Part shown: in pieces, positions 1-64,000 of the stretch | Layout of the letters: every line of letters begins with the position of its first letter | Position numbering within the stretch: the first letter of the stretch is position 1 | NCBI RefSeq assembly: GCF_011745625.1 | Contig: NW_027191466.1 | Location: forward strand, 372,001-436,000 | Reading direction: 5' to 3' | Source of the DNA: Cladosporium halotolerans | Lineage: Eukaryota | DNA: 64,000 nt | The notes under the pieces: model-generated | Database searches by the model: none | The model's input: only the letters and a program-made list of their open reading frames with translations | Told to the model about the DNA's origin: nothing | Program-made: the position numbers and the translations under genes

Positions 1-1
1 T

Positions 2-1247
2 TTAACTGCATTTCAAGTGGCTGCAATCGCCCAGCAAAACCTTCAAGAGGGCACCAGAAGTGGGTTTCCAACCCGCAGCTATATCCTCGTCAACGGAACC
101 GGGATGAGCCCTACTAGCGGAAGAGGCAACTACAACCAAGTCACTATCACCAAAGGCAAGAAGTATAGACTACGCCTCCTCAACGCTGCCATCGACTCTT
201 ACATCCATGTCTCTTTGGACCAACATGCCATGGAAGTCATCGCAGCTGATTTTGTTCCAATCAAACCCTTCACAACGGAGTGGCTGTTGCTCGCAGTTGG
301 CCAGCGATACGACGTCGTCATTGACGCAAATCAATCCCCCGGGAACTATTGGTTCCGCGTGGTTCAAGGCGGAGGTATAAATGCCAAAGCCGATGGCGGC
401 CGGGCCATCTGGACATACGAAGGATCTAACTCCAGGACACCATCGACGTCGCCACGGAGAGAGTTCTCAGAAGGCTTGGAGCCGGACATGTCACCATACT
501 GGAAGCAGCCTGTGCCAAGCGCTTCTTTCCAGAACACGCTCGATACGAAAATCACCAATGCGGTTGTGACACCTGACGGCAAAAGTATGGTGGTGTGGGT
601 GCTCAACAAACCCATCTGGATCGACTACGCCCAACCAACGATGGGGTACATCATGGATGGCAATACAAGCTATCCAGAAACATACAATGTGATTGACGCC
701 AGATCCGGAGGAAATTGGAATTACTGGCTGATCTGGACCGACCCCGATAAGGTGTCGTTCGATCATCCAATCCACTTACATGGCCATGACTTTTTCGTCA
801 TCGGACAGGGTACCGGTGCTTATGATGAAGCAACCGCAAAACTCAACTGGGAGACTCCAGTCCGCCGCGATACTGCGAACTTACCCGCACGTGGTTGGCT
901 GGCGTTGGCCTTCATGTCAAACAATCCTGGAGCCTGGCTAATGGTAAGTCATAAAACCTGCCATATTTTGGAATGAGATGTTGCAAGCAGATTGCTGACC
1001 CGATATCTTCGTGAGCAGCACTGCCACATCGCATGGTAAGACCTCTTAACCACTGGAGCTCAACCATGAATCCACACTTACATTATGCAGGCACATCGGA
1101 CAAGGCTTCGGAATGCAATACGTGGAATCGCCCGATCAAATTGTCTTTCCTGACCGAACCGAGTTCGCAAAGACATGCGACAATTACAAAGCGTATGCAA
1201 ACGACAAGAGCAAGAATGTATATCCGAAACATGATTCAGGGTTATGA
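2..1247 (+). CDS. Multicopper oxidase / ascomycete laccase, 5'-truncated by the window edge; exons <2..943, 1019..1035, 1091..1247
   Basis: Frame is open from base 2. Contains the Cu motif HPIHLHGHDF, plus RRDT and NNPGAWLM. Splicing two GT-AG introns (944..1018, 1036..1090) restores HCHIAWHIGQGF, and the protein ends ...HDSGL-stop, typical of asco-laccases. Confidence 0.95.
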
Positions 1248-2137
1248 TTACACGCAGGCATCGGCCATGAGTTCTTTTCACACGCTGCAGTCCTTTCCAT
1301 GATATGTCGACCTCAGCTCGACGACGAGTTAATAATGCCATGTTGATCAAAGACTGATGCCAAGCCCATGTTTTGCAGCGACTCTCAGGGTAATAGTCAT
1401 TCATGATTTAATCTATTTAGAGCTCGTCCAATTGTCAATATACAGTCTGTCCCATGAGATTTAATGCCAAGCAGGCTTCAACCAAGTTCAGCGACAGAAA
1501 CCTTGCAGGGCTTCAGAAACCTGCGCTATGCTGGATACGATGGTTTGAGATAGGACATTTGAGTCCATTGATGTTCCGTCGTTCAGACAGCTTCATGTTG
1601 CCATCATCAATAGCGTAGAAGAAGCCCCCTTGATGGGTCCCGATGTGGGGTGTATCTTTGTAGCAGACAACCACAGTACTGAAGATACTTGGGTACTTCG
1701 CGGGTCGTCAGCAAATCAATGATCCCTATAGCGAGTGATGCTTCCAAATGGCGGTGACAAGAAAAGTGAGTATGTTTGTGAGTGGTGCCACGGCCTAGGC
1801 GAGTGGCAGACGCCATGCGCAGTCGTGCCGGTCATTTCTCGGCAAAAGCCGCAGTGATCGTCATTTGACGCGCTGCGCGATCGATGGAGAGAGCGAATGC
1901 AGATGACCTGTCGCCGAGGTAGGATTCGTCTCTAGTTGACCACGAGACTAACCCCTCAAGCATATGACTGCTTGTCCACCTTTCGAGTAGAGCATACATT
2001 CCACGAAGGCTTGCTGCGGCCATTCGAAAGCGCCGCATAATCACTGGCACATTCGCAGCGCATTCGTTAGCTCCTGAGATCAGACACGCTCCGGATACAC
2101 GATCATGAACCTCACAACCCGGTAGCAATCAACCCAA

Positions 2138-5100
2138 ATGCCTTCCCTTTCCCCGGGACCCGAGTCCTACTCTTCCTTTGCCCAAATCCTTCCTGGCGCG
2201 CCGATCGAATCATTGCAATCTCTCACAACCTTTACGTTCCGCTGGAAACGATACGTGGTGTACATCTCAGGAAACCAGCTGAACATCCTACGCTCCCCGA
2301 ACGAGCTCGTACAAGCGGTCACATTTGAGGAAAAGCTAGTTGCAGTCAAAGCAGAGGGCGAACAGAGCGCCAAAGTCGCAGTCGCTTCTGAGGGCGATGT
2401 CTGGGTATTGGAGCCCGAGACGGACAATTGGAACCGTGTCACATGGACGAAAGCACTGCTGTTAAGGCGTGAGGATGCTGGAGATAAGACGCGATCTTTG
2501 AGCTGGGGCGACGATGGAGAACTCTTGGTTGGAGGAACTAGGCTGGTGTCGCTTTTCTCGGTCTTGCCTTCAAGTCGAGAAGGAACGCCCGTCAGAGCAC
2601 ACATGAATGCACCTCCGGTGGAAGAGAGGCACGTACTATGGAGCAAAAGCTTGCCATCTGCGGTACAAATTGCATCCTTCAGCCCGAGCGCTAGCTTGAT
2701 TGCATCTTGTGGACCCAGAGATCGGTTGGTCAAGATTTGGAGGCGCCTTTCTTTCGAGGAAGGCTTATTCGACTACGCCTATCTGCCACACCCTGCAGCT
2801 GTGACACACATTGAGTGGCGCGAACCCGATCCACCAAAACTCGAGGAAGATGCAGAGGAGTCGGACGAAGCGCGGGCCAAGGCTTACGGCACGAGGAACG
2901 ATGAGGATCAGGAGCTGCTGTACACATTCTGTGCCGATGGCGTCTTGCGTGTCTGGAAAACTGGCGGACAAAACGACCTCGAAATCCTGAAGCTACATAC
3001 TCAGATCGATCTTGTGACTGCAATACCGCATTCCCCTTCTCTGAGCTCAAAAGGCGCGGATCCACCGAAGCCGCCTCGGTATGCTTTCATCCTGCGCTCC
3101 GGCGCCCTTTCCTGTGCCATTGGCGCGGCAATCTCGAAGCACCAGATTGGTACGGTTACGCACTCTCTCGAGCACCTCAAAGAGATCAGCACTCGCCAAC
3201 CCGACGCAGTTGTAACGTTTGATGGAAACGGACGGATGTCTGCTTGGGGCCTGCAGACCATTGGCCATAAACGGAGACCTAGTACACCGTCTGGAAACGC
3301 CAAACAAGCATATCACATTGCCCACGCCGAAGACTTGGATATGAAGCTCCCGCCAGGTACGAATGTCCGTTTTGAGACTTGGTTTGATGGCGACCAGCTC
3401 AACGTCCTGGTCCATCAATTCGATGGGTCTATCGACTGGTGGAAGGGCGACGTAGAACAATTCTTCAGTCCCGCTCGAGGCTCGGATCGGCTTGCGCACA
3501 TTGGACGTTGGATCGGCACCCAAGATGCCGTCGTCGGCCTTCGTCATTCTTCTGCCACTGGAGGGCTCCTTGCGTGGTCGCAATCAGGCGTTGTGACAGA
3601 ACTTCCCTCGAACAAGGAGGGCGAGCTTCAGGTTGGCAGAAGATCTAAACCGCCCCCTGGCTCACAAAAAGCTGTCGTCTTGGATGCCTCTGAACTTGAA
3701 GACCAATGTGGCACACTTTGCGTGAGCAATACCGCGATTTTTATTCTCCATGCCTCTGGTCGGATCACTTCATCCTTCAATCATCAATTGAAAAGCGACA
3801 AAGGTCTGCAGATCCTTGCTCTCACCTCCCAGGACATAGCGCCCTGCAGGACGTTCCTCCTCCTCGACTACTCTGGTAGCTACGTTGCTATCAACCTTAG
3901 CAAGTCGACAGGGACCTCTGATCTAGAGTTGACTCTTTCCAGACAAAGGCAACTACCCCTGTTGGCCGATTCACTAGATTCTGAAATCATCTGGAGAGAT
4001 GTACATATCACCTCGCATCCTCGGCGTAAAAGTTGGCTTCGTCTAGTTGGTATAGACCAGGAAGGGGTTTTATCACGCCGGGATGTTCCAGCCCAATCAC
4101 TACAAAACGAAGAGGTGAAAGCGACAGAGGCATCGCTTTCCTTCCCATCAGACTTCACCAGACCGTCTTTCATCGAGGCTACAGACAGCGTCGCTGCAAT
4201 CGCGTCGAACGATAGCCGCAGTATTAACATCATGGACTTGAAAGACGGCTACGTTGAGCATCGACAAAGGTTCATCGATGAGGTGCACTCAATGCGCTTG
4301 AGTATTTGCACTGACTTTCCAAGTCACAGAGGGGACGCGAACAGTACTTTAGCGGTCGCCCAGAGAGCGAGTGTTGAGATCCTCGCACAAGCACGCTACG
4401 AGCCCGCGCAATCGGCCGAACAGCATACTTGGCATCATCTCAAGAGCATATCGATATTTGGGATCGGGCCAACAATAAGTAGCCTGGCCTGGACATCTAG
4501 CGGAGAGCTGGCAATTGCGGCCGGTAACGCCATTTTTAGAAGTAACGCTGTTATCGCTGGCAACGAAGTCATGTGGGAATTGCGTGATCGAATAGACATG
4601 AGTGAGTCTGCTGAGGTGCAGTCGCACTCGCTCATGAGCGCGCTAAGACAGCCCCTGGTGTCGTGGCATCCACACTTCTTGCAACAACTCGGTTTGCGTG
4701 GACGGTTGCATACGGCAGCGGGCATCCTCAGGAGACTAGAGCGCACGCTTCGCTTTTACACCGAGGGTGATGAATTACATCCCATGCTGAACGCCTCACC
4801 GACCGATATCAGTGCCGACAAAGATCATCCAGACAACGCCTTCTTAGACTATGACTCGGTCAACAGCCTCACACAGCAGCTTGAAGACATCGATCTGCCC
4901 AAAACTTCGGACGCGGAACAGGAGCGTCTGAAATTGGTTTTTCAGACTATAGTCTACGTGCAAGACCACATGGGGTCACTGGACGAGAACGCTCTCCGCT
5001 ATTTGTTCAGCTGGAAGCTCCACGTTCTTGAGCTGGACAACCACAGGACCGATGACAAAGTGACAAGCAATGGTGAAGCTGAACCGCCTCGAAGCGTCCC

Positions 5101-6433
5101 TGCGATGAGCTGGCGGGAAATTGTTTTCGCGTACCACTCAGAGACTCAGCAGCCTCTCCTCGAAGCCTTACACGCTTACTATGGTAGTAAGCTGGATTGG
5201 CCCGCTGTCCGTAAACTCGGCATTCCGGCTTGGCTTCATGCAGTCAGAGCCGCGCAATCCGAAGGTTCAGATCTTGCTTCCCTTGAGCAGATCTTCGATA
5301 GTCTAGCGCAGACCTCTTTCAGATCAGTCTATCCTCCGGATCCAACGAGAGCGTCGCTCTATTTCCTAGCCTTGAAGAAGAAGGCTACGCTGCTGGCGCT
5401 ATGGCGGGTTGCCGTTGGAAACAAAGAGCAGAAGAGCACGTCCAACTTTCTCAAGCGAGACTTCTCAGCGGAGGAGAACCGCACCGCAGCTCGCAAAAAT
5501 GCCTACGCGCTCATGGGCAAGCGAAGATTCGAATATGCTGCAGCTTTCTTCCTGCTCGCGGATGATCCAGCTAGTGCTATTCGCATTCTTGCAGGGCAGT
5601 GTCAAGATCTGCCTCTGGCGATTGCAGTGGCGAGAGTGTATTGCGATGACGGTAGTCCGGAGCTTCTAAAGTTCATGGAGGATCGAGTGCTACCGGAGGC
5701 GCGCAAAGCGGGTGACAGGTGGCTTTTATCTTGGGTTCATGAGATCATGGGTCATACCTCGCTCGCCGCTCAAGCTCTGGTTGTTCCCATCGATCAGCTT
5801 GAGGTCGACGAAGCGGAACGTATGCCTAGGTCATGGCAGCAAGATGATCCCCTGACTCTGCGTTTATACCAGCATCTTCGCGACAAGCCCGCTAAGCCTG
5901 GACAGAAGGGTGCGAGATCTTTGGGCGGAGAGCAGTACGAGTATCGCGCAGTTCTACGCTCGGCCAGAATCTTACGTAAGATGGGACTCTGGCTCCTAGC
6001 TTTAGAGCTTGTGAGTACCTGGCACTTCAAGCCTGTCGAGACGGCTCCGCCCGTGGGGGAGACCAACGGCGCCACCGTTTCAAATGGCGTCCACGACAAG
6101 CCACCGACCGCACAAGGACCCGCATCAAGCATGCTCGACGATATTGAAACCCCCTCTGCACCGGCTCAGTCGCCGAAGTCAATGCTTGACGACTTCGGCT
6201 TCTCCAACACAGCACCGCCGAAATCCATGCTCGACGGATTCGAGTCGCTCTCGCTGGAGCCGAAAGTGGACACCGCGAAAGACGGCCGAGAAGCCAAGGC
6301 AGCGGAGCTTCTGGCAAAGATGAAAGCGAAGAAGGAACAAGCCAGTAAGCCGCCGGAGGAAGAGAAGCAGAAGCAGCCGACGCAGTTCAAGGAGCCGGAG
6401 GCGAGCAGTATTTTGGATAGTTTTGGATTCTGA
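2138..6433 (+). CDS. RAV1: RAVE complex subunit Rav1 (WD40 repeats + Rav1p_C domain), V-ATPase assembly regulator
   Basis: 1431-aa ORF with N-terminal WD-like repeats (DRLVKIW, ADGVLRVW) and the Rav1p_C/DmX motif KNAYALMGKRRFEYAAAFFLLAD. Confidence 0.92.
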   Translation: MPSLSPGPESYSSFAQILPGAPIESLQSLTTFTFRWKRYVVYISGNQLNILRSPNELVQAVTFEEKLVAVKAEGEQSAKVAVASEGDVWVLEPETDNWNRVTWTKALLLRREDAGDKTRSLSWGDDGELLVGGTRLVSLFSVLPSSREGTPVRAHMNAPPVEERHVLWSKSLPSAVQIASFSPSASLIASCGPRDRLVKIWRRLSFEEGLFDYAYLPHPAAVTHIEWREPDPPKLEEDAEESDEARAKAYGTRNDEDQELLYTFCADGVLRVWKTGGQNDLEILKLHTQIDLVTAIPHSPSLSSKGADPPKPPRYAFILRSGALSCAIGAAISKHQIGTVTHSLEHLKEISTRQPDAVVTFDGNGRMSAWGLQTIGHKRRPSTPSGNAKQAYHIAHAEDLDMKLPPGTNVRFETWFDGDQLNVLVHQFDGSIDWWKGDVEQFFSPARGSDRLAHIGRWIGTQDAVVGLRHSSATGGLLAWSQSGVVTELPSNKEGELQVGRRSKPPPGSQKAVVLDASELEDQCGTLCVSNTAIFILHASGRITSSFNHQLKSDKGLQILALTSQDIAPCRTFLLLDYSGSYVAINLSKSTGTSDLELTLSRQRQLPLLADSLDSEIIWRDVHITSHPRRKSWLRLVGIDQEGVLSRRDVPAQSLQNEEVKATEASLSFPSDFTRPSFIEATDSVAAIASNDSRSINIMDLKDGYVEHRQRFIDEVHSMRLSICTDFPSHRGDANSTLAVAQRASVEILAQARYEPAQSAEQHTWHHLKSISIFGIGPTISSLAWTSSGELAIAAGNAIFRSNAVIAGNEVMWELRDRIDMSESAEVQSHSLMSALRQPLVSWHPHFLQQLGLRGRLHTAAGILRRLERTLRFYTEGDELHPMLNASPTDISADKDHPDNAFLDYDSVNSLTQQLEDIDLPKTSDAEQERLKLVFQTIVYVQDHMGSLDENALRYLFSWKLHVLELDNHRTDDKVTSNGEAEPPRSVPAMSWREIVFAYHSETQQPLLEALHAYYGSKLDWPAVRKLGIPAWLHAVRAAQSEGSDLASLEQIFDSLAQTSFRSVYPPDPTRASLYFLALKKKATLLALWRVAVGNKEQKSTSNFLKRDFSAEENRTAARKNAYALMGKRRFEYAAAFFLLADDPASAIRILAGQCQDLPLAIAVARVYCDDGSPELLKFMEDRVLPEARKAGDRWLLSWVHEIMGHTSLAAQALVVPIDQLEVDEAERMPRSWQQDDPLTLRLYQHLRDKPAKPGQKGARSLGGEQYEYRAVLRSARILRKMGLWLLALELVSTWHFKPVETAPPVGETNGATVSNGVHDKPPTAQGPASSMLDDIETPSAPAQSPKSMLDDFGFSNTAPPKSMLDGFESLSLEPKVDTAKDGREAKAAELLAKMKAKKEQASKPPEEEKQKQPTQFKEPEASSILDSFGF

Positions 6434-8903
6434 TTAGTTGCGCCAAAGCGATAATTTTGTTTTGCTTTGTTTTAGTAGTTGGCAGTCGAGATATTCAAGC
6501 CATGTACAGGTGCACATTCTTTGCTGTTGTGCCTACTATGGATGTGGAGATTTTCCCTTTCTCCAAAAACGCCCACGTGATATGTACTCGGTCACAGAGA
6601 ACCAAATCACGCACTGAGAGGTCAGCATAGTGTACCCCCAGTGGCAACGTAATAACAAACGATGGGGCTGTGAATGATCGGCCTTTGCGAGTGGCCAAGA
6701 GCGCAAGGTGCTGCCTTCCGTTGAGTCATTGTCGACATGCGTGGCAAATTTCCTTGTCTTCACTGAGCGGCCATTGCAAATGTCTTGTATCAGGTGCCCT
6801 TGGAACAACCGATGGAAGATTATGGAGCAGCCACATCTTGACTCTCACAGGCTTGCATTAGCATCATGCGTTGAAGAAGAGTTTAATTGGATGAAGCTGG
6901 TTACGGTCTCTGGAGCGTCGTGCCGTTCGATAGCTGCATGATGCCCAAATTTGACCGCAGGTGAGGAGTCACCGTTGGGCGCAGATATTGCCAAAGGACA
7001 GTACAGCTGAGAAAAGCTCTCGACTCTGCATTTTCAAGCATTTGCATCATCATCTATGAATCATTCCAGAATGAGCCACCCAAACAGATTGGGACGCGTG
7101 TAACCCGAATAGACGCCTCAAAAAACACCTTGTGTGACACAACAACGAGAACAACGCAAGCGAGCACCCGATGAGACCGGTCATCCATCCATGAAGCACA
7201 TGAGGCCCTTGGTATGCCTCGATCACAACGGCATGGAAACCACCTCGTTCGTCCACTCAACAACGTTGAAGCCTCTTGTTTCGTGCCGCGTGACTCAACG
7301 CCGTGTAAGTGGCACAACGTCGATCCGGCTTCTGAGCCCATCTCATTCGCCTCGTTTCCCGTACGTTGCCGTCAGACGTGTGGCGAATAGAGTGGCAAGT
7401 TGCTCTCAAGCTCACCGCCCCGACGGGACCCTTGGACGGGGCTCGTCGGTGGTCCGCCCTCCCCGGCTTGGCCCGCCTTCAAAGGGTGTCCTCGCGGTAA
7501 ACCTTGAGCGCGTCGTCCCACTTGAGCCGCAACTCTCTTTCAACGACACGTCCAACTCCGTTTCGAAAGCTGCTGTCCTTACGGTGTCGCCATGCGGTGC
7601 CTGAGATCACAACAAGAACAACCCTGTCCATGATGGATTGTGACGCGTGCATCAACACGCAGGATGGTTATGTCCGCTTCGCGCTCCTCTGGGCACGGGA
7701 ACTCACAAGTCTCCCTGTCCTGTTCGCTCTGAGGTCCAGCTCTTGTATGACGATCTTCTGGACTCTCTTACAAGCAGACATAGCAATACGACCAGCGATT
7801 CTGCGCCAGGGACCTTTGCCAGCCTTGACCTGCACTACGAGTGCCAGACCTCTCGATTCTCTCGCCAAACTCCTTCCGCAGTCGAGGTCGTTGGTCCTTG
7901 ACAAATTTTCCAACTTATTTGTTGCGTAACGGCAAGATTGTTGTCGTCTTCCCACTCTGAATTCGCTTCAATATCAGAAGTACACAACCAACAGGCAATC
8001 AGCATGCGCTCTCGCCAGGCAAGGCGGCTGGAGTTTGCGGTATGCATCCTGACGTGAATCGAAGCTCGACTTCCACCTCTTTCCCGAACTTCTGTCGCTA
8101 CTAATGTTGCCAGTCCTAGCTTAAGACCCGGAGCTGATCAAATCTCGGATATGGCTCGTCTCCTGAACTCCAGGTGCTTTCGAGGGACTTCGAACATTGA
8201 AGTTCGTGGGAACAGAACCAGTGTGTCGTGATGCTTGCGACAATTGAGCTACCGTCTCGGGCACGCTTTGACTACTCAAACAACAGCCGTCCCCGCTCCT
8301 AGCAACTGGCCGGTATTCTGACACAGCATTCCGGTCGAGCGCCGCTTCCTAGGTGTAGAGGGCTGGTGAGGATACTCACTTCACGACCTTGGCTCAACGC
8401 TGAGATGTCTTCCTGGCTGCGTGATCAACGAGAAGTGGGGCGAGCGGCTTACATCTGCAAGCTATCCGGGAGAAAGGCTCTGATCCGCAGTCCACGGACA
8501 CAGGTTATTGAAGCGATTTGTACATCACTTGGATGCAACGCTCTCGCTGAAGACATTGTGATTTTCTTCCACGACAAACCGAATCCAATCAACATTTTCG
8601 GGTACATGGAGTCTGTAAACGATTTGTTACACGCTGCTCCAAGTCACCTGTTCCCGATTGGGCTTCGCTGGCGGCGGCCTCGCGCCTTGGCTAAAGCTGC
8701 TAACCCCGAGTAAGACCATCTTTCGAGACTCCTCAGATTTCGTACTCGATTGGAGAAGCGAGTACAAGGTCGATTTACATCGCCCGGTCATTCGTTTGCT
8801 GTTGCTCACCGCACATGCAATCTACTACGATTAGATTCACTACACCCCCGATATACCAGCGTGGTCGAGCAGTGCCGCACCAGCTCAGTCACTCTATCGA
8901 ACT

Positions 8904-10151
8904 ATGGACAACAGGCCGGATGACTATATCAGTCGTGTTTTCACCAACGCTCACTTAACCAGCAACGTAGGACTGTGGGCACTGCAGGAACCCGCAGGCC
9001 ACGATGATGTACGATGCCTCCCTGCCGCCGGAAACTAGACCCTTGACTGACTTCCAAAGTTATACTACCATGCTGAAAGTGACTTCAACCGTGACCTTGA
9101 ACATCTCCAGCCATTGCCGCCTCCTTCGCCGGTCCCTTTAGCTTATCATGCTCTTGCGTCGCCACAAGCCGAGCCACGTCATAACAACCGTGATCGTCCC
9201 TATCGTGCTCCTGAGCATACTGTTACTCAGTTCTTCAATTTCGGTAACCCACAACTTCGAGACTATCGGATGCTCGGTGGAGCCGCAGAAGCAGTGATCG
9301 ATTCCTACTTCCCCGTCACCGGCTCGGTGCAGGGCTATGCTCAAACGGCCCCTGCAGGACGCGGTTCAGTGATCTCGGCGTCGGCTCATAGCGCTCAGAC
9401 CGCTCACTTACCTCTTCCGAGATGCCCAACCTGTGGCAAGCCGCAGAAAGATAGCGATGCACTGAGGTAAGCACCATCCTAGGGTCGAGACTGGAATATC
9501 CACTGACTGTCTCACAGACACCATCTAGAGTCGCATGACCCGGTGATCAAGGGTCGGCATAAATGTGACATTTGCGGTCGTGGCTTTAGGTACCCGCGAG
9601 AGGTGAGGCGTCACCGTCCAACGCATTTTAGAACTTCAGAGGATGAGAAGTTTCATTGTCAGGAGCCAGGTTGCAAGAGCGTTATCGAGCGCTCCGACAA
9701 CTTCCAAAGGCATCTTCGGGAACACGCCAAAGCTGCGCTTGCAGAGCCGAACCTTGTGCAGGTACCCACCCTAGGCGTGAGTGAGCACATACCTCGAGCC
9801 CGCACTCATGCACATGTCATGGCATCTGCTGGCCCACGTCCACGAGGCATCCCGTCGACAGGCTCTGTTTTCGTGTCCGAGACTCGCTCTCCTTTTTCGA
9901 TGAGGGTTGGCAACATGGCTTTCGGTGATGATTCCTCCGCCACATCGTTCTCGCTTGAGGGTATGTCTCCTGATGGGTGTGTCGACCCTAGCTTTCCCTC
10001 GTTGGGCGCCGGCTCTCAAAGGCATCCCGCAAGCGCCGTCGCGGTCGTCAAGGATAACCGAGCGAACGGCAGTGGAAACGGCTTCGCGTTGGCCATCGAT
10101 TGTCCCCCTGGAGATGTCAACACGGCTCAATCTCTCTGGACCTGGTCCTGA
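8904..10151 (+). CDS. C2H2 zinc-finger protein with three fingers; 5' end uncertain
   Basis: Intron 9467..9517 (GTAAGC..CTGAC..CAG) joins CPTC-x12-HLESH. Two further fingers follow (CDIC-x12-HRPTH and CQEPGC..HLREH). A probable upstream intron 9009..9059 links in frame to the ATG at 8904. Confidence 0.75.
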
Positions 10152-11814
10152 CAACGAGAACGAACCTCCGTGCAACTTTGGCGGGCCATGGTTCTGAATC
10201 TTCCATGTCTCTCCTTCGGTTGAGCGGCGCTGAGTGTTTGTTTCAAGTGAAGGCAGCCATCTCGAGTGCAGCTAGTTGGCGTTACGAATCATGAAGAAGA
10301 CTGGTCTTGAGTTACGACGATTTTGAATAATTTCTGGGTAAAACTGAAAGACTGCTAAGCGTGCAAGTGAAGAACGGAGCGTTACATTGCGTTTTGGCCA
10401 TCCCAGCCTCGCAGAGGCCTCCCACCCACCAATATCGGTTCCTCCCACACCATGCGCATACTAACCTACACTAGAGCAGCCTGGTGTGCCGTGTGACGGC
10501 GTGCCACCATCACGCTCGGAGTCCGTACATTGAAGCAACCCTGGCGTGATCTTTTCGTGTACCCGTGACCAGGCCTGCCTTCTAAGCCACTCTGTCAGTC
10601 TTGACCCATGTTTCCGGAGTCTTCGTTTTACTCTTGAAAGTCCCATCTTGCTTTCTCATCAGCCCCAAGACGTTCCCTCTGCCTCCGCAGACACTCGCTT
10701 AGCCAGCTGATCGGCCAACAACGTTCCGTCTCCAGCCGATCTATTTTGCCGCCAGCGCTCATGGACCGTAGACTAGGAACGCCACCGACTTGCCACGAGG
10801 ATTATCACCGAACCCTTGGCTTATACGAAAAGCATGGTCAGCGGACCCTGCACGAGAGCTCACCTGCAGTCGGCTATGGCGACCAGCGCCCATGGTACCT
10901 CGACATAACGGAGCTGAAGGCTGCAGCCTGCAGCCGAATGTACCTGAAAGTAACGATGATCGGGCGTGCCGTGCAGGAGATGCTCTTGAACACGATCTGG
11001 AGCCGACTAAAGCAATTCAACGAGGCTGTCGAATTTGTAAAGTGTGCTTGCAACTCATTCCAAGCGTGATCATAACAATGAACTTCACGATCAAAACCAC
11101 GTGAAGTTCAGCGACATCTTGCTGAAGACCCCAAGATCGCTTACCCGATGACCGTCACTAAGATTATGCATACGATTCGCAATCCGTCTTTCCTCCAATC
11201 ACTGGGCGAAAGCCCCGGAAAACCGGCTCGACCATGCCAATCTTTGCTGATCCAGCCCCGATCCTAAACAGAAGGGAATCCCAGCCGCCCCATCAGCCTC
11301 GCCGAGGGCGGCCTCTCGACGTCCCATTGCAAATATCTAAGGGACGATAGATCTCCTCACAGGCAACTATGACAGGGCTGAGGTACTTAAGGACTGCATG
11401 CACTTGAGCATTCTCTCTGCCTTCTGGCGTACCGAGCGCAGTCGTCGTGGGCGTGAATCCGACTGGCGGCCTCCGTTGCCAATGCGCGCCGATTTGGCGC
11501 CGAGACGACCAGTGAGCAGGACCGACGGACTCGGTGACCTGCTGTACATCTATCTAGCGGTGTGACTATATAGACGTCTCCTCGTCACCACCTAGCCACG
11601 CTATGTCCTTACTAGCATGATGTTGCAAAGGGAACTTCATACACTATGATCAAACCAGTTTCACCTGTCAAATGGCAGAGCGATTGGGGTGAGAAACCTC
11701 CACGTAAATTTGGACTTGCGTTTCATCTTAGCCCTGAGAGTCAGCGACCAGCTGCAATTTCTACTCTTCAAGGCCATCTCCGATGGGTGAAGGAGCTTCC
11801 AATTCCACAGCCTT

Positions 11815-13457
11815 TTACTTATGACCCTCGTGATCATCGATCTTGGCGACTGAGTTGTTGCCTGGTCGCCACACCGGATCCAGACGCACTCTATGATTGT
11901 CCTCAGACCAGGCGTCCAGGCTCGTCCCGTCCTTGTCTCTAGAAGCAATACAGACCACAGTGTCTGGTACATTAACACCAGACCAGTCGATCAAGTCGTC
12001 ATCGTCAAGATCGGATTCCACATGACGTGTAGGTGGCACCGCTTCGGCCATGACAAGCCAGTCATCGAGATTGTAAGCTGTGCGGGCCTGCGGTGCCAAA
12101 ACAATTCGAGCCTTGCCATCCCGCAGATTCCAGATGTCGCGAGCGATGTACTCGCACTCGCTGGCGCCTGGACAGTCGGACGCAAGGTATCCTTCACTGC
12201 TCACGAGGCGGCCCCAAGGGCCCAGAGCGCCGGTAGAGCTGCCGCCTGACCAGCCTGAGGTGGTTGAAGATCGGAAGCGCAGATGCTGGCTCGTGAAAAG
12301 GGAGGCATCAAAAGCAGCCATGCCGCCCCATCCACTGTAAACAGGGAACGGTCGGCCTTGCAGCCAACGCTCGCAGTTGCCTTTGCTCTCGGTTGAGAAA
12401 GCGTCGGTGACCCAGTCTTCGGAGTCTGATATCGGTGTATAGCCCCCCGGTGTTCTGAATGGATAGACTAGATCACCGCTGATGCCACGTGTGACCCACA
12501 TGTCGTACAGACGAGGAGCCTGTGTGTATGGCGGACTTTTTGGGTCGTACTCAAATCTTCTTGGCTCACATAGCCCGGCTCGTCTTGACGTATTGTACGG
12601 TTGATCGTTCCCCAGTCCGTTCCCATCACCATGTCTGCATTCTGAAGCCGCTGTTGGTGGATCAACTCCAATATGTCTGAACTACAAGTCATCACGTCGT
12701 TCATGAATAGGAGTGTCCCGGCGCCGCTATCATCCGTAGCGTATGGAATCATGGGTGCAAGGGCCAGGTTCCTGATCTCCGACAGCATGACGATGCGATC
12801 CGTAACTCTGAAATCAGACAGCATTCGGGAGGTATGCAGCCAGAGTCCATCTACGCCGATCGCTTGCAAGGCAGATGCAAAGTCGGCCAACAGCCGCCGT
12901 GTGCTGTCGGCGGACCCGTTCTCGTATATACTCACAAACACCCGATTCCGACGAAGAAGAAGGAAAACCGCTTCGAGCAGAGCGAGCGCTTGTGATGGAA
13001 TGATCCCTTCGGAGTTGTGAAGATTGACTGCAATGCTGACAATGGCGGTTCGCCTGGTTTTTTGCCATGATGTTCCAATTTCCTGGGAATGCAGCATTGC
13101 TCTGGTGTACCTCTGTGGTCGCAAAGTGCAGTTCGGATACGCAGGCGATTTCTCGGCTCGTGCCAGGGTAGCAGCGAAGCGTGATCGAAGTGCTTCCCTT
13201 AGCGATTCAATATGACCGTCTTCTGTCCCCAGTAGTACGTCGTCTGTGAATGGTTCTCCCAAAGAGAGGCCCTCAATCTCGTAGAAACGTCGGTCGCTGG
13301 TGAAGTCCTTCGTCGTGCCGAATCCTGAATCTAGAAGGCGAAGTTTAGGCGACGATCCAAGTTGAAGCATGGTACCAACGAAGACTAAGCCTGCTATTGC
13401 CACGAAAGCTGCCACTATCCGGTATTGGCGCACCGACCGCCCTGTCGAAGGACTCAT
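11815..13457 (-). CDS. Glycosyltransferase family 69 (CMT1/CAP59-like alpha-1,3-mannosyltransferase); probable intron 12520..12569
   Basis: N-terminal TM anchor. Motifs FVSIYENGSADST, RIVMLSEIRNLALAP, LFMNDV, GTDW, YDMWVTRGISGD, PFPVYSGWGG and ASECEYIARDIW. The two ORFs join in frame across a 50-nt GTGAGC..CAG intron. Confidence 0.85.
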
Positions 13458-16141
13458 AATGAGCTGCTGGTGCTGTGAGGTATCCAGACTGTTGAAGAGT
13501 GAGGTCCAGAGAAGCGGTAATGTATGAATCCCATTCGAAGGTCACCCGAGAAACATGGCGCAAGCCTCTGTGCTCTTCAGTCGTCAAATCAAGGCTCAAG
13601 GTCGATAGCAGTGGTTTTTGGCTTTACGCATGCTTCGCTGTCGTTCTGGCCTCAAGCAGGCATGTGAAATCAGCAGCTTCTATCGCCCTGCAATGGCCTT
13701 ATCCCTTCAGCCAGAGTTCACAACTTCACGTTTCTGGCAACTGCGATTCTGTTCGTGTCACGCGAAGAACTGAAGCGGATGTTCGTGTGCACTACTCCAG
13801 CCGGCTTCCGCCGCATCTGGTGGCGGAATGTTTGATATCTTATTGGGCGCGGTCCAAATTGAAGGAAGGCAGCATTTGATAGGACCTTAACCGAGCTCAA
13901 CAATGCGCACGATATCTGCCGCGTGTTTTGACCCGTATCACCTCTGCTGCCTCGAACATCTCAAGTCCCTCTCCGTGGAAAACCCCTTGTCGGAGTCATG
14001 GCCCACAAACCCGACACAACCTTAGTATTTTGCTGCATTTACTCTGTTTGAGATTGACATTGGCGGAGCTGGCATCAATGTGTCCAGGCGATACTTAATT
14101 CGACGGTGTCATTCAACATTGCCATTCGAACCAGAATCATGGACAGCGCCACCACATCGCGACTCCTAGCAATTCAGACATGAGCCACATGAATGTTGCT
14201 TCGCAAGGCGTCAGTATCGGCCTCTGTGCTGCCAATTGCGAGGCGATGAACTGGCGCATGGTCGTCTGTAATTGCTACAATCGATACTGTGTCGTCTACT
14301 GCGGTCATCTCCGGTCTGATCCTGGCTTTCGTGATCAGCAATCCATCTGTCACTGCTCTTCTGCCTTACACGGGGTTTCGCCTTCGTACGACGGATAGGA
14401 AATGGTCATGATGGCGGGCTGGGACGCAGCTGATTTTCGTCAATACATGCGCCAGTCTTTTCTTCATAATGCTCTGTTGGAAAGACAGCCAGGAATGAAA
14501 CGTATTGTTCTCTCCCGAACTCCCTCTAACTTCACACAACTCATACCAGATCCCCATGAAGCCGACACAGCAGCACGTCCTCCCGCGCGCATATGGCCTC
14601 ATGTCGCCTAGAGGAAACGCGCTGCAGCATTTCATCGACACCGCAAGCCCCAGCTGATCAGAAAATAAAGTTTGCTTCACACGAATTCTGGTCGAAAAAA
14701 GTCATCACAACTTTAGGGCTTGTGATTGATGCCGCTTTACCCAGCTCATAAGCCATGTATTAAGACAAGCATTCGCTTTCCGTACGCAGACACAGGCGAA
14801 AGCGTTCGCGCCTGCATACAGGATGCTACCGGCACAGCGGCAGCCGGAAAGCAAGCTTTCTTCATCACCACCTATCAATGTCGATCGCTCGAATTGATAC
14901 CTGGCTGTATTCCTCGGCTACCGCACTGCACCGCAACCTCGGCTACAGAATTCATGGTATCGAAACTTGAAACAAAGCTTCACAATCCCCAGCACCAGCA
15001 CAAACCAACACCTCGCCCTCGCCCTCGCGTACCGCAGATCCCCTCTCCCACCATCCCGGACTCAGCCCTCCAGCACAGCGTCAAAAGTGACACCTGCGCA
15101 GCAACGGAGATTGCTGTCCAGGCTTCTACGTAGTGACCAGCAACCCGGCCTCAGCGTCCGGAGCATACAAAAACGGGCAAGAGGTCCCTCGTCCGGGTTT
15201 CGCGTCTGCCGTGGCCTGTCGATCGGTACTTGGGCTGTCAATGCGGTCGGGCCGCTGGGCCCGCCGGTTGAACGCGAGACTGGGATGCCGGGGTTGAGGT
15301 GACAGGTGATCGTCGTCGCTCAGGGAGTGGTTTGTGCGGTGCAGGGGAGGGAAGGAGAGGGGCGTGCGAGGTGTAACTCTAGGAAGTGGTGGGAGTGGGA
15401 GATCGGGCGATTGGGGAGTGGTGGAGTTGGGGAGGTGGTTTGGCAGGTCGGCTGGCCGGGAGGAGTATCTCGATCGCGATGCGCATTTGTTAGGCGAGCA
15501 ACTCGTTGCGGTTGATATCCATCGTGAGTGTCAGCCAGCTCGTCGAAAAATAGACCTACCGTCCGCCGGGCACACGTTTCTAGACCTCGACGCACACGTC
15601 CATGAGCAGTCAACACCCAGCAGGCACCGTCTTCACCAGGGCACACCGTTGCGAAATGAAGATGTGCTCACACAGCCCCACACCGTCCGTCGAGCGTTTC
15701 TTCAGGGCCCAAGCGCGCGCGACGGGTCCGCCGTTAGCTAGCAAGCGAGCCCGGTGTCTGGCGATTTCTCCTAGCCCGGAGTATTGCGCCTTCGTCGTCA
15801 CCGGCCTGCGCAGGGCCGCGAAAGCAGACAGTGCGGGCGCGAAGATAAGTCGAGACCGAGGGATCTTCGTCGCTGCTTGTTGTGTGGGTTGCGTCCGCGT
15901 CGTTGTTGACTGCTGTCAAGGGTCAAGGGGAGAAGAAGCCGGGCGGCAGCAGCCGTCCCTTCCCGAGACTTACCCGCTCGGCTGGCTGGCGGGTGGACGG
16001 CCTTGGGCATCAGGCACGACCTGCGTTATCGATAAGCGATCGCGGGCAGGTACCTTGCTGTACCTGAGCTCTTCAGGCTCCAGCAACCACCACCTTCGTC
16101 GACAAACACCAGAACACGCTCCCCGGCACCACCCACCTACC

Positions 16142-17002
16142 ATGGCGACTCCCAACGGCCGCCTCTCTCCCCCCACTAACACCGCCGCCGCCGGCCCCAA
16201 CGCCCGCACCCAAACCTTCACAACGCCCAACAACGCCTGGCGCATCCTCACCCGCAAACAACCCATCCTCAAAGCGGACCCGATCGAAGCCCTCTCCGCG
16301 CGCATCGGCATCCCGATCCCCGAGATGATCTTCGGCGACAACTTCGTCGCGATCGAGCACGTCCCGTCCGGCTGGAAACTGTCCTTCAACGCCGAAGACG
16401 CGCTCGACCGCGTCTCGAAGACCGAGGAGGGAATGCTGCAGGTCGCCGTCGCGGACGCGTGGAAGAAGGACCGCGAGGGCATGGGCGCGGGCGCGGAGAG
16501 GGTCGTGAGGCCGTTTGACTGGAGCTACAGCACGGATTACAAAGGGACGACGACCTCGCCGGACGGCAAAGCAGCCGGCGAGGAAGGTTGGCAACTCACA
16601 GACCAAAGCCGCGACCCCATCCGCACCGACCTCCTCAGCCGCCCGGACCCGATCCTCTTCTTCGACTCGGTCGACCTGTACGAGGACGAGCTCGCGGACA
16701 ACGGCATCGGCCTGCTCAGCGTGAAAGTCCGCGTCATGCCCGAGCGGCTGCTGCTGCTGGCGCGCTTCTTCCTGCGGCTGGACGGCGTCGTCGTGCGGCT
16801 GCGCGACACGCGCGTGTACGTCGAGCACGGGGGCAGGAAGGTCGTGAGGCAGTACACGGCGCGCGAGGCGGGGTACGAGGCCCTGCGGGAGAGGCTGAGG
16901 GGGATGCGTGAGAATGTCGCGGAGGTGCTGAGGGATGCGAATGCGCTGGCGCCGCTGCTGCCGGTGCTGGAGGATAGGACGGAGGTGTTTGAGGTGCCTT
17001 GA
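16142..17002 (+). CDS. TIP41: TIP41-like PP2A/TOR pathway regulator
   Basis: Motifs IPEMIFGDN, PFDWSYSTDYKGT, DPILFFDSVDLYEDELADNG, VKVRVMP and RFFLRLDGV..RLRDTRVY. Confidence 0.93.
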   Translation: MATPNGRLSPPTNTAAAGPNARTQTFTTPNNAWRILTRKQPILKADPIEALSARIGIPIPEMIFGDNFVAIEHVPSGWKLSFNAEDALDRVSKTEEGMLQVAVADAWKKDREGMGAGAERVVRPFDWSYSTDYKGTTTSPDGKAAGEEGWQLTDQSRDPIRTDLLSRPDPILFFDSVDLYEDELADNGIGLLSVKVRVMPERLLLLARFFLRLDGVVVRLRDTRVYVEHGGRKVVRQYTAREAGYEALRERLRGMRENVAEVLRDANALAPLLPVLEDRTEVFEVP

Positions 17003-18291
17003 GAGGGAGGTGAAGGGAACAGGCAATGCGTGTGTGTGGAGAAAGCAGGGTGACGGCCAGTGGGAAGAGGGAACAGGTTCCGGGCAGTGTCATTCGCCCT
17101 GCCTGCCTGCCGGCCGGCCGTGGTGCGTTGTCCGAAAACGGGCACTCGAGAGAGCTCGCCACTACAACCACAGAGAGAGAGAGCAAGAGCGAGCCCCATA
17201 CCGAGCAACTCCAGTAACCCGGAACACGCACCAAAACCACCCACACGGCTCAGACGCCGCAGCATTACTGGTACTATAGCATAGACACGCAGCCGCAAAA
17301 GCGCGCAATCGTTAAGACGCGGCGCAGTCGCCGCCGCCGCCGCCGCCGCCTCCGAGAGGCTGGCGCTCCGTAAAGTATAGGGTAGGGCAGGGCGCAGCCC
17401 GTCATATGCATGCACGCAAGCGTATCGGATCTGGCATGCGCAAGTCCACACAAATGCATATCACATCTGACATATAACGCTCGCGGGACGGCGATATATG
17501 GGCGCGGCAGCGCCGGGGAAGCTGAGCCTGTTGCGATGGCGGGGGTCCGCTTTTGCGCGCCGTCTTGGCGCGCAGCTTCCAGTCCAGCCTGTTGGGTTTG
17601 GATGCGCGAGGACGTCAGGGTGGCGTGGTGCGTACGGTTTGTTGCGCGTGTTGGTTGTTTCTGGATATGGCGGGAGGCTGGGCAGAAACCTGCGGCGGCG
17701 GTGGCGTTCGGGGTTGATGGGGTTGACGAGGCAAGGAAGGGTGGGTGGTGGTGGTACGTACCTTTTGACAGATGCTCGTACGACGAAGGCGTCAATGGCG
17801 TCGCTTGTTCTGTGTCGAGAACCGATCTGTCACGCATGTCATCGTTTCGCGATCGTGGTTGTTTCGTAGATTGTTTCGTAGACGAGATTGAAGGCTGGAG
17901 AAGAGAAACATGGCGTGATGTGTGATGTGATGTGGTAGACGAGATCGATTTGTTTGATTCATCTAATTTGATACTCTCTCTGCAGCCGATCAACAGCTGC
18001 AAGTTCCATCTCCGGGACGCGAGTCCCAACCCGATTGGTTTCTTTTGTTTGCCCTTTTTGGTATCGATTTGATTCGTAAATTTGACAGCCCATCCGTCAT
18101 CATACACCCAAGAAAAGAAGGAAAATAGATCAGTCGCTGGTCCGCGCCGGGACATTCAGGCTGTCGTGTGGTGGCGCTAAGGCCGGTCATAAAGGTTTCG
18201 TCACCTTCCCAAACACCCACGCTAAGCGCAGTGGAAACAAATGAAAAGAAGGAATGTTCTTAGTTGAACAGATGAAGTGAAAGGCAGTCAA

Positions 18292-18984
18292 TCAAGGAGC
18301 GCCGAAGAAGCCAGCTTGCTGTAAGGGTTGTTAGCGTTTACTCTTGTAAGTGTTATTATGAATGCAACATACCAAGCAAGCCTCGCAAGCATCGTTTGAG
18401 GAACCGCCCATGGTCCAGCCTTTGCAGTTCCTCGCGGCGAAGTAGTAGCACCGGTTGCAGTTTAATTCCTGTGTCTGCACGGGCGGTGGCACTGCCTGTG
18501 CGGGAAGGGGAGGCAGCGGCTTGCTGGTGGGGTTGGAGTGCCTCTTGCCAGGAAGGAAATTGGAGAAGGTGGGAGATTTTGATGAGTCGCCGCTCGTTGG
18601 CCGGGAGGAGTTTGACCGGCTAAGGGAAGGCTCGGAGCGACGCTTGAGACTGAAGTTGCGCAAGCGAAGACGAGGCTTGAGAGAGCGGGAGATGGAGAGC
18701 GAGAGGACGGATTTGGAGTCGTCGCCGGAAGAGTTGGCCTCGACTTCGGCTTCTTCTTCGCAGGCAGGAGTCAATGGTCGAGTGTGGTTGAGGCTCTGCT
18801 GCCAATTGGTGTTGGTGTAGTCGAAGCTTGGTGTGGTGGCATTGATGCTCTCAGTCGAAGAGTATGCGCTCCTGGTCAAGCTCGGTGTCCTTGGTCGATA
18901 GTCTGGGTTGGATTGTTTGGGACTGAAAAGGCCATCCAGGTAGGCAGGACGAGAAGGCCTGTGGCGGAGAGTAGGAACAGACAT
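18292..18984 (-). CDS. Hypothetical Ser/Pro-rich protein with C-terminal Cys motif; exons 18984..18373, 18318..18292
   Basis: ORF followed by a canonical intron 18319..18372 (GTATGT..GCTAAC..CAG), giving the C-terminus CNRCYYFAARNCKGWTMGGSSNDACEACLQAGFFGAP-stop. Confidence 0.8.
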
Positions 18985-21900
18985 GATGCTATGCGAATGC
19001 GAGGTTGATGGAGTGGGGAGAGTGCCTGGTGGAGAAGAGATCGAGTTTGATATCGATGGCCTGCGCGTGCTAGGGAGAAGGTTGCAAGCTTGGTAGTGTC
19101 GTTGTTCGCAACGCAGGAGAGTGATGCTTCGAGGCAGATGAAATGGGTTGCGAGTGGAGGAGGGAAGTGACCCAAGAAGGACAGCAACCGGGTAGGGTTA
19201 AGTAATATGTTTGGGTTGGCCAGGGATCGCAGGGTTGAGGGAGACCTTGTAGTTTAGACCCGCGCGGACACCTGCATGCGACAGGGACCCAAGGGTTGCA
19301 AGGACTGGAGCAGAATGGAGCCGATCCAACACGGTGTGGTGCAAAGCCTAGTGACTGGAGCTGCCGACGATCGCCCAACGACGCAGCAAGGCGCGCTTGT
19401 GAAGGTCTTCCCAAGCGGCAGGACGCGGCACCGGCACTAGTCCGCAAGCCTGCCGGGATCATGCAGTGCGGATGGTCCGCGAGGACGGGGTCCGTGGTGG
19501 CCGTTTGCGAGTGGGACATGGGCCACGATGAGAGCTGGGAGGGCGGAGCGGTGATTTGCAGTGGGCAGCAGGCCGCTAGAGGCGGACCGCCAGCTCCGGA
19601 CAGGCCGGGTGCAGCCGCAGACGCGATGCATGGTTGTGCTAAGAGGCGCTGCTATATGATATGGGCGTGTTATGAGGGAGTGCTATAGAGGCTGCGCGCA
19701 GGGCCAGGGCGGCGGCGGGAAGAGACGCCTCGATCGACCGGCACGCCAGCGCTGGCCCGGGGCCGCGAGCCGGACGTGGGCGCAGGGGAGCTACTGTCGC
19801 TACCCAGCACTAAATCAGCGCGGCGCGTTGCTGGCTCCGGCGGCCTGAGTCGGCGGCGGCGCCAGGGAATACGAAAAGGCGCGAGGCGCGCCACTGTATC
19901 TGCCGATTAGGTGTGGCTCTGCGCCGGCAAGGCGAGGCGTCGTCATCCCTGAACGGCGGCCGTCTGCGTGGTGTCGTCGCAGGAGCCATGACCATGTTAC
20001 AATATTGACCAGAGCGCCGCTGAGGCCGGTGGCCGACGAGCAGAGGATGGCACGTGAGCGCGGCCAGCCCCTGCGCGCCGTCCAGCAACGCGAGTGAGAC
20101 AGACGCAACGGCGACAGGCTGGCGTACCGCTCTTCGTTGCGCATCGTGAAGAAAGCGTGGCCGCACCGCTCCCGTCACGCGTTTTGTCGCACCCCCAGAC
20201 GCCTCCCCTGCCTGCGATCAGCAGCGACACGCGCAGGCTCGGCGTCTGCGTGCGTCCTGTCCTGCTCGCCGGCCTCCCTGCCCACGCTGCGCACCCGATC
20301 CGTGCCACCGGAGTCGCTCGTGTGTGGGCCATCGCAGCAGAGAGCCGCGGCCCGGCGCAAGAGACTCGCTCGCGCGCAGCCACTTCCGGCGACTTGCTTG
20401 ACTCCGCCCAGCAGCATGCGGCAGCAGTAGCCTCAGGCCCGCCGAGGGGGGCGGGACACCTGCCGTGCTCGCATCAACGACTCTGAGGTTGCACTCAGCA
20501 AGCCCACTACTATAGGGGACAGCTATAGCTGGCAACGGCGACCGAAAATACCAGCCGTCTGGTCTGCCGCGAACTCTCCCCAGACGCCTGGAACGCCCCC
20601 GACCGAACGGGTTCACGCACAGGGATGAAACGCCGATCGCTCCGGGAGGGGCAACCTCTCCCAACCACATGAACCCCTCCGAAAACATTATCACACGCCT
20701 ATACTACTGGCCCACGGATCTGTCTCCAGCCATTAATGCGCACCTCGATAAGAGAACCAAGGCGAAGCACTAGCATCTGCAATGGGGCTTATACTGGGTG
20801 GCGGTAAGACACGACGCCTGATGGCTCGCGACTATCGACAAACACGTCCTGACTCCCCACGGAGGTGATTCCTATGCTCCGAGCGACTTTGACGAGCAAG
20901 ATTAGCCGGCTGGAGGCTGTTCGACCCTGCCCAGCCTTATACAGCCTTTCCGTGGCCGCTACAAGGATAAAGCTGCGGCTTTGCTATTTCTACCCGACTA
21001 TCTGTCATGATCGAGGAGGTTTTGGGCTCCAACAGTAAAACGGTGATACTTTTCGTCCCCAAAAGGTCGAAACTCTCATGTAAACTCCAGCCCGTTCAAT
21101 CTTCCATGGAGTTTACGGCTGTTCCGCGGTCGATCTTCTTAATGCCGTCTTGTTGAGACCGTTCCGCCGGCTCTCCTTCTCGAGCGACGGCCAGACTTTC
21201 CTACCGTGTGGACGAAGTCAGATCCCACGAAGCTAGCTTCCAGATTCCGTCCATTGAGAATCCCGAAAGCCTGTTTGAACAATGGCATCGCTAGACGATC
21301 AGGAAAAGCGGAGCTTTCGCATCCCCTCACATCGACAATGATGTGAGACAACGTCTCGGTTCTCGCGCCGATCGTTGGTGGCTGCACCCCGACCGTTTTC
21401 CATACAGGAGACCGAGGGGCAGGAAAGGCCATCTACATATACCTCTCCAGAGGATCTCCGCATCAAATCGACGATTGCAGATCTCTGCTGGTAGTTGTGG
21501 GCATCGCATTCTTGTCAAATCACATCCTCCAGGAGCTCAGGACGACAGAAGCTTTCCACAGCAAAGCCCAGCCAAGACGAGAGTTCTGTGACTGGGAACT
21601 ACCTGTTCTTTGTGGCTGCATATGATCGACCAGGAAGCCATCTACCCAGCTTACCTCGAATACATCGAAGGTCACATCTTGGGATCCGGAGCATTGCCGT
21701 CATCCACAGTCAGTTCTATGGCTGGCCCTCTACCCTGGATCAACTCACGCGGTTTGCGTTCAATGCCATCTCTCCTGAAGTCCCACACGTTGACTGTGTG
21801 CGGGTCCAGAACCGCCGCCTCCACCGCTGTCTCTTCCGCAGACGTCGCACGCTGGTACCATGGCCCATCCCCTCGCAGGGATCCTGTCACCGCCTCCCGC

Positions 21901-22815
21901 GCACGTGTGAAGATCGCCCGTACCAGCGCTCGGACAATATCTCGAATCCTTTCAACCGTCGGAACCAGATCCACGGAGCAATGGCTCGCGCTCCCCGGTT
22001 GGAATGGGCAGACCCCGTTCTCACCACAGCCATGTCAACGCGAACCTGACCGGAACTTGCCTGCCTGAGGACATCGGAGACTTATACCATGGACTTTACG
22101 CCGCCGTGCATATATCACCCATTCACCGCCGCCAAAGCACCGTCGCCTGCATCCCACGGGCCAAGATAAGAACGACTGGTGGCTGGCCGACAGCTTCGCC
22201 TCTCCTCCGCACGCACAACCCCAGCCTTACCCCCAGGTACGCGCCTTCCCCAACCAACGCCCATGCATGCCCGCACCGACGACACGCACGCACCGCTGAC
22301 GCCGCGCAGCGCAGCGCAGCGCGAACACCTGGACGCAGCGCGCGCAACGCAGCAGACGCGCCTCCACTGCCTGCTGCGAGTCTCACATCCCCATCCACGT
22401 CGTCGGTCGCCCGTCCGATCATGGCCGGCTCCTCCACTTCGAATGCTACTTCGCGGTGAAATGCTCCGGTCAACGCAAGCACAGCCGCGATGCCTCCCCC
22501 CGGATAGTCACCGCCTCAAGTCATCGCGCTCCATCCAGCGCCTCGGCGTCGCGTCCGCGAAAGTCGTGACAAATCGCCGTGTCCATTTCGTGCAAGGCAT
22601 CCAAATGGGCTTTCGAGCGCCTGCGCATTAGGCCTGCCGTTTTCTGCTCACCGTATGGCGTGGCAGGGGCGGTGGTTGGGGACGGCGTGTCTGGCTGTGT
22701 TGCTTGTGTACATTTGAGTGGATGACGACGGGGCTTCATGGCTACGGCCGCCTTGAGCGTCTCTTTCGGCGCGCTGAGTGAGGAGGCCGGGTTGGAATCT
22801 GGCGGGCATCGCTTC

Positions 22816-22854
22816 GTCGTCGTCGTCGTCGTCGTCGTCCTCCTCCTCCTCCTC
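22816..22854. repeat. Compound microsatellite (GTC)8(CTC)5
   Basis: Read directly from the sequence. Confidence 0.9.
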
Positions 22855-23072
22855 GTCGCGGCATCCAGCCGCCTTTCTCCAGTCTTCCCTTCCGCAGAGT
22901 CGTTCAAAACCGAAGAATCGTCGCGTCATCCTACTCTCACAGAAGGTAGGTACATGTAAGCATTCAGAGCGGCCAGAAGCGCCAAGGTAAGGCAGGTCGC
23001 AAAAACGAGGTACAGTACGAGGTATCTTTCAAACTTTTGCGTTTCTCCTATCATTTCCGCATACGTACAGGT

Positions 23073-23100
23073 AGACAGACAGACAGACGGACAGACAGAC
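23073..23100. repeat. (AGAC)n tetranucleotide microsatellite, 7 units with one GGAC variant
   Basis: Read directly from the sequence. Confidence 0.85.
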
Positions 23101-23460
23101 ATTCCAACAAGTAGCAGCAGGGTGTACATACAGTAAGGTAGATTTCGAGCCCCCGTTTGCTGAAGGAAAGGGGAAAAACAAACAAAAACGAGAAAAAGGT
23201 AAGCAGGGTATCACGACATGCCGCCCGGAAAACGCAATCAACGCCAGAAAAAAAAAAAAAAAAAATCCCAGAACATACAAACAACCTCAACACCGCAAAG
23301 CGCAAAGCGCAAAGAAAAAAGAACGCCACGCCGTCCCACGCGCGACCGATGACCACTGGTCCCCTCACCGCGCCGCGCCGCGCCATGCATTCATCCATCC
23401 TTTCGCACATCCAATCCCATACCATACCTATCATGTACAACCCAGCCAAAAAACCCAACC

Positions 23461-26400
23461 TCACTTCCCCTCCCTCTTCCCCTCGCCCCCCTCCCCAACC
23501 TCCCCAACCAACAACCCCACACACGCCCCCAAAATCCCGCTCGCATCCCTGAGCAACTCCCACCTCGGCCGCGCAAAGCACTCCCGCAAAAGCACCAGCA
23601 GGCCCAAACACGCATTGCGCCCGCCCCGCAGCGCCTCCAGATCGTCCGGCGTCCGCACCCCGCCCACGCGCGTCAGGAAAGCCCGCATATCGGCTATCTG
23701 CGACGCGCGAGTCGGGAGATGGGGCACGGAAGACGGCGCCAGGGGCCCGTCGAGCGCGTAGCCGTAGGCCCAGACGATGAGGGCGGCGAAGTAGAGGACC
23801 CAGGGCCGGTTGAGGAGGTAGTCGTCGCGGGCGCTGTAGGGGAATTCTTGGCCTTCGGCTTCGGAGTGCTCCGCGGAGCCGGGGGGCAGCAGGACCTCGC
23901 GCAGGAAGCGGAAAGCGTAGAACACCGCGTCGCGGGCGCGGGCGGAGGGCGCCCAGGTGTCGCGCATGCGCTTGCGGACGGCGGCGCGGTCGGCGGGCGT
24001 GACGGCGCGGCCGAGGGCGCGCTCGGAGCCCGCGAAGACGGTGCAGTCGATCATGTCGACGTGCATGGCCATGTGGGCGAGGGAGTGCAGGCAGGTGCGG
24101 GACTCGAAGACGGAGTCCGGGGGTTCGGCGTGCGGGTGGGAGGAGGAGGCGGGGGGGCGGTCGGGGTCGGCGGGGTCGGGGTTGGGTTTGGAGGGGTTGG
24201 AGGGGCTGCTGGGGGGGTTTTGTTGCCAGTGGTCGGATTTGCTGAGGCTGTCGTCGAAGTCGCGGCGCCAGTGGTCGAAGGCGCGGGTGAGCGGGGAGCG
24301 CCACTTCATCGAGCTGCCGAGGGCGTTGTTGACGCCCAGGGAGGTGATTTGCAGGTCGCGCTGGTTCATGTGCCAGCTGACGTTGAGCAGGCCGGCCATG
24401 AGGATGACGCGGCCGAAGGTGTTGGTGCGGACCTTGATGCCGTTGAGCGTGCGGCGGAGGCCCTCGAGGAAGGGCATCGCGCGGAAGCCGTTGGCCGCGA
24501 GGCTGGCTTCGACGCGCTGGACTTCGCTGCCGCTGGTGGCGGCCCAGAGGGCTTCGTCGCAGGGGAGAGGGAGTTTGATGTCGTGCGGTGCCATGACGGC
24601 CGAGTGGCCGAAGAGCGTCGCGTGCGTGGAGTCGATGACGAAGGCGGCGAAGGCGGCGCGGCGGGTGGCTTCGGCGGTGATCCATCTGTTCCAGGTTGCG
24701 TCGGGCGTGTTGACACCGCTGGTGTTGATGCTGCCGTCTGGACCGGGCGGGGTGCGTGTGGGATCGTTGGAGTTGCCGGGAGATTCTATTGCACTTCTGC
24801 CGATGAGGGAAGAACCTCTCCTCATGACGATCAGGGTGGTGGCGTGATGGATGTGTGCTCGTTCGTGCAGGTTCCGTGTACTGTACATCTTTTCGAACAT
24901 CTCGAGCAGAAGCATCGTCTGGAATGTCCAAAGCTTTGCGGTAGGCCTGAACTCCACGTCTTTGAACACCTCCCAGCGAACATGATAAGCCAAGAAGGAA
25001 GACAACTCCGCGCACCTCTCCGTCAACTCCAGCGGGTACAGACGCTCGAGGCAGCTGGCGCCGAGACACATCATGGCGATGAGGAGCAGATCCGGGCAAG
25101 TTTCTGGGTTGAACGTAGGTCGATGTAGGATCGGCATCTGCTGGTGGACATGCGCCCAGAAACTCGCCAGGAAGGTACGCTGCATCTTCAAGCTCATCAC
25201 GTGTCTCGGGTCGTCGTAGCAGCCTTCCATGATAGCGTCCCTCGACCGGCGATCGGGCATTTGCTCCGAGTCGGTGAAGCGTTTGTTGATCAGTTCGATC
25301 AAGCGTAATCGCTTCTTTTCGCTGACCGCGCTCTCCTTCATGTTGATGTCGAGCGTGCCATTGGCTGTCGGCGAGCCGGGATACTCTGGCTTGATCGGCG
25401 GGATTTCGTACGAAGTGCCGTTCGGCTCAATCTTCGGCAACGGTACATTGTAGGTTTGCTGTGGTATTTGTACAGGTTCGGGGCCGGGCGGAGAGGGGAT
25501 GATCGGGTCAGGCGCCATGCCAGCTGTTCCCAAGAGAGACGCAAGAAAGTCGTCATTCAAGGCGAGCGGAGGCGAACGATTTAGGCCATACTCGTCGTTG
25601 AAGACAGGCAGGGTGTATGAATTGGCCGCAATGTCCATGACGCTGACGTTGAAGTCGGTAAAACTGTCACTGCGACCGTTCGATAGCCCGTTTTGGTCTG
25701 CCGTTCCCATGGAGGGCGCTGAGAGAACCATGCCTCGATCGCCATTTTGGACGCTGTAACTAGACTGAAAGCCGAAAGGCGGAAGTGGTGGTAAGGAATT
25801 GTAGGCGGTTGGTGATCGGTAATTCGTCGAGGTGGGAGTCTGGTATGCTTGAGGATAGGTTGATCCTAATGACTGTGGCGAGGGTATTGGCAATGGTTGC
25901 ATGGGCGTGAGAGGTTGCTGATATTGCTGATTTGAGTAATTGCCGGTGTTCGACGCGGGGCGAGAAGAATATGAACTGTCGTAGCTGAAGCGGCGTTCCG
26001 GTATTGTGGCAGGCGGCATCATCGACGAATCATAAGTCCCATTCATCGAAGGATAAGCAGTCTGACTATTCCCATTGGGAAGGTGCGAGTCGAGAGATCC
26101 TCTCGTCTCGATCTTGGGGGGAGCGGGATGAGGAACGCCATGTCCAGAGAAGTCGCTTGACGATGCTTGAGATGAGTGATGATGCAGTACAGGGGGTGCG
26201 TAATATTCCGGTTGCGTGGATTGGTGGTACGTATGTGCAGGCTCTACAGGTGATGCGCTGATGGTGTGTGTGCCGGTGGGCGAGGACGGGTCGGACATAT
26301 TGCCTTCATTGACATGATTTGTCTTGAAGGCATCCTTCCGCTGCAGATGCGAACCCTTGGCGGTATGTCGCTCCTTATGTCGGGCACAAAGGTCGGCACG

Positions 26401-26799
26401 GACAAAGTGTCGATGACAATCAGGGTGGTCACATCGATATATCTGTTTAGGGGTGTCTGCACAATCGTCAGTCAGGGTCGTGCTCTTGGCCAGGGTCGTG
26501 GAGATGTAAACTCAAAAAGCCACTTGACTCGGGAAGGTTCTACACATACGATTGAGTTGGTGTCGATATAGGTGCTCTGCGCGAGAGTATTTCTTGCCGC
26601 AGTCGGGCTCGGGGCACTCGTATTTCTTGTCGCTGGTCTGGACGAGGCGTCTCTTCTTCCGCGGCTTCGCGCCGTCCGCGTCCTCGACGTCGTTCTCCAC
26701 ATCGAGCTCGTGCTCGTCGACTTCCTGCTTCGCAAGCGGCTTATCTTCAGACGAATAGGTGCCCGACATGGATCGCTTGAGCTCGACGCCGCTCACCAT
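23461..26799 (-). CDS. Transcription factor with two C2H2 fingers and a fungal-specific TF (middle homology) domain, Klf1/Zas1-like architecture; intron 26457..26549
   Basis: Spliced N-terminus [64 protein letters not shown]. Fungal_trans-type motifs HQQMPILHRPTF, EATRRAAFAAFVID and LPLPCDEALW. Confidence 0.92.
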
Positions 26800-27413
26800 G
26801 GTCGCGGTATATTTGCTGGACTGCGAGAGGGAGAGTTGGGTGCGGTCGGCGAGAGGCAGGGCTGGGGCGCGGTGACAACGCTCGAGGCCCGGAGCCAGGA
26901 TAGCAGCATGCTCATTCGCAGGGTGCTGCGGGTGGGTCGGCGGGTTGCTGGCGGCGGCGAGGGAGTTGACGGGGTGCGGTTTGCGTGCGAGCACGTGGCG
27001 GGTCACGGACGGCGGTGCAATGAGATGTTGGGGGTGCAGGAGGAGGAAGAGGAGGTGGTGGTGGTGGTGGGCATGGCACGGCAGGACGCAGCTACGCAGC
27101 TCTGGCGTGTGGGCGTCGGCGTATGCGCCTGACAGGCAGCGGCCGGCTCGCCCGCACACACGCAATGGGGCTAGTGGCTAGCCCGGCCGCGGCAGGCGTC
27201 TGTGGCTCTGTGATGGGTGTCGGTGGGCATGGGATGGATGCATGGGCTGCATGGGTGCATGCACGACGATGCACGACGATGCACGAGGATGCGCCGGGCA
27301 GCCCGCCGTGCAGCTCTCTCCGCACTTTCCAGCGCTGCCTCCCAGACGCCCCAGACGGCCGGCCGTTCGCTCACGGGGCGGCAGCATCGCACCCGAGCGA
27401 AGCCAGCGCCCGC

Positions 27414-27507
27414 AGGGTCTGCCTGAGGGTCTGCCTGAGGGTCTGCCTGAGGGTCCGCCTGAGGGTCTGCGTGAGGGTCCGCCTGAGGGTCTGCCTGAGG
27501 GTCTGCC
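27414..27507. repeat. 12-bp minisatellite AGGGTCYGCSTG, about 7.8 copies
   Basis: Seven full units plus a partial unit, read directly. Confidence 0.95.
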
Positions 27508-29924
27508 GCCTGCCCATCCGCGGTCCGGGCCCTCAGCCTTGCATCCATGCGCGCCCGGCGGGGGGATCTGTGTGGAGGAGCATACTGGCATACTGCGATG
27601 CTCCTACTGCTGCAGGCAGACAGATGGCCGCAGACACCCAACAGACAGCCAAACAATGCTGCCCCGTCCACCAGCCGCCGCTGACCACCCTGCGCCTGGC
27701 CCGGCGGCGCTAGAGTCGCTTCGGCCTGCCCTGCCCTGCCCTGTCCTGCTTGCCCTGCCCTGCCCTGCCGTGCGTGGGTCCCACGCGGCCGCGATGGGCA
27801 GAGGCAGTCGATGGAGTGTGAGATGATGGCTGAGAATGGCTGAGCGCGCGCTGCCCCGGCTCATCAGACTGCGAGATGGCCCAGATTGCCTTCGTGTCTG
27901 ACTCTGCGGTGGTGTGCGCTGCGCAAGTCGCTGACGCCAGCACTCGTGGCCGCCTCGCCAATGATGGGCTGCAGGCTGATACAGCTCTCTTGGCCAGCGC
28001 CAGCCTGCGCCGGCCCCGGCCCTGCCTCCTGCTGCTGCATGAGCGGCGCCCGCAAGATTCCCACCGACACGGAACCGCGCGTGTCCCGGTGACTGTGCTG
28101 TGCGCTGCTCTGCTGCTCTGCTGCTCTGCCCGTCCGGCGCGGGAATGCGCGCTGCGGCAAGCCACCGCATGCACTCCTGCGCATCGCATCCAGCTACGCC
28201 GCGCCGCAGGACTCGGCCCAGGCCATTCCGAGGCGTCGCTGGTCCATTGTTGCTCGACTCGCAGGCTCGCAGCACACGGCCGCGCGACCACTGACTCGAG
28301 TGCGATGAACATCTCCGAGCTTGTGCGCACACCCCGCAGATCGCGCCGCGCCTGAGGCATGCTGTGGGCGTGTCGTTGGAGGACGAGTGTGACCAAGGAC
28401 GTCACCCAGCAACTCTGAACGTTTCGCAACCCGGTCTGCTGCCTCACGTGTCGGTGCAATTCTGAGCGTGCTGACGCGCACACATCGAACGAGGTGAGGA
28501 GAACGCAGCGATCTACACGCTACTGCGGCTACAGCGCTCGCAAACCCTCGAGTCTAACGCAAGCCGCAACTGCACATCAGGGCGCTGCCGGCAGGACCAC
28601 CCAACTCGTGCCGTGGCATCGTATCGCCCGCCCTCTGGGCTCCAATCCGCTACGTTACTACTAACCAGTGACGACTCCACCCCGGAGATCCTTCCAACTC
28701 CACCCAGATCGGAACCAATCCCCAGCCGCTGCGGGTGATCAGTCACTTTACCCCATGTGGGCCTGCTGCCGAGAGACCGACGCCTCAATGAAATGCTGCC
28801 TCCTGTATGGCCTCCTGCACATTCCATGAAGCCTGTCAGCCAGGTCATGCGGGACCTGGATTCGCGCGGCTCGCAATGCGCCCTTTTCCGGCCCGCCTTT
28901 TCTCCCCCCTCCCCGCCTGAACCACCGCCGCCCTTGCCTCACACTCAGGGCCCAGAGGATGCGAGCCCTGGACGTCAATCCAGGGTGCACGCCTGAATCA
29001 TGTCGTTCCTGCGTGGTGGAGCCCGTCGACTACTCCGCCGCCATCACACAGCACACCACAGCACAGCACACACCAGTCCTCGCTTCTGCATATCCCCAAT
29101 CGATCCGGGGCACGGTACCAAGCAGCGCGCTCGCCGCACGATCGCCCCTTCCTTCCGAAGTTCCCCTAAGCACTACTGTCGCTTAATTCCTCCGGTACTA
29201 CTCGAAACGGACACGGCAAGTCGACATTAGTCCGAGTCCTCGCTCGCTCGCTCGCAAGCAGATTAACCCGTTTCGCTTTAATCGCGAGCGAGCGAGGCCA
29301 GGCCAGGCCAGGCCCCCGGGAGCAGCGCAGCGCAGCATCGCGCCGCAGAACCACTCACTCCCGCGCCGTCGCTGTAGCGTGCCCGCGCTCCGTCCAAAAA
29401 AAACAAAAGAACCAACACCTTCCCTCCCTCCCGCCCTGCCTGCTCCCCAGCTCAGCCACGCCCACACCACTCACTCCCACCCAACCAACCAACCGGCCTC
29501 CCCGGCCGACGACGACGACGACGACGGCCGCAAGCCCGCCACGTTGCTGACATACGCCCTGCGCCCCCCTGCGCCCGCGGAGAAGGTAGCGGGTGCCCTC
29601 GCTTCGGCTTCAGCTTCAGCCGGCGCCCTGGTTGACTGGGGTGTTTGGTCACGCGGTCGCGGGCGGGGTGCAGGCTTGGGGGGGCGGTTTTTTTCTGGGA
29701 TGGGAGCCGGGGAGTTGGGATGGGGATGGGGATGTTTGGGGGCTTTTCCGGGCGTGGTGTCGGGTTGCTGGTTTTGGGGCTGGTAGCGAAACCGGTAAGG
29801 AGGGAGGGGTTGGGTGCTTGTCACCTTAGTTGGGTGGGGATTCTGGGGAAGGGGCTGGGTTTTGTTATTATTGGAGGATACAGGTATGCTGGGGTTTATT
29901 GTTTGGTGAGATTTGGTGAGTGTT

Positions 29925-30216
29925 TTGTTGTTTGGTTATCTGGTTTTGATTCAGGGTGTGCTTCTATCTCTGATCTGATCGTGTATTTGCGGAGCCTCGG
30001 TGATCGACGTGAGTGTCGGCTTCGACTGCTGCGCGTGTGGGGTGCGTTCTATGCTTCTTACGCCTTGTGAATGTTGTTTGTTCGTGAGGTTTCATGTATT
30101 TTTGTTTGATTGTCTGGTTCGAGTGTTCTTCTATCTCTGATCGTGAATCTTTGAAGCCTCATCGATCGAGGTGGATGCCAGTTTCGACTGCTGCACGTGT
30201 GGCGTGCCTTCTATGC
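29925..30216. repeat. Diverged direct duplication of about 120-130 bp (approx. 29925..30054 and 30100..30216)
   Basis: Shared blocks in the same order: CTTCTATCTCTGATC, AGCCTC, GATCGA, TTCGACTGCTGC.CGTGTGG and TTCTATGC. Confidence 0.75.
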
Positions 30217-30370
30217 GTCCAAGTGTCTGACTTCTTCCGTTCGCTCTGCGCACGCGCAAACCGGCAAATTTCCATGTATCTTGTCTATCCCCGGCGCCTT
30301 CGCAAAAGCAGCAACGCTTTCATCGACCTACACGATTCAAAACTTCTCCACCATCGCTCAAAGTCCCCCC

Positions 30371-31256
30371 TCACTTCGTCTCCCCATTCTCCCCCTTCAC
30401 CCCATAATACTGATCCTGCAACTCCCTCTTCCCCCCCTCCACATCCCCCATCCAACTCGCCTCAACCCCCTTCTCCCTCCAAAACTCCTCCCTCTCCCTC
30501 AACACATCCTCCGCCCACTCCTTAACCTCCGGCAACACAACCCTCGCCGCCACGCGCGAAAACTCCCCCAAATCCAGCCTCCCCGCAGCCTCCCGCTCAT
30601 ACTCCACCATCTGCAGCAGCAGCTCCATCTTATCCACGTCGTGAACAAAATGCGCCTCCTCCGTCTCATCCAGCTCGTACTCCCACCACACCTTCAGCAT
30701 CTCCTCGCCCGCCTTCCCACCCCCAACCCTCCCGAGCAACTCCTTCGTCAGCAAGTCCATCGTCTCCGCCTCCCGCCGGCTCTTCTCGCTCTTCGCCACG
30801 TTGTCCATCGGCGTGATGTCGCCCACCAGCGCCTCCGCCATGTCGTGCACGAGCGCCATGCGCGTGCAGCGCGCGATGTCCAGGCGCGCGGCCAGCGCCG
30901 GCGGGCAGAGCAGGGTTATGATGCTCATGCGGTACATGTGGTCTGCGATCGACTCGCCGTGGTTGAGGCCGAAGCGGCGCCAGCCTTCGCGCTTGGTCGT
31001 TTTGAGGCGCGACAGAAGGTGGAAGAAGGGGATCGGGGTCGTGGGTTGGGGGTCTGTGGGCGGTGGGTGGGGGAGGGTGCGGAGGACTGGGAGAGTTGTC
31101 AGTTTTTGGGCAGAGGCTGGCGCGCCTTTGGGGGTGGGTGACATGGGGCGTACCGGTTTGCGGGGTCCAGTGTTCTTTCGTGGCGGTGTTGGGCGTGAGC
31201 ATGCCGGAGGTGGGGGCCGCGGGGGCGTTGGTTTCGGGGGCTTCTTCGAGCGTCAT
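30371..31256 (-). CDS. HD-domain 5'-deoxynucleotidase (HDDC2/YGK1-like); intron 31087..31153
   Basis: Motifs LKTTKREGW, ESIADHMYRM, MALVHDMAEALVGDITP and VHDVDKMELLLQMVEYE. Canonical intron GTACGC..CTGAC..CAG. Confidence 0.92.
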
Positions 31257-31869
31257 GGTTCTTGTGTGGCTATTGGGTCTTGTTGGTGGTGCTGTTCTTG
31301 GTTCTGTACGGTGGTGTCTGGCGGCTTGGGCTGCGTTGGGGTGATGGGTTTGGTTGTTAAGAGTGGTTGACTCAGAGTGTGCGCCGTGGGTGTGAAGTGT
31401 TTGTGCAATATGACACCCAGAGGACAATGCAAATAGAATAGGCAGCAGCCAAGTGTATCGGTAGGCAGTGAAGTACGTCCACGCGTGTAAACAGAAACAA
31501 AACTCAAACGCGCTCGCCTTATCTGCTTTCACTTTTACTGGCAGGGTTGAGAAGTGGCGGCGGGACGGCGGGGACCGCAAAGCAACGGAAGCCCTAACTC
31601 GCCCTGCCGATCCCTCGGCTTCTGCTGTTTGGCCCATTTTGGGCTTTATTTACTCCCGCTTATAACGTTACCGCCTCCACCTCCACGTAGCGCAGCACGC
31701 CCGCATGCCGATGCAGGAACACAGAGTTTCTGCTAAGCACTGCTGAAAATAACAGAGGAACACCATACACCACCTCAGTCCGAAACATGAAGATCTGATC
31801 ACGCAGGGCTTCATCCACCACCCACACCGCCCTGCGAAAACAACCACACCACCACCCACAACAGCAACC

Positions 31870-34428
31870 ATGGACCGCCCACCCTCCGCCTCCAACACCA
31901 CAACCACAACCACAACCACAGCAGCCTCCACGCCCACCCACAAACGCACAAAATCCACCCCCCGCACCGGCACCGCGCCCGGCTCCCCCGCCCTCCAAAC
32001 CCTCTACCTCACCAACCTCCGCCTCCTCGACCTCGACCTCCTCCCCGACTGGCCCTCCATAACCCCCACAACCCTCTCCGCAACCGACTCCCGCGCCCGC
32101 ATCAAAGCCGCCGAATGGTCGCTCTACCAGCTCTTCCGCCTGCACGACCCCGCGCTCGCAGCCGACAAACTGCAGCCCTTCTTCCCGCCGCTCGAGCCGC
32201 TGCAGAGCATCAACCTGCGCGCGGCGCTGTACCGGTGTCTGGACGGGCTGAAGAAGAATGGCGTTCTGGGGCGCGAGGCGGTGCTGCGCAAGACGATGCT
32301 GGACGAGTGCGCGGGGGACAAGTTCTGGGAGGCGTGCGTGGCGTTCTCGGCGGTCGTGCTGAGGCAGCGGGTGCTGGCGCGGAGGGGGAGGAGCGGGTAT
32401 GAGGGGGCGCTGGGGGTGAGGTTGGGGCTTGCGCAGGGGCTGGGGAGGACGGAGAGGGAGGTGTTGGCGCCGCTTGTGCTGGCGCATAGGGTGGGGTTGG
32501 GCGGGAGATTGGCGGAGAGGAGGAAGTTGGGGGAGGAGTTTGCGCAGTTGGAGGGGTTGTTGAGGGGGAAGGAGGAGGAGTTGGGGGAGAGGAGGGATGT
32601 GCTGAGGCGGGCGGAGGGTGAAGAGGTGGAGAGGAGGTTGGGGGATTTGAGGCCGCTTGAGGATGCGCTGCGGAAGGGGTGGGTTGGGGATGATGGGGTG
32701 AGGGAGGCTGTATTGTTTGGGGGTGATGCTGCGAGTGGGGATAGGGTGTTGATTGATTCTACGGAATCGCTGTTCGATCGCGATTCTGCAACGGGAGTAT
32801 CTGCTCGGAAAGACGTTGGTCTGGTTGAGGACATCGAGGTCAAGGCGAGAGGACAGAGCTTGCGGATGAAGCGGTGGCAGGCTCTTTATGACAAGATCCA
32901 GGCTGCTAAACCGAAGCCGTCGCCGGAGGATGAAGCCAGAGCTAGAGGTGGCTCAGTGACGATCCGTTTCGACAAGCATTCTGATCTCACACTGGCAGAT
33001 GCTCAGCAACAACGTGGCAGCACCTCTCCGACCAAGTCTTCTCACTCTCGAGCTGCATCAGCGCATGTGGTAGGCTACGACAATATCCTCTCGGCGATGC
33101 GAGAAGAGCTTAGGCGGGCGCAGAATGCAAGACGCAACGGGAACGCAAGCCCTAAAGACGCACGACACAACCGCTCGATGTCGGATGCCATAACTGGCGC
33201 TCGTCGGTCTTCCTCATTTCAATCAGCACATTCTCGCCAGCACTCGCATTCGCCTTCTCAAAGTCCGGCGCCTTTCAGACCAGGGATGGGACGGCGTGTT
33301 TCGTCACGGTCTCGCTCGTACCACCAACCAAAGGTCATCTCACAACGTGGTCCAATCCCTCTCAAGACTGAACTCTTTTCACCGCTCAAGACGGCGAGAC
33401 CTGGCAATGAGAGCCCTAACTCAGCTTATTCCGCTTCCACTTCTCGGCCGCCATCTGCGCTACCAACACCTCACGAGGAAGGCGATGAGTCCTTCAGCAG
33501 CATTGAAGGCGCTTTAGATGACTCTGGTCGGCAGACCAATAGCCGGGGTGGCAGAAGTTTCCGAGGTAACTCGATCCTGCCATCACCGCAAGAAGCACAG
33601 TTCGAGTCTCCAACTAGCATCGATGCGGCACTGGGAAACTCCGTCCGCCACGAGAGAAGTCAGATGGACGGTGCAACGTCCGTCAACAGCGGCCTTGGTT
33701 TCGCACTACCCGAAAGGTCGGCCTCTTCAGTGGTTCTCGACCCGCCAAAGCAAGACTCCACGTATGACGACTCGGAGATCACCAAACCCTCTCTCCCACC
33801 AATTCAGCACACCCACCGCCCCTCCCTCGCCGACCGCACCCGCTCCTCCATGGCCTTCACCAGCAGCGAAAACACCCGCAACCTCATCCCCACAACAAAC
33901 TCACCAAACGACCCGCCCTCCCCAGCCATCACAACATCTAACTTCCCCCTCCCGCCCTCAAACATCACCCGCACGCCCCTCCCCACTTCTCCCGACAGCC
34001 ACCAGCAACCCCTCACCCTCGCCGACCGCACCCTCCAATCGATCTCCGCTTCCAACACCCAATCCCCATCTCCAGCCGGAACCCCCCGCCGCAACCCCTC
34101 CAAACACACCCGCTCCCGCACCTCCCTACACACGCCAACGCTCACAACGCCCCGCGTCCGCCGCTCGAGCGTCGGCAGCTTGTCGCCCAGCCGCGAGGAG
34201 GAAGACGGCAGGGGAACCGGAAAGCGCGCCATCACGCCGCGCGAGCAGCTGTTCGAGGCCAGCGCGGAGTACGACTCGGTTTTCAAGAGCCGGCCGCGCG
34301 TCGCGCACAGTCCGGTCATGAGTCCCAGTTTACTGGAGGGGGGCGAGGAGGAGATGAGTATGATTGGGGCGTTGAGGGGGTTGGACGATGATGAAGGGGA
34401 GTTGGGGAGTTCGCCGTTGAGGAGGTAG
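31870..34428 (+). CDS. Augmin/HAUS subunit 6-like protein (HAUS6 N-terminal domain + disordered tail)
   Basis: N-terminal LTNLRLLDLDLLPDWP..KLQPFFPPLEPLQSINLRAALYRCLDGLKKNGVLGRE..RKTMLDEC resembles fungal HAUS6_N proteins as I recall them. Confidence 0.82.
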   Translation: MDRPPSASNTTTTTTTTAASTPTHKRTKSTPRTGTAPGSPALQTLYLTNLRLLDLDLLPDWPSITPTTLSATDSRARIKAAEWSLYQLFRLHDPALAADKLQPFFPPLEPLQSINLRAALYRCLDGLKKNGVLGREAVLRKTMLDECAGDKFWEACVAFSAVVLRQRVLARRGRSGYEGALGVRLGLAQGLGRTEREVLAPLVLAHRVGLGGRLAERRKLGEEFAQLEGLLRGKEEELGERRDVLRRAEGEEVERRLGDLRPLEDALRKGWVGDDGVREAVLFGGDAASGDRVLIDSTESLFDRDSATGVSARKDVGLVEDIEVKARGQSLRMKRWQALYDKIQAAKPKPSPEDEARARGGSVTIRFDKHSDLTLADAQQQRGSTSPTKSSHSRAASAHVVGYDNILSAMREELRRAQNARRNGNASPKDARHNRSMSDAITGARRSSSFQSAHSRQHSHSPSQSPAPFRPGMGRRVSSRSRSYHQPKVISQRGPIPLKTELFSPLKTARPGNESPNSAYSASTSRPPSALPTPHEEGDESFSSIEGALDDSGRQTNSRGGRSFRGNSILPSPQEAQFESPTSIDAALGNSVRHERSQMDGATSVNSGLGFALPERSASSVVLDPPKQDSTYDDSEITKPSLPPIQHTHRPSLADRTRSSMAFTSSENTRNLIPTTNSPNDPPSPAITTSNFPLPPSNITRTPLPTSPDSHQQPLTLADRTLQSISASNTQSPSPAGTPRRNPSKHTRSRTSLHTPTLTTPRVRRSSVGSLSPSREEEDGRGTGKRAITPREQLFEASAEYDSVFKSRPRVAHSPVMSPSLLEGGEEEMSMIGALRGLDDDEGELGSSPLRR

Positions 34429-34892
34429 GAGGAGAAGGCTGGTGTTATGGGAGAGAGATTGATGATGATTAATTAGCGTGGTAATTTGATACTGCCTGTT
34501 AGCCTGAGACTCAGACCTTTGACGCTGATGGTATTTCGCAATCATGACTATATGTCTTTTTCTTTTCTTGAGACTAGGCTATGTTTCGCTTCCACGCTGC
34601 TTACCAGACGATCAAGCGAGCAAGTAGAGCCCCAGGAATGATGCAGGTTATAATCGTTCCACTCAATGTATTGCTGTAGATGCCGAGCTTGTTGATCAAA
34701 GTCTTCGCTTCGCATTTCAGTGGACTTGCAGAAACGGACTCCGCATGATTTCAATTCGCTTGATTTGCTCCAACGTCGGCGCATAGTAGTGCCCTATTCC
34801 CAGTGCAGCCCTTCCTGTAACGCCATCGCTAACAACATGAGCCCCCAGACTCTTGGTCTCATACTCATACCCAAAGCAAAAGTCACATCACT

Positions 34893-35570
34893 TCAATCGC
34901 CCGTGTCGATCTCCAAATCCAGCTGCACACCAGAACTGACGCCGTAATCCGCAAGCGTCAAGATATCCTTGAACGGCCTCTCGCCCTGCCTCTTCAGCAT
35001 GATCTCATGCGGCTGCCGTCCAACATGCGCCGCCACAATCGCCTTGAACGCCTTCACGCTGTCCGACGCCAAGCAGGGAATCGCAGCCTTCGTACCCAGT
35101 CGGTCGTTGACGTTCACGATAATCATCGGCTCCGAAGGAGCAGCATGCTTGGGCGCTTTCTTAGGCTTGTCCTTCTTCTCGGTCTTCTCAGACGAAGCTG
35201 CCGGCCGATCGCGTGCGCTCGAAGATACGCGGTCCAGAGGGTCGTCGTTCTTACGCGCATCGTCGCGAGAGGGCCGATAGCCGTCGCCGCCCTCTCTATC
35301 CCGGCGTCTCGGCGAACGATCGCGGTCACGGTTGCGGTCGCGGTCACGATCATCTTCTCTGTCGCGATCTCTCCGGGTGTAATTGTCGCGGCGCGGCGAC
35401 CGGTCTCTGTATCCTCGTCTCAGGCTTCTGTCGTCGCTGCTCGCTTTGTCGGCGTCTGCGGCGGGCCGCTTCGCCTTCCATTTGAAGCCGCCGGATTTTG
35501 GCTTTTTAGGTCGAGAGTCTTCGCGCGGGGACGAGCGCGAGCGCTGGCGTTCTTCTGTGTCTGAGGCCAT
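34893..35570 (-). CDS. HUB1: Hub1/UBL5-like ubiquitin-like protein with Arg/Asp/Ser-rich N-terminal extension (225 aa)
   Basis: The C-terminal 77 aa MIIVNVNDRLGTKAAIPCLASDSV..FKDILTLADYGV align by eye with Hub1 (MIEVVVNDRLGKKVRVKCLAEDSV..LKDHISLEDYEV). Confidence 0.8.
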   Translation of the reverse strand: MASDTEERQRSRSSPREDSRPKKPKSGGFKWKAKRPAADADKASSDDRSLRRGYRDRSPRRDNYTRRDRDREDDRDRDRNRDRDRSPRRRDREGGDGYRPSRDDARKNDDPLDRVSSSARDRPAASSEKTEKKDKPKKAPKHAAPSEPMIIVNVNDRLGTKAAIPCLASDSVKAFKAIVAAHVGRQPHEIMLKRQGERPFKDILTLADYGVSSGVQLDLEIDTGD

Positions 35571-36111
35571 GGTTGTGTGTGGTTGTGTTTGGGTGAAGGA
35601 TGGTTGCGCCTGCGACGTCAGTCTGGAAGTTTGCCAGAGCTTCCGACGCCGCAAAGTGTGGCTGGAGATGCCGCGGTTCGGCGAGTTGCTGGCTTCACTC
35701 GTGTGACCACATCGCGATGTCTTCAGGGAAATACACACTTTACCAAATAAATTCGAGTTTTGGTCAATTACACCGAGACGCTCTGACACCGCTTTCCTGA
35801 ATCTGACCATACAGATAACCTTCGGGCAATAAATGTTCCCTTGACGAAGATCTACCAAGGGTACCCGAGTGCCGACCTCCGCATCCGCCTCGCGCGTGCC
35901 ATAATGTGGAGATGCATCATACAGGCCGTCTTATTTCCACGACATTTCCGGATTCTATATGAACGTCGACTGGACTTTTGTTCATTGCAATGAACATGCA
36001 TGTCTTTGAAGTTCTGTCAGAGTCATCCTCCTAAAAGTCCTCATTGTATAACATCTAACCCTCTTCTACTCGTCCATTTTTCAATCGTATTACTCTCACA
36101 AGCCGCCCACA

Positions 36112-37637
36112 ATGTCTCGATCCCTTATATCTTCGATCAGAGCAGCCTCACGATTGGCCGTAGCGCCAACAACGAGAAGACCATGTATCCTTCCAATAAC
36201 AAAGACCAGACTTAACCAATGCTCTTCCCGCCCATTCTCAGTGACCGCCCACCGCAGACTCATGGAAACCTCCGGCTTCAGCGAAGAACAGATGACCGTC
36301 CGCGAAGCGATCCTCAAGATCTGCTCCAACTTCGACGACGACTACTGGATGGAACACGACCAAACCGAGACCTACCCCCACGAGCTCCACGCCGCCCTGG
36401 CCAAAGACGGCTGGATAGGAATCGCTCTGCCCGAGGACCTTGGCGGAGCCGGACTGGGAATCGCCGAGGCCACGATGATGATGCAGAGCATTGCAGAAAG
36501 CGGCGCTGGACTCGCGGGCGCTCAGAGCATTCACGCGAACGTGTACGCCACGCAGCCTGTGTCGAAGTTCGCGACGCCGGATCAGCGGGAGCGGTTCTTG
36601 AAGAAGATCATTTCGGGCGAGTGGCGGACGTGTTTTGGCGTTACGGAGCCTAACACTGGTCTTGAGACGTTGAAGTTGAAGACGACTGCTACGAAGGAAG
36701 GCAATGGGTACTCCGTCAGTGGGCAGAAGATCTGGATCTCGAGCGCGCAGGTGGCAACGAAGATGGTGCTGCTTGCTAGGACGACGCCCTTGGAGGAAGT
36801 GACGAAACCTTCTGAGGGGCTTTCGATGTTTTACGTCGATTTTGATCTGAGTCAGCCTGGGCTAGAAGCCAAGAGGATCAAGAAGATGGGCGGTCGTGCG
36901 GTCGATGCTAACCAGGTGTTCTTCGATAACTACAAGATTCCTCAGGATGCTTTGATCGGAAAGGAAGGGCAGGGGTTCAAGATTGTACGCATTGCCAACA
37001 CTGACAAACGAGCGTCTTCACTAATGACCACAGATCCTCCACGGCATGAATGCAGAGCGCTGCCTCCTCGCCGGCGAAGCCCTAGGACTCGGCTACGCCG
37101 CTCTGAAAAAGTCATCCACCAACCCAACCTCACCTCCCCAAGTCAAAGCTAACAACTCCCCCAGATCAACCGACTACGCCCGCGACCGCGTCGTCTTCTC
37201 GCGCCCCATCGGTCAAAACCAAGCGATCCAGCACCCGCTCGCCGACGCCTACATGCACCTCGAAGCCGCCAAGCTCGCCACATACCACGCTGCCTCGCTC
37301 TATGACCGCTCCTTCCCCGACCACCCCAAGCACGACCCGAGCATCACGACACACGCCGTCGGCGTCGCCTGCAACAGCGCCAAATACCTCGCTGCCGAAG
37401 CGGCGTTTACGGCCTGCGAGCGCAGCGTCATGAGCATGGGTGGCATGGGCTACGCGGCCGAGTATCATGTCGAGAGGTATATGCGCGAGTGCTTTGTGCC
37501 CAGGATCGCGCCTGTCAGTAGGGTGAGTATTTTGCGCTTGATGAGATTTGCGTTGGAGACTGGGCTGACGAGAGAATTAGGAGATGATCATGAACTTCGT
37601 GGGTGAGAAGGTGCTGAAGCTGCCGCGCAGCTATTAG
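36112..37637 (+). CDS. Acyl-CoA dehydrogenase with mitochondrial-type presequence; introns 36985..37033, 37111..37164, 37523..37579
   Basis: Motifs CFGVTEPNTG, VSGQKIWIS, LIGKEGQGFKI-ILHGMNAER, RVVFSRPIGQNQAIQH and GGMGYAAEYHVERY. Ends KVLKLPRSY-stop. Confidence 0.93.
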
Positions 37638-38122
37638 AGATTATGACGATGGTTTCGGCCTGCAATAACAATTGTATAGACCAATTTCACAGCTCAGTGT
37701 TCTTTATCCGCGACCCATTAGGCTCCGTGTGAGGAAAAGGCCCCGTTGGATGATTCGGTTTTGCGCATGGTACACTCCAAGATTTATATGAGAATCGTGG
37801 ATGCTTGACCAATGTCAAGTTCAGGTTGGCGCTTGCTGTTACATTCCGAATCTAACTCGCGGTTTCAAGGTCGCACGGAATGGTTGTCTAAGTGGAAATG
37901 AGGGTGAAGATTTACATGCAAGTTTCCCTCGTGGATTGAATGATCTCGAAGCGTTCGATGGCGATCATGAAATAGTCCAGGCATCCGAGAAAAAGTACGC
38001 TCACACTGATGTATTGGACAGCAGTGTGAGCACGGCAATGAAGCGGCCATAACCGGCTTGAAAGACATCAGTCGTCCGGTTTTGGGGGGTTTCGCGTATC
38101 TATTCATATCCCGTAGCAAAGC

Positions 38123-38131
38123 TCACGTGAC
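38123..38131. promoter_or_regulatory. TCACGTGAC E-box (Cbf1-type bHLH site) upstream of MSS116
   Basis: Sequence match only, about 440 bp upstream of the ATG. Confidence 0.3.
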
Positions 38132-38569
38132 GCCTCGATAGGCCTTTGGTTGGCAAGTGACATACTGATCACTCTAGGCCTGTGATACAGCCCTCTGGAA
38201 GACGAATCTCGATCGGCGAGCAATTAGGTCGAGGGATTTTGGCTATCTTCTCAAGTACATATATTTCTTTCGAAGGCCGCGAGAAGGTTCCAAGACGACA
38301 TCGTTGCGGTCATGACGAGAAAGACGGGAGTTCGAGTTCGCCGCTTGATAAGACCCCTTGCGGCAAATGTGGTCCAAGCGTCGATCGTCTCGCCTCTATC
38401 GTCCCAAAATTTACCTGGGGGCGCGAACTTGCCCTCCGTCGACACAGTCCATCGTTTTCTCTCTGTGATACCCCTTTCCACGCCGAAAACACAGCATAGC
38501 CCTTCTTTTCGTTTCTGCTTCTTCCGCGAAAAGAACTGTGCTGTAACAAGAGTCGGAACCACCGCGAAG

Positions 38570-40636
38570 ATGCGCAGGGCTTTCCAGAGATGCTCGGCAT
38601 CGCTCCCTCGGGCCTTGTCGGCGCCCTCGAGCAACCTCTTCGCAAACCGCGCATTGAGATTTAATCGCATCGTCAGACAATCGCAGCCTTCGATCGTGCG
38701 CAGCCTACACCAATCTCCCCTTCTCCGCAATGAGGCTGCCGCCGCCGCCGCTCCTGAAGAGTCGGCGCCCATTACAAAGTTCCAAGAACTCCAAGACAGA
38801 AACATCATACACCCCAACATTATCAGAAATCTCACCAATATGGGTCTGGAGACTATGACGGACGTTCAGAGCCAGACTATCAACACCGCCATCAGTGGCA
38901 CGGACATCATCGCACAGGCCAAGACAGGTACTGGCAAGACCATGGCATTCCTTCTCCCGGTGCTGCAGAATATCATCAACGTCGATCCCGAGCTTGCCAA
39001 GGGCTTCCGTGGCAGGAGAGGGCCCAGGAGCACGGCGGACGATATCAGAGCGCTCATCGTGTCCCCGACAAGAGAACTGGCGGAGCAGATTGCGGCGGAG
39101 GCTAAGAAGTTGGTCAGCGGTACTGGCGTTATTGTGCAGACTGCTGTCGGAGGTACCCAGAAGTCGGCAGGTCTGCGTGCCATTCAAAGAGAAGGATGTC
39201 ACATTCTCGTCGGTACCCCTGGTCGCTTAAAGGATATTCTTTCCGACCCTTACAGCAGAGTTGAAGCGCCTGACCTCAGCGCCATGGTCTTCGACGAGGC
39301 TGACCGCCTCCTTGACCAGGGTTTCTGGCCCGAACTTCAGGAGATCATGCGCCTCTTGCCTACGGCTGCTGAGAAGGATCGCCAGACGCTCATGTTCTCC
39401 GCCACCGTGCCCAGAGAGGTCGTTTCCATCGTTCGCAGCACCCTGAAGCCCGGCTACCAGTTTGTTCAGTGCGTCCGTGAGGATGAGGAGCCCACGCACG
39501 CACGTGTGCCTCAAAAGCTCGTAACTACCAAAGGCTTTGAAAACAACATTCCGGCCCTCACCGAGCTGTGTACGCGCGAGATCGCCAAGTACAACGAGGA
39601 TCCCCAGAACAACCGCCCTTTCAAGGCCATTGTCTACTTTGGCAGCACTGCCGAGGTGACCATGGCCACATCCGCCCTCCTTGAGCTCAAGGCTCCTGGA
39701 GAGGATAGAGATGCCTTTGGCGGAAAGGAACACCCCTTCGGCAGGTCCACTCGCATCCTGGAGATTCACTCTAAGCTCTCCCAGAGTGCTCGCACCAAGG
39801 CCGCCGAGAACTTCCGTCGCGCCACATCCGGCATTCTCTGCTCCTCGGACGTCACTGCCCGTGGCATGGATTTCCCCAACGTCACCCATGTTATTCAGAT
39901 GGGCTTGCCCTCGTCTGTCGAGCAGTACATTCACCGCATTGGCCGCACCGCTCGCGCGGGTAAGGAAGGTGAGGGCTGGCTGATCCTCAACAACATGGAA
40001 GACCGCGAGGCGCGCCACCGTTTCGGTGGCAAGATCCCGCTCAAGCGCGACTCGACCCTCGAGACTGCGTCGCTGGACCTGACGCAGGAGGCGCAGGTCT
40101 CGCCCGCCGCTGGCAAGATCCTGAGCATGGTGCAGGCAGCTTTCCGCGAGATCGACGTCGTGGAGAAGATCAAGTGTTTCAAGGCGCTGCTGGGCGTGTA
40201 CCAGTGGTACCCTCGCAAGTCGGACCTCATCGAGAACCTGAACAACCTTTCGCGTGTGGGCTGGAGCATGCGCAACCCTCCTGCGATCTCGCCGATGCTG
40301 GCACAGAGGCTGGGCCTCGCCAGACTTCCTGGCGTTACCATCGGTCACAACCCTGAGGAAGACGCTCCCAGGACCAAGCCCTCTCGCCCTGGCTATGAGG
40401 ACTTCAGTTCCAACCCGTTTGGTTCCCAGAGAGGTGGCGGCAGATCGTCTAATAGGGACGGCAACTCGAGAGGCGGCTTTGGAGGCAGAGGTGACCGCGG
40501 CTTCGGCGGCCGCAGCGGTGGCTTCGGAGGCAGGGGAGGTGGTTTCGGAGGCAGAGGACGCACTGGCGGCTCTTTTGGCCGCGACGGCGGCCGTGACGGT
40601 GGCCGCGGCATGATGAACGCGGACCCCTTTGCCTAA
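38570..40636 (+). CDS. MSS116: Mitochondrial DEAD-box RNA helicase Mss116/CYT-19
   Basis: Arg/Ser-rich presequence, Q motif, AKTGTGKT, PTRELA, TPGRL, DEAD, SAT, ARGMDFP, YIHRIGRTARAG and an RGG-rich C-tail. Confidence 0.93.
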   Translation: MRRAFQRCSASLPRALSAPSSNLFANRALRFNRIVRQSQPSIVRSLHQSPLLRNEAAAAAAPEESAPITKFQELQDRNIIHPNIIRNLTNMGLETMTDVQSQTINTAISGTDIIAQAKTGTGKTMAFLLPVLQNIINVDPELAKGFRGRRGPRSTADDIRALIVSPTRELAEQIAAEAKKLVSGTGVIVQTAVGGTQKSAGLRAIQREGCHILVGTPGRLKDILSDPYSRVEAPDLSAMVFDEADRLLDQGFWPELQEIMRLLPTAAEKDRQTLMFSATVPREVVSIVRSTLKPGYQFVQCVREDEEPTHARVPQKLVTTKGFENNIPALTELCTREIAKYNEDPQNNRPFKAIVYFGSTAEVTMATSALLELKAPGEDRDAFGGKEHPFGRSTRILEIHSKLSQSARTKAAENFRRATSGILCSSDVTARGMDFPNVTHVIQMGLPSSVEQYIHRIGRTARAGKEGEGWLILNNMEDREARHRFGGKIPLKRDSTLETASLDLTQEAQVSPAAGKILSMVQAAFREIDVVEKIKCFKALLGVYQWYPRKSDLIENLNNLSRVGWSMRNPPAISPMLAQRLGLARLPGVTIGHNPEEDAPRTKPSRPGYEDFSSNPFGSQRGGGRSSNRDGNSRGGFGGRGDRGFGGRSGGFGGRGGGFGGRGRTGGSFGRDGGRDGGRGMMNADPFA

Positions 40637-41746
40637 TAGGCATGGGACACGACGGGCACAAATTGTACGATATCAGGTCCGAACGGACGGCATATTTGCA
40701 CGCACAGCGCGGGCGTTTGGGTTTGGGTTCAATCACTGGGAAAAGCACGAATTGGAGACGGGTCGGCGAGCCCGCGTGTAAGACAATGAGCGTGTGGGAC
40801 GTGTAATTGATTTCGCCAGGTCTTGTAATAGCTTATAGCTCTGTGATATTAGACATCTCCATTCAAGGTCCTTGCTCTTGCTGTATACTGCGCTCTGCAA
40901 CCGCTTCACGCCTCAAATTCTACCACGACTCGAATGCCAGCCACAACCACCATGCAATAGACCCTGAGCCCGCCCTGCCAGGCTGATGGTGTGGGTGGCT
41001 AATGTATGACACGCACGGGAACGGCGCGAAGGGCGCCACTGCAGGACAGGCAGGGATCGCGGGTGTTTGGTGGAGAGGGCGGCGACGGCGCGAGTCCTGC
41101 CTCGAACCTTGAGGGCCTGGATGGCTGAGGCCGAATCGCTGCACACCACGTCACGCGTGCATGCGTCGTCGAGCGAAGAGGCAGATGCGCGCACCGGACC
41201 TGCCTGCGCCTGACGAGCCCGAGCCTGCGAGCACAGTGCTCCTTTAGCCTACTGCGGTGATTGAACGACTCTGCCGTGTGTGCCTGCAATCCGTCATCGC
41301 AGCGTGGCGCATGCGACCGCTCCAACGTCCGCGCCGCCGCTATACAGTCGCCTCAGCCTGCTGCGCCGCCAGCTCGTCTCACGCTCGCTGCACTTTGTTT
41401 ATCGCGGGGCAAGATTTCGGGTAGCAACTTGCGCAACCTCGCCGCTGCAACCACCCAACAACCCACCCACAGCCTCACCACCGCCTGCACTCGTACCGCA
41501 CCGCACAGCTCCCTCTCCCGCGACATCTGCTGCCGCCGCTGGCGTTTGTCGTGCGCCGGAGCGCCGTCCCGCCAAAGCGAACAACCCCCGTCCGTCTGCC
41601 TGCCGACAACCTCGAATTCACTCGCAACGCCCGTCCGCGCTTTCACATGAACCTACACCGTCGCACCGCGTCCACTCAACCTCACCACCGGATTATGCGC
41701 CGCTCTGCACACGCTCGCAGCTCGTGTCCTTGATTCGCCGGTAACC

Positions 41747-44700
41747 ATGCCGAAGGCATACGACGTCAAGCGCAACTACTGTAAGTATCCATTCGCCGGC
41801 CTGGCCTGACCTTTTCCCGCAGTCTTTCCTCGTTGACCTTGAATCTTCGCAGATGCCGACCTCGAGCTGCCCACCAACGCCTCCTGCGAGGACGTCAAGA
41901 AGCAATACCGCAAGCTAGCCCTGCAGTACCATCCAGACCGCAACGCAGGCAAAGAGGAGGAGTACATCCCCAAGTTTCAGGCCATCCAGGCCGCGCACGA
42001 AATCCTAGGCGAGCCCTCCGAGAAGAGCAAGTACGACGCCGACCGCCGCAAGGCCGGCCTTTACCCTACAGGCGGCGTGGGGACGAGCACAGGTGCCGCT
42101 ACGGGAGCGAGAGGGAACCCGTACCAGGCGACTTCGGCCTATCCTCCGCCGCCTAGGAGGACGCAGCCTGGGACATGGCAGAGGACGAACACTGGCGCGG
42201 ACCGCTTCTCGAGCTTCCCTCGCGGCGCGCCGACGGCCAAGAAACCCGATCCTACCGCTGAGCGACAGAATGCATTCAGGGCGTGGCAGAATATGAACAA
42301 TGCTCAGGACCGCCAGCAGCAGCAGAGATATTCACAAGCGGGCGCGCAGCCGCAGCCTAAGACTGCTTCCCCGAGGAGACCTGCTCCGCCGCCGAGAGCT
42401 GCTGACCCGAAGTTTCCTTCTGACGAGAAGATCCGTGCTGGATTCTCATATCGCGAGGCGCCGCAGCCTACGGGCAGCGCAGACAATGCAGAGGAGCGGC
42501 AGTCGGCGTGGGCTGCGTTCCAGAAATCACATGCAAACGTCAACTCGCCGGGTGTCAAGCGCAGCAACACCAGCAAAACGCCCAAGAAGCAAGGCTTTGA
42601 CCCTAACGTGCTTGGTCCTGACGAGGGACCTGCGCCCGATAGCCAGTATGCGCATCGTCACAAGTCCGCTGACTTCGGTCGCCCAAGCGCCAATCCACCG
42701 CCGCCTCCACCGAGGCAGCCTCAGCCCGACTCGCCGATGTCAACTCCTTCACGTCCGCACGCAGACCCTCTCAGACCTTTCAAGTCTCGCACGAGCGAAG
42801 ACGATGCGCCATACTCGGAGGGTAACCGTGTAAGGACGCCTTACTCATCTTTCAGCGGTGAGCGTACAGACTTCGGCAGCGACATGAGACGCTCGAACAG
42901 TACCCGTGATACTTTTAGGATGAGCCACGGGTCGAACTCGTCAAGAGCGCGCAGTACAAGTCCACTTCGCCGCTCGTCAGCGGTACCAAGTGGCAACGGT
43001 CACAACCAAGCCAACGCACAGCCGCAAAAGCCTGCCTTCAGTGTTGGAGGCAGCTCGAGCACGAGCTCAGTCAGCTCAGAACCAGATTCCGCCGATACAC
43101 CGGATCAATACCAGAGCCCCTTCAGTCAACCACCTAAGTCTGCGGTACCGCCGATCAACCGCCCGAAGATCGTTCCCTCGCCGCCCAGCAGGCGATTCAA
43201 CGGCTCCACTAACCCAACATCGCCGCCTCCTGCGAACGGCAGCGGTCTAGCTGATGGTGGAATACAGCCAAAGAGCAACCCAAACATGTACGTCCAACCA
43301 GATTTCTACTCTAGTGAAACCCCTACCCACTCTTCTCCCGCGCGTGAATGGGTATCGCGCATGTTTGGTCTCGATTCAACTCGCAGGACCAAACAGCGTA
43401 GTCCGACGGTACCGCCTTGGGCAGTGCCAGATTCTATCATGGTCACACGAGCCGAAGGAAGCCCGCGGAAGCCGCGTCTGTTTCTCACACCAGATTCTCC
43501 GCCTGCTACTTCCGATAAACCAGACGATTCTTCGGTAGTACCAACGCATGATGATCTCATCGCATACAACTGGTTCACCGAGTCGTTAAATCGTCAGCGC
43601 GGCTCCATCCCCGGGAGTCTCGACATCGATGTATTCCTGAAGCTTGCATCAACTGCGCGCTCAGGTGGATCGTCGGGCCTGAGCTATCTTGACAAAATCA
43701 TTACCCGCGCAATCGCCCTATATCCGAGTGTTGGTTACAGGCCGATCGAAACAACGAATGCTGACAGCGACTCTCCCTCAAACAGATTCTCTTACCCAAC
43801 TTCTCCAGATTTCTTTGGCTCTTCGGCGAACTCCAAGAGCCGCAGCGAAGAGAACATCAACACCAGTTTCTCCGCTAATGGCTGGAGCGGAACGTTCTCT
43901 GGCTCGGCGGATTATTTTGCGCCGCCGCAGGGTCCTCAGAGGCGAGGCTCCCCGTCGGCGCGCGGAGCACAGAGGCCTGGTGTACGCACTGCGAACTCGA
44001 ACTATGGACAGCCCAGCAGCGCTACCCAGTCTCCGACTAACACGTCGATGCCGCCTCCACCGAGACCTTACACTGCTCAAACGGACGACACCGCCTCTGC
44101 ACCGCAGACCGCAGGTAGTGACGCTAAGTTTAGCAAGGAGCAATGGGAGCAGACTTTCAAAGACGCTTCATGGACGTACCCTCCGCCTCCATCTATGCCG
44201 CCACCCAGCAGTCCTGCTAAGGGCAGTACCAAGGGAAGGCAGCCCAGCAGGAAGAACAGCAGAGCTCAGTCGAAGCCTACGTCGTCTGGAAGCGGGAGTG
44301 GAACAGCGGCGAACCCGCATGTCATCGATGAGAAAGATGACGAGACCATTCATCCTCCGAGGACTGGCCACTCGGCTTCTGCAGAGCCAGCACAAGAGGC
44401 GGATGCCATGGACATTGACAACACACCTCCGGCTACAGAGCAGCAGCCCCGCGCGGAGCATCAAAAGGAGCCACGTCTTGTCTCAGTACCGCCGTCAGCC
44501 TGGCGCCAGTCTCAAGGCCCGCACGCATCAACCATCCACCACCGCGCCACCTCCAGCGGCTCCAGCAACGGCGGCCCACTCAAGACAAACCTGAACGACC
44601 TCGCCAACGTCGCCCCCTTCACGCAAACCACCGACGGCGCCGGCCTCTCCGACCTCAAATCTATGTCCGCAACCCTCCCCTTCCCCTCGCAAGCAGCCAA

Positions 44701-45115
44701 CACCCTGCCCACCAACCCACACAAACCGCAAACCCTCTCCCTCCCCGTCGTCCCCATCCCGCCCAAGTCCCCACCCCGCCTCAGCAAGCACACCTGGCAC
44801 CAGTACGCGCAGAACTTCGGCGTCTACCTGCTCGCCTTCAACTCCTTCAACAGCGCCATGCTGCAGCATTTCCAGGCGCGCGACCAGCAGGCCGCGCTGC
44901 GCATGCAGGCCGGCATGGCCTGGCTCGAGGCCGCGGGCGACGCGACGGTCGGCGGGGGGTTCGGGACGTTCGCGCGCGAGGTCAAGGAGGACGAGAGGGT
45001 GCGCGAGACGTGGAACATGGGCTGCGAGAGGCATGCGGATGCCGTCAAGGAGTTCGATGAGGTTAGGGAGAGGGTTAGGAGGTTGGCGGTCGCGGGCGCG
45101 ATTGGGGAGCAGTGA
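41747..45115 (+). CDS. Large J-domain (DnaJ/Hsp40 class C) protein; intron 41781..41852; candidate retained/spliced segment 43288..43785
   Basis: Spliced N-terminus [53 protein letters not shown]..YD is a J domain with HPD. It is followed by a long Pro/Ser-rich region and a helical C-terminal domain. Confidence 0.9.
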
Positions 45116-45843
45116 GCGGTGGGGTGAGTGTTTCTTTTCTCTCCCTTTGAAGGAGGGTGTTGCGAAGGAGGTTTTTTTGCGAGGGAGAGATTTTGTGAGA
45201 GACGGAGGATTGTTCTTTTTGATTTTCACGAGCGAGCGGTTTGAGGCGGTGTGCTTTTTTAGACGATACCCTCGGTTTTGGGTCGGGCATGAGCGAGCGA
45301 GGACGGATGGTGCATAGCGACGCATGAAGAAGCGCGGCATACTCATCGGTTTTGGTTTTGATGGGGATCAAGGAAGGGCAGAGAGGAGCTTCTGAGAGCG
45401 TGCCGCGGGCATAATACCTTTTACTCTTGCCCTGCTGTCGCGAGCCTGCTCCTGTCTACGATTGTTGCATAGTCAAGGGTAGCATAAGCATCAAAGTTTA
45501 CTGGAATCATTCTTTTTATCGTGCCTGGTACATTAGTCTGTGGAATATAGCAACCGATCAAACCTACCTAGGTACCTATGTTGAATATGTTCTTCCGGGT
45601 AAATGTTTAACGCGGCCGATGCCGTCGGCGTCCAATGGCCCGGGGTCTCCTACATCGGCACGATGATGCATGACCGACTTCCACCCTGAGCGCTGCCCCG
45701 CGCCAGCCCACTCCGACCCGCAATGCGCGATGGTGGGACCGCGTGTTTACTGCAACTGCCGAATGCTTCTCTGCCGTTGATGCTCCGCCTTTAACTGCTT
45801 CGCTGTTCCTCTCTCTTTCTTCTTGTCACTTGTTCTAGCTTGA

Positions 45844-46975
45844 ATGTTCAGCTTGAGACTCGCTTGCAGAAGCTCTGTCGCAGTTTCGTCTAGAGCGTTC
45901 AGAACAGCATCCTCTACACCGACCTCTACCGGATTCACAAAAAAAACCGCCATCAGGCCGAGCATCCCGCAACCCAGCACCACTTTCAGCGCCCCCATTT
46001 GCCGCTCCCTCAGCACCAACATGGCCCCTCTCACTGCCTGGTCCCGCCTGGTTCGCTACGAGTCCGCGAAGGATGGCAGCATCCGCTACGGCGACCCCAT
46101 CGTCAACGAAGACAGGCCAGACATCGACGCTCTGGCGCAGAAGGGCGGGCTGAAAGTCAAGGTCCTCGAGGGCCCGACGCCTATCACTGCTAAGCCGACG
46201 GGCGAGGAGGACGAGGTCAAGCGCTTGCTTGGGCCGCTGACGCCGAAGGATGTTCCGATCATTCGGTGCGTGGGGTTGAACTACAAGACGCACAGTGAGT
46301 TGCCCCCGCCTTGACATCGGGGAGTATCCGAAAGACACCAGATACTGAGCAGTCTCAACCGCAGTCCTCGAAACCGGCTTCGACCTCCCCGCGAACCCAA
46401 CCCTCTTCATCAAGCCCTCGCCTGCGGTCGGCGACACGCGCTCGCCCGTCCCGATCCCCAAGCTCGGCCAGCCCCAGTGCGACTACGAAGGCGAGCTGAC
46501 CATCGTCATCGGCAAGGACGCCAAGAACGTCTCCGAAGCCGACGCGCTCTCCTACGTCGCGGGCTACGTGTCCGGCAACGACGTGTCCTGCCGCGACTGG
46601 CAGATGGAGAAGGACAAGGCGGGCATGATGCCGCAGTGGAGCTTCAGCAAGAGCTTCGACGGGTACGCGCCGCTGGGCCCCTGCGTGGCGAGCGCGAGCC
46701 TGCTGGGCGACGCGAGCGGGCTGAAGCTCAGGACGTTCGTCAACGGCGAGAAGAGGCAGGAGAGCGACACGGCGGATCTGGTGTTTGGCGTCAAGAAGCT
46801 GGTGAGCTTTCTGAGCACGGGGCAGACGCTGCAGGCGGGGAGTTTGATCATGACGGGCACGCCGGGCGGTGTTGGGTTTGGAATGAAGCCACCGGTTTGG
46901 CTGAAGGATGGGGACGAGGTTGTGGTGGATATTGAGGGGATTGGGAAGGTGGTTAATGTTATGAAGTTTGAGTAG
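45844..46975 (+). CDS. Fumarylacetoacetate hydrolase (FAH/FAHD2) family protein; intron 46295..46364; alternative start 46021
   Basis: Motifs RCVGLNYKTH-ILE, PTLFIKP, CDYEGELTIVIGKD, GNDVSCRDWQ, SKSFDGYAPLGP and IMTGTPGGVG. Confidence 0.92.
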
Positions 46976-47365
46976 ATTTAGCGGAGAGATATAAACTGGT
47001 TTGACGAGGCATTTTTGGAAGCATGCGAGTAGATCGAACAGACATCGAGTGTGCTTCGCGATGATGATGTAAGGATCGTTCATGCAACCCATCTCTACAT
47101 GCGTCTTTGCTTCTATCTCCTGTACTCAACCTCAGCCACATTATTCGCGAGAAAAAAGGAGCGAAATATGTACGCCGGCGGAACATGAAGGGTCGTCCGC
47201 AGCTCCCTCGCAGCATCAAGAAGACAGCGAGAGCCACCAACACCTTGAACAACAACAGAAAAACCAAAGGGTATCCAAAGGCAGAGCCCCCCAACCCGAC
47301 CGCCCACGTCGTGACGACGAACAAGAACAATTCACTTCACTTCACGTCATTTCCACAGACCCTCC

Positions 47366-50103
47366 TTAACCCCTCTGGTTGAAAAACCAACTCGTGCGCT
47401 TCGAGCCCTCGGGCGCCGCGCCCTCCTGGCTCTGCACACGGCTGGCCTGCAGACCGGCGAAGGTAGGCGTGCCGGCGCCCTCGCCGGGCGTGCTGGCGTT
47501 GGGACCGCCGCCGCCGCGGAGGGGCTTCGCGATGCGGCCGAAGGGGTTGTTAGCGAAGTTGGGCTGGGCGGGAGCGGCGCCCAGGCCGCGGGTGGAGCCT
47601 TGCTTTGCAGCCTCGAGGCGCTCTTTGACGGCGAGGAGTTGGGATTCGAATCTGGAATGATTGTTAGCGAGGTGTTCTGAGTTTTGGGAAAGTCGGGGAG
47701 TGTAGGAACGTACTTGTGGTTGGCGACCATGAGCTTCTCCTGACTCTCGGCCACCAGTCCCTCGAGGCCACGGATGCGCTCGCCACGGGCGACGAGCTTG
47801 CGCTCTGCGATGGCGACTTCTTTCTTCAGCTGCGCGTTCTGTTCGACCAGCTGGCGCTGCACGAGCGTGAGCTGCTCTAGGTTGCGCTCGAGGAAAGCGA
47901 GCTTCTTCTGCTGCTGCTTGCTGTTGGAGCTGCGCAAGATGGAGTTGTACTGCTCGCGGGTCGAGTCGAGGGAGATCTCGAGCTCGACGACACGCTCGCA
48001 GCGGTTCTGCAAGTCGCGCATGAGCGACTTCTTGATTGTGTCGAAGTCGGCGAGCTGCTTGTTCATGGAGGCACCGTTGCCGCCTGCAATGGCCTGCTTG
48101 CGCAAAGCCTCGAGCTCGGAGCGCATGCGAGCGTTGTCCTCCTGTTGGCGAGAAAGCGCCTGCTGCATGTCGCCTGGCTCACCGTTCTCGAATTGTTCGC
48201 CATTGCCGTTGGCACCGCCGAATTCAGCTTGGCGTACCAGACCTTGCGTCTCAAGAAGTCGCTCGCGAAGACGCTGAAGCTCGTCTGTCGGGACAGCATC
48301 GCCAGCTTCAGCGATCTCGAGCAAGCTGTCAAGTTGCTGCAGGGTGGCACGGACGTGCATTTCACTGCTAGACGACAGGTCGTCACCAAGATCAAAGCCA
48401 GCCATCATCTGCGCCATGCGCTCCTTCTTGAGCCTCTCCTTCTCATCAAGCATCGCGCTGCTCTCTTTAGCAGACATCCTAGCGTCAAGCAGCTGGTGCT
48501 TCACATCATCAAGCTCAGCAGTGAGCTCGCCATTCGCCTCCTTGAGCGAGTCCATCGTAATGGCCGCCTCCTTGGTCTCAAACTCGATCTTCTCGACTTG
48601 CATGCGCAGCTGCTCGCTCTCAGAGCGCAGGCGCTCGCTGTCGCGGTTCGTGGTCGCGTGGGTCTCTCGTAAGTCCTTCAGTTCGTTGCGCGCCGCCTGC
48701 AGGGCCTCCTCGGCCTTCGCCAGCGAGCTCTCCTTCTCCGCAAGCTGGTCCTGCAGCTCGTTCTCGCGCTTGAGGAATTCCTCCTTCTCGTCCTTGTCCA
48801 TCGGGATGGACGGTGTGCCCGCGCGGTCCATGTCCATGCGGCTGTCGGGCCGCGGCGTGCTGGGTGTCTCCTGGCCGGAGCGTAGTCTGCTAGGTGTTGC
48901 GGGTCTGGGGGTCGCTTGGGTAGGCGCCCTTGAGATATCTTTGAGGGCAGGTGTCCATTGCTCTTGGGGTACCTGGTCACCCTTTCGCCAGTTGCCGATT
49001 TCGTTCTCGAGAGAAGAGATGTAGCCCTCGTATGTGGAAAGCTGGCCTTGAGACTTCTTGAGCAGCGCTTTGAGCTGGGCAGGAGAGAGCTCCTCGTTGA
49101 CCTTGGCCTTCTGTTTGATCGTCTTGGCTCTCTCACCGAAGCGGAGCGTGCTGACCGTCTCGTCGTAGTTGTATCCTGAAGGCGAGCAGTTGATAATGAG
49201 TGTTGTCCGTGAGTTGCCGCCGAGGGATTCTTGCAGGATACGTGTAAGCTTGCTGTCTCTGTAAGGAATGTGAGAGCTCTTGCCGTCCGAAAGAGCGTTG
49301 ATGACCATTCCGAGCGATGTGAGCGACTTGTTGATCTTCTTCGCTTCCTCCAAGGTTTGACCACTTGCACCAGTCTTGCCGACCTTTTCGGAACCAGCCA
49401 GATCGACCAGGAAGAGTCGTCCAGACTTCGCAGAACCAGATTCGACATTCTTCTGCGCGACCTCAATTACAAAGATCGAGTGTGATCGAGACGACTCCTG
49501 GTTCATGTTCGTAGCGGCGACCATCCTTGCCGCACCACCACGCTCCAGGACCTGGTAAACCTCCTCCACGGATCCAACATAGAACTCATGCAGACCCTTG
49601 ACGTAGACACCCCTCGCCTTGTCCTCGTGCACGGGCAAGTTGTCGTTCTGCGGCACCAGCAAGTCGCGGATCTTCTCCATGTAAATCTCCATATAGCTGA
49701 CCTTGACCGTGAACTCGATGCTGCCGTCACTGCTCATGATGGAGTGGAAGATCTGCTCAACGATCCTGGGGATAATACCCTTGGAGCCGTCGTCGGCAAT
49801 GTCCGCGCCCATCATGGTGTACGTCTTTCCGGAGCCCGTCTGGCCGTAGGCGAAGACGGTTCCGTTGTAGCCTGCCAGCACGTCGTCGACGGTGCCACGG
49901 ATCGAGTAGTCGAAGACATCGTGCTGCGCGGTGTTGGTGGGAAAGACGCGGTCGAAAGTGAAGGAGGAGGACGAGTCCTTGCTTGCGACCTTGAGGCTCT
50001 CCTGCGACTCGAAGCTGACAACTTGCTCGCTGTTGGCATCGCGCTCGATGCGGTTCTGCGGCCTGAAGCGGGCGACGACTTTGATGGTGTTCGGCGTCGA
50101 CAT
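47366..50103 (-). CDS. kinA: Conventional kinesin heavy chain (kinesin-1); intron 47652..47713
   Basis: Motor motifs AYGQTGSGKT, SSRSH, LVDLAGSE and HIPYRDSKLTRILQESLGGN. Coiled coil KSLMRDLQNRCERVVELE. After splicing the tail contains RIAKPLRGGG and KRTSWFF. Confidence 0.96.
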
Positions 50104-50924
50104 CGTGGCGGTGGGAGAGGTGGGAGGGGAAGGCGACGGCGGGCGCTCGGGGCGGCCCTAGTAGGAAGTGGTTTTCGTATGCGGTCGTAGGAGTTGCCGG
50201 GATGCTTTGTGATGTGAGGGGAGTGTGATGCTTCGAGGTCGGACCGGGCGTGCGCAAATGCAGGTCCCGTGGGGGATTCGGTCAGGCGAAGAAGCCCCTG
50301 GGACAGCGGCCTGCCGCAGTTCTGCCAGCCGATGGGTATGCTGGGAATGCGATGGTGTTGGCGACAAAATCGTATGCAACCAAACGGAGATGTCACAGGT
50401 AGATCGGGCGGCCGTGGAACGAGGGGTTGCACACAGTCGCGACGTTGTGCGTGCGGTGACCCGGTGCGAATGCTTAAGCTGGTGGAGTGGAGTGTTTATC
50501 AACAGCCGGCCCTGAAAACGGATCTGATCCGCGTCAGTGCATGAGCCTGCCTACCCCTCCATCAGCGTGAAGAACGCAAGGCTGCAGCACGACGTTGAAG
50601 AATGATACATGTGGTCCTCCGACACGTGGGTAAAATTTGATTTTTCATATCTTTCGTTGCAAACTATGAAAAAGGGCGTGATATCTCGTATGCACAGAGC
50701 GTCATGAGCAACGCCGCAGAAAACGCCTCGCTGGGTGCCACCAAAAGCCATCGTCAAAACGCCCGGCAATCCTGAACGGTAGGGCTTTGCCCAAAACACC
50801 AATGTCATGCATCTTGTCCTCCGTCGTGTAGCTCCCACCCATAAGGTGGAGGCACTTCGTTCGCGGTACCTTGGGAGTGAGCCGCCTTTTGAGCGCCTTT
50901 CTCAACACGTATAGCCAAAGTCGT

Positions 50925-51442
50925 TCAGTCGTCCCAGCTTTTCTCGACAGTCTCCCTCACCCGCTTCGTGTACTCTTTGCGATTGTCCTTGTACAGATTG
51001 CTAGCCTCCACGTTCGCTGGACTGCTGGTGTTGGGGTCGTTGAGCAAGCTCTGCACACTGGTCAAGATCGCCGCCACGTCGTAGGTCGGGCTCCAGCGGT
51101 TCTGCAAGATGTCGAGACACAGCTCGCCCGTGGCGTAAACGTTGGGGTGGAACATTTGCGAGATGAACTTGACGCCCGGCGGCTTGTTGGGATACTGCTC
51201 TTCGAAATGCATGACGAGGCGGAAGGTGCCGTCTTCGAAGGGCGTGTCGGAGGGGCCTATGATCACAGCGTTCCTGGTGGCAGGAGTCAGCGGGTGTTGC
51301 GGGGTGGTTGTGAGAGCCTTGTGCTGCGGGCGTACCAGGTCATCACATTGTCTGCTATGGGAGATGCGGAGACACCGGCCGGGGGATCAGTCTGCATGCG
51401 CTTGAAGTCGCGCATCAATCTTCTCCTTGCTGCGGTCGACAT
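50925..51442 (-). CDS. RAD6: Ubiquitin-conjugating enzyme E2 Rad6/Ubc2; intron 51274..51335
   Basis: [62 protein letters not shown]. Confidence 0.97.
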
Positions 51443-51692
51443 TTTGGCGGTTGATTGCGGGGTCTGAGATGCCGGCTGTTGTGGCTGGTGGTGTCGTTGA
51501 GCACGTTTGCTCGCGGCGGCAGGTTGTTTTGACGATAGTCAGAGCTCGAGGTAGAGAGAGTGTCCTGGTGCGATGTTGCGAAGCGATTTGTAGGGTAATG
51601 GGTCGTGGTCGTGTGAGCGGGATGTTTCGTAGGTCACTGCTCATAAAGGTGGATGTCGGGAAGCGGGAGGCAACGACTTGGATGGCGACATC

Positions 51693-51701
51693 GTCACGTG
51701 A
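51693..51701. promoter_or_regulatory. GTCACGTGA E-box upstream of RAD6
   Basis: Sequence match only, about 250 bp upstream of the ATG. Confidence 0.3.
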
Positions 51702-51881
51702 TCCCGTTGGTCACCACATTCACGCCTTTATTGACCCGGCGTTCTAGCAGAAGGACAAGTTCATATCCGAAAGGCAAGAAAAGAGAGAGTCACTAGAGTT
51801 CTCACACAAACCCCTTTCTCGTGCACACCATATATAAGTCAAGATTTATGCATTACTAAAAGCTAAGGTATACTGACAGTT

Positions 51882-53108
51882 CTAAACACCAACACTGCCA
51901 AACGCCGATAAGAATGCGCTTAGTCCCAAGCCAGACAACACGGGTATCGTCAAGTTGTCGTCCAGCTCCCACACATCCATGAGCTCACTAACGCTCACGA
52001 TGAAGCCCGAAGCCAGTGCCATCACAGCCACAGCCAACGGGCCGGTGATCGTCGACTGTTCCTCAGTCCATCCCAGCGCCTCCCTAGCTATACCGGGAAG
52101 CGCAAGACTTCCATCAAATGCAAAACTGTTGATCCCCTGGTCGTATTTCCCGTCCGTCCTAGGCGCCGTGAAACCCCAGAAGAACACCGCTGCAAAAACA
52201 CCACAAATGAAACATGCGATAGTCCCCGCCAGACTCTTTCCCTTGCGGATTCTAGGCGTGTACCGGCCCCACAGGCGTCCGAACGTGCTCGCTGCCGTGT
52301 CGCACCAGCTCAACAGCAGCACGCTCATGACAGCCACGTCTTTGCGGCAGAAGCGCATTGTAAACCACAATCCTGCGAGGTACATGATGACGCCATTGTA
52401 TCTGTCGTGCGCCTCGCTCTCACGCATGAAGGCTCCGAGATAGCGGATGTAGACGCGATTAAAGTCCGGCCAACGGAAGCGAAGCACGTCGATTGTCGCG
52501 ATCGGAATCAGAGCGGATAGCAGGACTGGGTGCACCGCGGAGATCTGCGCCCCGACGTGGTATAGCCAGAGCGTGACGAAGCCGATGCTGACGTGCAGCG
52601 CTTTGCGCGGAATCTCGTGCTTGTGGACGAAGGCACGCCATTCGCGGTGCACGGGGATGAGACCTAGAGGAGACGGCGAGCGGGAGAGGTTGCGCCAGTA
52701 GGAGCTGCCGAAGCCTGAGCCTCTGTACGCGTCGGAGGGGGAGAGGAAGCCGTTGGCGTCGGCGGCGCCTTTGGGCGGTTTTGTTATGGGCTCGGGTTTC
52801 TGTTTGCGCGTGGTCTTGGAGGAGCCAGTTTTGGCGCCTGGTGCGAGGGCGGTGCCGTTTGTTTGTCGGGTTGGACGGCGCTCGATCTGAGGGCTCCTGC
52901 TTCTTGTGCGCGCGCGTGAGAGCTCTGGGTCGTCCGACGAGTTGTCCCCATCCTCGTGCTCTTCTATGGGCTCTACCGAAGTTACATGCGATGTTTTAGA
53001 GCGCGTCTCGGGCCCAAAATATCCATCTTTTGCGTTGTGCTCGGAGGGCGTCGGCGACGGCGAGATCACGCGAGGTGTTGCCGGAACCTGCGACTGCGAG
53101 GCAGCCAT
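51882..53108 (-). CDS. DGK1: CTP-dependent diacylglycerol kinase
   Basis: Motifs HEIPRKALHVSIG, MRESE, LLLSWCDTAASTFGR, GKSLAG and LDDNLTIPV; multiple TM segments. Confidence 0.92.
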   Translation of the reverse strand: MAASQSQVPATPRVISPSPTPSEHNAKDGYFGPETRSKTSHVTSVEPIEEHEDGDNSSDDPELSRARTRSRSPQIERRPTRQTNGTALAPGAKTGSSKTTRKQKPEPITKPPKGAADANGFLSPSDAYRGSGFGSSYWRNLSRSPSPLGLIPVHREWRAFVHKHEIPRKALHVSIGFVTLWLYHVGAQISAVHPVLLSALIPIATIDVLRFRWPDFNRVYIRYLGAFMRESEAHDRYNGVIMYLAGLWFTMRFCRKDVAVMSVLLLSWCDTAASTFGRLWGRYTPRIRKGKSLAGTIACFICGVFAAVFFWGFTAPRTDGKYDQGINSFAFDGSLALPGIAREALGWTEEQSTITGPLAVAVMALASGFIVSVSELMDVWELDDNLTIPVLSGLGLSAFLSAFGSVGV

Positions 53109-53554
53109 TTGTGTATGGGTGGAAGTATGCGGCAGCGGGTCGTCTTAGCGGAACGAGGTCCCTTAAGTAGAAGGACGGAGTTGAGAGTGAAGTCTTCACG
53201 GGCAGCGAAAAGAAAACTATCAGCCTTCGGCCGTAGCGCGTTGGCAAAGGAAATTGGTTATCGCGTTAGGTGGTGTACTGTGACATCGATGACATAGCCG
53301 CTGCAGGATTCCGTCAGGTCACGACCTGAATTGCGGTCGCATTCGTGCCCAAAGCCCGTTGCATACCCTGATCTGCCAACAATCCGTCAATCTCTTTCAT
53401 TTGCACGTCTCGTATACGGACCCCGGGAGCAGCTCCTGCCCGCGTGCCGCGAGGTGCCTACTCGCTAGAGTTATGAAAATGTGGCTGAAGGCATTCGCCG
53501 AAGTCAGAGCGTCGCGCGCAAGCGGCTCGGTGCGGAGATTGCAAGCGCCGAGCG

Positions 53555-53561
53555 TGACTCT
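53555..53561 (+). promoter_or_regulatory. Gcn4/CpcA-type element TGACTCT upstream of HIS5
   Basis: TGACTC about 110 bp upstream of the ATG of an amino-acid biosynthetic gene, the expected context for cross-pathway control. Confidence 0.5.
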
Positions 53562-53668
53562 TTTGACATGTGATGACTGGGATGGCCGGCGTCGAGTGGC
53601 GGGCTGGTGACAAAATTCGCGAGCGTCCATTGATCCATTGTGAGACCTCGGTATAGACGAAATACAAG

Positions 53669-55013
53669 ATGCCGTTCGACATTGAAAAGTGCGCAAGGCC
53701 TAATATTCTGGCTCTCGAGCCGTACAGGTGTGCCAGAGAGTAGGTTGCCAATCTTTTCCTAGCCCTCGATCTTCAATGCACGGTCTCTGATTGCTGGCAG
53801 TGACTACAAGGACGACGGAACCAACGTTCTCCTCGATGCCAACGAGAACGCTTACGGCCCTGGATTGGCATTGAAGTACGACGGCAAGCTTGCCAATGGC
53901 GCTGCTTCTGAAATTGAGATCGATCTTTTGGGCCTCAACCGATACCCCGACCCGCACCAGCACGAGCTCAAACAGCACTTGATCAACTTGCGTAACACAA
54001 AAGTCCACACTCAGAAGGACCTCTCAGTTGACAACCTGTTCGTCGGCGTTGGTAGCGATGAAGCAATCGATGCATTACTTCGTGCGTTCTGCACACCGGG
54101 CAAAGACAAGATCTTGACCTGTCCGCCGACCTACGGCATGTACTCTGTTTCCGCACACGTCAACGATGTCGAAGTTGTTAAGGTTCCTCTGGACGTCGAC
54201 AATGGCTTCAACGCACAACCAGACAAGATCAATGCCAAATTGGCTGAAGACCCTACCATCAAGATGGTCTACCTGTGTTCACCCGGCAACCCGACCGCGA
54301 ACCTGGTACGCAAAGAAGACGTGAGGAAGGTTCTCGAGCACCCGACGTGGAACGGTGTTGTCATCGTCGACGAGGCGTACATCGACTTCTCACCCGACGG
54401 CTCGTCACTTGCAGAGTGGGTTGCCGAGTGGCCGAACCTGGTGGTCATGCAGACGCTGTCCAAGGCCTTTGGACTTGCTGGCATTCGATTGGGCGCTGCT
54501 TTCGCCAGCCCCCAGATCGCGAGGCTGCTCAACAGCCTCAAGGCACCCTACAACATCTCGAACCCGACGTCACAGCTTGCCATTCAGGCGCTGCTGCCCC
54601 AGAACTTGAAGGTCATGCACGCGAACCGCGCCGCAATCTTGGAACAGCGCGAGCGCATGCTCGTGGAGATGCCCAAGATCCCCGGCGTCGGACGCTTTCT
54701 CGGCGGCCGCGAGTCGAACTTCCTGCTGGTGGAGATGCTCGACGGACCCCAGGGCAAGCCGAGCAACGAGGTGGCGCTGCAGGTGTACGAGCGATTGGCG
54801 GAGTCAAGGGGTGTGGTCACACGATTCAGAGGCAAGGAGCTGGGCTGCTTGGGATGTCTGCGAGTCACGGTCGGCACGGAGAAGGAGGTGTCAAGGTTCC
54901 TGGAGGAGCTCAAGGGTGTGCTTGCTGAGATTCACAGCGGCAAGGCTGCCAATGGTATGCCCAAGGGAGAGGAGGAGAGGAAGGAGCAGGATGCCAGCGA
55001 GATCGTTGCATAG
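53669..55013 (+). CDS. HIS5: Histidinol-phosphate aminotransferase; intron 53740..53800
   Basis: RPNILALEPYRCARD-DY..LLDANEN, LNRYPDP, GVGSDEAID, LCSPGNPT, VDEAYIDF and the PLP motif TLSKAFGLAGIRLG. Confidence 0.96.
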
Positions 55014-55916
55014 AATCAATACAGAGTTGTTGTTATAGACGCTAATAATGCCGTAGAAGCTGAAATCTCGATCAAACTAGGTATGCACGCCTTGGATTCT
55101 GTTACCAATCTCATCGAACGTGTACCAGCGCGCGTGATACTGCCGGGAACGGCGGTCGACAGGTCGACAGTACTTAGTTTGGGTCCGCCCCGACATACCT
55201 AGGCGAAGTGGGTAGTGCTGACCAGGGCTCCTCAGGCAGCCTATCGTTCACTGGTTCTGGCGCGGGAAGCGTAAAAAGCGGGAAGGCCCAGCCTTCGTCG
55301 CCGTGCTCGCCTTCTCGCCTTCTCGCCTCAGGCCGAAACTGGCAAGGCCGACAGCTGGGCGCGAGGGCGGGTTGCGCAAAGCTACGCCATGGCGCCGATC
55401 GCCGGCGTGGGGAAGGCCGGCTAGCGTGGCCGGGCGCGCAACGGCAAGGAAACGGTTGGTTGGCAGGCGCGCCCGTGTTCGTCGTCCCGCAGATCGGGAA
55501 GGGACGAGACGACCCTCCTGCACGCGCGCCCTGCCCTTCCTCCATCCATCTGCCCTGCTGCTCTTCTTCCTCTGCCCATCTCTCTGCCCACCGCACACTC
55601 GTCTTCTCACCGCACACATCGATCCCGCTCACATCACTCACGCGATCCTCATTCTTTCACTTGCACACTACTACGTCACCCGCATCCACTCCTCGCCCTC
55701 CTCGCCCTCCCGGCCGCGCAGCACACGAGCACGCGCATTGACATCGCCTGTCGCGTGCAAACGCTTCAGCTCGTCTCACCAACAAACACCGACACCCAAG
55801 CCGCCAAAATAGGCGGGTCGCAGGCTCTCCAGGGCCTCATCCTTTGCCTTCAGCAGGAGCAGGCTAAGAAACAATTGATGTTGTTAGATCACCTAACTGA
55901 CGCAGCTCACTACACG

Positions 55917-56966
55917 ATGGCTACCTCCAACAACTTCATGCCATCGCCGACCGAAATGATGGATACAAACGCGCCGAACCAGTACTTCGCAAGCAGCCAC
56001 TACAATGATCCAGCCAAAGGCAACGCGCAAACGCCCATTGGCTTTGGCAACCCATTCGCGCCTACCCCCATTGCATCCATCCCTACCACTCCAGGTTCAG
56101 TCGCAGGTCGCAAACGTTCGCGCGGCGACACTCTCGGCGATGAGGACGACCTAGAACTTGACGGATCCCTCCCTACGCCAGCTTCAGACTCAGGAAACCA
56201 GCCTCGCGGCGAGCCCATCATGGGTCCCGGTATGACACTCATATACCCCGGCGATCCCTCCTACCCAATGTCCGCTGAGTCTCAATCAGGCACTTGGGTT
56301 GAAGAGCAGCAGCCTCGCATGCCACCTCAGGTCGCAGAACTGAGACGTCCGTCCATCCCCAGCAGAAAGTCACAGCGCATGGACCACTCATCGTCCGGCG
56401 CTGACGAGCTCGCTCAGCTTGTCTTGCCTCCGAATATGCGCGAAGCCACCGCAGAGCCCTTGATCGATGAGGCGACGCGAAAGCTTGGCATCAGCTGGAC
56501 ACGCATGGATTCGAACGAGCATCGTCAGATCAGCCAGGCTGCGTACGCGAAGTTCATTGTCAACCACTACCCTGCCTTGAGAGAGGTCAAGGTGTGGTTT
56601 GAGAATGCCGCGCTGCCCGGCTACCTCGTTCAATGCCTCAACGTCTACTCCGGCGAGACTGAGTTCTACCTCTTCTCCAGCGACCTCACAGAGGCCCGGC
56701 TTGTCACGCGCGACGCGTCTCAGCTCATCCCAAGGTTGAACATGCTGCCCGCTCTTCACCTCGCTGCGCCGGGTGGGCAGATCACAGCCAACATGAGCCC
56801 CGTCACTATTGCGCAGAACGAAGTCAGCAACTACGTGAAGAAGGAGGTCGAGAACAACGGTATCTTGCGGGGTCGTGAGCGCGACTACGTGTTTCCGAGC
56901 GCGTACAACCCTGCACCTGTCGAGCCGCAGGGTATCTGTGCTGCCCACTCAATGGAGGTTGACTAA
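55917..56966 (+). CDS. Uncharacterised protein (349 aa), disordered N-half and predicted folded C-terminal domain
   Basis: Long ORF with coding-like codon usage. An upstream CTAAC..CAG (55893..55905) suggests a 5'UTR intron acceptor just before ATG 55917. Confidence 0.8.
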   Translation: MATSNNFMPSPTEMMDTNAPNQYFASSHYNDPAKGNAQTPIGFGNPFAPTPIASIPTTPGSVAGRKRSRGDTLGDEDDLELDGSLPTPASDSGNQPRGEPIMGPGMTLIYPGDPSYPMSAESQSGTWVEEQQPRMPPQVAELRRPSIPSRKSQRMDHSSSGADELAQLVLPPNMREATAEPLIDEATRKLGISWTRMDSNEHRQISQAAYAKFIVNHYPALREVKVWFENAALPGYLVQCLNVYSGETEFYLFSSDLTEARLVTRDASQLIPRLNMLPALHLAAPGGQITANMSPVTIAQNEVSNYVKKEVENNGILRGRERDYVFPSAYNPAPVEPQGICAAHSMEVD

Positions 56967-57476
56967 AAATGAGGCCCTCTGTGCCGGGATGATCTGAATT
57001 TCATTATCAAACGATTTAACTGAGCTCTAACTGAGCTCTAAGAGGGTGCATTTGCTCTTTAGCTAGGCGGCTGAGGTTGAAGCATGGCTATAGAGAGAGG
57101 GTTCGGGGTTAGGTTGCTTTATTCGGTGGGAACGTCGGCGCGCGTCCTTTTGCTACGATCAATGATTGGCCTGTATTATAAAAGCTCAAGACCTATGAAA
57201 ATTTACAACATTTCTCCGTGTGCCTCGATAGGATCTGTGCATGTGCGATCGTAAAGTAGTTTCTGCAGGAGTTCGCGCTGTTTAGGGCCTGCCTCGCGCA
57301 ATTGATGGTCAGGGCAGCGCGCTGCGCAGACGCGATGACGGCCTGGCTTGGCTGCGGCAGCTCGAGCGAGCTTCAACGACCGACATCCAGACCCGGGCGT
57401 GAAGGCTGCCACCTTCGCCATCGCATCGCCTCTTGCTAACTCAACTCCGCAACACACCACTTCACACGTCGCAATA

Positions 57477-58719
57477 ATGTCGGAGGGCATGTTCTACAAT
57501 GTTACCGCCGGGTACATCGAGGGTATCGTGCGCGGCTACCGCAACACGCTGCTCACCGGCCAGAGCTACGGCAACTTGACACAATGCGAGACAATCGACG
57601 GTATGCAATACAGGAGACAATGCGCTTGAATTACACAGCAATATCATGATACTGACTGTCCTGCTAGATGTCAAGCTGCAGCTCGGCCCTGCCTACGGCG
57701 ACTACCTCGCGTCCCTCCCTCCCAACCCTTCGACCTCCGCCCTCGCCGACAAAGCCATGGACAAGCTCGTCGCCGAGTTTCGATACCTCCAAGCCAATGC
57801 CACAGGGTCGCTTGCCAAGTTCATGGAGTACTTGACATACGCATACATGATCGACAACGTGGCCCTGCTCATTACCGGCACCCTCCACGAGCGCGACACC
57901 CGGGAGCTGTTGGAGCGCTGCCACCCCCTCGGCTGGTTCGAGACCATGCCCGCACTTTGCGTCGCCACCAACATCGAAGAGCTGTACAACTCCGTCCTCA
58001 TTGAGACTCCTCTGGCGCCGTACTTCAAGGGCAGCCTTAGCCATCAGGATCTCGACGAGCTGAACATCGAGATCGTGCGCAACACCCTGTATAAGAACTA
58101 CCTTGAGGACTTTCACCGCTTTGTCAACGAGGACCCCGACATCAAGGGCACACCCACATGCGAGGTCATGAGCGAGATCCTGGAGTTCGAGGCCGACCGC
58201 CGCAGCATCAACATCACCATCAACTCGTTCGGCACCGAGCTCACAAAGACCGACCGCAAGAAGCTCTACCCGAACTTCGGCCGCTTGCACCCGGAAGGCA
58301 CTCTCATGCTCTCGCGTGCGGACGACCCTGAAGGTGTACGGATCGCGGTCGATGGTGTGGCGGACTACAGGACTATGCTCGACCAGACCGGCATGGGCGG
58401 CTCCAGCGGCGGAATTGGAAACCAGAGTGGTGGTATTGGTGGCGACGAGGGCAAGAGTTTGGAAGACTTGTTCTACCAGAAGGAGATGGAGATCAGCAAG
58501 CTGGCGTTCACTCACCAGTTCACGCACTCTATCGTCTACGCGTGGTTGAAGCTGAGGGAACAGGTATGTGTCAATGAGAGTGCTCTAGTACGAGGAAACT
58601 ACACGACGAGTGGCAAGCTGACATATATCTTCTAGGAAATCCGCAACATCACCTGGATCTCTGAGTGCATCGCTCAAAACCAGAAAGACAGGATCGGCAA
58701 CTACATCTCCGTGTTTTAA
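57477..58719 (+). CDS. VMA6: V-ATPase V0 subunit d; introns 57601..57667, 58564..58635
   Basis: GYIEGIVRGYRN..LTQCETID-D, YMIDNVALLITG, CHPLGWF, FEADRRSINITINSFGTEL and EQ-EIRNITWISECIAQNQK. Confidence 0.97.
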
Positions 58720-58954
58720 AGAAAGATGGCTGCCCAGATACATCAGTGCCTCTTGTGCGGGTTTTGTGCATTTCCAATGGCGTTCGAGGAGCGAGAGCAG
58801 GGAAAAGACTTCTTGTCGAGATATTTTTGACTTATCTTTTGTGTGAGATACCAAGCGTGTAGAATTCAATCGACCAGCCTGATCACCAGGAAAGACACGG
58901 ACGCGTTCTATCTCTCACCAATACTCAACCATCAGCACATCTAGCCACACAACC

Positions 58955-59782
58955 TCACCTCAACGCCCTCAGCAAGACCTCCTCAAACTCCTCCGGCCTC
59001 TGCATAGGCGGAATATGTCCCGCCTCCTCCAGCACCACAAACTCCGCCCCCTCAATCCCCTCCGCAATCCCCCTCAAAACCTCCACGCTCGACGCCGTGT
59101 CCCTCCCGCCCGCTACAACCACACACCTCACCCCACGCAACCTCCCCAACTCCGCCGCATAATCATACCCCCTGATCGCATCCGCAAGCACCCTATACCC
59201 CTCCAGCGAGCACGTCCGCGTATGCCCCAGCGCCGCCTCCCGCGCCGCCACATCCCGCGCCCCATCCCCCGGCACCCACCGCGCCGCCGTCGCGCGGCAC
59301 AGCGAGTCGCCGCCCGAAGACACATCGCTCTCGAACTGCGCGATCCGCTCGCTCCAGACGCTCTTCGTCGCTTCCGGCGAAGTGATCCCCGGCGCGCACA
59401 GCGAGACCGCCACGTCGACTTCCTCGGGATACAGCATCGCGTACCGCAGCGCCAGCACGCCGCCGATCGAGCAGCCCACGACGGCTTTCAGGCGGCTGGC
59501 GGGAGCGAAGCGTGAAGCGATGGCGTGCATGTGCCGGGCGATGTCGTCCGTGCTGTAGGACTTGGTTGGATCTGAGGGAGGGGGTGTGGCGTTGTGGCCG
59601 ATGTGATCGAAGAGGAGGGTTTGGTGGCCGGCGGCGTGGAGGGCGCGGACGGTGGAATCCCACATGTGGGAGTTGGACATGAGGGCGTGGGTTAGGAGGA
59701 TGGTGAAGGGGGAGGTGCTGGGGCCGGAGATGGTGATGTGGTATGTTATTCCGTCGTCTGTTGTGAGGTTGTGGGTGGGCAT
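58955..59782 (-). CDS. Alpha/beta hydrolase, 3-oxoadipate enol-lactonase (PcaD/CatD)-like
   Basis: HALMS oxyanion region, DHIGH, nucleophile elbow GCSIGG, W..RI, RW, AGGRD and AGHIPPMQRPEEF; intronless. Confidence 0.8.
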   Translation of the reverse strand: MPTHNLTTDDGITYHITISGPSTSPFTILLTHALMSNSHMWDSTVRALHAAGHQTLLFDHIGHNATPPPSDPTKSYSTDDIARHMHAIASRFAPASRLKAVVGCSIGGVLALRYAMLYPEEVDVAVSLCAPGITSPEATKSVWSERIAQFESDVSSGGDSLCRATAARWVPGDGARDVAAREAALGHTRTCSLEGYRVLADAIRGYDYAAELGRLRGVRCVVVAGGRDTASSVEVLRGIAEGIEGAEFVVLEEAGHIPPMQRPEEFEEVLLRALR

Positions 59783-60627
59783 TTTTGGTGGGCTTGGGTG
59801 ACGGGGGGACGGTGAGAGGTTGTGATTTGTGGGATGGCTGATGAGAAGCTTTGATATAAATCGGATGTCTATCGTCTATGGCTTTCAATTGAAGTGTGCT
59901 TTTCTTCCGTGTTGTGAGTCTCCCTATGTTGTGGCTTCCGAGGTCTTTCTTTCAGTCCCCGCCTCTATGAAGTGTGGAGACTCTATACAGGGTAACCCCA
60001 ACCCTAACCCTACGAACCATGACCTTTTGTAGTCTAGGATCGTTCCTGTGTAAATGATCCATCTAGTGGCTATTTACTGCTGGATCAGCGAATATCACAT
60101 CGCTCGGTCAATTAAGAAATGGCCTCTTTTCGACGGTAATGTCATATAAGTGCCGTTCAAGGTTGGTCGTCGTCGTTGATTTGCATTACAAGTGGTCATT
60201 TTTGTGCTCAGTCGCCTACCAGTCGGTGCATTGTCGTAATACGACACAAAAACTGACCGCTGCTCTTAGCGGTATGGCATTTTATTTCACGGACAGCCTG
60301 AACCCAAGCATGACATGGGCGTAGAAGCTATCGCCGGGGTTATATACAAATAATGCATCATATCATCGCCTTTGTCCTCAATTGACTGGCCATCAAAAGC
60401 CCACCCAAAATAGATGACGTCGGATTTCGGCACGATCCTACGCCCGTTAGCGCGCGTCTCCGCCACTCCAACTGCAACTCCAGGCAACAACTCCTTCCAA
60501 CACAGCCTACTTCACATACATTACCTACCTTTACTTTCCCTCACACCCTCGACATTATCCACATTCCCTTTGTAATCACACCTCCTTCTTCTCATACCTG
60601 AATACCTCACGACTTCGACCCGCCACC

Positions 60628-61826
60628 ATGTCTGGCGTTCATGGCCAAATGCTGGGCCACCTCGTCCGTCGCGGCGTGTCTGCCGCCCAGGTGCACTTCT
60701 CCGAAGCAGGTCCAGAGCCCACCGATGGCGGTAAAACTATCATCGTTGACTTCAACCCGCGGAAATACCTGCCTGTCATGATCGTGGGCATTATTACTGC
60801 CCTTCTGATCGCATCCGTACGCCTCTCCAGCTGCCATCACATGACGCGCCGGGCTAACCACTCTCACAGGTCCGCTACACTCTTGGTGAAGTGATCGCTT
60901 CTCTTGCCATGATCGAGTCGCCCTCTGCTACTGCCATCATCGAGTCCAAGCCTCAGAAGTATGCCGATGAGCCGGATGCGCCGCTCGAGAAAGAGTCTAT
61001 GCTGCCGGCAGAGGCAACGGCGGACCAGGATATCGAGATTACTGTCGTCAACCACAAGCCGGTCACTGCCAGAATCTCTACGGCCATCCGCCACCTCCAC
61101 AGCGTCGGTGGCTTCTTCGGGCGCTGGAGGGGAGCGGGTGTTGGTGCTGTCTACCACATGCTTCACGCCATCATGACCAACTTCCTTGCCGGCTTCATCG
61201 GCTTTGGAATTGCTGGCCACGCACTCATGCACATCTTTTCGTCTCTCGCCCTTGCTCGTGTCCACATGGCCTGGACTCACAGCATGATCGCCGCCCCCAG
61301 CAGCAAGTCTTGGTTGCGCCGCATGGTCCCCCGTAAGCAATGCAAGGCCATCCTTCTTCCGACTCTGGCCTTCGCTGTCTCCCAGCAGGTCACTGTTATT
61401 ATGCCCATCGCTGTTGCTTTCGCATTTGGCCTTCCTCAGCACATGCAGAATGGAAGCTTCGACTTTGTGAACACCGAGCTTTCCCGCGCGGACGCTGCTT
61501 ACTGGATGTTCGCTCTGCTGTCTATCCCTCTGACCGCCATCTTCGTTGCACTGGCCATTCTCCTCCCTGCGTCGGTCACTCTGACCCGCATTGAGGCAGC
61601 TCTCCTTCCTGAGGACCAGGAGACTATCGTCCCCTTCGACCGTAGCCTTGTCCTCGGTGACCTCGACCTTCAGACTCGTGGCGCATGTCGCTCCGTCTTT
61701 TTGCAGGCCTGGAAGTCTTTCGAGCCCGCCGCTAGACTCAGGCTCATCAAGCTCTACGCCCAGATGTTCTGTCTCCAGATCTTCATCGGCCTTGGTGGCG
61801 TTGTCCTCATGGCGTTCTTCATGTAA
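60628..61826 (+). CDS. Multi-pass membrane protein of unknown function; intron 60817..60869
   Basis: The canonical intron GTACGC..GCTAAC..CAG joins two ORFs in frame. Several hydrophobic segments; motif TRIEAALLPEDQETIVPFDR. Confidence 0.85.
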
Positions 61827-62619
61827 AGCGCAAAACATGAAAGTAGCGACAAGATTGGAAGCCAGACACCAGGAGTACCTCACCCAGCTTAGTTTTCCTT
61901 TATTCTATACATCAACATTCAATCCATCTCACACAGAATTTACAATTTCAGTCTCTCAATTCTCACTGCGAAAACGAAGATTCGTAACACGGCAATCAGG
62001 CAAGGCAAAGGACGGAGCAGCCGGCAATGCTGCCATAGAGGCATATAAACTCCGCATAAAATGACGGCATGACGGAGATCTGCAAGAGAATAGAGAAAGA
62101 TTGCCGACATTCAGGCGCGTTCCTTGCATAAGCGTATGTTGGGTGCACGAAGATTCTTCTTATCGCCACGTTTGCCTCTAAGATGCCGCATTCCGAGAGG
62201 CATATTTGATAATGGCGTGGACCAGAGCCTGTACCCCTCTCTCAAAGAGCGCCACAAAAAAGCAAAGCGGCAGGTCGAAACGCTCTTCGTTGAGCTGACG
62301 TTGCTTGGAAGGGCAGCCGCAGCAGACGCGCGGGGTGGCTCGACTTTCCCCCGCCCAAACTGCCCCAATCTTCCTCAAATCGTGGGTCGGAAACAAGACT
62401 CTCGACATCACCGCTACGAATAGTGACCTCGAGCCCTGTCACCCAACCCTCTTCGCTAGTAAATACCACTTCGTCACTGTGCTGTGCTGTTCCTGTCTAC
62501 TGAAGGTTTGTTTCGCGTTGACACATTTCCTCTCTCAATCTCTACTTGCCCTTTGTGCCTTTCCAGTTTAGCTTTACTGGACCTGCACCTGTACCAATCC
62601 GTCTACGTTCACCCAAGGG

Positions 62620-63871
62620 ATGGCCAAATTCGAACCGCCTCTGCCTAATCCGGCGTTGTTTACCAATGAGCAGCATGAGATCTTCATGGGAGAGTCGCCG
62701 GAGCTCGACCCTAAACCAAACGAATGTATAGTCCATGTAAGATGTAACGGGATTTGCGGGTAAGCTCACATCATCCCAACAAGACACATTCGACGAAGCG
62801 CCCTGACCAACGATGCTTCCAGCTCCGATGTTCACTTCTGGCACACTGGCCGCATCGGCAGCCTCGAAATCCAAGCCCAACACTGCCTGGGCCACGAAGG
62901 CGCCGGCGAGGTCGTCTGGACCGGCTCGGACGTCGCCCATCTGAAACCTGGCGACCGCGTCTCCATCGAGCCTGGCGTCCCCTGCGGCCACTGCTTCGAG
63001 TGTACCAGCGGCCACTACAACCTGTGCCTCGACGTCAAGTTCTCCGGTGTCCCGCCGCACACCGGCAGCATGCGCCGCTACCACGTCCACCACGCCGACT
63101 ACCTCCACAAGATGCCCGACCAGCTGACCTACGCGGACGGCGCGCTGCTGGAGCCCTTAAGCGTGTCGCTGAGAGGGTTCGAGCGTGGCCCGCTCAAGCT
63201 GGGCGAGGCGGGCGTCGTTTTCGGCGCGGGGCCGATCGGGCTTATTTCTCTCGCTATTGCGAAGGCGGCTGGTGCGTGTCCTTTGATCATCACGGACCTG
63301 GACCGCGGGAGGCTGGATTTTGCCGAGAAATTCGTGCCTGGCGCCGTTGGCTTGCAGGTCGACCTGAGCAGGTCTCCGCAGGAGATGGCGGTCGTTGTGC
63401 GTGAGGCTGTCGCGGAGAAGGGAGGCGATGTGCCTCGCTTGGTATATGAGTGTACGGGCATACAGAGCAGTGTCATCACTGCTTCGTATGTGCCAAGGCC
63501 TGCGGGTGAGGTGATTGTCATTGGTGTCGGAAAATCGATCATGAATGAGCTGCCTTTCATGCACTTGTCGATGGCGGAGGTGAGTCTTCCCAGAACTGCT
63601 GGTCCCAGCCAGAGCCATGCTGACATGACAACAGGTCGATCTCAAATTTATCAATCGCTACCACCACTCGTGGCCCACAGCGATGCGCCTTCTCGCGCAC
63701 GGCGTGCTCGATCTCAAACAACTCATCACGCACCGGTATCCCTTGGAGAAGGCCGACGAGGCTCTGAAGGCTTCGGCTGATAGGTCATCGGGTTCGATCA
63801 AGATCCACATCGAAGACGGAGATGCGCAGCAGGTTGGCGGTGGAGTCGTACTGAATCGGGCGTATCTCTAG
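62620..63871 (+). CDS. Zn-dependent polyol dehydrogenase (L-arabinitol 4-dehydrogenase / sorbitol dehydrogenase family); introns 62760..62822, 63580..63634
   Basis: GICG-SDVHFW, GHEGAG, GDRVSIEPGVPCGHCFECTSGHYNLC, LLEPLSV, GAGPIG, ECTG and KFINRY. Confidence 0.93.
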
Positions 63872-64000
63872 ATTTTGATTGGAGAAATTGTTAGACGACA
63901 TCTCTCCATCGTGATTGTTCCGTCCTGCCTCGGGTGATACGTGGGAGCGAGGGGGTAGTTGGTCTTTATACAGGCGTGGGTGTCGCCCTTGCCTTCGCCG

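Follow-up and report, generated by a model that had tools for sequence, protein, structure and literature searches.

A likely conserved exitron in the large exon of a fungal J-domain protein gene

Introduction

The locus examined here raises the question of whether one stretch of DNA serves both as an intron and as part of the protein that its gene encodes. The window, the whole 64,000-nt stretch of Cladosporium halotolerans DNA that was analysed, contains a gene for a J-domain (Hsp40-type) protein, with a 498-nt segment described in a first-pass annotation as an in-frame, stop-free intron encoding a domain-like insert of an Hsp70 co-chaperone with two isoforms. We consider it likely that positions 43288-43785 are a conserved exitron in the large exon of this gene, being a true spliceosomal intron and protein-coding sequence at the same time. 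As the segment is a real intron, yet is preserved as coding sequence in related fungi, it is probable, judging from the sequence comparisons presented below, that both a short and a long protein are produced from the gene.

Organisation of the gene

The features of the gene are listed in Table 1. A continuous open frame of 1090 codons (41843-45115) spans the segment, with coding sequence in the same frame on both sides and with both flanks conserved at the protein level. Inspection of the sequence confirmed the donor at 43288, the branch site at 43760, the acceptor at 43785, the 498-nt length, the in-frame and stop-free reading and the PN-I-FSYP junction, all as first annotated, and the insert peptides quoted with them are found in the translation. 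Removal of the segment gives a 932-aa product reading ..KSNPN-I-FSYPTSP.. across the joint, with the Met codon converted to Ile (AT/G..AG/A to ATA), and retention gives 1098 aa. The segment is ~7 times longer than the two neighbouring introns that were measured, intron 1 of the same gene (72 nt) and the intron of the next gene (46296-46364, 69 nt). The GC3 of the insert (0.515) lies below that of the flanking exons (0.654 and 0.731) and comes nearer to the GC of intron 1 as a whole (0.542).

Table 1. Features of the J-domain protein gene, with positions in the window
Feature	Position	Strand	Description
Exon 1	41747-41780	+	ATG, 11 codons plus 1 base: MPKAYDVKRNY-Y
Intron 1	41781-41852	+	72 nt, GTAAGT..CAG; ordinary short intron, internal control
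Exon 2a	41853-43287	+	J domain (coding about 41861-42037), then long, mostly disordered region
Likely exitron	43288-43785	+	498 nt, phase 2, in frame, 0 stops; 166 residues if retained
Donor GTACGT	43288-43293	+	AT/GTACGT; codons of conserved M-Y-V
Possible hairpin, 5' arm	43280-43289	+	CCAAACAUGU, over donor; lead only
Possible hairpin, 3' arm	43359-43368	+	GCAUGUUUGG, within codons of conserved peptide RMFG; lead only
Predicted three-helix module, coding region within exitron	43538-43732	+	Helices about 43547-43600, 43625-43660, 43682-43720
Branch-site motif GCTGAC	43760-43765	+	Branch A 43764, 21 nt 5' of acceptor; codons of conserved A-D
Acceptor CAG	43783-43785	+	AACAG/A; AG is first two bases of Arg codon AGA
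Exon 2b	43786-45115	+	Disordered, with short motifs that are conserved; helical hairpin at the C-terminus (coding about 44786-45091); stop TGA 45113-45115
Junction peptide, spliced form			..SNPNIFSYPTSPDFFGSSANSK

The J domain is assigned by a match to the Pfam family DnaJ (PF00226) of 62.4 bits against a gathering score of 27.8 (E = 4.5e-17), with J domains also being the only matches in a profile search of the PDB. The HPD tripeptide, situated in the loop between helices II and III, is a defining feature of J domains, and is present in the translation within ..LQYHPDRNAG... The description of the product as an Hsp70 co-chaperone is made by homology, through the DnaJ match and the HPD motif. 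Whilst an N-terminal J domain and HPD motif are shared with the J-domain proteins (Hsp40/DnaJ), the glycine-rich, zinc-finger and DnaJ C-terminal domains are absent here, and searches of Pfam, NCBIfam and PDB sequences gave no match outside the J domain. The pLDDT profile of the AlphaFold2 model shows ~780 residues of low-confidence or disordered sequence beyond the J domain, together with a C-terminal helical hairpin.

Evidence for splicing

The 166 stop-free codons had been assigned a chance probability of ~3e-4, however this figure is invalid as a test, as the segment sits inside a single 1090-codon open frame, where a lack of stops is to be expected of any ordinary exon. When the frame was codon-shuffled 1000 times and searched for 3n candidates with the pattern GTRNGT ... 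CTRAY 8-48 nt before YAG, at least one candidate intron was found in 691/1000 shuffles, so that the motif is not beyond chance from the window alone, and its significance comes from the comparative and RNA data. No depletion of cryptic donors was found in the open frame, with GTRNGT occurring once against a shuffle mean of 1.93.

Four public runs from close relatives of the window were examined, the RNA type of these runs being a guess, with none on record as RNA. The exact joint 43287/43786 (GT..AG, skipping 498 nt) is present in contigs of X1, X2, and X7, that is, in three of the four runs and in three studies, and contigs of the same runs carry the intron 1 joint 41780/41853 (GT..AG, skipping 72 nt). 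Both joints lie in a single 3480-nt contig of X7 (record 22), which, being also without intron 1, derives from spliced mRNA. The remaining run, X6, shows zero joints and covers the insert, and therefore behaves like DNA and is uninformative on splicing. Both joints are likewise present in a 3156-nt Logan contig encoding a 932-aa protein (P0022), and the spliced product of the window is identical to the RefSeq protein of C. halotolerans (XP_069229472.1, P0028, 932 aa), whose gene model treats the segment as an intron. With the junction found in three of four runs, linked to the removal of intron 1, and present in P0022 and the RefSeq model, the possibility that the segment is never spliced, raised when it was first described, is excluded. 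Furthermore, a protein from a distant lineage (P0043, 954 aa, 3621-nt contig) has 44.8% identity to the spliced product, yet reads ..SNN-I-FSFP.., and aligns end to end with the spliced form, compared with two pieces around a 140-165-aa gap when aligned with the insert-bearing relatives.

It is extremely improbable that the segment is an ordinary coding exon, with the contig junction produced by noise in splicing, by faulty assembly or by a deletion in the genome of some strains. Such an explanation draws on the frequency of equally good 3n candidates among the codon shuffles and on the guessed RNA type of the runs, however the same joint recurs in three runs from three studies at a depth above that of any retained contig, is linked in one contig to the removal of intron 1, which a genomic deletion would not explain, and is flanked by splice signals that are conserved at synonymous sites, as described below.

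The spliced form dominates in the available RNA contigs, with the retained form at best minor. In X2 the retained form has a contig depth of 6.39 against 45.4 for the junction (roughly 14%, contig depths being rough), with intron 1 in the same run at 12.4 retained against 30.8 spliced, so that the retained exitron contig of X2 could be pre-mRNA or DNA. The retained form in X7 is a 141-nt piece only (depth 13.8 against 60.6 for the junction, roughly 23% for this partial piece), which could likewise be pre-mRNA or DNA. No retained form was found in the contigs of X1, and none of the cDNA-type contigs combined a spliced intron 1 with a retained insert.

These data are also what might be expected from an ordinary constitutive intron, with the open frame a relic or coincidence and no meaningful amount of the long protein ever produced. 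The dominance of the spliced form in all three runs with RNA-type contigs, retention in X2 not above that of intron 1, the RefSeq annotation as an intron, splice signals that fit the consensus, and an insert GC and GC3 resembling intron composition all agree with this explanation. It is nevertheless very unlikely in view of the conservation of the segment as coding sequence.

Conservation as coding sequence

The orthologous DNA set comprises nine distinct sequences, being the window and eight metagenome loci found via motifs outside the insert. The donor, branch site, AG, 3n length and open frame are kept in 9/9 of these sequences, with segment lengths of 498, 480, 483, 483, 489, 489, 495, 513, and 498 nt, all 3n and with 0 stops, and every one of the 13 gap blocks in the insert alignment is in whole codons. 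Intron 1 of the same genes shows none of these coding features, with orthologues of 56, 59, 61, 61, 62, and 62 nt, none of which is 3n, the 72 nt of the window being the sole 3n case. The insert dN/dS is 0.36-0.52 in five of the closer pairs, with constraint in the reading frame only, as pN/pS is 0.37-0.50 in the reading frame compared with 0.72-2.69 in the other two frames (Fisher p 2e-9 for frame-specific purifying selection, pooled over three independent pairs). Synonymous sites are saturated between most orthologues. A relic frame would not survive such divergence with whole-codon indels only and with specific residues nearly invariant, which argues against a constitutive intron. The first-pass annotation had named conservation of the splice signals and 3n length and the dN/dS of the insert as checks, and these support its reading; the converse outcome it had considered, of a segment that is always spliced and has decayed in orthologous introns, is excluded by the 9/9 stop-free 3n segments and the frame-specific selection.

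A point against the exitron reading is that non-synonymous evolution of the insert is 4-12 times faster than that of the remaining gene, with dN/dS of 0.22-0.59 against 0.03-0.17, in pairs with both ratios estimable. Comparisons of the window with the other sequences lie at the high end (0.41-0.63), whilst those sequences give 0.22-0.52 among themselves (L010 set aside), and constraint may therefore be relaxed in this lineage.

A further explanation is that most relatives use the segment as coding sequence and splice it seldom if at all, and that in the C. halotolerans lineage it has turned into an intron that is removed efficiently, a transitional state with relaxed constraint. In addition to the elevated dN/dS, the GC3 drop relative to the flanks is greatest in the window among the orthologues compared (0.515 against 0.690), the direct RNA evidence all comes from close relatives of the window and one other lineage, and the segment is treated as exon in the public gene models of C. 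fusiforme, Rachicladosporium, and Vermiconidia. We consider this explanation unlikely, however, as the donor, branch site, AG and spacing are conserved at synonymous sites in 9/9 sequences, which is not expected if they are unused. Additionally, the distant P0043 lacks the insert at exactly the N-I-F junction, the same donor is used by the Cryoendolithus model, and the nearly invariant insert residues are all present in the window.

In more distant relatives the same flanking motifs enclose coding sequence that has no splice signals. In these relatives (L013-L034) no exitron was identified, with tblastn matches not significant (best E 7.1) and donors not conserved, and the one common feature is a Ser AGC codon at the position of the acceptor (in 11 of the 13 distinct sequences with the motif). 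This comparison suggests that the exitron originated from ancestral coding sequence.

Splice signals in conserved codons

The donor is GTACGT in eight of the nine distinct orthologous sequences and GTACGC in L010, with TAC used for the donor Tyr codon in 9/9. The branch site is GCTGAC or GCTAAC at an equal distance from the AG in 9/9 sequences, and its Ala codon is GCT in 9/9, the sole fixed-codon case among 12 invariant Ala columns. The AG acceptor is present in 9/9, with the Arg codon being AGA in 8/8, compared with an AGA share of only 12-24% of Arg codons in these genes. A single codon is shared by all nine sequences in just 15 of the 213 invariant degenerate columns, and both the Tyr TAC of the donor and the Ala GCT of the branch site belong to these 15. 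The corresponding peptides are equally constant, with MY[VA] and [AT][DN]x6[RS]F each present in 26/26 insert-bearing proteins. As the signals are encoded by conserved residues (M-Y-V as GTACGT, A-D as GCTGAC, and N-R as AAC AG/A), a single sequence is under selection at two levels.

The donor may also lie within a hairpin, the arms of which are given in Table 1 as a lead. Across the nine sequences 94.4% of cells in this donor-covering stem are paired, however covariation in the stem is not above that of shuffles (88/500), and the fold of the whole segment has a z of -1.30, with 11 of 100 shuffles equally good. A more elaborate reading, which we judge very unlikely, is that the exitron, with its unusual length, is a stress sensor built into a chaperone cofactor, in which the donor can be buried in a conserved 10-bp hairpin with the RMFG codons ~70 nt downstream, removal depends on temperature, salt or spliceosome capacity, and a failure of splicing under stress leaves as the default a long J-protein with a three-helix module that redirects Hsp70 to other partners. 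Were this true, the splice signals, hairpin arms and peptide motifs would be one sequence read three ways.

Predicted structure of the insert

The earlier description of the insert as domain-like and helical is supported by AlphaFold2, which predicts from alignment A2 a three-helix module at segment residues 86-150 with a pLDDT of 89-96; the same three helices appear in the model of the whole protein with a pLDDT of 72-88. The nearly invariant residues P, D, F, L, S, and A (..P.SLD..VFL.LASTAR..) fall in the region of the module, and the window retains every one of them. A Foldseek search of the module against the PDB gave no match at E <= 0.001, the best Z in a wide VIA-align search was 5.7 (6dt7_B, rmsd 2.9 over 57 aligned residues), a value that falls within what generic helical arrangements give, and the ESM Atlas gave no usable match. 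Searching the insert against 1.84 billion representative proteins yielded 11 matches at E <= 0.001, most of which place it at the equivalent position in long proteins, with the remainder resembling fragments and none of the 11 indicating another architecture or a donor gene, as judged by length and position. An origin of the segment from a mobile element was considered and rejected, as the segment is bordered by a single weak direct repeat of two copies and by no inverted repeats, as was an RNA gene within the intron, with no Rfam match at E <= 1.

Proposed products and comparison with known systems

Under the exitron reading, splicing out the 166 codons would give the 932-aa short protein, the main product in the available RNA, and retention would continue the frame into the 1098-aa protein. 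The long form would gain a disordered linker of ~100 residues, in which short motifs are conserved (W..RMFG, P.WA.P), and a module of ~60 residues with three predicted helices, both lying after the J domain and before the C-terminal helical hairpin. The retained mRNA would be exported and translated, the choice between the two forms may be regulated, and the module may then alter partner or client binding of the co-chaperone.

Exitrons as a kind are already known, and the case of this J-protein gene is a further example. According to excerpts of PMC5602073, the exitrons of plants and animals (Marquez et al. 2015) have very weak splice sites and a predominant retained form, features that are typical though not strictly defining. 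The segment described here resembles the exitrons of those excerpts in being an internal part of a coding exon with splice signals, in its 3n length with the frame kept in both forms, in its large proportion of disordered sequence with short motifs, and in its apparent ancestral coding origin. In contrast to the exitrons of the same excerpts, its signals fit the consensus (GTACGT, GCTGAC, CAG), its spliced form predominates in the RNA contigs, and its insert contains a confidently predicted folded module. Its host also differs from the plants and animals in being a filamentous fungus, with introns that are otherwise ~70 nt.

A closer fungal parallel in kind is the translated intron retention of PTC7 (and NUP100/NUP116) in budding yeasts, where, in the portions of PMC7491326 available, a 3n stop-free intron is conserved across species, spliced and unspliced mRNAs give two proteins, and several species have perfect consensus splice sites. 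In PTC7 the intron encodes an additional transmembrane helix close to the N-terminus, and both proteins are experimentally supported (PMC7491326, same portions). The two genes are not homologous, and share a fungal 3n stop-free intron that is conserved as such; unlike PTC7 as described there, the insert here has 166 residues and a soluble, predicted three-helix module amid a disordered J-protein, the long form of which is inferred. The criteria in those portions of PMC7491326 are a 3n length, the absence of stops and intron read cover of at least 10% of junction reads. The segment here is 3n and stop-free, with ratios, in contig depth and not reads, of roughly 14% in X2, 23% in X7 (partial piece), and 0 in X1.

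Splice control within the Hsp70 co-factor network has a precedent in FES1 of yeast, an Hsp70 cofactor gene with functionally different splice isoforms, as outlined in excerpts of PMC4831876. What distinguishes the FES1 isoforms is their C-terminus and their localisation (PMC7491326, in part), in contrast to the in-frame internal insert described here. Fes1 is a nucleotide exchange factor and not a J-protein.

In fungi, functional alternative splicing that yields two proteins is considered rare (PMC3597508, in part), and among the literature matches listed no title or opening of an abstract reports an exitron from a fungal gene. The comparative support for the present case is unusually clear. 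Conserved amino acids encode the branch motif, the acceptor and every one of the six bases of the donor, and splice signals and reading frame have both persisted across lineages that are in most comparisons saturated at synonymous sites. Should the long form be produced, the gene would offer a simple system for the re-targeting of a co-chaperone by a removable module, and also a case of how a fungus with ~70-nt introns handles an intron of 498 nt. The exitron further explains a conflict between annotations of the same gene. The C. halotolerans model encodes 932 aa, those of C. fusiforme, Rachicladosporium, and Vermiconidia, which keep the segment as exon, encode 1086-1119 aa, and that of Cryoendolithus, which joins the same donor to another acceptor, encodes 997 aa.

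Splicing of the segment

The segment at 43288-43785 spans 498 nt (166 codons, phase 2, free of stops) within a J-domain protein gene that, with the segment counted, has two introns on the + strand. The donor, branch, acceptor, length, frame, lack of stops and spliced reading (..PN-I-FSYP..) described in the first-pass annotation were all correct on re-examination of the sequence, with the two other introns measured being 72 and 69 nt long. The accompanying argument that so long a stop-free run is improbable is not valid, since the segment lies inside a 1090-codon open frame, where a stop-free stretch is expected of an ordinary exon. Codon shuffles of the ORF contained at least one GTRNGT donor and CTRAY..YAG 3' end at a 3n distance in 691 of 1000 cases, and no depletion of donor-like hexamers was found in the ORF (one GTRNGT, shuffle mean 1.93). 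Judged on the window alone, the features of the segment could be coincidental.

Features of the host gene, the segment and the adjacent gene
Feature	Position	Strand	Basis or detail
Exon 1	41747-41780	+	sequence
Intron 1	41781-41852	+	72 nt, GTAAGT..CAG
Open frame after intron 1	41853 to stop 45113-45115	+	continuous across segment
Donor AT/GTACGT	43288	+	sequence
GCTGAC branch motif	43760-43765	+	sequence
Acceptor AACAG/A	ends 43785	+	sequence
Next gene	45844-46975	+	two frames joined by 69-nt intron 46296-46364, GTGAGT..CAG

Contigs of four public sequencing runs from close relatives, whose designation as RNA is a guess, were aligned to the gene. The proposed joint 43287/43786 (GT..AG, skipping 498 nt) was found in three of the four (X1, X2 and X7, from three studies), and in X7 it occurs together with the intron 1 joint on a single 3480-nt contig, indicating an origin in spliced mRNA; the linked removal of intron 1 rules out a genomic deletion as the source of the junction in this contig. 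The fourth run, X6, covers the insert, lacks splice joints and behaves like DNA. Contig depths, which are coarse and do not distinguish pre-mRNA from mature mRNA, place the spliced junction at 10.1 in X1 (no retained-form contig, no retained intron 1), 45.4 in X2 (retained-form contig at 6.39, intron 1 retained at 12.4 versus 30.8 spliced) and 60.6 in X7 (retained form as a 141-nt piece at 13.8, no retained intron 1). The pre-mRNA is spliced at 43287/43786, with the spliced form the main one in the available contigs, and RNA support for the retained form is weak. The sole insert-covering contig of X7 (160 nt) departs from the window in its first 19 letters, just upstream of 43537, which may reflect local strain divergence or a further joint inside the segment.

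A protein search with the region also recovered P0022 (932 aa, from a 3156-nt Logan contig), which differs from the spliced product of the window at 12 of 932 residues, reads ..KSNPNIFSYPTSP.. and has exon 1 joined to exon 2; its contig is too short for the gene plus 498 nt, and the segment is therefore missing from it. The P0022 cluster includes XP_069229472.1 / KAL1586367.1, 'hypothetical protein WHR41_05516 [Cladosporium halotolerans]', with XP_069229472.1 identical, letter for letter, to the window product minus 43288-43785. This identity makes C. halotolerans the almost certain source of the window, and the segment is already an intron in the public annotation of that species. Public gene models of orthologues (P0013, P0024, P0025, P0027 and P0028) conflict, with the segment removed in C. 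halotolerans (932 aa), kept in C. fusiforme (1093 aa), Rachicladosporium (1086 aa) and Vermiconidia (1119 aa), and partly removed in the NCBI model of Cryoendolithus antarcticus (997 aa), which uses the same donor (..SN-I..) and an acceptor inside the segment.

Beyond the C. halotolerans group, a search using the spliced protein around its junction returned 26 proteins, with P0043 (954 aa, 3621-nt contig, outside the P0022 cluster) having a full N-terminus, a J domain and the junction region ..SSSNN-I-FSFP... This protein can be aligned over its whole length with the spliced protein (44.8% identity), and with the insert-bearing P0021, P0035 and P0025 in two pieces flanking a gap of 140-165 residues. 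Either P0043 stems from a cDNA of a distant species with the segment spliced out, or the segment was precisely lost from the genome; both readings imply a spliced form in its lineage.

Coding conservation of the segment

The segment appears as continuous protein in 25 of 27 homologues, with 32–44% identity to the window when a short downstream flank is included in the comparison, the exceptions being the spliced P0022 and the Cryoendolithus antarcticus model. Nearly invariant residues of the insert are an initial N-M-Y, a central P..D...F..L.S.A and a Pro close to the end. Scanning of metagenome contigs with motifs outside the segment yielded 34 loci, among which L001-L008 and L010 are orthologues covering the region; L002 and L003 are identical there, giving nine distinct sequences with the window. 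Donor, branch, acceptor and 3n length are kept in all nine, with a stop-free segment of 480-513 nt, the donor AT/GTACGT in eight (GTACGC in L010), GCTGAC or GCTAAC at a constant distance from the acceptor, and an acceptor AG that starts an Arg AGA codon (Ser AGT in L010). Intron 1 measures 56, 59, 61, 61, 62 and 62 nt at the six loci with a pattern match, and 72 nt in the window.

In five of the closer unsaturated pairs, pairwise Nei-Gojobori dN/dS is 0.36-0.52 for the segment and 0.03-0.09 for the rest of the gene. Segment pN/pS is 0.37-0.50 in the reading frame (frame 0) and 0.72-2.69 in the two others. Three independent pairs pooled gave synonymous differences at 91.7 of 350.5 sites and non-synonymous differences at 134.3 of 1098.5 (Fisher p 2e-9), and all 13 gap blocks in the segment, as placed by alignment, comprise whole codons, fitting the observed lengths. 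On this comparison the constraint on the segment is specific to the reading frame, and selection is seen to preserve the splice signals as well as the translated sequence of the segment. Non-synonymous sites of the insert nevertheless evolve several-fold faster than those elsewhere in the gene, the insert's GC3 is the lower of the two in eight of nine sequences (0.515 in the window, versus 0.654 and 0.731 in the flanking exons), and pairwise dN/dS is highest for the window's own insert (0.41-0.63). These features count against a strong functional claim, and it is worth keeping the explanation that constraint is fading in this lineage as the segment turns into a plain intron.

Splice signals written in codons

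Codons for Met-Tyr-Val carry the donor hexamer, those for Ala-Asp (or Ala-Asn, Thr-Asp) the branch motif and those for Asn/Asp-Arg the acceptor. All 26 insert-bearing proteins have [NS]MY[VA] and [AT][DN]x6[RS]F, which delimit would-be introns of 153-180 codons. A single codon is used in all nine sequences by only 15 of the 213 invariant degenerate columns (7%), with synonymous sites otherwise saturated between most of the sequences. Among the fixed columns are the donor Tyr (TAC), alone of 5 invariant Tyr columns, and the branch Ala (GCT), alone of 12 invariant Ala columns. All 8 acceptor Arg codons are AGA, which makes up 12–24% of Arg codons in these genes; as the nine sequences are related, these counts are not independent trials.

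Synonymous divergence between close pairs is about one third lower in the segment than in the rest of the gene (for example 0.33 versus 0.51, 0.096 versus 0.157, and 0.60 versus 0.88), which together with the low GC3 hints at extra constraints on the RNA, for example from splicing elements or structure. The final eight bases of the exon and the donor GU (43280-43289, CCAAACAUGU) can pair with GCAUGUUUGG at 43359-43368, some 70 nt further downstream within the RMFG codons. The resulting candidate stem has 10 bp in the window, occurs in the local minimum-energy fold of seven of nine orthologues with 94.4% of cells paired, and displays covariation not above that of shuffles (88/500); it could modulate donor use or be a mere by-product of two conserved peptides.

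Predicted fold and origin of the insert

The protein carries an N-terminal J domain, which scores 62.4 bits (cut-off 27.8) with E 4.5e-17 for Pfam PF00226 and includes the HPD motif, and a search of the whole protein gave no match to Pfam, NCBIfam or PDB sequences outside this domain. In a whole-protein AlphaFold2 model from 28 aligned sequences, pLDDT is below 50 for 783 of 1086 residues, the exceptions being the J domain, one helix, three segment helices and a C-terminal helical hairpin. The domain-like, helical character attributed to the insert agrees with a second model (194-residue query, 31-sequence alignment), which predicts three helices over residues 86-150, coded by about 43538-43732, with block-mean pLDDT of 89-96 for residues 91-150 and 74 for 81-90; up to residue 85, confidence is low apart from short conserved motifs. 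Fold searches with the module returned nothing informative, and the ESM Atlas no hit for the insert. Searched by itself against 1.84 billion representatives, the insert matched only 11 proteins at E <= 0.001; most of these hits fall in long proteins at the corresponding position, and the others are fragment-like.

The segment is flanked by no inverted repeats and by just one weak direct repeat in two copies, and Rfam gave no match in it. The distant loci L013-L034 (28–38% identity) have only ~55-65 coding residues between ..MY[AP]DSSDEE.. and ..NSFKSRSEE.., with varied sequences at the donor position (GGATAT, GTATCC, GTATGC, GTACCC, TTATCC), and tblastn of the insert to them found no significant match. 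At the place of the segment, such loci (e.g. L020, ~2540-2730) carry a conserved acidic serine stretch, ..MY[AP]DSSDEESE.., then PPPP.W and ..GN.PNSFKSRSEE... The simplest reading is that the linker between two ancestral motifs lengthened in a Cladosporium-like clade, gaining splice signals from near-matching codons. The ancestral-type Met-Tyr-Ala codons are GTATGC in the four such sequences examined, from which, on this reading, few changes lead to the donor GTACGT, and an AG is already present in Ser AGC.

Known systems and proposed mechanism

Exitrons, as described in PMC5602073, lie inside a coding exon, derive from exon sequence, have a 3n length and show coding character, a structural definition with which the segment agrees; in the typical exitrons described there the splice sites are very weak and the retained form predominates, and the segment departs from both. 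The closest fungal precedent among those compared is the PTC7 intron of budding yeasts, which PMC7491326 describes as 3n, stop-free, conserved and at times having perfect consensus sites, with both proteins demonstrated experimentally. Among the matches listed for exitron literature mentioning fungi, titles and abstract openings contained no fungal case. The splice itself is already known from public annotation; what is new, on sequence comparison and modelling, is that the intron so annotated is conserved coding sequence under selection and includes a predicted folded module.

The observation on 43288-43785 is confirmed, and its interpretation, an Hsp70 co-chaperone with a putatively splice-switchable domain and two probable isoforms, is supported in substance. 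Some transcripts may keep the segment and be exported, as neither form contains a premature stop, and would then yield a 1098-aa J-protein. This form would have an added interaction module located after the J domain and before the C-terminal hairpin, which may give it other partners or clients.

Neighbouring observations

All four runs lack 3 nt relative to the window at 44574, an in-frame difference of one codon, and three lack 17 nt at 45158 in the 3' UTR. An X6 contig joins 45115 to 45256 in the 3' UTR (skipping 140 nt, GC..CT), probably a strain difference or assembly effect. The translation of the next gene resembles a fumarylacetoacetate-hydrolase-family protein.
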